NCBI GenBank assembly: GCA_030141605.1 | Contig: JAQGDQ010001366.1 | Location: forward strand, 1-44,225 | Reading direction: 5' to 3' | Origin: Tubiluchus corallicola | Lineage: Eukaryota > Animalia > Priapulida | Length of the DNA: 44,225 nt | Shown: piece by piece, positions 1-44,225 of the stretch | Position numbering within the stretch: position 1 is the first letter of the stretch | Layout of the letters: every line of letters begins with the position of its first letter | Made by a program: the position numbers and the translations under genes | Notes under the pieces: generated by a model | What the model saw: only the letters and a program-made list of their open reading frames with translations | The model's database searches: none | Told to the model about the DNA's origin: nothing

Positions 1-726
1 ACCTAAAAGATGCTAGGGGACATTTCAACCTTGAAGATACGTGTGATGTCTGCTTGATGGCATGTTGCATAAACAATATATGTGTGCTTGCAAACCAAAA
101 CCGTTCATAAGTCGGCATAGTTAAAATTGTGTTACGATGCTTCAAACTAGAATGACCCAAAAACTTTTTCATATTTTACACAAACAAACGCTAAATATCT
201 TGGACTTTTATATTCTAGCATCAAATTATCAACAATATGTTCGAAAAACACTAAAAATCGAATTTTATAATTGTGAAGGTACCCACTTTTCTGATTAGAA
301 ACTAGTACTGCAATTGTAAAAAACTTGTATTTTCAAACTCCGATAATAGGTCATGGAAGCAGTCATTTCACTTCGAAGTTTTCTGTTGCCAAGCCCAGAT
401 CTTCGTAAGGAAAGGCCATCTACTGGATTTAAACATAATTTCGATGTGTTATTGCAAAGTTGATAGCAACCAACATTTGTGCGGTTGCTAAGTGTTTTGT
501 AGAGACCCGACAAACAACAATGGCTGACTTTAACAGTGAATTTCTCAAGATTATTTTTTTCAGTGTGTCAGTGTGCAGCCTGCACCTCAACTTCAATGTG
601 GATTATCTCAGCTTAGAAACAACATAGAGAGATGAGCTTGGTATCAAAATGATCCTCATGAAATGGAGATTAAAGATATGTGAATAACTAGAAAACCTCA
701 ATTGCCGACTTGTGGACCATTACGCT
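1..726. mobile_element. Possible right end of a non-autonomous DNA transposon (left end not visible)
   Basis: TGCCGACTTGTGGAC at about 701-715 is an imperfect inverse of GTTCATAAGTCGGCA at about 103-117, and the segment ends in ...CATTACGCTA. No TSD can be checked. Confidence 0.25.
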
Positions 727-1199
727 ATGCAAGCACACATATAACAAAAATTCTGGAAGGACAAATATTGTGTTTTTTGAAGCAATTTTTCTGTTTGCGG
801 AAATAGCTAACACAAACGACTATTACTGGTTAACTCTGGTTTGTGTTATGTTCTTTCAGGAATAAACAAATGTGTTCTCTGGAAATACAAACAGAGCACT
901 GAGCACAGTAAACTAGCAAACATTGGTTGAAAGTTGGTCTAATTGTTGCATGCTGCATGGAGTGGAAAATGAAGAACTAGGCAAACTGAGGATTACAAAT
1001 TTGACAAAAATGTCCATGTATCCTAATAGAAAATCTTTAACAAAAACCATAAACAGTAGAAAAGCTTTACAAACTATTGTTTATTTCAGGCAGCATGGGC
1101 AGTTGTCTAAGTGTTGCTATGTTCTAGAAAAACAAGGGACGTCCCGCCTGTTGATGCCACGCATTCCTGTCCACCCCACCACCCATGATGGATCATTCC

Positions 1200-2700
1200 T
1201 CGTTGTAGAGTTGTATTTGCTAAACCTTTTTGCAGTATAAAATATTCGTGAGTAGCTGACCTCCTCTCGGCTTTTTTGTCGTTTCAAGAGTTTTACCAAA
1301 TGTTATACGAAGAGGTATAGACTATTGAGGTAATCTTAGTGCATGTCCAATCCAATGCAATCTTCTTGCTTGTATTTGTTTACTCCAAGGATTCTTCTTG
1401 ACCACATCATACAGATCATCATTGGATAGTCTGTCAGACCATTTAATCTTAGTGCATGCCCAATCCAATGCAATCTTCTTACTTGTATTTGTTTACTCCA
1501 AGGATTCTTCTTGACCACATCATACAGATCATCATTGGATAGTCTGTCAGACCATTTAATCTTAGTGCATGCCCAATCCAATGCAATCTTCTTACTTGTA
1601 TTTGTTTACTCCAAGGATTCTTCTTGACCACATCATACAGGTCATCATTGCATATTCTGTCAGGCTATTTAATCTTAGTTTATGCTCAATCCAATGCAAT
1701 CTTCTTGCTTGTATTTGTTTACTCCAAGGATTCTTCTTGACCACATCATAGAGATCATCATTGGATATTCTGTCAGACCATTTAATCTTAGTGTATGCCC
1801 AATCTAATGCAATCTTCTTACTTGTATTTGTTTACTCCAAGGATTCTTCTTGACCACATCATACAGACCATCATCATCATCATCATCATCATCACCACCA
1901 CCACAGGAAGAGGAGACTCTTGAGGTAATCTTAGTGCATGCCCAATCCAAAGCCATCTTCTTGCTTGTATTTGTTTACTCCAAGGATTCTTCTTGACCAC
2001 ATCATACAGATACAGACCATCATCATCATCATCATCATCACCACCACAGGAAGAGGAGACTCTTGAGGTAATCTTAGTGCATGCCCAATCTATGCAATCT
2101 TCTTACTTGTATGTGTTTACTCCAAGGATTCTTCTTCACCACATTATACAGATCATCATTGGATATTCTGTCAGACCATTTAATCTTAGTGCATGCCCAA
2201 TCTAATGCAATCTTCTTACTTGTATTTGTTTACTCCAAGGATTCTTCTTCACCACATCATACAGATCATCATCAGACATTCTGTCAGACCATTTAATCTT
2301 AGTGTATGCCCAATCCAATGCAATCTTCTTACTTGTATTTGTTTACTCCAAGGATTCTTCTTGACCACATCATACAGATCATCATCATCATCATCATCAT
2401 CACCACGGGAAGAGGAGATTCTTGAGGTAATCTTAGTGTATGCCCAATCCAATGCAATCTTCTTACTTGTATTTGTTTACTCCAAGGATTCTTCTTGACC
2501 AATTCATACATCATTGGACAGTCTGTCAGACCTTTAATTCTGGGTAATTTTCTGCAGAAACATCCTTGAAAAGCGTCAATTTGCTTCTGCAGTTTAACTT
2601 TTATTGTCCAATGCTCAGCATTGTACAAAAACACAGGTTCAAAACTAAAGTTGAAAGGAACCGGACTTTGATCTCAAGGGAAAGTCTATTGTTTTCTGAA
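1200..2700 (-). mobile_element. RTE-clade LINE 3' remnant (ORF2 C-terminus, disrupted) with internal tandem amplification
   Basis: The minus strand reads ...RLSLEIKVRF.. / FLYNAEHWTIKVKLQKQIDAFQ..RKL..IKWSDRLSNDDLY....IQVRRLHWIGHALRLPQ*..KKPRGGQLLT, the typical post-RT tail of RTE ORF2. It contains stops and frameshifts and is homologous to 31640-31968. Confidence 0.85.
1330..2520. repeat. Tandem array, about 113-bp unit (about 10 copies, some longer variants with a (CAT)n tract), derived from the RTE remnant
   Basis: AATCTTAGTGCATGCCCAATCC recurs at about 1332, 1445, 1558, 1671 and onward. Three units carry (CAT)n-CACCAC..GAAGAGGAGA..CTTGAGGT instead. Confidence 0.95.
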
Positions 2701-2857
2701 TTGTTTATAGTATCGGAAGCGACACTGTTGTCATCTGTTGTTCTCAGAATGGGTTGTCAAGTTCAGACAAGTAAAAGACCATCAGTAAATGTTTCGTAGC
2801 TACATATACATGTGCAATTACTGATTAGTCTGTGAAATGAATAATACTCAAACGTAC

Positions 2858-2890
2858 CTCATCAAAGAGTTCTTTCCAGTGCCGATTCTC
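2858..2890 (-). CDS. Candidate 33-bp micro-exon encoding ENRHWKELFDE
   Basis: Strong acceptor (ttttatgtttcctttcag) and donor (GAG|gtacgt) on the minus strand. Length is divisible by 3 and the exon is open in phase 0. Confidence 0.5.
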
Positions 2891-3136
2891 CTGAAAGGAA
2901 ACATAAAAAGTTGAAGCCAAGTACACAAAGCTAGTACCAAGCACACTGTTAATTTAAAGCTAGTCAGAGCAATACTTGATGCAATAGTATGGAAAAAACA
3001 AGGTTGATTTGAAATGAAAACCAAAAAAATAAATAATGTGCTGGCTGCTTGTTATAAAAATGTTTAGAAATTTGGAAAATAATCATATGAAGCAACCAAT
3101 AGTTAACACTGTGTGTTTATGAATATATATATATTT

Positions 3137-3723
3137 ATTAAATTCACAGCCCACAATAACTGGAATAAAATAAGTGCTCAAGTAAAAATACACAAAACTA
3201 TTTATAGTTTCAAAAAGTACTTGAAAAGGACCATTTTTGATTCATACTTATAATACAATTTTAATGGTTCCATATCTCATGCAGTCGCAATATATGGCCT
3301 CCAATCAATTATAATGTTATTTTAATATACTTCTATGTAAATTAAACATACACTGCAGTCATTTCTTCTCCTCTTTTCCTTCTTCCTATCCCTAATCTTA
3401 CTATTTTTTCCATTCCATCATGTCTACTAACCCTAACCATTCTTTCGTTCACTCATCCTCCCCTCCCTTCCTTCTTCCTATCCCTAATCTTACTATTTTT
3501 CCATTCCATCATGTCTACTGACCCTAACCCTTCTTTCATTCACTCATTTCTGCCACCCTAACAAGCCAAGCTTTCAAGGTGTCATACAGCAACTCTTTTA
3601 TTTGGTTAATTTGACTTCATCAACGTTTTTTTACCTATACTGTTTCTTTTTTTCAATAATATTGTATGTTGATGTATTGTATATCTATTGCTGCAGTGAA
3701 ATAAATTGATTGATTGATTGATT
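3137..3723 (+). mobile_element. L2/CR1-type LINE 3' fragment
   Basis: Encodes IKFTAHNNWNKISAQVKIHKTIYSFKKYLKRTIFDSYL* (WN..FKK.LK C-terminal motif). The 3'UTR has an internal ~93-bp duplication (3378-3548) and ends AATAAA-(TTGA)n. Confidence 0.75.
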
Positions 3724-4604
3724 TTCAAAGTTTCATTTGTTCGCTAAAATTATATTAACAATACAAATAAAAGCAAATTCCTTCACCATATATAATTATT
3801 ACATTAAAACATTTAGTGATATTATATATTACTATATATTATATTATTATTATATATATATTACTATATATTATTATAATATATTAAACTATATTATAAG
3901 CTCTGCGCAAATTTTATCCACTATTGCCTTGGCCACATTAAAATGACCTAAATATCTTAATTTTGCACAATGTGCTAATCCACGTACATACACGCACGCA
4001 CATGCTTGCACACCCTCACACACATGCACGCGCACACACACACACGTGACTTTGCTCAACAAAAAAGAACTAACTGCACAAAAATAGTTACCATGGCTGC
4101 GACACTGTTTTTTTAAAGTGCTAATGCACTTAACAGGAATTGAACACTGGACTTATCCTAAATTAAACACAAGGAGCACCATTACAGTTTATTTAAAGTC
4201 CAAACCAAACTTCACTACCACCATTATGTATATACATATATTTCGAAACGTTCATACGATATACGAAATCCGTTAATCGGTGTAAACATAACAGCATGCA
4301 CTTTGCCCCTGTAAGGATTGGTTAGCTTATTTAGCCAACTGTAGGCAGATGGGATACAAATCTTTTGCACAGCATTATATTGAGGTGGTAATTTCTGTTG
4401 AAATAATGCAATAATTTTCACCTGGTTGCGCAAAGTTTGACGCTCAAAAACAATGAAAGCTTCGATCAAATTTAGAATCTCTCCTTAAAAACTACGTCGC
4501 ATTACGTTTCAAATAGAATTACTGTTAGAAATGAGAATGCCGATGATAATAATATTTTCATGGGCTAAAGTCCCTACATACAAGAAATTAGTTCGTCAAG
4601 TGCA

Positions 4605-5007
4605 TTAGGGTTAGGGTTGGGGTTCTGGTTACGATTAGGGTTACGTCTAGGGCTAAGGTTAGGGTTAGGATTAGAGTTAGGATTACAGTTAGGACTAGAG
4701 CTAGAGCTAGGGCTAGGATTAGGGCTAGGGCTAGGATGAGGATTAGGGTTAGAGTTAGGGCTAGGGCTAGGGCTAGGGCTAGGGCTAGAGCTAGAGCTAG
4801 GGCTAGGGTGAAGATTAAGTTTAGAGGTAGGGCTAGGGTTAGGATTAGGGCTAGGGTGAGGATTAGGGTTAGAGTTAGGGCTAGGGCTAGGGTGAAGATT
4901 AAGTTTAGAGGTAGGGCTAGGGTTAGGTTTAGGGCTAGGGTGAGTATTAGGGTTAGAGTTAGGGCTAGGGCTAGGGCTAGGGTTACGGATAGGGTTAGGA
5001 TTAGGTT
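4605..5007 (+). repeat. Interstitial degenerate telomere-like hexamer array (TTAGGG/CTAGGG variants)
   Basis: About 65 hexamers such as TTAGGG, CTAGGG, TTAGGA and CTAGAG, with duplicated higher-order blocks. Confidence 0.9.
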
Positions 5008-5306
5008 ATTTAAATAGTGTGAGGAATTGTAAACTCTTTCCTTGTCAGGTTAAACACTAGCAGTGTGAGAAATTATATGCTAATAGGTAAAAATTTATCA
5101 TATAAAGGCATAATTAAATTTTAAGAATTGCACTGCAGAGCTGGTGTAGGTGCCTGTGTATGCTAAAACATACAAGAGTGAATCTAGCTAGCCAACAGCC
5201 CATCTAGGAAGCCAAAAGCCCATCTAGGAAGCTGTCTTGGCCAACTATATGAACACAGAGCTTCCTTTAATTTTTCACATATGCTGGTTTTACACACGTA
5301 GGGTGA

Positions 5307-5674
5307 TGAGCCTTTTCATAATTCAGTGATTGATGATGATCGTGAAAAGGTCAAAAGTTAAGTGTAGTAGACAACGCATTTGTGTACACTTGCAACGCCT
5401 CATAGACCATGATACTGTAATACTAATTAAAAAAGTGACAAATGCTAGCTATAAAACCTTATCTAGTTCATTTTGTCTGGTTCCCAAGCAAGATTTCTCA
5501 AAAACTAATGCATAATTAAGTCAACTCCATGTAAAAGAACTGAAGTTATTGAACTGGGCTTTGCTTTACCCACATGTCACGTGACGGTTGTAACTAGGAC
5601 GCGTTGCTGTGGCTCACTTAACCTTTGACCTATAGCAACTGTGCATGCGCACAATGAAACAATGAAAAGGCTTA
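5307..5674. mobile_element. MITE-like element (family D, intact copy)
   Basis: Terminal inverted repeat AGCCTTTTCAT/ATGAAAAGGCT and subterminal inverted repeat AGGTCAAAAGTTAAGTG/CACTTAACCTTTGACCT. A second, interrupted copy lies at about 32720-34143. Confidence 0.7.
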
Positions 5675-6378
5675 TAAACTAATCATTTATATAAAACATG
5701 CAATGTACAAATTAAAACGGAATCAGCCAAAAAACAAAGCATGCAAACAGAATGTGAGAATGCAACAAAGCATGCAACTACATGCAGCTATAAAAACATA
5801 CCATTTTTACACTGAAGCAAATAACGCCTCTTGGAAATACTCTGGCTTAAAATTCATTTGCATTCAAACAATGCGGTGAAAATAACCGTTTATGCGGGTA
5901 CATTCACTTTAACTGCACTTATTAGCACTTCCTTTCACAAATTAATCATGTTACACGCATTGGATGCAATGTACTGACCAAATAAAATAAGGATCAGATT
6001 TAGATTTTTTGTAAATGTATTACAACATTTATGATAGCCAACTGAAATCATAGAATGAAACAAAATCTGTATTTATGTTACAGTTATTGTTTTATAATTA
6101 CACTGATGAACTTGTCAACTTCTAGGTTACATTATTAAAGTACAGAGTGCAAGAAATGTGAAACCCTGGGAACGTGGTTCTAAACTTACATTCAACCAAA
6201 ATTCATATATGCGTATAAACTGGACGTCTGACAAACCAAGGAGAGGTATGCACAGGTACAATCAGTTCACAAATTAAACGTAATTAAAACCAGCAATCTA
6301 ATGTAACTGCAGCCAATTTGGACTTCAATTTTGGCTTCATATTGTTCCATTATGATGTGACAGAGTGGCTTCACATAT

Positions 6379-6868
6379 TAGGCCGACAATAAAAATATTT
6401 CTGTTTCCGACTAATTGCAGATAATATTTTTTTATCGCTCACCCGGCTAGAAATTTTATAATTTTTCTTGTGCGTTCATATACTTGCTTGACGCAGTCAT
6501 ATAAAAGCAGGTTTTTAATTTAAAACGTTAAACACAATAATTATTATAACATCGTTCTTTCGGGGAATGCAGGACGCGGCCATGTTTTTCCACGGCTAAC
6601 TCTCGGCCAGGGTTGAAGTATTGTATGATGCTCACTGTATTGGAGGCTAAAAAGCATCGAATTTTCTGCCAAATCGGTGTGTTAACAGCAAAGAAGTGTT
6701 GCCACTTATACCATAATTATCAGAACATACACGAACATTCCACTATTCAGCTGCGAACATTCATAATGCTTAAAAAAATTTTTTGAAAAAAAAGTTCCTC
6801 CCTCCCTCCCTACTGACATATTTTAAGTTCATAAGTAAGATAGAAACAAAAATTTATGGCCGGCCTTA
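6379..6868. mobile_element. Degenerate non-autonomous TIR element (possibly hAT)
   Basis: Imperfect TIRs TAGGCCGACAATAAAAATATTTCTGTTTC / GAAACAAAAATTTATGGCCGGCCTTA. Both flanks contain CATAT. Confidence 0.45.
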
Positions 6869-8699
6869 CATATACCTTTTGCTTGTTATAATTGCCAAAT
6901 TCAGTGTAAAAATGGTAAGATCATAAAGTTAGTAGATTTAGTGTGAATATCCAATGCGTTGATTAACATCAAAAACAATGGAATTGAAATGTAACAACTG
7001 TATTGATAGTATAGGCATGCATCAACTAAATTTGGTTATAATTACAAAATATTTCTATAACAAAGTGTCTAAATATCATTTCAGAGGCAGCTTGATATTT
7101 ATTAATACATTAATAACTATGTAATACAGGCCTTAAGTTGAAGTGTGTGATCTACAGACACGTATGCAAGAGATGTATTTAATAAGTTCTATTCAAAAAC
7201 CATTTTTCGTACAAAAAATGTAAAAAAATGAATTTTAAAACTTGCGAAGTTTTTATTGGTTATTAACACTATGTAAAATTTTAGGTTTAGTGTTTAAAAT
7301 CTACTATTATTAATTATAAATACTTTGTGGGTGATTTGAGGTACTAAATTAGTTATTTTTATACACGGCCATTTTTATCGAAACCTTCATATTTTTTGTT
7401 ACAAAGGTATTGCCCAACTCAGTTTTAACTTATAACATAAAGTCATGTAACTTATAACATAACATGTGGTTTATATTGCTTTGAAAGTCTCAGCACAAAC
7501 TCGTTAGGTTTGCATTAAGATCACACAATATCTTTGAGTGAGAATAACATTTGTCTTAGCAGTATGAGATTTTAAACAAAAATATCAGAATGGCGTTTAA
7601 CATGGAGAACATAATGATAATATCGTTTTACAAAAAACAATACCATTTGGCTTTCAAAAATTTAGTGTTTAAGGTAATATTCTGACTTATAGTAAACAAA
7701 TAAATAAGTTGATCACAATAACCAAGCTGATTCTATGCACAAAAATTTGACAATGATGTCTTTCAAATGCTTTTCAACCTCAATGCAAGTTTTTCATGCA
7801 GACAGCATTACAGCTGATTTATCATTATGATACAGTGCGATATTAAATTTTGAGAAACTCAAATAATTTTATTACTCAAAATTTCCTATGCTGATTAGCA
7901 TTTTGACTGATATTGTTATATTTCCAAAGATTTTTTTACTGCAAGAATCAAGATGCTACTTTTTAGGCACTTTGTTACAGAGACTGCCAACGGCTATTTA
8001 TAAAAATTAAATTATTGGGTTAATAATTAGCTTAATCTAGAAAAGCCAACACCCAACACGTGCATTCATCAGTGAATCAAGTTCTACCGGTTCGGCCATG
8101 TCCAAGAAATCAGTGGCACTTCACAAGAAATTTTTAATCCACCATAAATTGCAACTGCTAGCTGTACACTCAAATTATCTGCCGTTTTTAAATTAAGGCA
8201 CTTGTACGTTTCGACATTGTTCGATTTTCACCACATCGTTCTGTTTACAGCTTGTTTTGGAAAGTGAAATCACTAATCACTTAGTGTAACGAGTACGATA
8301 TGGTGGCGTCATCTCTCGTCGTCTGAAATAACATCGGACCTGGCGTCATAAACCAGTCAATTAATAGACATATTTCTGAAATCATTCACAATCATTATTG
8401 AGAGATCATAGCTTACTAAACGTGAGCTAAATCGTTTACTTCATATTTTACATTACATTCGCCTCATTTTTAAACTTACTAAATAAAAGGACTACGACCT
8501 TTTGGCTTCATCGAATTTAACGTCACGTTTTCGTGTCTTAACAGGCTGAACCAAGAAGAGACAAATGCAATCAGTTTACAGACTGTTACAATCTAGTCAA
8601 GTTGAAATGGAAACCGCTAATTGATCAGTAACAATTTGCAGGGTTGGTGACAATTATATCTATCCAATAACATCCGTTTTCTTACACCCAGCAAATTGC

Positions 8700-9018
8700 C
8701 GTGACAATTAACTCTACCCTATGATAACGCAGCCATGCATTTATCATTGATAAACTTTATGTTCCTTCTTGCTGGGAACTTCCATAAAAGCGAACCATTT
8801 GACAAAATCTTCTTACAAGGTATACAAACTATTACAATTGGTGAATATTTGCTAATAATCATGGTATTTTATTTCTTTAATTTCGACCAAGCCACATACT
8901 TTCTTACCTGCACAAGTTCTATGTAAATTATTTTTATGTGTACAACTGTACATGTGTTACGTGTCTTCTATGATTTTTTGAGTTGGAAATAAATTTTACT
9001 TACATACTTACTTACTTA
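8700..9018 (+). mobile_element. Non-LTR retroelement 3' tail remnant
   Basis: Ends GTTGGAAATAAA followed by (TTAC)n. The 5' boundary is uncertain. Confidence 0.4.
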
Positions 9019-9941
9019 AGCCTGTCTGGGAGTTAAAGATGTTACACCCAATGAGGTAAGGTTGTTTGAAACTGACACGTTACTTCAGACTTGCAAGAAT
9101 GTCTTGTAAAGTTTATTTGGGTGGTCGACTTGTTGCACTTGACTAGATTGTACTTGAGTCATAGATATAATACAGCTTGATTAGTGAACTAGTTGGGCAA
9201 GTTAGGAAGACGGCGCAGAGGAGAGCAAAAAGAGAGTGTTCAGATTAGCAGAACGCCAGAGTTATGGCGAGGAGATTTGTTGTTTTATTTTGTTAAATGC
9301 TATTTGTTTTTTTAAATCACTTTTAATAATCACAATTCTACAAACTGTAACAGACTCACTTTCTGCATGTGATTAAGCTAGGAATAGTTTTTTTATATCG
9401 TTTTTATCAATTTTGTCTTCGTTGCTTTTGAACTGCTTGACTAAGCACATTTTTAAAGCAACCTGCAGAAGAATTTTATTGTATATCATCAGCATATTTC
9501 GTATTTTTTATTTGTTTTTAAATGTTGATTTCATTATTGTGTTTGTGGGGGGAAGCGTCTTGCTATTTTAGCTGAAATTATGCAAAATTTGCTGAAAGTA
9601 ATTTAGGTTTAATAACGAATAATTGCGGCTTCTTCTTTCATAGACATTAATTCGCAGAGAAATTGGTTAAAATCACAATATTCAGAACTAAAATTCAAAA
9701 TCATAATCAAACTGCTTAGGCGGGAGGTTTAAATGAAACTTCGTGTAATATGGCCATAACAATAATGAAATGTTTATTTATATTTATTTATTTATTTATA
9801 TTTCTCAATATGTTTTCCACACTATAAGAGTGTTTCAATCTCAAGCAAATGTATTTAGCCAATCAAGTTTTATCGAAACATTGCAGTCGGTGGTTCATGG
9901 TCTTTTTGCTGCCATGATTCTTGGTAAAATTACATTATTAA

Positions 9942-10760
9942 TCCTTAGTCGACCAAGGTGGGGTAAAAATGACCCCAATCAGTGTTTGCTCACATTTTTT
10001 ATATTGACGCACATAACGAAAATTTTTCAAATTAGTAGTGATTAAATATTTTTCGATTTGTCATGCAACCTTATCCTGGGTTTGTTCAAAAGTATTATTC
10101 ATGCTTTTTTACAAAGCACGAGTGTTAGTGTTAGATACTATTTGATGTAGCGTAACCTATTACCCCTCCCTCCATGGTTTTTTATGTAGGCGAAATTTTG
10201 GAATTTACTTTGCAGTATTTTTCTTTCTGGCAGCACCATGTGTGTTTACTTTTAGAACTGAGAAGTGCTGCAAACCTCCATTACTGACTGCATTTCTGCA
10301 AAGAGATTTTTCTAACGATCTTTTGAGGAAATTTTATATTGATTTTATGAACATTCTTCAAGTAGTAATATGGCAGGAATTTTAGTTGTACAGGTGGCTA
10401 AGCTTGAAGCTGATGAAGATGAAATTTTAGAAGATCCAGTAAGTGAAGACGAAGTGGATGCCTTAGAATTAAACAGTGAATTAGGCCAGGCTATTATAAA
10501 AATTTTCACAAGACTTGAAAAACCAAGCTTAAATTAATATAGCATCAACAACATAGTGGAAAGCTTCCTTTTATCCTTGGCACTCTCACGTATCTATGCT
10601 AACTTGACCCAGAACTTGGTTTCGTACTAATAGGAGCGCCTCAATTACCAGTTGGTCATTCTGTCCAGTTAGTAACACATACTAAACAAAACTTTCATGG
10701 GGTAATTTTTACCTTGCTTGGCCCTTATTGTAACATAAAAACCCCTTGGTTGGTTAAGGG
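9942..10760 (+). mobile_element. Non-autonomous piggyBac-like element
   Basis: TTAA at 9938-9941 and 10761-10764. TIRs TCCTTAGTCGACCAAGG / CCTTGGTTGGTTAAGGG, with subterminal GGGGTAAAAATGACCCC / GGGGTAATTTTTACC. A short acidic remnant (EADEDEILEDPVSEDEVD, about 10400-10460) resembles a piggyBac transposase N-terminus. Confidence 0.8.
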
Positions 10761-12655
10761 TTAAAAAAGTTGAGTGCTCGCACTTGATTCTTCATTAAAC
10801 GTTTTTGCAAATTTGTCACCCATTCGTTTAGCCAAAGAACAAATTGTCAGGTTCATTATTCAGTGGGTTGCCTGACTGCCCCATCCAACCTACGCAGTGC
10901 CTTGAGAATTTAGCAACAAAGGCTGCTGTTGGTACAGCGAGGTACGATTTACGTTTTAAAAACACTGGCTACCGAGTAGAATAGACGTCAAACATGTTGG
11001 TCTATCGCTGCGCCCCTGCTGTGATGTAAGCACGCTCAGCAGCATTCGCGACAACAGCTCACGCAGGACAACAACTGTCTAAGCTAAACTAAACTGAACT
11101 AAACAACATGACAGTCACAACTGATGTCTAATCAGCAGATAAACTGATTACGCTTTTTCATATGCAGAGCAGCAGCTATTTTTAAACGAAATTAACACTT
11201 TAAGTTGCCAAAAAATGACTTTTAAATTTTAACAGAATGTAGAGACGAAGTTTCAAAGCACTACAAAATACAGACACACAAGTATAATAAAGAAACTAAG
11301 CCAGTTAGACTTGCTTTACAATAAATGAGCTACAAAAATATTAAGTCTCTCTTGCCTTTGAACATACGAACATCAAGCCTGCGATGTATTTTTCTATATT
11401 AACTGATCATGTGCTCGTCTGCAAGATTTATTCAGTTTTTGTATTTTTCCGTTTGTCAGGCTACAGAAATGGAGTAAATTTGACTGTTCTATTCCATAAA
11501 CAACCCTTATATTGAATTCAGGAGTTACATAAGCCCCAATGGCATCTTTTAACCTTGATTATAAAGAGAAAAATAGCTAATACTAAATTGATATATAATA
11601 TAAGTTTTGGCCACATTTGAATTAATTTTGACTGTGAAGATCTCATTGAGGTTTATAAAACTGACCAGAAAAGAAAACATTTTGTTTTGTCCTTATTTAA
11701 AGTTAATCAAATAGTTGTTTCTATCTAAACTTGTCAAGCCATAAAGTAAACTAAACTGCGTATTTTCTTGATTGCAAAATGGTTTAATCAGCAACTCATA
11801 GACGTAAGCGTTGTGTATTTCTTCCTATAAACGAAACTGAACTATATATTTCCACTAATTCACTTGCAATTTCAATTGACAATAATGAAATCTAGAAACA
11901 GGCCAATATTTCATTCTCAAACTCACGAAAAGTTGAGCATTTTTCATAACAGTGTTAGACGCAGCTGTAGCTAAATATCCCGAATGTACCTGCGTTAATT
12001 AAGCTCTGCAGGGGTGTGAAATAACTTGCACGCTGATTGGGCAGTCAACGAAAATGATTGACATTGTTAGACGTCAATTAAGTGTATATATATATATATA
12101 TATATATAAACTGTTATTTTTCACATACAAAGTTTTACACGATCTCACTGCAGTCTACTTGTCTGATAGGTAACAAACACAACTACTGTAGCAATGAATG
12201 GGCAAGAAAATCTTCCTGTAATGAACTTTTGGTACATTTTAATAGAAAAAGACTTTTGAGGACCTTGGATTGTCTTCTGCTGCATCAATATATTGGAATT
12301 CCTTGCCTCAAGACCTCAAAACTGTTTCTACTGTGGAACTATTTCAAAAACAGTTGAAAAACATCTCTTTAAAAATCATTACGAACAATTCCAACTGTTG
12401 TAAACTCGAGTAATGACCTATTTTTTACCATAACTTCTGTCTTGTAGGCAGTTTGTGCGTTTTGTGCGAAATTTTTAATAATTTTATTAGCTACAATAAT
12501 ATTATCATTTTATTTAAATTTAATAATTGTTTTTTTAATTTCATCAACGAAATAACCTTGTAATAAAGATAACAAATGATTATAATTTTTGATAGTTTAT
12601 TACCTTGACGCTGAAACTGGTACGTACCTTGATCTTTGTATTTGCTTCTTGTATC

Positions 12656-13287
<632 letters not shown>

Positions 13288-13727
13288 CTTGTATCTAAGA
13301 AAAACGGGTTGAACATTTTTTGATCAAGCACTCTTGTCATAGATTTTACAGACACCTAATGGTGATTAGATAGGTGCTTAATTTAGCTGTTAGTTGGCAA
13401 AGTTGTTTTGTAAGTAATAAATTTCAGCTGGGTTTAATTAAAAGATTTCCTCGCATTTCTATCACTGTAAAATTATTCCAATTTGTAATACATTATAATA
13501 TTATAATTTAATAATTTTATTAGCTTTTATAATACATTTTGTATTTTTTTTGTACAATTGTAACTACACCATTGAAAGTGTTTTTCTCACTTTGTTAAAT
13601 TCATTGATTTATTATTATTATTATTCATAATCAACAGCATTGGTAAAAGTTTGTGAAGAAACTAAAAAGAAGAGAAAAATAAAAATATTCTTTAACATCT
13701 TTCAAGAAAATCTTTCAGTTGTCTGAA

Positions 13728-13792
13728 CTATCCTCGTCTTCGGTTCCGTATTTGATTTCTGTTTGATGGAGCGAAGTCTGGAAATTGCCGCC
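13728..13792 (-). CDS. Predicted terminal coding exon of the secreted repeat (peptide-precursor-like) gene: (G)RQFPDFAPSNRNQIRNRRRG*
   Basis: Acceptor attatctgttgcag with the CAG at 13795-13793. A phase-1 join to the donor at 15019 gives ...SYQT-GR-QF..., recreating the GRQ motif of the repeats. TAG at 13730-13728. Confidence 0.65.
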
Positions 13793-13831
13793 CTGCAACA
13801 GATAATATGGAGTCATTTTAAATTCAGTTAA

Positions 13832-14394
13832 AGCAAAACCGGAGCCAATCTTAAGCTGTAGGTCAAAACAATCTACTCTTTAAAATACTGAAAGGAAACA
13901 TACTATTTTTTCATAAATGATTTACGTGAAACAATTATCACCACACAAACACAATTTCACGTTCGCGCCACTAGTTCTTCGCTGTTACACGCATTTCGCC
14001 ATTCGTTAGTTAGACGGGCACAAGCGCCTGCATTTCGGTAACGCTTTGCACAAAAAACAGGTGTAGTACCTCTCTATCCAGACGTGTTAGTTTGTGACGA
14101 ACTGCACACGTTCAACACTCATGTGCAAAAGTTTGATACAACACATTGAATCTCTTACAGTAGCACTGTACGTCAATTTTCGCTTTCACAAACACGTGCA
14201 ACATGCTCGTGGAATATTTTTGATGTTGAAAATTATGTTCGTTTGTGATGTCATCAATAGTTGGGATCGCCCGCCGTTAATTAAGATTTTAATCTATTAT
14301 TTAATTATCAGAAACGCTATTAATTATGTTAAAATGTATACTTTTTGTCGGATTTTTGAAAATGGTAGTACAAGAAAAATCATCCTGTCTTCCT
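13832..14394. mobile_element. TTAA-flanked MITE, family A (Kolobok-like), within the intron of the secreted-protein gene
   Basis: TTAA on both sides and imperfect TIRs AGCAAAACCGGA / TCCTGTCTTCCT. Homologous copies at 23612-24225, about 30575-30960, about 31140-31632 and about 42455-42800. Confidence 0.8.
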
Positions 14395-15019
14395 TTAAAA
14401 ATAAATAAAGCTTAGGTAAACATTGTCCTTGTACAAAGATAAAAATCTTGAAATTTTGTATTACCTACATGCTGTCTTACTGAATACAGCTTGTATTAGC
14501 AACAATGCTGTAAAAAAACTTGAAAATTTAAATTACTACGAAGACAGTTAGATGCAGCTATTTTAATTGTCAGTCTTTGAATAAGAAATTCATGCAATTT
14601 TAGAAAACACTGCAAAAAGTTCGATAACAATAACAATAATACTGCCACTACCACTAACAGTAACATTAACAGTAACAGTAACAGTAACAATAATAATAAT
14701 AATGAGTAAGCCGAGTAAGATTACCATTGTGGCTATAATTAAACATTAGTTACGACACCACTGCTTTTTCAGTGGTTCATCTAGAGACGCTTACCATGAA
14801 TTAGGCACCGGTCTTGCCACAGCTATCCACACAGAGTAGGTTGACGTTGAATGCTAGGTTATATGCCAATTCGTATGAAAAGCACGTCAGAAGCTTTTTG
14901 AATGTCTACTTTTCAAGACGTGTGTAATTAAATTGGTTCATCAAATACTCACACTTTTCTTGCACAAAGAAAAAAATACTATGGTATATGTGACTCACAA
15001 AAATAAAACAAGCCGTTAC

Positions 15020-15587
15020 CTGTTTGGTAGGAATTCCGGGCCTCATAGCCGAGGAACGTGGGTTCTCCGTAGCCACGCCCGCGAGAGCGAGAAACCAAGT
15101 CGAATAAATCCATCCTATACGAACGAGGTTCATATATTGGTGGACTATAGTCCGGATAGGACAGGTAACGATACACGAGAGGCGCAGAACGTTGAGCGTG
15201 GAAGTATGGTCCCGGTCCTGATTCGTATCCTTGCGGCCCGTATCCTCGTCGAGTCTGCAGCGGCGCCTCCTGCCGACCGTACGTTTGAGCTGGTCCTGAT
15301 TCGTATCCTTGCGGCCCGTATCCTCGTCGAGTCTGCAGCGGCGCCTCCTGCCGACCGTACGTTTGGGCTGGTCCTGATTCGTATCCTTGCGGTCCGTATC
15401 CTCGTCGAGTCTGCAGCGGCGCCTCCTGCCGACCGTACGTTTGGGCTGGGCCTGATTCGTATCCTTGCGGCCCGTATCCTCGTCGAGTCTGCAGCGGTGC
15501 CTCCTGCCGACCGTACGTTTGACAGTTAGCCGTCACAATTAAAGCCGGAATCGTCAAAAGCAAGAACCGTACCATTTCTACAGACAT
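15020..15587 (-). CDS. Main coding exon of a secreted Gly/Tyr/Gln-rich repeat protein, putative neuropeptide/peptide precursor (about 210 aa after splicing)
   Basis: Acceptor ttttctttttag just upstream (exon starts 15607). ATG at 15587 or 15575. Signal peptide MVRFLLLTIPALIVTANC|Q, then 4 copies of QTYGRQEAPLQTRRGYGPQGYESGP(A). The region is GC-rich relative to its flanks, inter-repeat substitutions are synonymous, and the donor CAG|gtaacg is at 15019. Confidence 0.88.
15213..15520. repeat. 78-bp coding tandem repeat, 4 copies
   Basis: CCTGATTCGTATCC recurs at 15217, 15295, 15373 and 15451. Confidence 0.97.
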
Positions 15588-16277
15588 GTGCAAATTGGAT
15601 CAAAGTCCTAAAAAGAAAAAATAATTATTGCAAAAAAAAGAAATTGTTAAATTCACATAACAACTCTGGACAGTCAGCATACAAACGTGAACTAATTCGC
15701 TAAATGGTTTTTAAAATGGAAAGATTTATCGCGCAATGATTAAAACACCTTCACGGTACTGTAATACACTCTCAGGTAAACAATGTCTATCTTTGTATTC
15801 GTGCTCGCTGTTTACATGTACAAGTTTTTCCTGTTGCTACACACTATAGTGGTACGTAGCAGCCAGGCAAAGGAAGCAGAATCATTAACGCCAATTTTGA
15901 AGCAACTTAATCATTATACACTATACAAACGACATAACTCTTAACTGAAAGTGTCTGTAATACAGTGCAAATGTATTAACGCATGAAATCAAACACAAAC
16001 TTATCCAAACTGATACTTAAGCAGGTTAGTAAAATGGGTCGTCGTGGGCTTCTTCGTCGTGCTGTTTGATATTCATAAGGAAGCCAAGTAATATGTTAGA
16101 TTTAAGTTTAAATACTTGTGCTAATGTAATAAATTATTGAAGTGAAACCAGATCCGAATCAGGTAAGACAAAATCAAACTGATGCAGGATTTTCTGTAAC
16201 AGTCTCAAGGTCATTGCTTTGTTTTTTCTTGATTTTAAACTAATGTGAAAATGTTGAGCATTTGTCATTTGTTTGGT

Positions 16278-16283
16278 TATTGT

Positions 16284-16330
<47 letters not shown>

Positions 16331-16699
16331 TTGTTGCTGTTGTTGTTGTTGTTGTTGCTGTTGCTGCTGCTGCTACTGCTGTTTTGTTGCTGTTGCTGTT
16401 GTTGTTGCTGCTGTTGTTGTTGTTGTTGTCGTTGTTGTCATTGCTGTTGTCATTGCTGTTGCTGTTGCTGCTACTGCTGTTTTGTTGCTGTATCTGTGGT
16501 TGTTGCTGTTGTTCTTGTTGTTGCTGTTGTTGTTGTTGTTGCTGCTGTTCTGTTGCTGCTGCTGCTACTGCTGTTTTGTTGCTGTTGTTCTGTTGTTGTT
16601 GCTGTTGCTGCTGCTGTTACTGCTGCTTTGTTGCTGTATCTGTTGTTGTTGCTGTTGCTGTTGCTGCTGCTGTTCTTGCTGTTCCGTTGCTGTTGTTCC

Positions 16700-16731
<32 letters not shown>

Positions 16732-16792
16732 TCGCTTTTGCTGTTGTTGCTGTTGCTGCTGCTGCTGCTGCTGTTGCTGTTGCTATTGCTGC

Positions 16793-16827
<35 letters not shown>

Positions 16828-16858
16828 TTGTTGTTGCTGTTGCTGTTGCTGTTGCTGT

Positions 16859-16893
<35 letters not shown>

Positions 16894-16897
16894 CTGC
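16278..16897. repeat. Mixed (GTT/GCT)n trinucleotide microsatellite
   Basis: Read directly. It is the source of the poly-C/L/A/V ORFs. Confidence 0.97.
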
Positions 16898-17222
16898 TCT
16901 TCTTATATGCCACAAAAAAAACATTAATTTTGTGTATGCTAGCGAAGTTGCCCAGTCAGACAGCGCGCTGAACTGGCGGTGAATTAAAGAGAATTGCTGC
17001 AGTATTATAATCGTAAAAAGATATTGTTATCATCATACCTGTTAAGTTGAACTAAAATTATGCAATGATTTACATATATGTATGTATAAAATATGTTACT
17101 ATGATATACTGTTGATGTAAATAAATAAATTGAAATTGAAAAAAAATGAGTTAAGTGACTAAATTCTCTCCATTACTGGCGTACGGCCTGATTTTTCCCA
17201 CATGTAAATACAGCGAGAGTCA

Positions 17223-17262
17223 CGCATGCGCAGTGTCGAGACTTACGGCACGTCACTTCCGC
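17223..17262. promoter_or_regulatory. Cluster of NRF1-like (CGCATGCGCA), CRE/E-box-like (CACGTCAC) and ETS-like (CACTTCCG) motifs
   Basis: Motifs read directly in a CpG-rich patch. Function is inferred only, and the patch could be part of a transposon. Confidence 0.3.
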
Positions 17263-17831
17263 TTTCTTCCCCGATTTTTTGTTTTTCGCAAGATGTCTGT
17301 GCGGCGCAAAATTTGAAGTGTTTCAATGCTAACCAAAGCGAAACGCGCAAGTTCATAAAAGAAATAAATCCGCTTTTTTTATCAGGGCAGTCAATAGTGA
17401 ATTTTGACAGCAAATGTTTACCAGGATGGCCGTGGACCTTTAAAGTTTTGAATTTTTCTAGAAAACCGATTAATTTATTTTTCGCGTGAAGTTTATTACA
17501 TCTCGTTCAGTTTTAAAAATAATATTAATTTCTCCCGCATTTAAGCTTGACATTAGAAGATGGAGCTAACCGGAAAGAAGCCTTTGTCCTAGCTAGCAAG
17601 GAAATTAAACTCGTGCACAATAAAGTCATTAGCAATTGCTTGAAACCTTACAGAGTACAGTCCCTCATGCTTTGAGCCTTTGACGTCAGTAATACAACAA
17701 TCTATGACAATTAATCTCAATGTAATGAGATAGCTGCACTAGCTCAGATCATATTCCTACACTAGGGAATCACTCGTTTGAGAAGGGCACTCCTTCCCAA
17801 TCAGAGTACTTCTCATGATGCCTGTCTTTAA

Positions 17832-18512
17832 AGGAGAAGAAAAGGGGTACCTGAAATGCGTTTCGGAAAAATCGTCTTAAAAATTATATTACTTTATAGC
17901 AATTTTATGCGTATATCTTACTCGCATTGAAATGAATTTTAGTTTGTTTTCATTTTAAATCTCCCGCAATACTGTTCCGAAGTCGTCATTACATGACGTC
18001 ATGTACCAAACGTAAATCAGGGGAAGAAAAGGCAATGTTAAATTATGTCTCAAAAAACTTTCCGTGCAAATCTATGTTACTTAGATTTTCGCTTACCTGC
18101 TTGAAGGACTTATCTAACTAGAAAAGAAAATTATTAATTATTTAGAATGTTTTCACCAGTTGGTAAAATGTCGCTGACTCACCCTCCAGGGTGCACCACT
18201 CAGTAACCAAAAACGTATTTTAATCTTATTGACAAGATACAATAATTTTAAATTTTATTTAGTTAGTGACTTGTGCGCTACGAATGCTCTGATTATTTTT
18301 TCAAACTTTACAAAATGTTATCTAAACTTGTTTCAAATGACCTGTCGTGAAAATGGCTGCATCTAACGGTCATCGCGGGAGTTTAAATTTACATGTTTTA
18401 TACAGCGTGACTGCCGATTGAAGTCCTGCATGCAAAAAGGCTGTATGTAAGTGATATAAAATTTCAAAACGAATTTTTCAAGCTTTATGTTTATGAAAGG
18501 TTTTCTTGTGCT
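17832..18512. mobile_element. TTAA-flanked MITE, family B (Kolobok-like)
   Basis: TTAA TSDs and TIRs AGGAGAAGAAAA / TTTTCTTGTGCT. A near-identical inverted copy is at 29371-30066 and a deleted copy at 24480-24751. Confidence 0.88.
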
Positions 18513-18709
18513 TTAACGTCACGATCTTACTTTCTTTTTAATTGCATTTTTTCTCTTAATAGTAATTTAAAATAGTCCCTGGTTTGTTAGTCTCATTTTA
18601 CATTTACATTTACATTTATACGTTTACCTATAAAAACTTGTGTTACGTTGTATGTGCGAACATTTGTCTAGGTGAGAGGCATATGTTCCACTGAGAGGTA
18701 TTGTTTTCT

Positions 18710-19230
18710 CTTTATAATGTTATTCTTGTTTTTTGATCACATTGTTGCTTGATGTGCATATTATTGTTTAACGTTATTCTTGTTTTTTGATCACATTATT
18801 GCTTGACGTGCATATTATTGTTTAATGTTATTCTTGTTTTTTGATCACATTATTGCTTGACGGGCATATTATTGTTTAACGTTATTCTTGTTTTTTGATC
18901 ACATTATTGCTTGACGTGCATATTATTGTTTAATGTTATTCTTGTTTTTGATCACATTATTGCTTGATGTGCATGTTATTGTTTAATGTTATTGTTGTTT
19001 TTTGATCACATTATTGCTTGATGTGCATGTTATTGTTGTTTTTTGATCACATTATTGCTTGATGTGCATATTATTGTTTAACGTTATTCTTGTTTTTTGA
19101 TCACATTATTGCTTGACGTGCATATTATTGTTTAATGTTATTTTTGTTTTTTGATCACATTATTGCTTGATGTGCATGTTATTGTTGTTTTTTGATCACA
19201 TTATTGCTTGATGTGCATATTATTGTTTAA
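18710..19230. repeat. AT-rich minisatellite, 54-bp unit, about 10 copies
   Basis: GTTATTCTTGTTTTTTGATCACATTATTGCTTGACGTGCATATTATTGTTTAA repeats at 18719, 18773 and onward. Two units are shortened. Confidence 0.95.
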
Positions 19231-19515
19231 ATGATGAATTGCTTTGCTTGATAAACTTTTTCTAGTCTCGCGGTCGCGGTCACGGTCATGCGGCTTGATT
19301 TGACTTTGCTGAGAATAAATTAACCTATTTTGAAGACCTGTGATATTTCTTATATTTATTTTTTCATATCTTTACTTATTATTGTTGTGGTTGAAATATT
19401 AGGTCACGTGATTGTCATTTGTTTGTTATTGTTTTACTTTATATTTTTATAGTGTCAAAATTCCATTCGCGTTCGTGTTTGCAAAGTTGACAGCCTGATA
19501 TATTATCTGACTGAC

Positions 19516-20546
19516 CTCGTACACCAGACTGTATATTTTAGTTTCAAATTGACGCACAACTGAAGGCAACACTCTAGTTCGTCAGGATGTGATTTTGACC
19601 ACCAGAGATAAGCAAGGATAAACCTGTCAGCGCAAGGATGGATGACGGCCTGAAAGCAACACTCGAGTTCGTCAGGATGTAATTTTGACCACCAGAGATA
19701 AGCAAGGATAAACCTGTCAGCGAAAGGATGGATGACGGCCGGAAGGCAACACTCGAGTTCGTCAGGATGTAATTTTGACCACCAGAGATAAGCAAGGATA
19801 AACCTGTCAGCGAAAGGATGGATGACGGCCGGAAGGCAACACTCGAGTTCGTCAGGATGTGATTTTGACCACCAGAGATAAGCAAGGATAAACCTGTCAG
19901 CGCAAGGATGGATGACGGCCTGAAGGCAACACTCGAGTTCGTCAGGATGTGATTTTGACCACCAGAGATAAGCAAGGATAAACCTGTCAGCGAAAGGATG
20001 GATGACGGCCTGAAGGCAACACTCTAGTTCGTCAGGATGTGATTTTGACCACCAGAGATAAGCAAGGATAAACCTGTCAGCGCAAGGATGGATGACGGCC
20101 TGAAGGCAACACTCGAGTTCGTCAGGATGTGATTTTGACCACCAGAGATAAGCAAGGATAAACCTGTCAGCGAAAGGATGGATGACGGCCTGAAGGCAAC
20201 ACTCTAGTTCGTCAGGATGTGATTTTGACCACCAGAGATAAGCAAGGATAAACCTGTCAGCGCAAGGATGGATGACGGCCTGAAGGCAACACTCGAGTTC
20301 GTCAGGATGAGAATTTGACCACCAGAAATAAGCAAGGATAAACCTGTCAGCGAAAGGATGGATGACGGCCTGAAGGCAACACTCGAGTTCGTCAGGATGT
20401 GATTTTGACCACCAGAAATAAGCAAGGATAAACCTGTCAGCGAAAGGATGGATGACGGCCGGAAGGCAACACTCGAGTTCGTCATGATGTGATTTTGACC
20501 ACCAGAGATAAGCAAGGATAAACCAGTCAGCGAATGGATGGATTTC
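19516..20546 (-). other. Candidate exon containing the 90-bp array (coding status unknown)
   Basis: Acceptor ctgttatttacag immediately 5' of the array and donor GAG|gtcagt 45 bp 3' of it. One frame is open throughout (EIHPFAD...WCTR). Confidence 0.35.
19561..20542. repeat. Minisatellite, 90-bp unit, about 11 highly similar copies
   Basis: TGAAGGCAACACTCGAGTTCGTCAGGATGTG... at 19561, 19651, 19741 ... 20461. Confidence 0.97.
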
Positions 20547-20949
20547 CTGTAAATAACAGTGTAATATGTAAACAGAAATAAAGTCTTTCACAGTTCAATA
20601 CAATTCAGAAGTTTCATCAGAGAGAACTAACTTCAGTGTAATATACCTATGCTGTCAGCTAAAGGTTTCTACAAGACAAAATCCATCTAGTATGTATTTA
20701 AGAGATACGTTGTTATGTTTTACTTCTGTGAAAATCATTCACACATTACCTTCAACTGTTGAATCTCTCAGTTAATAAGAAATTACACCCCCAGGGCAAA
20801 AATAAATCTGATGAGTTAAAGAGTCATTACGAGTTTGCTTTAATTAGCCAATTTAAAGGTCTTTCAGTCGAGTAATTTCATTTAATAAGTACTTGTACAC
20901 ACGATGTCTTATGTGGCTTCTTTCCGTCCGTGAAGCACCTTGGCAGTTG

Positions 20950-20961
20950 TGCGCATGCGCA
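20950..20961. promoter_or_regulatory. Perfect NRF1-type palindrome TGCGCATGCGCA in a CpG-rich patch, possible promoter
   Basis: Motif read directly. A plus-strand donor AGAG|gtatgt follows at 21155 and minus-strand exon candidates lie at 20668 and 20546. Confidence 0.4.
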
Positions 20962-21785
20962 GCGTCCTACGCTATACTAATAGAGAAGAGAAATTCCAGG
21001 TGAAAACATGATGTCGCCAAGTGTGTCATGCGTGTCCGAGCTTGCCAGAGCTGCTCTTTCCGTCACAGATTTTTATCTGATTGTAAATGTCAATGCAAAA
21101 TTCATTTTAAATCAACATTTTCTGTAGCAACAGAAGTGAGTTGGATATTCAGAGGTATGTAAAACTAATGCATGTGTAAACTTTGATAAACTTTTAGGCT
21201 CTTTGCTTCACTGTCCGTTTTTTTTGTAATTTATGAGCGTTCAAACTATTATCGTGTCAATTATCGGTTTTGAAACCTCAGTGCACTGTAAAGCAGATTT
21301 TAGGAGAAACGGTTTGACCACATGGTTTGACCATCGTTCAATTACCTTCATCTATCTAAAAGATACAAGAGTGAATCTCGAACGCGGCTTAGAAAATAAT
21401 GACATTCGAAACATTTACAGAAAGAGAGACACTAATGTAATTAAAATGTATATAGATATTGTAAAAGAACTAACCCAAAATGATCTTATAGTAAATTGAT
21501 TATACATTGATTATAAATATTGGATATATATTTAGAATAAGTAAATCGTAATGCAAAATTGTCAGCTTGTTTAGTAAGAAATTTATTTAATGTACATAGT
21601 GTATAGACTTATTTAACATTTTTGTACTTTTGTGCCCTACAAATAGAGGGCTTCTTGTATAATTTTCAATAAAGATTTTTAATAATAATTAATAATGCCT
21701 TTATCTGTTTGAATCACTCAGTTAATGAAAAATTACACCCCTAGAGCAAAACCGATGCTGCCCATGCTCCTATTCGACCAGACGG

Positions 21786-21925
21786 TCTAGTCTAGTGGTA
21801 ATGCGTCTGCTTTCGGCCTTGAAGGTCGTGAGTTCGATACAGCGGCCGGGTCATACCAAAGACTTCAAAAATGGTACCTGCTGTTGCCCTGCCTGGCACG
21901 TGGTATTTAGGGTAAAAGTAGAGTG
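21786..21925 (+). mobile_element. tRNA-derived SINE (Meta-domain-like core)
   Basis: A-box-like TCTAGTGGT and B-box GTTCGATAC, followed by GGTCATACCAAAGACTTCAAAAATGGTACCTGCTG...GCCTGGCAC, which resembles the MetaSINE core as I recall it. Confidence 0.75.
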
Positions 21926-22017
21926 CTGACAGTCTCTGTTATGTAATTGTAGATTGTTATTTACAGTCGGCGATAATAGCTCTTTGAGCTAATGTTAATT
22001 GTTCGGCCAAGTAAAGA

Positions 22018-22449
<432 letters not shown>

Positions 22450-22952
22450 AGCAACAGAGTGCATCTAAGTGCCACGATATTTCTTGATGCATCTGAAGCA
22501 TTGAACTTGTTTCTCAGAACGCAGAACTTTCACCAAACAGTAAAACGAAGTTTATTAATAAAAAACAAAACGACGCATCGCATGCCGTCTATGTAGATAC
22601 GATCCGACGTCACGGCATTTTCTATCACGTGATTTAGCAGCAGCAGCTGCAGAGTAACAGGATTAATTAATGGAGATTGCCAAGCTGATAGAAAAGCTAA
22701 TTATTGCTCGTTCAGCGTTGAATAAAGGCAACTTGCAGGTTTTGTGAAAACGCCAAAATTCTTTTAACGACTTTGTTTAGGAATGAACGAGTTTTGTTGC
22801 GTGTTTTGAATAGACTGACTTTGTCAAATAGAAAGCAAATTGCTGATGAAACTTTCAGTTTTAATCATGGCTCCACAAAAACGATTCTGCTCGTTAAACA
22901 ACGTCGTAGTTACAGTAGCGGGTTAATTACAAGATAAATTAACGGCTGCATG

Positions 22953-23369
22953 CGGGACCAAATTATCCTATAGGCTAGTATAGGCTGCAGTCTAGGTCCC
23001 CTCGAACTGTGGGCCCTCGACATTTAGTAAAATTTGGAAAAAAATCTATTTTTTCAATACAGTTGTGTTGAAATAAGGGCTAATGATTTGCAATAAATAG
23101 TAAAATAGTGATATTTCTTAGAGAATATTTTTATTGACAAACAAAGGGTAGCTGTACTAGTTTTGTTTAAAGAAGTTGCAGTAAGTTACTTCAAGCTGTG
23201 TAAATGTCACTAAAATTATCAGGAGTAAAAAATATTGAAGACGGGTGTGGGTAAGCTAAAAGTTGGCTCCGTTTGAGGGGGAGGGGGTGAGTTGGAGAAG
23301 TGGCTTCCTCTGAGAGGCCCTTAATTTCGTTAGCTGATAGGGACCCCAAAAGGGCATAACTCGGTCCTG
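22953..23369. mobile_element. hAT-like MITE, family C
   Basis: Imperfect TIRs CGGGACCAAATTAT / ATAACTCGGTCCTG and a 7/8 TSD GCTGCATG/GCTGCATA. An inverted homologue lies at 28644-30124. Confidence 0.7.
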
Positions 23370-23611
23370 GCTGCATAGTAGATATAGTGTTAATATTTCG
23401 GTTCGTTTTTCTTTTCATTATTTTGCCTTGATTGTACTGCATGACTGTATCTTTGTGCATCTAATCAAACGTTGCTACTTCTTCCTGGTTAGTGTTTCTT
23501 TTGAAAGCGTTGATGTTGGATAGGTCCCAACCCCACCACAGCCACTCAGTATTACCAATAATTCATATGACTGATTTTTAATATACACATATATTTTAAG
23601 TTTAAGTTTAA

Positions 23612-24225
23612 AGGAAGACAGGATAATTTTTCATATACTACCCAATTTTCAAGTTTGATAAAAAAGTTTACATTTTAACACAATTAATACTGGAAAAGCG
23701 TTTCTGATAATTAAATAATAGATTAAAAACTTAATTAACGGCGGAAGAGCCCAACTATATTGATGACATCACAAACTAACATAATTTTCAATAGCAAAAA
23801 TATTCCATTAGCATGTTGCACGTGTTTGTGAAAGCGAAAATTGAAGTAGAGTGCCACTGTAAGATATTCAGTGTGTTGTACTAAAACTAGGCAAGTTTCA
23901 AGATAAAAATTCATATTTCAAATTTACTGCTGTGCTCATGCGTGAGCTGTCGAACGTTCGCGCATGAGTAGTTCGTCAGAAACTAGCACATCTGATCTGA
24001 AAGGTACAACACCTGTTTTTGTGCAATGCGTTTTCGAAATGTAGGCGCTAGTGTCCGTCCGTCTAACTAGCAAATGCCTGTAACAGTTAAGAACTAGTGG
24101 CGCAAACGTGAAATTGTGCTTGTGTGGTAATAATTCTTTCACGTAAGTCATTTTTAAAAAACGAGTATGTTTCCTTTCAATATTTTAAAGAGTACGTACG
24201 GTTTAAGATCGGGTCCGCTTCTGCT
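23612..24225. mobile_element. Family A MITE (inverted relative to 13832-14394)
   Basis: TTAA-AGGAAGACAGGA ... TCCGCTTCTGCT-CTAA, collinear with the 13.8-kb copy. Confidence 0.8.
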
Positions 24226-24479
24226 CTAAGTCAATTTACGAACTACATAGTTTAGTTACCATGGAAATGTTCTTGGAATTCCATTGACATTGCTAACAGA
24301 ACAAACTCTTGCAAGTGGAAAATGTTCATGTAACGGAAGAACGAAATAGTTCATGCGTTATGTGCAGAAATCGTGCTCAGTCGAAGAGCTTACAGAAAAA
24401 GAGAAAAATTTAGAGAACTTCAGACCATAAAAGTGAGTTTATTTATTACATTGTTACTTATGATAATAATATCTTTTAA

Positions 24480-24751
24480 AGCACAAGGAAACCCTCATAA
24501 ACATAAAGCTTTAAAAAATTCGTTTTGAAATTTTATATCACTTACATACTGCCTTTTTGCATGCAGGACTTCAATCGGCAGTCACGCTGTATAAAACATG
24601 TAAATTTAAACTCCCGCGATGACCGTTAGGCGCAGCCATTGAAACAAGTTTAGATAACATTACGATATACGCTTAAAATTGCTATAAATTTAATACAATT
24701 TTTTAAGGCGATATTTCTGAAACCTACTTCAGGTACCTCTTTTCTTGTCCT
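24480..24751. mobile_element. Family B MITE, internally deleted
   Basis: TTAA-AGCACAAGGAAA ... TTTTCTTGTCCT-TTAA. Matches both ends of 17832-18512. Confidence 0.85.
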
Positions 24752-24985
24752 TTAAGTCAAACCTAAGGTGTCTCATAACTCTGTCGATAGAGTGGCTTTT
24801 ATTTTACTGTAACGTACTGTGCGTACTTTTGCGTTTTAAATTATTGTAAGATGAAAAGTGACACTATAATAAACTAACTATACTATATTATAATATACTA
24901 TGTTATACTATACTATAGCTTAAGTAACTTAATTCTTATTTCCAAGGTGGTCCCGATAATTATTACCTGCACGATATTACACGCG

Positions 24986-25059
24986 TCTTTGGTATGACTC
25001 GGTCGGGAGTTGAACCCGTGATCTCCAGGGTGGAAAGCGAGCACCCTACTATTGAGCAA
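24986..25059 (-). mobile_element. Truncated copy of the tRNA-derived SINE
   Basis: The reverse strand reads TTGCTCAATAGTAG...GGGTTCAACTCCCGACCGAGTCATACCAAAGAC. Confidence 0.7.
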
Positions 25060-25166
25060 TATCCTCAGTCTCTTCTTGGACGTTAACATAATTTTTTGCA
25101 TTTTGGCTTTTGGTAGGTAGCTGAAGTATTCATGACGCCGTGGGATTACTTGAAAGCATAATCTAC

Positions 25167-25588
25167 TGTGAACACGCCAAGACAATGAATGAACACTGTG
25201 AACACGCCAAGACAATGAATGAACACTGTGAACACGGTAAGACAATGAATGAACACTGTGAACACGGTAAGACAATGGATGAACAAAGTGAACACTCATA
25301 GACAATGGATGAACACCGTGGACACACATAGACAATGGATAAACAAAGTGAACACGCCAAGACAATGGATGAACAAAGTGAACACGCCAATACAATGGAT
25401 GTACAAAGTGAATACACATAGACAATGGATGAACAAAGAGAACACACATAGACAATGGATGAACAAAGTGAACACGCCAAGACAATGGATGAACAAAGTG
25501 AACACGCCAATACAATGGATGAACAAAGTGAACATGCCAAGACAATGGATGAACAAAGTGAACACGCCAATACAATGGATGAACAAAA
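25167..25588 (+). repeat. 30-bp tandem repeat, about 14 copies, overlapping the start of the downstream ORF
   Basis: Unit GTGAACACGCCAAGACAATGGATGAACAAA. The last copies encode MDEQSEHA(K/N)T. Confidence 0.95.
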
Positions 25589-26353
25589 TGCCAACAGAGA
25601 AGCCTGGCCAATTCAAGCTGAACTCAACGACTACGAAAATGACAATGATAATAAATTTGAAGGTGTTCAAGAACTGGTGAGCGACGAACGCGAAAAAGAA
25701 AAACAGAAACTTTCAGTTAGCGAAGGTGCTGATCTGAATGTGAGGATCACTTCGCCACAAGGTACAGTGGTCGACGTCCAGCAGAACTCTGACCAGGAGA
25801 TCTCGGCTCAAAATGAAGCCACTACCGACAACAACCTCTCGAACCAAAAACGAAAAAAGAAGAAAAAGAAAAAGAAACGTCGTAGCTCCATCGGTTCAAC
25901 CGTCAGTACCAGCATCAGCGAGATGTCGTCGGTCGTATCAGCATACCGAACGACAGCGACAGCGGTGTCGAGATTTGCTGATGGCATCAATCATAATGTG
26001 TCTGTTGAGGCCACTACGCCACATTATTTGGCCAAACTTAGTGCAAAGTTGACAGACAAAACCAATGAGCTTTCCGCGGCCGAATGTGACGCTTTGGCGA
26101 AAGAATTGGACAAACCGGAAGGAAATAGATTTCAGTGCAAGCGATCTTATAAACTAACCACGTCTTTGATTATACCTGTCTTAGTCATAAGCGTACAAAG
26201 TGCCTTTATAATATGGGAATTAGTGCGTGTCAATCGTGGCGCAAACTTAATGAAAGATCACATAGAGAAAACTGTGACGTATGGACGACTTTACACCAGC
26301 CTTTTATCGGAAAGAAACCAATTCGTTACGCACGTGTACTGTAATAATAGCAG
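25455..26353 (+). CDS. First large coding exon of a membrane protein, resembling the N-terminus, TM and start of the NIT domain of invertebrate NIT-domain guanylyl cyclases
   Basis: 299-codon open frame with non-repetitive coding composition. Acidic N-terminus, KRKKKKKKKKRRSS, hydrophobic helix LTTSLIIPVLVISVQSAFIIW, then ...YGRLYTSLLSERNQFVTHVY. Acceptor ttttggcttttggtag at about 25116 and donor CAG|gtaagc at 26354 (phase 2). Coding status is well supported, the family call less so. Confidence 0.75.
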
Positions 26354-26543
26354 GTAAGCTTAGCTCTAACAGACCTAACTAGGTGTTGGGTTCGATAAAT
26401 TAACGTACCGTAAAACGACCCCATGCTTCTGTGGACGTGTAAGAGTTGCGTTCATTTCACACGTAAGAAGCACTCAGCAGAAGCAAGGCGAAAGTCGTTC
26501 ATTCAGGCGTGAAACATTGCGTTCTACGTGGAAATGAGATGAC

Positions 26544-28548
26544 TGTGTCCCTCCAGAGTTGGGCTGATATGAGCGTCAACACACAGCATTCCTTTACTCA
26601 AAGTTTCTTTTATATTGTAAGTTACAGCTACATATTGGAGATTAGTGTGTCCCTCCAGAGTTGGGTTGATATGAGCGTCAACAAACAGCATTCCTTTAGG
26701 CAAAGTTGCTTTTATATTGTAAGTTACAGCTACATGTTGGAGATTAGTGTGTCACTCCAGACTTGGGCTGATATGAGCGTCAACAAACAGCATTCCTTTA
26801 GGCAATGTTGCTTTTATATTGTAAGTTACAACTACATATTGGAGATTAGTGTGTCCCTCCAGACTTGGGCTGATATGAGCGTCAACAAACAGCATTCCTT
26901 TAGGCAACGTTGCTTTTATATTATAAGTTACAGCTACATATTGGAGATTAGTGTGTCCCTCCAGAGTTGGGCTGATATGAGCGTTAACAAACAGCATTCC
27001 TTTACTCAAAGTTTCTTTTATATTGTAAGTTACAGCTACATTGGAGATTAGTGTGTCCCTCCAGAGTTGGGCTGATATGAGCGTCAACACACAGCATTCC
27101 TTTACTCAAAGTTTCTTTTATATTGTAAGTTACAGCTACATATTGGAGATTAGTGTGTCCCTCCAGAGTTGGGCTGATATGAGCGTCAACAAACAGCATT
27201 CCTTTAGGCAAAGTTGCTTTTATATTGTAAGTTACAGCTACATGTTGGAGATTAGTGTGTCACTCCAGACTTGGGCTGATATGAGCGTCAACAAACAGCC
27301 TTCCTTTACTCAAAGTTTCTTTTATATTGTAAGTTACAGCTACATATTGGAGATTAGTGCGTCCCTCCAGAGTTGGGCTGATATGAGCGTCAACAAACAG
27401 CATTCCTTTACTCAAAGTTCTTTTATATTGTAAGTTACAGCTACATTGGAGATTAGTGCGTCCCTCCAGAGTTGGGCTGATATGAGCGTCAACAAACAGC
27501 CTTCCTTTACTCAAAGTTTCTTTTATATTGTAAGTTACAGCTACATATTGGAGATTAGTGCGTCCCTCCAGAGTTGGGCTGATATGAGCGTCAACAAACA
27601 GCATTCCTTTACTCAAAGTTTCTTTTATATTGTAAGTTACAGCTACATATTGGAGATTAGTGCGTCCCTCCAGAGTTGGGCTGATATGAGCGTCAACAAA
27701 CAGCATTCCTTTAGGCAAAGTTGCTTTTATATTGTAAGTTACAGCTACATGTTGGAGATTAGTGTGTCACTCCAGACTTGGGCTGATATGAGCGTCAACA
27801 AACAGCCTTCCTTTACTCAAAGTTTCTTTTATATTGTAAGTTACAGCTACATATTGGAGATTAGTGCGTCCCTCCAGAGTTGGGCTGATATGAGCGTCAA
27901 CAAACAGCATTCCTTTACTCAAAGTTTCTTTTATATTGTAAGTTACAGCTACATATTGGAGATTAGTGCGTCCCTCCAGAGTTGGGCTGATATGAGCGTC
28001 AACAAACAGCATTCCTTTACTCAAAGTGTCTTTTATATTGTAAGTTACAGCTACATATTGGAGATTAGTGCGTCCCTCCAGAGTTGGGCTGATATGAGCG
28101 TCAACAAACAGCCTTCCTTTACTCAAAGTTTCTTTTATATTGTACCCTCCAGAGTTGGGCTGATATGAGCGTTAACAAACAGCATTCCTTTACTCAAAGT
28201 TTCATTTATATTGTAAGTTACAGCTACATATTGGAGATTAGTGCGTCCCTCCAGAGTTGGGCTGATATGAGCGTCAACACACAGCATTCCTTTACTCAAA
28301 GTTTCTTTTATATTGTAAGTTACAGCTACATATTGGAGATTAGTGCGTCCCTCCAGAGTTGGGCTGATATGAGCGTCAACAAACAGCATTCCTTTACTCA
28401 AAGTTTCTTTTATATTGTAAGTTACAGCTACATATTGGAGATTAGTGCGTCCCTCCAGAGTTGGGCTGATATGAGCGTCAACAAACAGCATTCCTTTAGG
28501 CAAAGTTGCTTTTATATTGTAAGTTACAGCTACATATTGGAGATTAGT
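26544..28548. repeat. Minisatellite, 102-bp unit, about 20 copies, in the presumed intron
   Basis: CCCTCCAGAGTTGGGCTGATATGAGCGTCAAC... at 102-bp spacing, with small deletions in a few units. Confidence 0.97.
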
Positions 28549-28756
28549 GTTAAGGGATTTCCCTTTTCGAAATTATATAATACTCTCTTAGTTGATAATA
28601 GTTCGCAAAGATTAACCAGAGTCATGTTAGGTACCTCTATACCAAGGGCCGGATCATGACGTTTTGGGGGTCCCAAGCTAATGAAATTATGTCCCTTCAG
28701 ATGTAGCCGCCCTCTAAGTCGCCCAGTGTTGAATATTTTTCACTCTTGATATATTT

Positions 28757-29170
28757 AAGTAAGTAAGTAAGCAATTTATTGTCATTATAGCATAATACAT
28801 ACAATGAAATTTATGCAGTTTTACGTACTGCCATAACTTATAGAAACAACAAGGAGATTAACACAAATAATTCAATCAGTTGTACAGTGACATAGAGAAT
28901 TAATATTGGAGATTTACTGAAATTTACTGTTGATGGTGCAAATTGCAACGGAATAGAAAGAATTTAAAGTTCTTGTGGTTTTAGCGTTAATTGAGCGGAA
29001 TCTACGACCAGAGGGGAGCATTTCAAAATATTTATTACCTGGATGGAATTCATCTTTCATGATAACTTGCGTACTCTCTGCGACCCCAGTTTCATACAAA
29101 TATGCCGTAGATTGCTGTTCAACTCCTATAATTTTCAAGCGACATTTACAGTTTAAAACAAACTTATTGC
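28757..29170 (-). mobile_element. LINE 3' fragment of Rex1/Babar type
   Basis: HPGNKYFEMLPSGRRFRSINAKTTRTLNSFYSVAI matches the LPSGRR.RS...T.R..NSF ORF2 C-terminal motif. AATAAA and a (CTTA)n tail end at about 28757. Confidence 0.8.
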
Positions 29171-29370
29171 AAATTCTTTAATAAAATAATTAAACGAAGA
29201 ATTCGGTAAACAATATTTAAGCAAACAAGAACAGCCATCTTTTGTTTGTCAATAAAAATATTCTTTTAGAACTACCACTATTTCACTATTTATTGCAAAG
29301 TAAATTAGAACATATTTAAACACAGCCATAGTGAAAAACAGATTTTTTACCAAATGTTACCAAAGTTTAA

Positions 29371-30066
29371 AACACAAGAAAACCCTTCATAAACATAAAG
29401 CTTAAAAAATTCGTTTCAAAATTTTATATCACTTACGTACTGTCCTTATATCACTTACGTACATCTACGTGACTTCAATCGACAGTCACGCTGTATAAAA
29501 CATGTAAATTTAAACTCCCGCGATGACCGTTAGACGCAGCCATTTTCACGACAGGTCATTTGAAACTAGTTTAGATAACATTTTGTAAAGTTTGAAAAAA
29601 TAATCAGAGCATTCGTAGCGCACACATCACTAACCAAGTAAAATTTAAAATTACTGTATCTTGTCAATAAGATTAAAAGTACGTTTTTGGTTAGTGAGTG
29701 GTGCACCCTGGAGGGTGAGTCAGCGACATTTTACCAATTAGTGAAAACATTTTAAATAATTAATAATTTTCTTTTCTAGTTACATAAGTTTTTCTAGCAG
29801 GTAAGCGAAAATCTAAGTATAATAGATTTGCACGGAAAGTCTTTTGAGACATAATTTAACATTGCCTTTTCTTCCCATGATTTACGTTTGGTACATGACG
29901 TCATGTAATGGCGACTTCGGAACAGTATTGCGGGAGATTTAAAATGAAAACAAACTAAAATTCCTTTCAGTGCGAGTAAGATATACGCGTAAAATTGCTA
30001 TAAAGTAATATAATTTTTAAGGCGATTTTTCCGAAACGCATTTCAGGTACCCCTTTTTCTTGTCGT
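29371..30066. mobile_element. Family B MITE, full length (inverted relative to 17832-18512)
   Basis: TTAA TSDs at 29367-29370 and 30067-30070. Near-identical reverse complement of 17832-18512. Confidence 0.9.
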
Positions 30067-30574
30067 TTAAGGCCAGCAAGTTTGAGGGGCGCTTGGCTGC
30101 AGCCTATAAGATAATCCGGCTTAGTCGTTACCTATAATATCACGTGACAGCAGTAATTACGAGAAGAAACCATTGAGACTCCCATTGTAAGAAATTAAGC
30201 TTCCTCTTCAGGAGCCTGTCGTCCACGTAAGATGATCTGTGGTGAAAGAGGGTACCAATTGTTTGTAAATTTATGCCAATATTAAAGGAATGAGTAAGCA
30301 GTAAGATGAAATATTGATGTGGGAAACACACAGTAGAGGGCGCAGAACGCATTAATGAACACTGGTTTTGAAAACTGTTGGTTTCTCATCTTGCACCCAG
30401 GCTTAAACCATACCTCAAAGCAATCTAGCCTATAAATGTTGAAATATAAAAATATTGAAAGAGAACATATTGTTTTTTAAGAATGATTTGGGTGGAAGAA
30501 TTATTAAAAGAGAATGGTAATTTCATCTGCATGCGGGTAGTTCTCTGTAATTAAACTAACAAAGATGTGTAGCT

Positions 30575-31632
30575 TAGTCAAAAATGACTTACATGAAAGA
30601 ATTATTACAAACACAATTTCGAGCCACTAGTTCTTCGCTGTTACATGCATTTCGCCATTCGCTTGTTAGATGGGCACCAGCGCCTGTATCTCGAAAACAC
30701 ATTGCACAAAAACAGGTGCTGTACCTCTCCATTCAGTTGTGATGTAGTGCTGACGTTCGAGAGCCGGTGCAGCGGTAAACTTCAAATTTAAATTTTAAAT
30801 TAAAATTTACTTTGTTTTGTATATCGCGTTGATTGTTGTGTTCTAGCACTGTACTTCAATTTTCACTTCTCAAACACGTGCAACACGCTCGCGAAATGTT
30901 TGTGCTGTTGAAAATTATGTTAGTTTGTGATGTCATCACTAGCTGGATTCGCCAGGACTATTTTGTTTTTCTTCATGACATGTAACAATGAGAATCTTTT
31001 TTTCTGATCAAAATAAATACATTCTTGAAATTGGTCCAATAATCTATCAGCTTATTGTTAAGGTTTATTGCTATTGCACACTTACTGCTATTTTCCATGT
31101 GACTTAAATAAAATGTCGTGCAAAAGCGTTTATGGTAATTAAATAATAAATAAAAAATTTAATTAACAGCGGGCGAGCCCAACTATTGATGATGTCACAA
31201 ACTAACATAATTTTCAATAGCAAAAAGCGCGTGGCACGTGTTTGTGAAAGCGAAAGTTGAAGTACAGTTGAAGTTGATATTCAGTGTGTTGCGCTAAAAC
31301 TAGGCAAGTTACAGGATAAAAATTCAAATTTCAAATTTACCGCTGCGCTCACGCATGAGCTGTCGAACGTACAAACTGCGTCACAAACAACACATCTCAA
31401 CTGAGAGGTACAGCACCCGTTTTTGAGCAACGCGCTTACGAAATACAGGCGCTAGTGCCTGTCTAACTAGCGAAAGGTAAAATACGCGTAGCAGAGAAGA
31501 ACTAGTGGCGCGAACGTTAAATTGTGCTTGTGTGGTAATAATTCTTTCACGTATGCCATTTTTGGAAAAATTAGTATATTTTAAATAGTAGATTGTTTTG
31601 ACCTACAGTTAAAGATTTGGTCCTATTGTGTT
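30575..31632. mobile_element. Two partial family A MITEs in opposite orientation
   Basis: 30575-30960 is collinear with 13915-14270 and 31140-31632 is collinear with 23725-24225. Confidence 0.75.
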
Positions 31633-31639
31633 TTAAGAA

Positions 31640-31968
31640 ATGAATTCGATTAAAAGCGTATTTAAGAACCTTGGACACGAAAAATAAAAAGACGCCGTTT
31701 AAGATGGATTGGGCATATGCTTAGACTACCTGATGATATTCCAGTGAAGATTACTCTTCAACAAGCCATAGAACCAGCTAAAAAACCTGCAGGAGGACAA
31801 ATGCTAACATATTTAGATTTTGCACAGAAAGATTTAAACACTTCAGCATTGATCCTTAGAAATAAATCCACTTGGGGCATTGCGCCAAGCAGGGAGTCTT
31901 GGCATAGGGAGGTGAGCATAATCATGTCCCTGGACGTATGATTCATTGGATCATCATCATCATCATAC
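31640..31968 (+). mobile_element. RTE-clade LINE 3' fragment
   Basis: KIKRRRLRWIGHMLRLPDDIPVKITL...KKPAGGQMLTY...SRESW...* followed by a (TCA)n tail. Confidence 0.85.
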
Positions 31969-32136
31969 ACCCGTCACGTCTATTGTAGACATTGGGCAGG
32001 CAGAATTCTAAAATAAGAGAAATCTGCCTTCAGACAGGTAAACGCAGCAGTAATCCAGCAAAAAACTAGACACTGCTACGCCAGTGGCTTGTCAGCACCA
32101 CTTCCGTTCATTGGATGACGAGGTATTTAAGAATGA

Positions 32137-32192
32137 CTCGGAGGGGATGGCTCGGAGGGGATGGCTCGGAGGGGAAGGCTCGGAGGGGAAGG
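32137..32192. repeat. 14-bp tandem repeat CTCGGAGGGGA(T/A)GG, 4 copies
   Basis: Read directly. Confidence 0.9.
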
Positions 32193-32265
32193 CAGGGTGA
32201 CTTATTACCTTATAGATTGTTCTAAATTTTAACCCACTTTACTGACAAATTTACATAATTTTACT

Positions 32266-32373
32266 ATTACGTAACAGTGCCTAGATTGCGTAACAGTGCC
32301 TAGATGACGTGACAGTGCCTAGATTACGTAACAGTGTCTAGATTACGTAACAGTGTCTAGATTAGCAACAGTG
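32266..32373. repeat. Tandem repeat of about 19 bp (TTACGTAACAGTGCCTAGA), about 5 copies
   Basis: Read directly. Confidence 0.9.
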
Positions 32374-32719
32374 ATTCGTTAAACGAAAATGCCAAATCGA
32401 CAGTCATAGCGAACGACGAAAACAGCACGCATAGGCATTGTTTGGCTGTCTATAAAAAGCAAATCAATTACACCAAGATTAATAACAAATAGAAGCCACT
32501 TGTACAAACACCTAGAGTACTGTTTATTCATTCATTAGATAGTAGTACATACTGAGTAAACACTGATTATATGTGTAGGAACAACATCATAAACCACTAT
32601 GTTTGCCGAAATGTACAGGTGCATTAGGCTAGTCTTAACATGAATAAATGAATATTTCTACAGCAAAAAAGACAAAATTGATAAAAAGACAAAAAAGACA
32701 AAGACAGTTCCAGCGATTG

Positions 32720-33773
32720 ACGACGATCGTAAAAAGGTCAAAGGTTAACTGTACAACGCATTTGTGTATACTTGACAACGCCTCATGCTGTTGTAATAGT
32801 AACAGTTTTAACAGCTAGCTAGAACCTTACGTAGTTCATTTTTATTGTTCCCAGATAAGAACCTCTAGTAAATCACTCTACGCACAAACTAATGAATAAC
32901 AGAAAATTTTTAGCACTGCTGCTAGTGAATTTTTACATACAATGGCAAAATAGGCCAATCCTTCCTAACTCGTGTAAAGATAATAACGTAACAATTGTGT
33001 ATACTAGTATTATAATAACAATTATCTCACCCACGTTATTACATAATAGGAAATATTTACTTCTTATAGTACTGAATTCTATACAAGCCCTTTTACTCAC
33101 AGCCGATATTATTATCCTTATGATCGTTCTAAAATCAATTTACCGCGCATGTGTAACGTTTTACTGTGTAAGCCTGATACTATGCTGCTGTATTACTGCA
33201 AAAAATGCAAGTTAAAGTTATTTTATTTGTGTTAATAGGTACATTTTGGAAACCATACGAATTTACTTCTTGTATCATAGTTGATATTTCTTATCATAAA
33301 ATTACTAAATTTATTTGTGATTATGGCAGCCTTTGTATATTTAACGCCAAACACCAAATAGTTAACATCTTTTATTGTAACTATGCTTACGTCTTAGTTA
33401 TACTACGTACATTACTATCCATACTAAAACTGAAAATGATCTACGTAACAGCAATTTGTAATGTAATGACTAAAGGTAATTTAAACAACTTTTCCATTGG
33501 TTTCCCTGTAAATAGCGATAGAATAAGACACTCTATGCAATTTATTTTAAAAAGATTTGTATCCATCTTAAAAGTTGTGTACCTCAGTGCTATAAGACAA
33601 ATGCGTCATGTCAATCTAAAATACGTAGCTCTAAAAAATTGGAAAAATTACAGATTTCATCTAAATTTGAAAGCACTCTATACTCATGTTCTGAACTGGC
33701 TTACATTTTAACCATAATTCGTTTACTACTTATACTTGGTGGTATCGAAACTAACCCTGGACCCATTTTGCCA

Positions 33774-33871
<98 letters not shown>

Positions 33872-34143
33872 TAATAATAATAATAATAATAATAACACCA
33901 ACAATAATAATAGTTTTTATTAACTAACACTGATTGATTATCTCTGTAAAGTTTTTATCAGTGATTATCAATGTATTTTAAAGGCAAATAAAGATTATTA
34001 TATATATATATATATATATAATGCATAATTAAGTAAAGTTAGCGCAAAACAACTGAAGTTACTGCACTCGTCTGGCAGACGGCTTTGCTTTACACACATG
34101 TCACGTGACGGTCATGCGAATAGCGAAACTGTGAAAAGGCTTA
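32720..34143. mobile_element. Family D MITE split by a 1.1-kb insertion
   Basis: 32720-32894 and 34024-34143 match the two halves of 5307-5674 on either side of ...AACTAATG|CATAATTAAG... Confidence 0.75.
32895..34018 (+). mobile_element. Internally deleted LINE-derived element with a 2A-like peptide, (AAT)n tract and LINE-type 3' tail
   Basis: TAATG is duplicated at 32890-32894 and 34019-34023. LLLILGGIETNPGP at 33723-33764 is followed by (AAT)n at 33774-33912, and the element ends GGCAAATAAAGATTAT(TA)n. Confidence 0.75.
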
Positions 34144-34571
34144 TTATAAAGAACGCGTTAAAAACTTTCAGCCAGAGAAGCGGTCAGATTTTTTATTGTC
34201 TCCACAGCAACAACAACGACGACGATGACGCTGATAGGGTTGATCACTTGGGCCTTATTCTTGAAATTGCTCCAATAATCTATCCAATGTTACAGCTTAT
34301 TGCTACTGCAAACTTACTGCTTTTTTCCATGTGACTTAAATAAAATGTCGTGCCAAAGTTATAGGAGGGAAAGGAAATTGCTTTCTTTCTGTGTCTTGAA
34401 TGGCTTTTATAGACATTGTTAAATAGACATTTATTTGCCGTATTGTTGGGTTTTGAGTTGAGTGTTTGAAAGCAAATTTCCGTAATGACAGCGAAAGTAA
34501 CTCGGTGTCGACAATTTCCGTCTCGTTTTTTGAATCACCGTTAGAAACGTGCAAGTCGGTTGTTTTGTACA

Positions 34572-35548
34572 TCTTGAGATACGGTAATGTCTTGAAATGC
34601 CTTGAAACATGGTTTGAGACAGGTTGGTTTGTGCATATTGAGATACGGTAACGTCTTGAGCCATGGCTTGAGACAGGCTGGTTTGTGCATATTGAAATAC
34701 GGTAATGTCTTGAGCCATGGCTTGAGGCAGGATGGTTTGTGCATATTGAGATAATGTCTTGAGCCATGGCTTGAGACAGGCTGGTTTGTGCATATTGAGA
34801 TACGGTAATGTCTTGAGCCATGGCTTGAGGCAGGATGGTTTGTGCATATCGAAATACGGTAATGTCTTGAGACATGGTTTGAGACAGGTTTGTTTGTGCA
34901 TATTGAGATACGGGAATGCCTTGAGCCATGGCTTGAGGCAGGATGGTTTGTGCATATTGAGATAATGTCTTGAGCCATGGCTTGAGACAGGCTGGTTTGT
35001 GCATATTGAGATACGGTAATGTCTTGAGACGAAGGGTTTGATATAGGCTGGTTTGTGCATATTGAGATACAGTAATGTCTTGAGACATGGTTTTAGACAG
35101 GCTGGTTTGTGCATATTGAGATACAGTAATGTCTTGAGACATGGTTTCAGACAGGCTGGTTTGTGCATATTGAGATACAGTAATGTCTTGAGCCATGGCT
35201 TGAGACAGGCTGGTTTGTGCATATTGAGATACAGTAATGTCTTGAGCCATGGTTTGAGGCAGGCTGGTTTGTGCATATTGAGATACGGTAATGTCTTGAG
35301 ATGTCTTGAGCCATGGCTTGAGGCAGGCTAGTTTGTGCATATTGAGATACGGTAATGCCTTGAGCCATGGCTTGAGGCAGGTTGGTTTGTGCATATTGAG
35401 ATACGGTAATGTCTTGAAATGTCTTGAGACAGGCTGGTTTGTGCATATTGAGAAACGGTAATGTCTTCAGCCATGGCTTGAGACAAGTTGGTTTGTGCAT
35501 ATTGAGATACAGTAATGTCTTGAGCCATGGTTTGAGACAGGCTGGTTT
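34572..35548. repeat. Minisatellite, 54-bp unit, about 18 copies with indels
   Basis: Unit GAGATACGGTAATGTCTTGAGCCATGGCTTGAGACAGGCTGGTTTGTGCATATT at 34640, 34694 and onward. Confidence 0.95.
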
Positions 35549-36055
35549 ATTCGTACCTTAATCATATGGTCATGGTATTTGACTTGTCTGTTTGTTTGTT
35601 TGCCTGTTTGTTGGCAAGCCATGGAATAAATTGTTTTTCAAAATCCTCCTTGTTCCTAACTTTTATCTCAACTATTATAGTCTCTCTTTGTGTTCAGATA
35701 CAGAATGGTAAATTGTAAATGTTATGGCGACTCTTTGAGTAATCTGTTAATGCAGGTCTTCACAAAGCAAGTAGCTTATTCTGGACAAAAGCCCTACAAA
35801 GCATCGTTATGACTACATCATCTTTCTTTCAAGTCAGAGTCGAAACATGAATGTCATTGTGTCATTGTGTTAACGATACATTTACTTATCGTGAATGGAA
35901 AAGACGAAAAATAACAAAGGATGACCACAAAAGCTAATAGCAGTAGATCGATTTGATTTGACTATTAACCTTGGCGGGTCATCTAAATTTCTGACAAAGA
36001 AATTCTGAAAACTTTCACAATCATCACGAGGACTAAACTTTAAGGTCTAAACTAA

Positions 36056-39000
36056 ACGTCTTGCCCTGCTCGCTCAGTTTCATATGTAAGGTCACGTCTT
36101 GTCCTGCTCGCTCAGTTTCATATGTAAGGTCACGTCTTGCCCTGCTCGCTCAGTGCAAATGTGAGGTCACGTCTTGCCCTGCTCGCTCAGTTTCATATGT
36201 AAGGCCACGTCTCGCCCTGCTCGCTCAGTTTCATATGTAAGGTCACGTCTCGCCCTGCTCGCTCAGTTTCATATGTAAGGTCACGTCTTGCCCTGCTCGC
36301 TCAGTGCAAATGTAAGGTCACGTCTCGCCCTGCTCGCTCAGTTTCATATGTAAGGTCACGTCTTGTCCTGCTCGCTCAGTTTCATATGTAAGGTCACGTC
36401 TCGCCCTGCTCTGTTGCTCGTGTTTCATGTAAGGTCACGTCTGCCTGCTCGCTCAGTTTCATATGTAAGGTCACGTCTTGTCCTGCTCGCTCAGTTTCAT
36501 ATGTAAGGTCACGTCTTGTCCTGTTCGCTCAGTTTCGTATGTAAGGTCACGTCTTGCCCTGCTCGCTCAGTTTCATATGTAAGGCCACGTCTCGCCCTGC
36601 TCGCTCAGTTTCATATGTAAGGTCACGTCTCGCCTTGCTCGCTCAGTTTCATATGTGAGGTAACGTCTTGCCCTGCTCGCTCAGTTTCATATGTAAGGCC
36701 ACGTCTCGCCCTGCTCGCTCAGTTTCATATGTAAGGTCACGTCTTGTCCTGCTCGCTCAGTTTCATATGTAAGGTCACGTCTTGCCCTGCTCGCTCAGTT
36801 TCATATGTAAGGTCACGTCTCGCCCTGCTCGCTCAGTTTCATATGTAAGGTCACGTCTCGCCCTGCTCGCTCAGTTTCATATGTAAGGTCACGTCTGCCC
36901 TGCTCGCTCAGTTTCTATGTAAGGTCACGTCTTGCCTGCTCGCTCAGTTTCTATGTAAGGTCACGTCTCGCCCTGTTCGCTCAGTTTCATATGTAAGGTC
37001 ACGTCTCGCCCTGCTCGCTCAGTTTCATATGTAAGGTCACGTCTCGCCCTGCTCGCTCAGTTTCATATGTGAGGTCACGTCTCGCCCTGCTCGCTCAGTT
37101 TCATATGTAAGGTCACGTCTCGCCCTGCTCGCTCAGTTTCATATGTGAGGTCACGTCTCGCCCTGCTCGCTCAGTGCAAATGTGAGGTCACGTCTTGTCC
37201 TGTTCGCTCAGTTTCGTATGTAAGGTCACGTCTTGTCCTGCTCGCTCAGTTTCGTATGTAAGATCACGTCTTGCCCTGCTCGCTCAGTTTCATATGTAAG
37301 GCCACGTCTTGCCCTGCTCGCTCAGTTTCATATGTAAGGTCACGTCTTGTCCTGCTCGCTCAGTTTCAAATGTGAGGTCACGTCTCGCCCTGCTCGCTCA
37401 GTTTCATATGTGAGGTCACGTCTCGCCCTGCTCGCTCAGTGCAAATGTGAGGTCACGTCTCGCCCTGCTCGCTCAGTTTCATATGTAAGATCACGTCTTG
37501 CCCTGCTCGCTCAGTTTTATATGTAAGGTCACATCTTGCCCTGTTCGCGCAGTTTCATATGTAAGGTTACGTCTTGCCCTGCTCGCTCAGTTTCGTATGT
37601 AAGGTCACGTCTTGCCCTGCTCGCTCAATTTCATATGTAAGGTCACGTCTTGCCCTGCTCGCTCAGTTTCATATGTAAGATCACGTCTTGCCCTGCTCGC
37701 TCAGTTTCATATGTAAGGTCACGTCTTGCCCTGCTCGCTCAGTTTCATATGTAAGGTCACGTCTTGCCCTGCTCGCTCAGTTTCATATGTAAGGTCACGT
37801 CTTGCCCTGCTCGCTCAGTTTCATATGTAAGGTCACGTCTTGCCCTGCTCGCTCAGTTTCATATGTAAGATCACGTCTTGCCCTGCTCGCTCAGTTTCAA
37901 ATGTAAGGCCACGTCTTGCCCTGCTCGCTCAGTTTCGTATGTAAGGTCACGTCTTGTCCTGCTCGCTCAGTTTCAAATGTAAGGTCACGTCTTGTCCTGC
38001 TCGCTCAATTTCATATGTAAGGTCACGTCTTGCCCTGCTCGCTCAGTTTCATATGTGAGGTCACGTCTCGCCCTGCTCGCTCAGTTTCATACGTAAGGTT
38101 ACGTCTCGCCCTGCTCGCTCAATTTCATATGTAAGGTCACGTCTCGCCCTGCTCGCTCAGTTTCATATGTAAGGTCACGTCTTGCCTTGCTCGCTCAGTT
38201 TCATATGTAAGGTCACGTCTCGCCCTGCTCGCTCAGTTTCATATGTAAGGCCACGTCTCGCCCTGCTCGCTCAGTTTCATATGTAAGGCCACGTCTTGTC
38301 CTGCTCGCTCAGTTTCATATGTAAAGTCACGTCTTGCCCTGCTCGCTCAGTTTCAAATGTAAGGTCACGTCTTGTCCTGCTCGCGCAATTTCATATGTAA
38401 GGTCACGTCTTGCCCTGCTCGCTCAGTTTCATATGTAAGATCACGTCTTGCCCTGCTCGCTCAGTTTCATATGTAAGGTCACGTCTTGTCCTGCTCGCTC
38501 AGTTTCAAATGTAAGGTCACGTCTTGTCCTGCTCGCTCAATTTCATATGTAAGGTCACGTCTTGCCCTGCTCGCTCAGTTTCATATGTAAGGTCACGTCT
38601 TGCCCTGCTCGCTCAGTTTCATATGTAAGGTCACGTCTTGCCTGCTCGCTCAGTTTCATATGTAAGGTCACGTCTTGTCCTGCTCGCTCAGTTTCATATG
38701 TAAGGTCACGTCTTGCCCTGCTCGCTCAGTTTCATATGTAAGGTCACGTCTCGCCCTGCTCGCTCAGTTTCATATGTAAGGTCACGTCTCGCCCTGCTCG
38801 CTCAGTTTCATATGTAAGGTCACGTCTCGCCCTGCTCGCTCAGTTTCATATGTAAGGTCACGTCTTGCCCTGCTCGCTCAGTTTCATATGTAAGGTCACG
38901 TCTCGCCCTGCTCGCTCAGTTTCATATGTAAGGTCACGTCTCGCCCTGCTCGCTCAGTTTCATATGTAAGGTCACGTCTTGTCCTGCTCGCTCAGTTTCA

Positions 39001-39760
39001 TATGTAAGGTCACGTCTTGCCCTGCTCGCTCAGTTTCAAATGTAAGGTCACGTCTTGTCCTGCTCGCTCAATTTCATATGTAAGGTCACGTCTTGCCCTG
39101 CTCGCTCAGTTTCATATGTAAGATCACGTCTTGCCCTGCTCGCTCAGTTTCATATGTAAGGTCACGTCTTGTCCTGCTCGCTCAGTTTCAAATGTAAGGT
39201 CACGTCTTGTCCTGCTCGCTCAGTTTCATATGTAAGGTCACGTCTTGCCCTGCTCGCTCAGTTTCATATGTGAGGTCACGTCTCGCCCTGCTCGCTCAGT
39301 TTCATATGTAAGGTTACGTCTCGCCCTGCTCGCTCAATTTCATATGTAAGGTCACGTCTCGCCCTGCTCGCTCAGTTTCATATGTAAGGTCACGTCTCGC
39401 CCTGCTCGCTCAGTTTCGTATGTAAGGTCACGTCTTGTCCTGCTCGCTCAGTGCAAATGTGAGGTCACGTCTTGTCCTGCTCGCTCAGTTTCATATGTAA
39501 GGTCACGTCTCGCCCTGCTCGCTCAGTTTCGTATGTAAGGTCACGTCTTGTCTTGCTCGCTCAGTTTCAAATGTAAGGTCACGTCTTGTCCTGCTCGCTC
39601 AGTTTCATATGTAAGGTCACGTCTTGTCCTGCTCGCTCAGTTTCAAATGTAAGGTCACGTCTTGTCCTGCTCGCTCAGTTTCATATGTAAGGTCACGTCT
39701 CGCCCTGCTCGCTCAGTTTCATATGTAAGGTCACGTCTCACCCTGCTCACTCAGTGCAAA
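36056..39760. repeat. Large minisatellite/satellite, 38-bp unit, about 97 copies
   Basis: ACGTCTTGCCCTGCTCGCTCAGTTTCATATGTAAGGTC, head-to-tail with no spacers. Confidence 0.98.
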
Positions 39761-40009
39761 CGTTAGTTTTGCCGTAATGTTCAGTGTGGGAGCTCAAACT
39801 TCACGTGCGAATCAAGTTTCGATAAAGAATGGCGTTCGCCATGTGTCAATATCTAATATCTAATAATATCTAATAATATCTAATTTGATTACCAGACATA
39901 GTTAAAAAGTCATGACAAACTTATCGACAGAGCTTCTGCTGTCATCATCAATGGTAAATTTTTACAAACATACAACCAGTTTATATAGGCAGAGTCTACA
40001 GTAGAGAAC

Positions 40010-40336
40010 ATTATGCACTAATTGTGTATTTAAAAGAAGGCAAATAGGTAATGAATAAGCAGACCAGTGGAAAAGAAATTGATACAGTAAATTATGCACT
40101 AATTATGTATTTAACAGAAGCTAAATAGGTAATGATTAAGCAGACCAGTGGAAAAGAAATTGATACAGTAAATTATGCACTAATTTTGTATTTAACAGAA
40201 GCCAAATAGGTAATGAATAAGCAGACCAGTAGAAAAGGAATTGATACAGTAAATTATGCACTAATTATGTATTTAACAGAAGCCAAATAGGTAATGAATA
40301 AGCAGACCAGTAGAAAAGAAATTGATACAGTAAATT
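40010..40336. repeat. Minisatellite, 81-bp unit, 4 copies
   Basis: ATTATGCACTAATT at about 40010, 40091, 40172 and 40253. Confidence 0.95.
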
Positions 40337-40611
40337 GCAGACCATTACAGCCAGATAACAGTATTAGTTTCTTGAACACGATAAAAAGGTGTTTTTTCTG
40401 TTATTTGGTTCTTTTTGCTATCGGCTCAATCATATTGTTGCTCGTCTTTATATGTCATTTCCGATTTTATAAACTAGTATTGTTTGTTTCAATACTTGTG
40501 AAGCGTAGGACACCATCTGTATTAAAAATAATGAAATAATGTTGGAAAACTGCAATAATTTTCAAGGCGATTTTCAGCAACGGGCGCCAGGAGTCCCGAC
40601 GATAGAATCAA

Positions 40612-41070
40612 TAATATATTAATATAATCTTTATTTGCCATAAATAATCGATATTCATAACTATAAAAGCATAAAAGAACATCGCAGCATGAGAATAAAA
40701 TTCACACAACTGTTAAAGGCAAATGCGTCCAGTGCAAACTAAAAACTACTGTGCCAAAAATTTAAAACAAAATATACATTATAATATTACACGGAAATTA
40801 TAATAGACTATATACAATATATACATATAATTTAAAATGGACGTGGGTAAATAAAATTTGTGGATGAATATATATTATCGTTTACGTATGTTGCGTTTTC
40901 AAAACGATTTAATGTATGTATTTTTAATTTTGATTTGAATTCGTTGAAAGACTTGATTTGTTTTAAATTTGATGGCAGGGTATTCCAAAGTTGAACTCCC
41001 TGTTTTGTGATAGATTTGTTGCCGTATTTGTTAAATATTGTGTATTCTTGGATTTAATGTTGGCTCCAAG
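40612..41070 (-). mobile_element. L2/CR1-type LINE 3' fragment
   Basis: The minus strand encodes KYGNKSITKQGVQLWNTLPSNLKQIKSFNEFKSKLK, and the tail is GGCAAATAAAGATTAT... Confidence 0.8.
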
Positions 41071-41101
41071 AGGAGTGGAAGCTTTTTTTGATGAAGGGCG
41101 T

Positions 41102-41474
41102 GTTATAACCGAACTTCACTTTTTACTTACAAACATATTAATGTGATGAGCGGTGCCTTTGAAGTAAAGTAAGCTACCGTTCCACAGACATAATGCTGAA
41201 CCTCAGAACCTGTAATCTAAAACAGATACATACTACATGTATGGCACTCATCTCTTTCCCAAAATCTCTCTGATTTGCTAGAAACTGTTCAAAAGCGCTC
41301 ATTGAAAATAATTTTATGTTATGTGATTCAACGCGGCAAAATTTAGTTCTTCATCTTTGGATGTCGATTAAAGTAATTACTACGAATCTAATTTTTTTGA
41401 TATATTTAAATTGGTAAAGAAAAAACTTCTAAAACTCCTAATTATTTCAAGTTTAATTTTTAATATGCGTAATC

Positions 41475-41478
<4 letters not shown>
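41102..41478 (+). repeat. Left arm of a ~375-bp near-identical inverted repeat pair (partner 43856-44225)
   Basis: ATAACCGAACTTCACTTTTTAC...TAATATGCGTAATCTATATG is the reverse complement of the window's last ~370 bp. Confidence 0.9.
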
Positions 41479-41506
<28 letters not shown>

Positions 41507-41650
41507 TGTATGTATGTATGTATGTATGTATGTGTGTATGTGTGTATGTGTGTATGTGTGTATGTGTGTATGTGTGTATGTGTGTATGTGTGTATGTGTG
41601 TATGTGTGTATGTGTGTATGTGTGTATGTGTGTATGTGTGTATGTGTGTA

Positions 41651-41689
<39 letters not shown>

Positions 41690-41886
41690 GTGCATGTGCA
41701 TGTGCATGTGCATGTGCATGTGCATGTGCATGTGCATGTGCATGTGCATGTGCATGTGCATGTGCATGTGCATGTGCATGTGCATGTGCATGTGCATGTG
41801 CATGTGCATGTGCATGTGCATGTGCATGTGCATGTGCATGTGCATGTGCATGTACATGTACATGTACATGTATATGTATATGTATA
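41477..41886. repeat. Compound microsatellite (TATG)n-(TGTGTATG)n-(TGTATG)n-(TGCATG)n
   Basis: Read directly. Confidence 0.97.
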
Positions 41887-42454
41887 TATTTTCTTGTTTT
41901 CTTGTGCGTTAAACTTACGAACATCTTGCGGGTGGATGTGAAATATAAAATTGATTGGCTGCAGTTTCCAACTGGGTGATTTTTAAGAAAAGCAACTTTG
42001 CTTGTATGCTCTCTTTTTGATGTGATAATCAATTTTTGTTTGTTAGAGTGGTTCCGCTTCAGGCTTGACATGCTCAAAAGCAATTATAATAGGCGTGTAA
42101 CTTCCATCTAGAAATTTTACATTTTTTTTCTATTTTCCCCTTTGATGACTACGAATTATTATATAATTAGCCTTTAAAATTCATTTAGCTTTTAATTTAC
42201 AAACCCTTCATATATATATATTTACTCTTGTAATTTTATTTCATTTTAGTACCGTATTTGTGTTTTGTATGGTCTTAGTTACCGAAATAACAATTTGAAT
42301 TGAATTGAATTGTGTACCAAAGATTTTACATCAAAAAATAAAATAAATAGTTGTTTAATGTATGTATGTATGTCTATCGCGTGTCTGTATGTGTGTGTAT
42401 GCGTGTATGTACACGTGTTTGTATGCGTTTTGTATGTATGTGTGTATATATTCG

Positions 42455-42800
42455 ACTAGCTTGCGAAAGCGAAAATTGAAATACAGGGCCGCTGTAAGTA
42501 AAAACTCAAATTTCAAATTTACCGCTGTGTTCACGCATGACCTGTCGAACGTGTGCAGTTCGTCACAAGCTAACATATCTGAACAGAGGCAAAGCACCTG
42601 TTTTTTGTGCAATGCATTTCCGAAATGCAGGTACTAGTGCGCCCGTCTAACTAGAGAATGACTAAATGTATGTAACAGCGAAGAACTAGTGGCGCGAACG
42701 CGAAATTGTGTTTGTGTGGTAATAATTCTTTCACCTAAGAGAAAAATAGTATGTTTCCTTTCAATATCATAGAGTAGATTGTTTTGACCTGCAGTCTAAA
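42455..42800. mobile_element. Partial family A MITE
   Basis: GAAAGCGAAAATTGAA...AGAACTAGTGGCGCGAACG...GTAGATTGTTTTGACCT, collinear with 23830-24200. Confidence 0.75.
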
Positions 42801-43260
42801 ATTGTTTTGACCTACTGTCTAATAATTCCTGACCACTGTTATACATTTCTAAAGTTTGTTGATCAAACTTCTCTTTTGTGAGGCAAATCTTTTGCAGTTT
42901 TGCGCAGCATCAGCAACTAATTGCCTACATTACTGACACGTTTCCGCTGTGAAGCCCTGGACCATGGAAATAACATGGAAAGGTTATGCATGTAGATTAT
43001 CAATGGGCGCAGGTGTATCGTGGTTTAAACACTCTATTAATGCACCTTATTGTCTGCGTAATTTCTTGTCACGTTGTTGTATACATGATGCAAATGATTA
43101 TAAACCAACTTAATGAGAGCATAAAGTCAAGCTTTAGGAGGAATATTTTAACAAAGAAGTCAATATGTTCACATGCTATAATTATTACCATGATTTATAG
43201 TCAGTATTTGGTTTACAGTTTTGTAATTAAAACGTGTAGGTTAGATTAAACGTACCCGCC

Positions 43261-43855
43261 TACCTACCTACCTACCGACCTACCTACCTACCTACCTACC
43301 TACCTACCTACCTACCTACCTACCTACCTACCTACCCTACCTACCTACCTACCTACCTACCTACCTACCTACCTACCTACCTACCTACCTACCTACCTAC
43401 CTACCTACCTACCTACCTACCTACCTACCTACCTACCTACCTACCTACCTACCTACCTACCTACCTACCTATCTACTTACCTACCTACCTACCTACCTAT
43501 CTACCTACCTACCTACCTACCTACCTACCTACCTACCTACCTACCTACCTACCTACCTACCTACCTACCTACCTACCTACCTACCTACCTACCTACCTAT
43601 CTACCTACCTACCTACCTACCTACCTACCTACCTACCTACCTACCTACCTACCTACCTACCTACCTACCTACCTACCTACCTACCTACCTACCTACCTAC
43701 CTACCTACCTATCTATCTAACTACTTGCCTACCTAGCTACCTACCTACCTACCTACCTACCTACCTACCTACCTACCTACCTACCTACCTACCTACCTAC
43801 CTACCTACCTACCTACCTACCTACCTACCTACCTACCTACCTACCTACCTACCTA
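43261..43855. repeat. (TACC)n microsatellite
   Basis: Read directly, about 600 bp. Confidence 0.98.
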
Positions 43856-44225
43856 CATATAAGATTTACGCATATTAAAAAATTAAACTTAGCAATTAGG
43901 AGTTTTAGGAAGTTTTTTCTTACCAATTTAAATATATCAAAAAATTAGATTCGTAGTAATTACTTTTAATCGAATCCAAAGATGAAGAACTAAATTTTGT
44001 TGAATACATAACATAAAATTATTTTCAATGAGCGCTTTTGAACAGTTTCTAGCAAATCAGAGAGATTTTGGGAAAGAGATGAGTGCCATACATGTAGTAT
44101 GTATCTGTTTTAGATTTCAGGTTCTGAGGTTCAGCATTATGTCTGTGGAACGGTAGCTTACTTTACTTCAAAGGCACCGCTCATCACATTAATATGTTTG
44201 TAAGTAAAAAGTGAAGTTCGGTTAT
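43856..44225 (-). repeat. Right arm of the inverted repeat pair (runs off the window end)
   Basis: Reverse complement of about 41105-41478. Confidence 0.9.

What the first reader, a model, noticed from the sequence alone, without database searches (positions are those of the whole stretch)
13728..15607. Putative novel neuropeptide/peptide-hormone precursor (QTYamide-type repeats)
Seen: a signal peptide ending ANC|Q, four 26-aa repeats QTY-GR-QEAPLQT-RR-GYGPQGYESGPA, a divergent paracopy (RGR-GYGEPTFLGYEAR-NSYQT), canonical splice sites, and a phase-1 splice that rebuilds a fifth GR-Q junction (SYQT-GR-QFPDF). The four nucleotide differences I could find among the repeat copies (GCA/GCG, GGC/GGA, GCC/GCT, GGG/GGA) are all synonymous, which argues for selection on the peptide. 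Established: prohormone convertases cut at RR and some monobasic R, carboxypeptidase E plus PAM convert X-G-R to X-amide, and N-terminal Q cyclises to pyroglutamate. Inference: products would be pQTYamide (x1), GYGPQGYESGPAQTYamide (x3), pQEAPLQT (x4) and NSYQTamide. I do not recognise these as a known family. The alternative is a Gly/Tyr-rich secreted structural, adhesive or eggshell protein.
Basis: partly seen in the sequence, partly recalled or inferred. Interest (0 to 1): 0.85.

Follow-up and report, generated by a model that had tools for sequence, protein, structure and literature searches.

The report
Orphan tyrosine-rich secreted repeat protein
This animal gene carries four near-identical repeats and is predicted to encode a small secreted, unstructured protein rich in tyrosine, glycine and arginine with no relative found in the databases searched; it is more likely a body-coat or glue protein than the new nerve-peptide precursor first proposed, though that reading is not excluded.

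Summary
The anatomy is real: a hydrophobic N-terminus, four 78-bp repeats whose internal differences are all synonymous in this frame only (0 of 48 control frames behave so), GT-AG sites, and a 210-aa predicted product. No relative was found and no RNA could be examined. The neuropeptide reading is weaker than proposed. The protein has 27 Arg and no Lys. The four GR sites in the repeat lack the upstream basic residue used in a published precursor screen, and the protein fails both patterns of that screen. The last three residues before GR differ between old and new copies. Tyrosine is richest in the non-peptide linker, and net charge is about +11. Ecdysozoan cuticle proteins such as nematode epicuticlins share this design (signal peptide, three Tyr per repeat, basic junctions), though their defining GYR/YGD motifs are absent here. 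Best reading: a Tyr-crosslinked secreted coat or cement protein (0.5); neuropeptide precursor 0.25; defence or gland peptide precursor 0.2. Other notes on this genome suggest a priapulid-like animal (not tested here). The scan has not reported this sequence on other DNA.

The parts
15588..15607 (-). 5' untranslated start of the main exon, behind a T-rich AG acceptor; it holds an in-frame stop, so any upstream exon (not located) is non-coding
15522..15587 (-). Predicted signal peptide, aa 1-22 (18 aa if Met5 is used); cut after Ala20 or Cys22 by the -3/-1 rule
   Evidence: hydropathy; -3/-1 listing; only helix of the model, aa 3-25; SignalP not available
15444..15521 (-). Repeat unit 1 (26 aa; 3 Tyr, 3 Arg, 5 Gly, 4 Gln)
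15366..15443 (-). Repeat unit 2
15288..15365 (-). Repeat unit 3
15210..15287 (-). Repeat unit 4 (last residue Gly instead of Ala)
15093..15209 (-). Tyr/Pro-rich linker (17.5% Tyr, 15% Pro over aa 126-165); its first part may be a decayed fifth copy in which GR reads QR and RR reads RY
   Evidence: alignment p = 340 of 5000, not significant alone
15021..15086 (-). Possible older copy of the unit (RGYG ... GYE ... QT)
   Evidence: weak, significant only in post hoc tests
13793..15019 (-). Predicted phase-1 GT-AG intron, 1227 nt, containing a dispersed high-copy repeat at about 13828-14400
13728..13792 (-). Predicted last coding exon (65 nt, 48% GC), Arg-rich end and TAG stop
   Evidence: no RNA evidence
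13608..13613 (-). AATAAA, candidate polyadenylation signal 115 nt after the stop (a second at 13521)

Best explanation
The gene likely encodes a secreted, disordered, cationic Tyr/Gly/Arg/Pro/Gln-rich repeat protein that would be laid down in an extracellular coat (cuticle or epicuticle, cement, or egg or sperm covering) and hardened through tyrosine cross-links. Shown: the open frame, the four repeats, synonymous-only change inside the array, and the composition. Inferred: secretion, the last splice, disorder, tissue, and cross-linking. The regularly spaced Tyr-Gly and Gly-Tyr motifs (three Tyr per unit) would be the cross-link sites, and Arg-Tyr contacts would help condense the protein before curing. 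The RR junctions may be trimmed by a convertase during secretion, which would give 24-residue units and no amidated peptide. The four copies are a recent slippage product in a region full of minisatellites, laid over an older and weaker internal repeat.
For: Mature chain: Gly 14%, Arg 14%, Tyr 12%, Pro 11%, Gln 11%, no Lys, Cys or Trp, pI 9.9, charge about +11. With the repeats collapsed to one there are still 18 Arg and 0 Lys in 132 aa, while the neighbouring ORF has 24 Lys and 15 Arg. Tyr is highest in the linker outside the proposed peptides (17.5% against 11.7%). The protein fails both proneuropeptide patterns of PMC8557429 and has no K[KR] as screened in PMC3890597. Residues 1-3 before the amide are the best kept between Drosophila paracopies (PMC2575521, passage); here they read QTY against YQT, 0 of 3 in register. 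A known structural class has the same design: epicuticlins have a signal peptide, tandem repeats with three Tyr each, RKKR junctions and disorder, and dityrosine is found in the epicuticle (PMC9612446, abstract, passages and section 7). The single-sequence model has no structure beyond the N-terminal helix (pLDDT 52, pTM 0.19). The nearest ESM Atlas clusters are arthropod hypothetical proteins, a putative pupal cuticle protein and a GYR/YLP cluster at 0.76-0.81 (below 0.9, so a lead only). Six unchecked notes call this genome priapulid-like, which would make it a cuticle-bearing animal.
Against: All three Arg of the unit sit in GR or RR; RR plus GR occurs in 4.2% of shuffles, RR plus GRQ in 0.9%. 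The motifs shared between unit and tail include GRQ, RRG and RGY, and the older GR at 190-191 does have a basic residue at P8, as expected if cut sites were kept. The defining motifs GYR, YGD, YLP and YGAP are all absent and Pfam finds neither GYR nor YLP. Epicuticlins are acidic (pI about 4) and Ala-rich, unlike this protein. Disorder and a low-confidence single-sequence model do not separate structural proteins from prohormones. There is no expression, tissue or protein evidence, and the taxon is not verified from this window.
Confidence: 0.5

Rival explanations
1. A lineage-specific neuropeptide or peptide-hormone precursor: cleavage at RR and at monobasic GR, then amidation, would release three copies of a 15-residue GYG...QTY-amide, an 18-residue older paracopy, a pyroglutamyl tripeptide amide and pyroglutamyl spacers.
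For: Regular GR|Q and RR|G alternation (0.9-4.2% of shuffles); no basic residue inside the predicted 15-mer; Gln directly after the likely signal cut and after each GR; GRQ and RRG recur in the tail. Recent, mutation-free amplification of a peptide cassette with no homologues is known from the locust salivation peptide (PMC4237046, section 33), and Platynereis precursors were accepted on repetitive structure and modifications alone (PMC3890597, passage).
Against: No Lys, no KR, no G-dibasic site; the four array GR sites lack an upstream basic residue; both published patterns fail. The C-terminal three residues are not kept between copies. The linker is Tyr-rich rather than acidic (Asp+Glu 8-10% in the array and linker). 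No match for QTYGR, GYGPQ, GYESG or YQTGR in the spiralian supplement; in the xenacoelomorph supplement the only hit was GYESG inside a receptor sequence.
Confidence: 0.25
2. A cationic Gly/Tyr-rich defence or gland-secretion precursor, made in epidermis, coelomocytes or reproductive glands and clipped at RR into multi-copy peptides, working like the nematode NLP-29/caenacin antimicrobial peptides.
For: Net charge about +11 and Gly/Tyr-rich. The C. elegans nlp-29 cluster and caenacins are Gly/Tyr-rich epidermal antimicrobial peptides that carry the name neuropeptide-like 'only for historical reasons' (PMC2453101, passages; PMC4681281, passages). Such genes evolve fast, which fits an orphan.
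Against: No YGG or GGY motif (that these mark NLP-29/caenacins is recalled). After removal of RR the 24-mer unit has one Arg and two Glu, so the released repeat peptide is not cationic; the charge lies in the junctions and the tail. No paralogue cluster in the window (tblastn).
Confidence: 0.2
3. A GC-rich minisatellite with a chance open frame, or a dead gene.
For: The window holds many tandem arrays, several with long open frames. No homologue was found.
Against: Synonymous-only change in exactly the frame fixed by the ATG and hydrophobic leader; clean acceptor and donor around a 56% GC exon; an AT-rich 3' region with AATAAA.
Confidence: 0.05

Closest known systems
Nematode epicuticlins (Asu-EPIC-1; C. 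elegans F11E6.3, K08D12.6) and arthropod GYR/YLP cuticular proteins (PMC9612446; abstract, passages, section 7)
   Same: Signal peptide followed directly by near-perfect tandem repeats in one large exon; three Tyr per repeat; basic junctions in every repeat; predicted disorder; copy number set by slippage.
   Different: No GYR, YGD or YLP motif; 26-aa unit against 49-71 aa; pI 9.9 against about 4; Gly/Arg/Gln-rich rather than Ala-rich; no sequence match in any search.
Resilin-type repeats (Anopheles An16 and Drosophila Rec1 consensus as listed in PMC13052691; passages)
   Same: Gly/Pro/Tyr/Gln/Ser repeats with Tyr-Gly; the unit contains AQT, YG and AP in the same order as the An16 consensus.
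   Different: No YGAP motif, only four repeats, no chitin-binding domain by Pfam, more Arg; the likeness is by eye and untested.
C. elegans NLP-27 to NLP-34 and caenacins (PMC2453101, PMC4681281; passages)
   Same: Gly/Tyr-rich secreted peptides first taken for neuropeptide precursors.
   Different: No YGG repeats; much longer; single copy in the window; released repeat units would not be cationic.
Multi-copy proneuropeptides, including Drosophila NPLP1 (MTYamide) and the locust salivation peptide SGSSP (PMC2575521, PMC4237046; passages, section 33)
   Same: Signal peptide, repeated cassette, basic sites, potential amide donor Gly, no folded domain; SGSSP is also an orphan with recent amplification.
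   Different: SGSSP uses Lys-Arg sites; here there are none. Only the last two residues TY are shared with MTYamide by name. Paracopy C-termini are not conserved here.

Membership tests
Multi-copy proneuropeptide | N-terminal signal peptide | tested here: met
   Hydropathy peak 2.7 and -3/-1 sites; heuristic only, SignalP not run
Multi-copy proneuropeptide | No folded non-neuropeptide domain | tested here: met
   Pfam: 1 sub-threshold family, DUF2406 at E 0.033; PDB 0 matches; model
Multi-copy proneuropeptide | At least 3 amidation sites of type G-dibasic or monobasic with a basic residue 2, 4 or 6 places before the Gly (screen of PMC8557429) | tested here: not met
   pattern false; 0 of the 4 array GR sites comply; 1 internal site (190-191) and the terminal Gly do
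Multi-copy proneuropeptide | At least 5 dibasic sites 5-25 aa apart (same screen) | tested here: not met
   4 RR sites in series, so it fails by one; 0 K[KR] sites
Multi-copy proneuropeptide | C-terminal residues conserved between paracopies, spacers more variable | tested here: inconclusive
   Recent copies are identical in peptide and spacer alike; the single older copy differs at all 3 last positions in register, but its homology is itself weak
Multi-copy proneuropeptide | Neuronal or endocrine expression and detected mature peptides | not testable with these tools
   No RNA holder listed; no peptidomics
Epicuticlin / GYR-YLP cuticular proteins | GYR and YGD (or YLP) motifs in each repeat | tested here: not met
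   0 GYR, 0 YGD, 0 YLP; no PF02756 or PF02757 hit in the exon-2 protein
Epicuticlin / GYR-YLP cuticular proteins | Signal peptide plus disordered tandem repeats with 2-3 Tyr and a basic junction | tested here: met
Epicuticlin / GYR-YLP cuticular proteins | Acidic, Ala/Pro-rich repeats of 49-71 aa | tested here: not met
   pI 9.9, 26-aa unit
Resilin | YGAP repeats and usually a chitin-binding domain | tested here: not met
   0 YGAP; no Pfam chitin-binding hit
NLP-29 / caenacin antimicrobial peptides | YGG-type Gly/Tyr repeats (motif recalled) | tested here: not met
   0 YGG, 0 GGY
NLP-29 / caenacin antimicrobial peptides | Infection- or wound-induced epidermal expression | not testable with these tools
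   no RNA data
Achatin | Gly-aromatic-Gly-acidic tetrapeptides each flanked by basic sites | tested here: not met
   RR-GYGE-KR occurs in a nemertean achatin precursor (supplement passage); here GYG is followed by Pro or Glu-Pro, with no basic site after four residues

The most novel reading that the evidence does not exclude
The gene is the precursor of an undescribed neuropeptide family of a little-studied, probably priapulid-like animal: a lysine-free prohormone cut at RR and at non-canonical monobasic GR sites into GYG...GYE...amide peptides, possibly recruited from a Tyr/Gly-rich coat-protein repeat and recently amplified fourfold, which would be a case of a peptide signal arising anew.
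Probability: 0.25. Interest if true: 0.6.

Novelty: new member of a known kind. Interest (0 to 1): 0.3.

Why it matters
If structural, it is one more orphan low-complexity secreted protein. It would be of modest value as a candidate coat protein of a non-arthropod, non-nematode ecdysozoan (if the taxon notes hold), converging on the epicuticlin design with opposite charge. If it is a prohormone, it adds a lineage-specific peptide family and a directly synthesisable ligand for receptor screens in a group whose peptides were so far mined by homology to arthropod families (10.1101/2024.07.20.604414, passages). It also shows how easily Gly/Arg/Tyr-rich repeat proteins mimic neuropeptide precursors.

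Tried and rejected
Homology: word-indexed search of the exon-2 protein, 0 of 7800 candidates at E <= 0.1 for lengths 103-331 and 0 of 7993 at E <= 1 for lengths 332-2000; proteins under 103 aa were not searched this way. phmmer over 1.84 billion representatives gave 2 hits, P0001 and P0002; both are singleton low-complexity repeat ORFs without signal peptide or the unit's motifs and were rejected on reading. Pfam, PDB and JGI metagenome contigs gave nothing usable (46 pattern matches, 0 confirmed). ESM Atlas: leads under 0.9 only, then no usable hit among named clusters. All these searches used exon 2 only. Expression: no RNA holder listed; run X2 (RNA status a guess) has no contig on the exons, which is no evidence either way. 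Run X1 has a 108-base contig on the repeat and a 151-base contig on the donor side, but may be the source sample. No whole genome is held, so paralogues and convertase genes could not be sought. Taxon from this window: the neighbouring ORF found 0 of 59 candidates and no Pfam family above cut-off. Literature: 'TYamide' gave 9 papers, 8 listed, and I read passages of one (Drosophila MTYamide). GYGPQGY had 0 occurrences in the 20 listed of 27 papers. Motif searches of supplements: PMC3890597 (11 files searched, 5 not searched; 8 passages seen, none a similar repeat precursor), PMC8557429 (1 file), PMC6188537 (1 file). bioRxiv supplements, including the priapulid peptide lists of NP-HMMer, are closed and could bear on the no-match claim. 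The NeuroPred paper is not held. Rejected: NSYQTamide as a product; achatin, resilin, epicuticlin and NLP-29 membership; copy number as evidence of selection for peptide dose. The paracopy tests were run in two rounds, and only the second, post hoc round was significant.

Full report
Observation. The minus strand holds the gene described. An AG acceptor with a long T tract precedes 15607, an in-frame stop lies at 15602-15600, the first ATG is at 15587, the donor follows 15020, and joining to the acceptor before 13792 gives 633 nt and 210 aa ending at TAG 13730-13728. Without that splice the frame would stop at 14979. The array is 4.0 copies of 78 bp at 97%; the fourth protein copy differs in its last residue. 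AATAAA lies 115 nt past the stop in 21% GC sequence.

Is it more than chance? For coding, yes. Five variant codons inside the array are synonymous, while only 64 of 234 possible single-base changes would be. Across 9 arrays and 6 frames each, the gene frame is the only 1 of 54 with no non-synonymous variant (the arrays were picked by hand from the 55 rows for a period divisible by three, and three full copies of the target were compared). For processing sites, the signal is modest: shuffling the unit gives RR in 23%, GR in 41%, both in 4.2% and RR with GRQ in 0.9% of 200,000 trials, and the four copies are one event. The older paracopy was weak in my first tests (252 of 5000; 444 of 5000; 2900 of 5000; DNA 1409 of 2000). 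It was significant in later tests chosen after seeing the alignment (six shared trimers APL, GRQ, GYE, GYG, RGY, RRG, 25 of 20000; cheap-gap alignment 41 of 5000; one shared 10-base word, 90 of 5000), while exon 3 alone was not (3868 of 5000). I read the tail as probably two decayed copies of the unit. This also lends some support to the choice of last exon, one of 5 candidate acceptors and not the most pyrimidine-rich.

Relatives and expression. Nothing was found for the exon-2 protein in two word-indexed searches, Pfam, PDB or JGI metagenomes. The full phmmer scan returned 2 low-complexity singletons that I rejected. The ESM Atlas offered only sub-0.9 leads, all five shown being mostly arthropod clusters, among them a putative pupal cuticle protein and a GYR/YLP cluster, and nothing among named clusters for residues 23-189. 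AlphaFold without an alignment gave one helix, residues 3-25, with pLDDT 52 and pTM 0.19. No RNA could be examined and no genome is held. This window does not reveal the taxon. Six unreviewed notes on other pieces of the genome call it priapulid or priapulid-like; I use this as a lead only.

Testing the neuropeptide reading. A published screen for multi-copy precursors asks for three amidation sites (G plus dibasic, or monobasic with a basic residue 2, 4 or 6 places before the Gly) or five dibasic sites 5-25 residues apart. The same paper's mass spectrometry found monobasic cuts usually with a second basic residue 3-6 positions upstream (PMC8557429, passages). This protein fails both patterns, the second by one site; it has no KR, KK or G-dibasic site; and none of the four array GR sites complies, although the older GR at 190-191 does. 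With cuts only at RR and RxxR the repeats give 24-residue units and no amide. The protein has 27 Arg and no Lys, and 18 to 0 with the repeats collapsed, while the neighbouring ORF uses 24 Lys to 15 Arg. Drosophila paracopies keep the last three residues best (PMC2575521, passage); here they are QTY and YQT. The linker is not an acidic spacer but the most Tyr-rich part. Against this, every Arg of the unit is in GR or RR, Gln follows both the likely signal cut and each GR, GRQ and RRG recur in the tail, and orphan, recently amplified peptide cassettes exist (locust SGSSP, with Lys-Arg sites; PMC4237046, passages and section 33). That keeps the reading alive at about 0.25.

How it most likely works. 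A signal peptide followed at once by near-perfect tandem repeats with three tyrosines and a basic junction each, in a disordered chain, is the design of nematode epicuticlins and insect GYR/YLP cuticular proteins, where the tyrosines are proposed dityrosine sites (PMC9612446, abstract, passages, section 7). Resilin uses Tyr-Gly repeats in the same way (PMC13052691, passages). I therefore infer a secreted coat or cement protein cured by tyrosine cross-links, perhaps trimmed at RR. It works like these proteins but is not a member: GYR, YGD, YLP and YGAP are absent, the unit is half as long, and the charge is opposite. That Arg-Tyr contacts drive condensation is general knowledge, not tested. A third reading, a Gly/Tyr-rich defence or gland peptide precursor like the C. 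elegans NLP-29 and caenacin genes, which were also first named neuropeptide-like (PMC2453101 and PMC4681281, passages), fits the charge and orphan status, but the released repeat unit would be slightly acidic. Drosophila NPLP2-4 are another precedent for precursors judged unlikely to give true neuropeptides (PMC4237046, passage).

Novelty and verdict. No matching peptide turned up in the paper searches or the three supplement searches (five Platynereis files and bioRxiv supplements not seen), and the scan holds no look-alike. The gene is real and orphan, but of a common kind. Observation confirmed, interpretation partly supported, interest 0.3; the neuropeptide case would merit about 0.6 if peptidomics or neuronal expression confirmed it. 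Passages of PMC3499383, PMC13329902 and PMC9793003 were also seen and did not change the reading.

Noticed in passing
window 25452-26357 (+): 301-aa open frame with a 10-aa N-terminal repeat, a poly-Lys/Arg stretch, one hydrophobic segment and a GT donor just after; the end resembles, from recall, the start of the NIT domain of NIT-type guanylyl cyclases. Pfam gave no NIT hit and a homologue search found nothing; no further exon was recognised by eye.
   Followed up: partly
window 13828-14400: Dispersed high-copy element inside the gene's intron: summed contig depth in the tens of thousands in run X1 and 7 further partial matches at 79-86% identity elsewhere in the window; it ends 36 bases from the last acceptor.
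   Followed up: partly
window 19503-20594 (-): 90-bp tandem array (10.9 copies) with a 363-codon open frame behind an acceptor-like site, upstream of the gene on the same strand; its variants are mostly non-synonymous in every frame, so probably a minisatellite.
   Followed up: partly
window 2858-2890 (-): 33-nt stretch between a good polypyrimidine AG and a GT, open in two frames; candidate micro-exon of an unidentified gene.
   Followed up: no
window 4605-5005: Degenerate interstitial TTAGGG-like array with an 84-bp higher-order period.
   Followed up: no
window 1331-2500 and 31666-31941: Tandemly amplified fragments whose translation (RRLHWIGH..., RRLRWIGH...) recalls the 3' end of an RTE-type LINE; the label is from recall.
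   Followed up: no
window about 41095-41435 (+) and 43860-44225 (-): The two stretches look like inverted copies of each other by eye, flanking microsatellite blocks.
   Followed up: no
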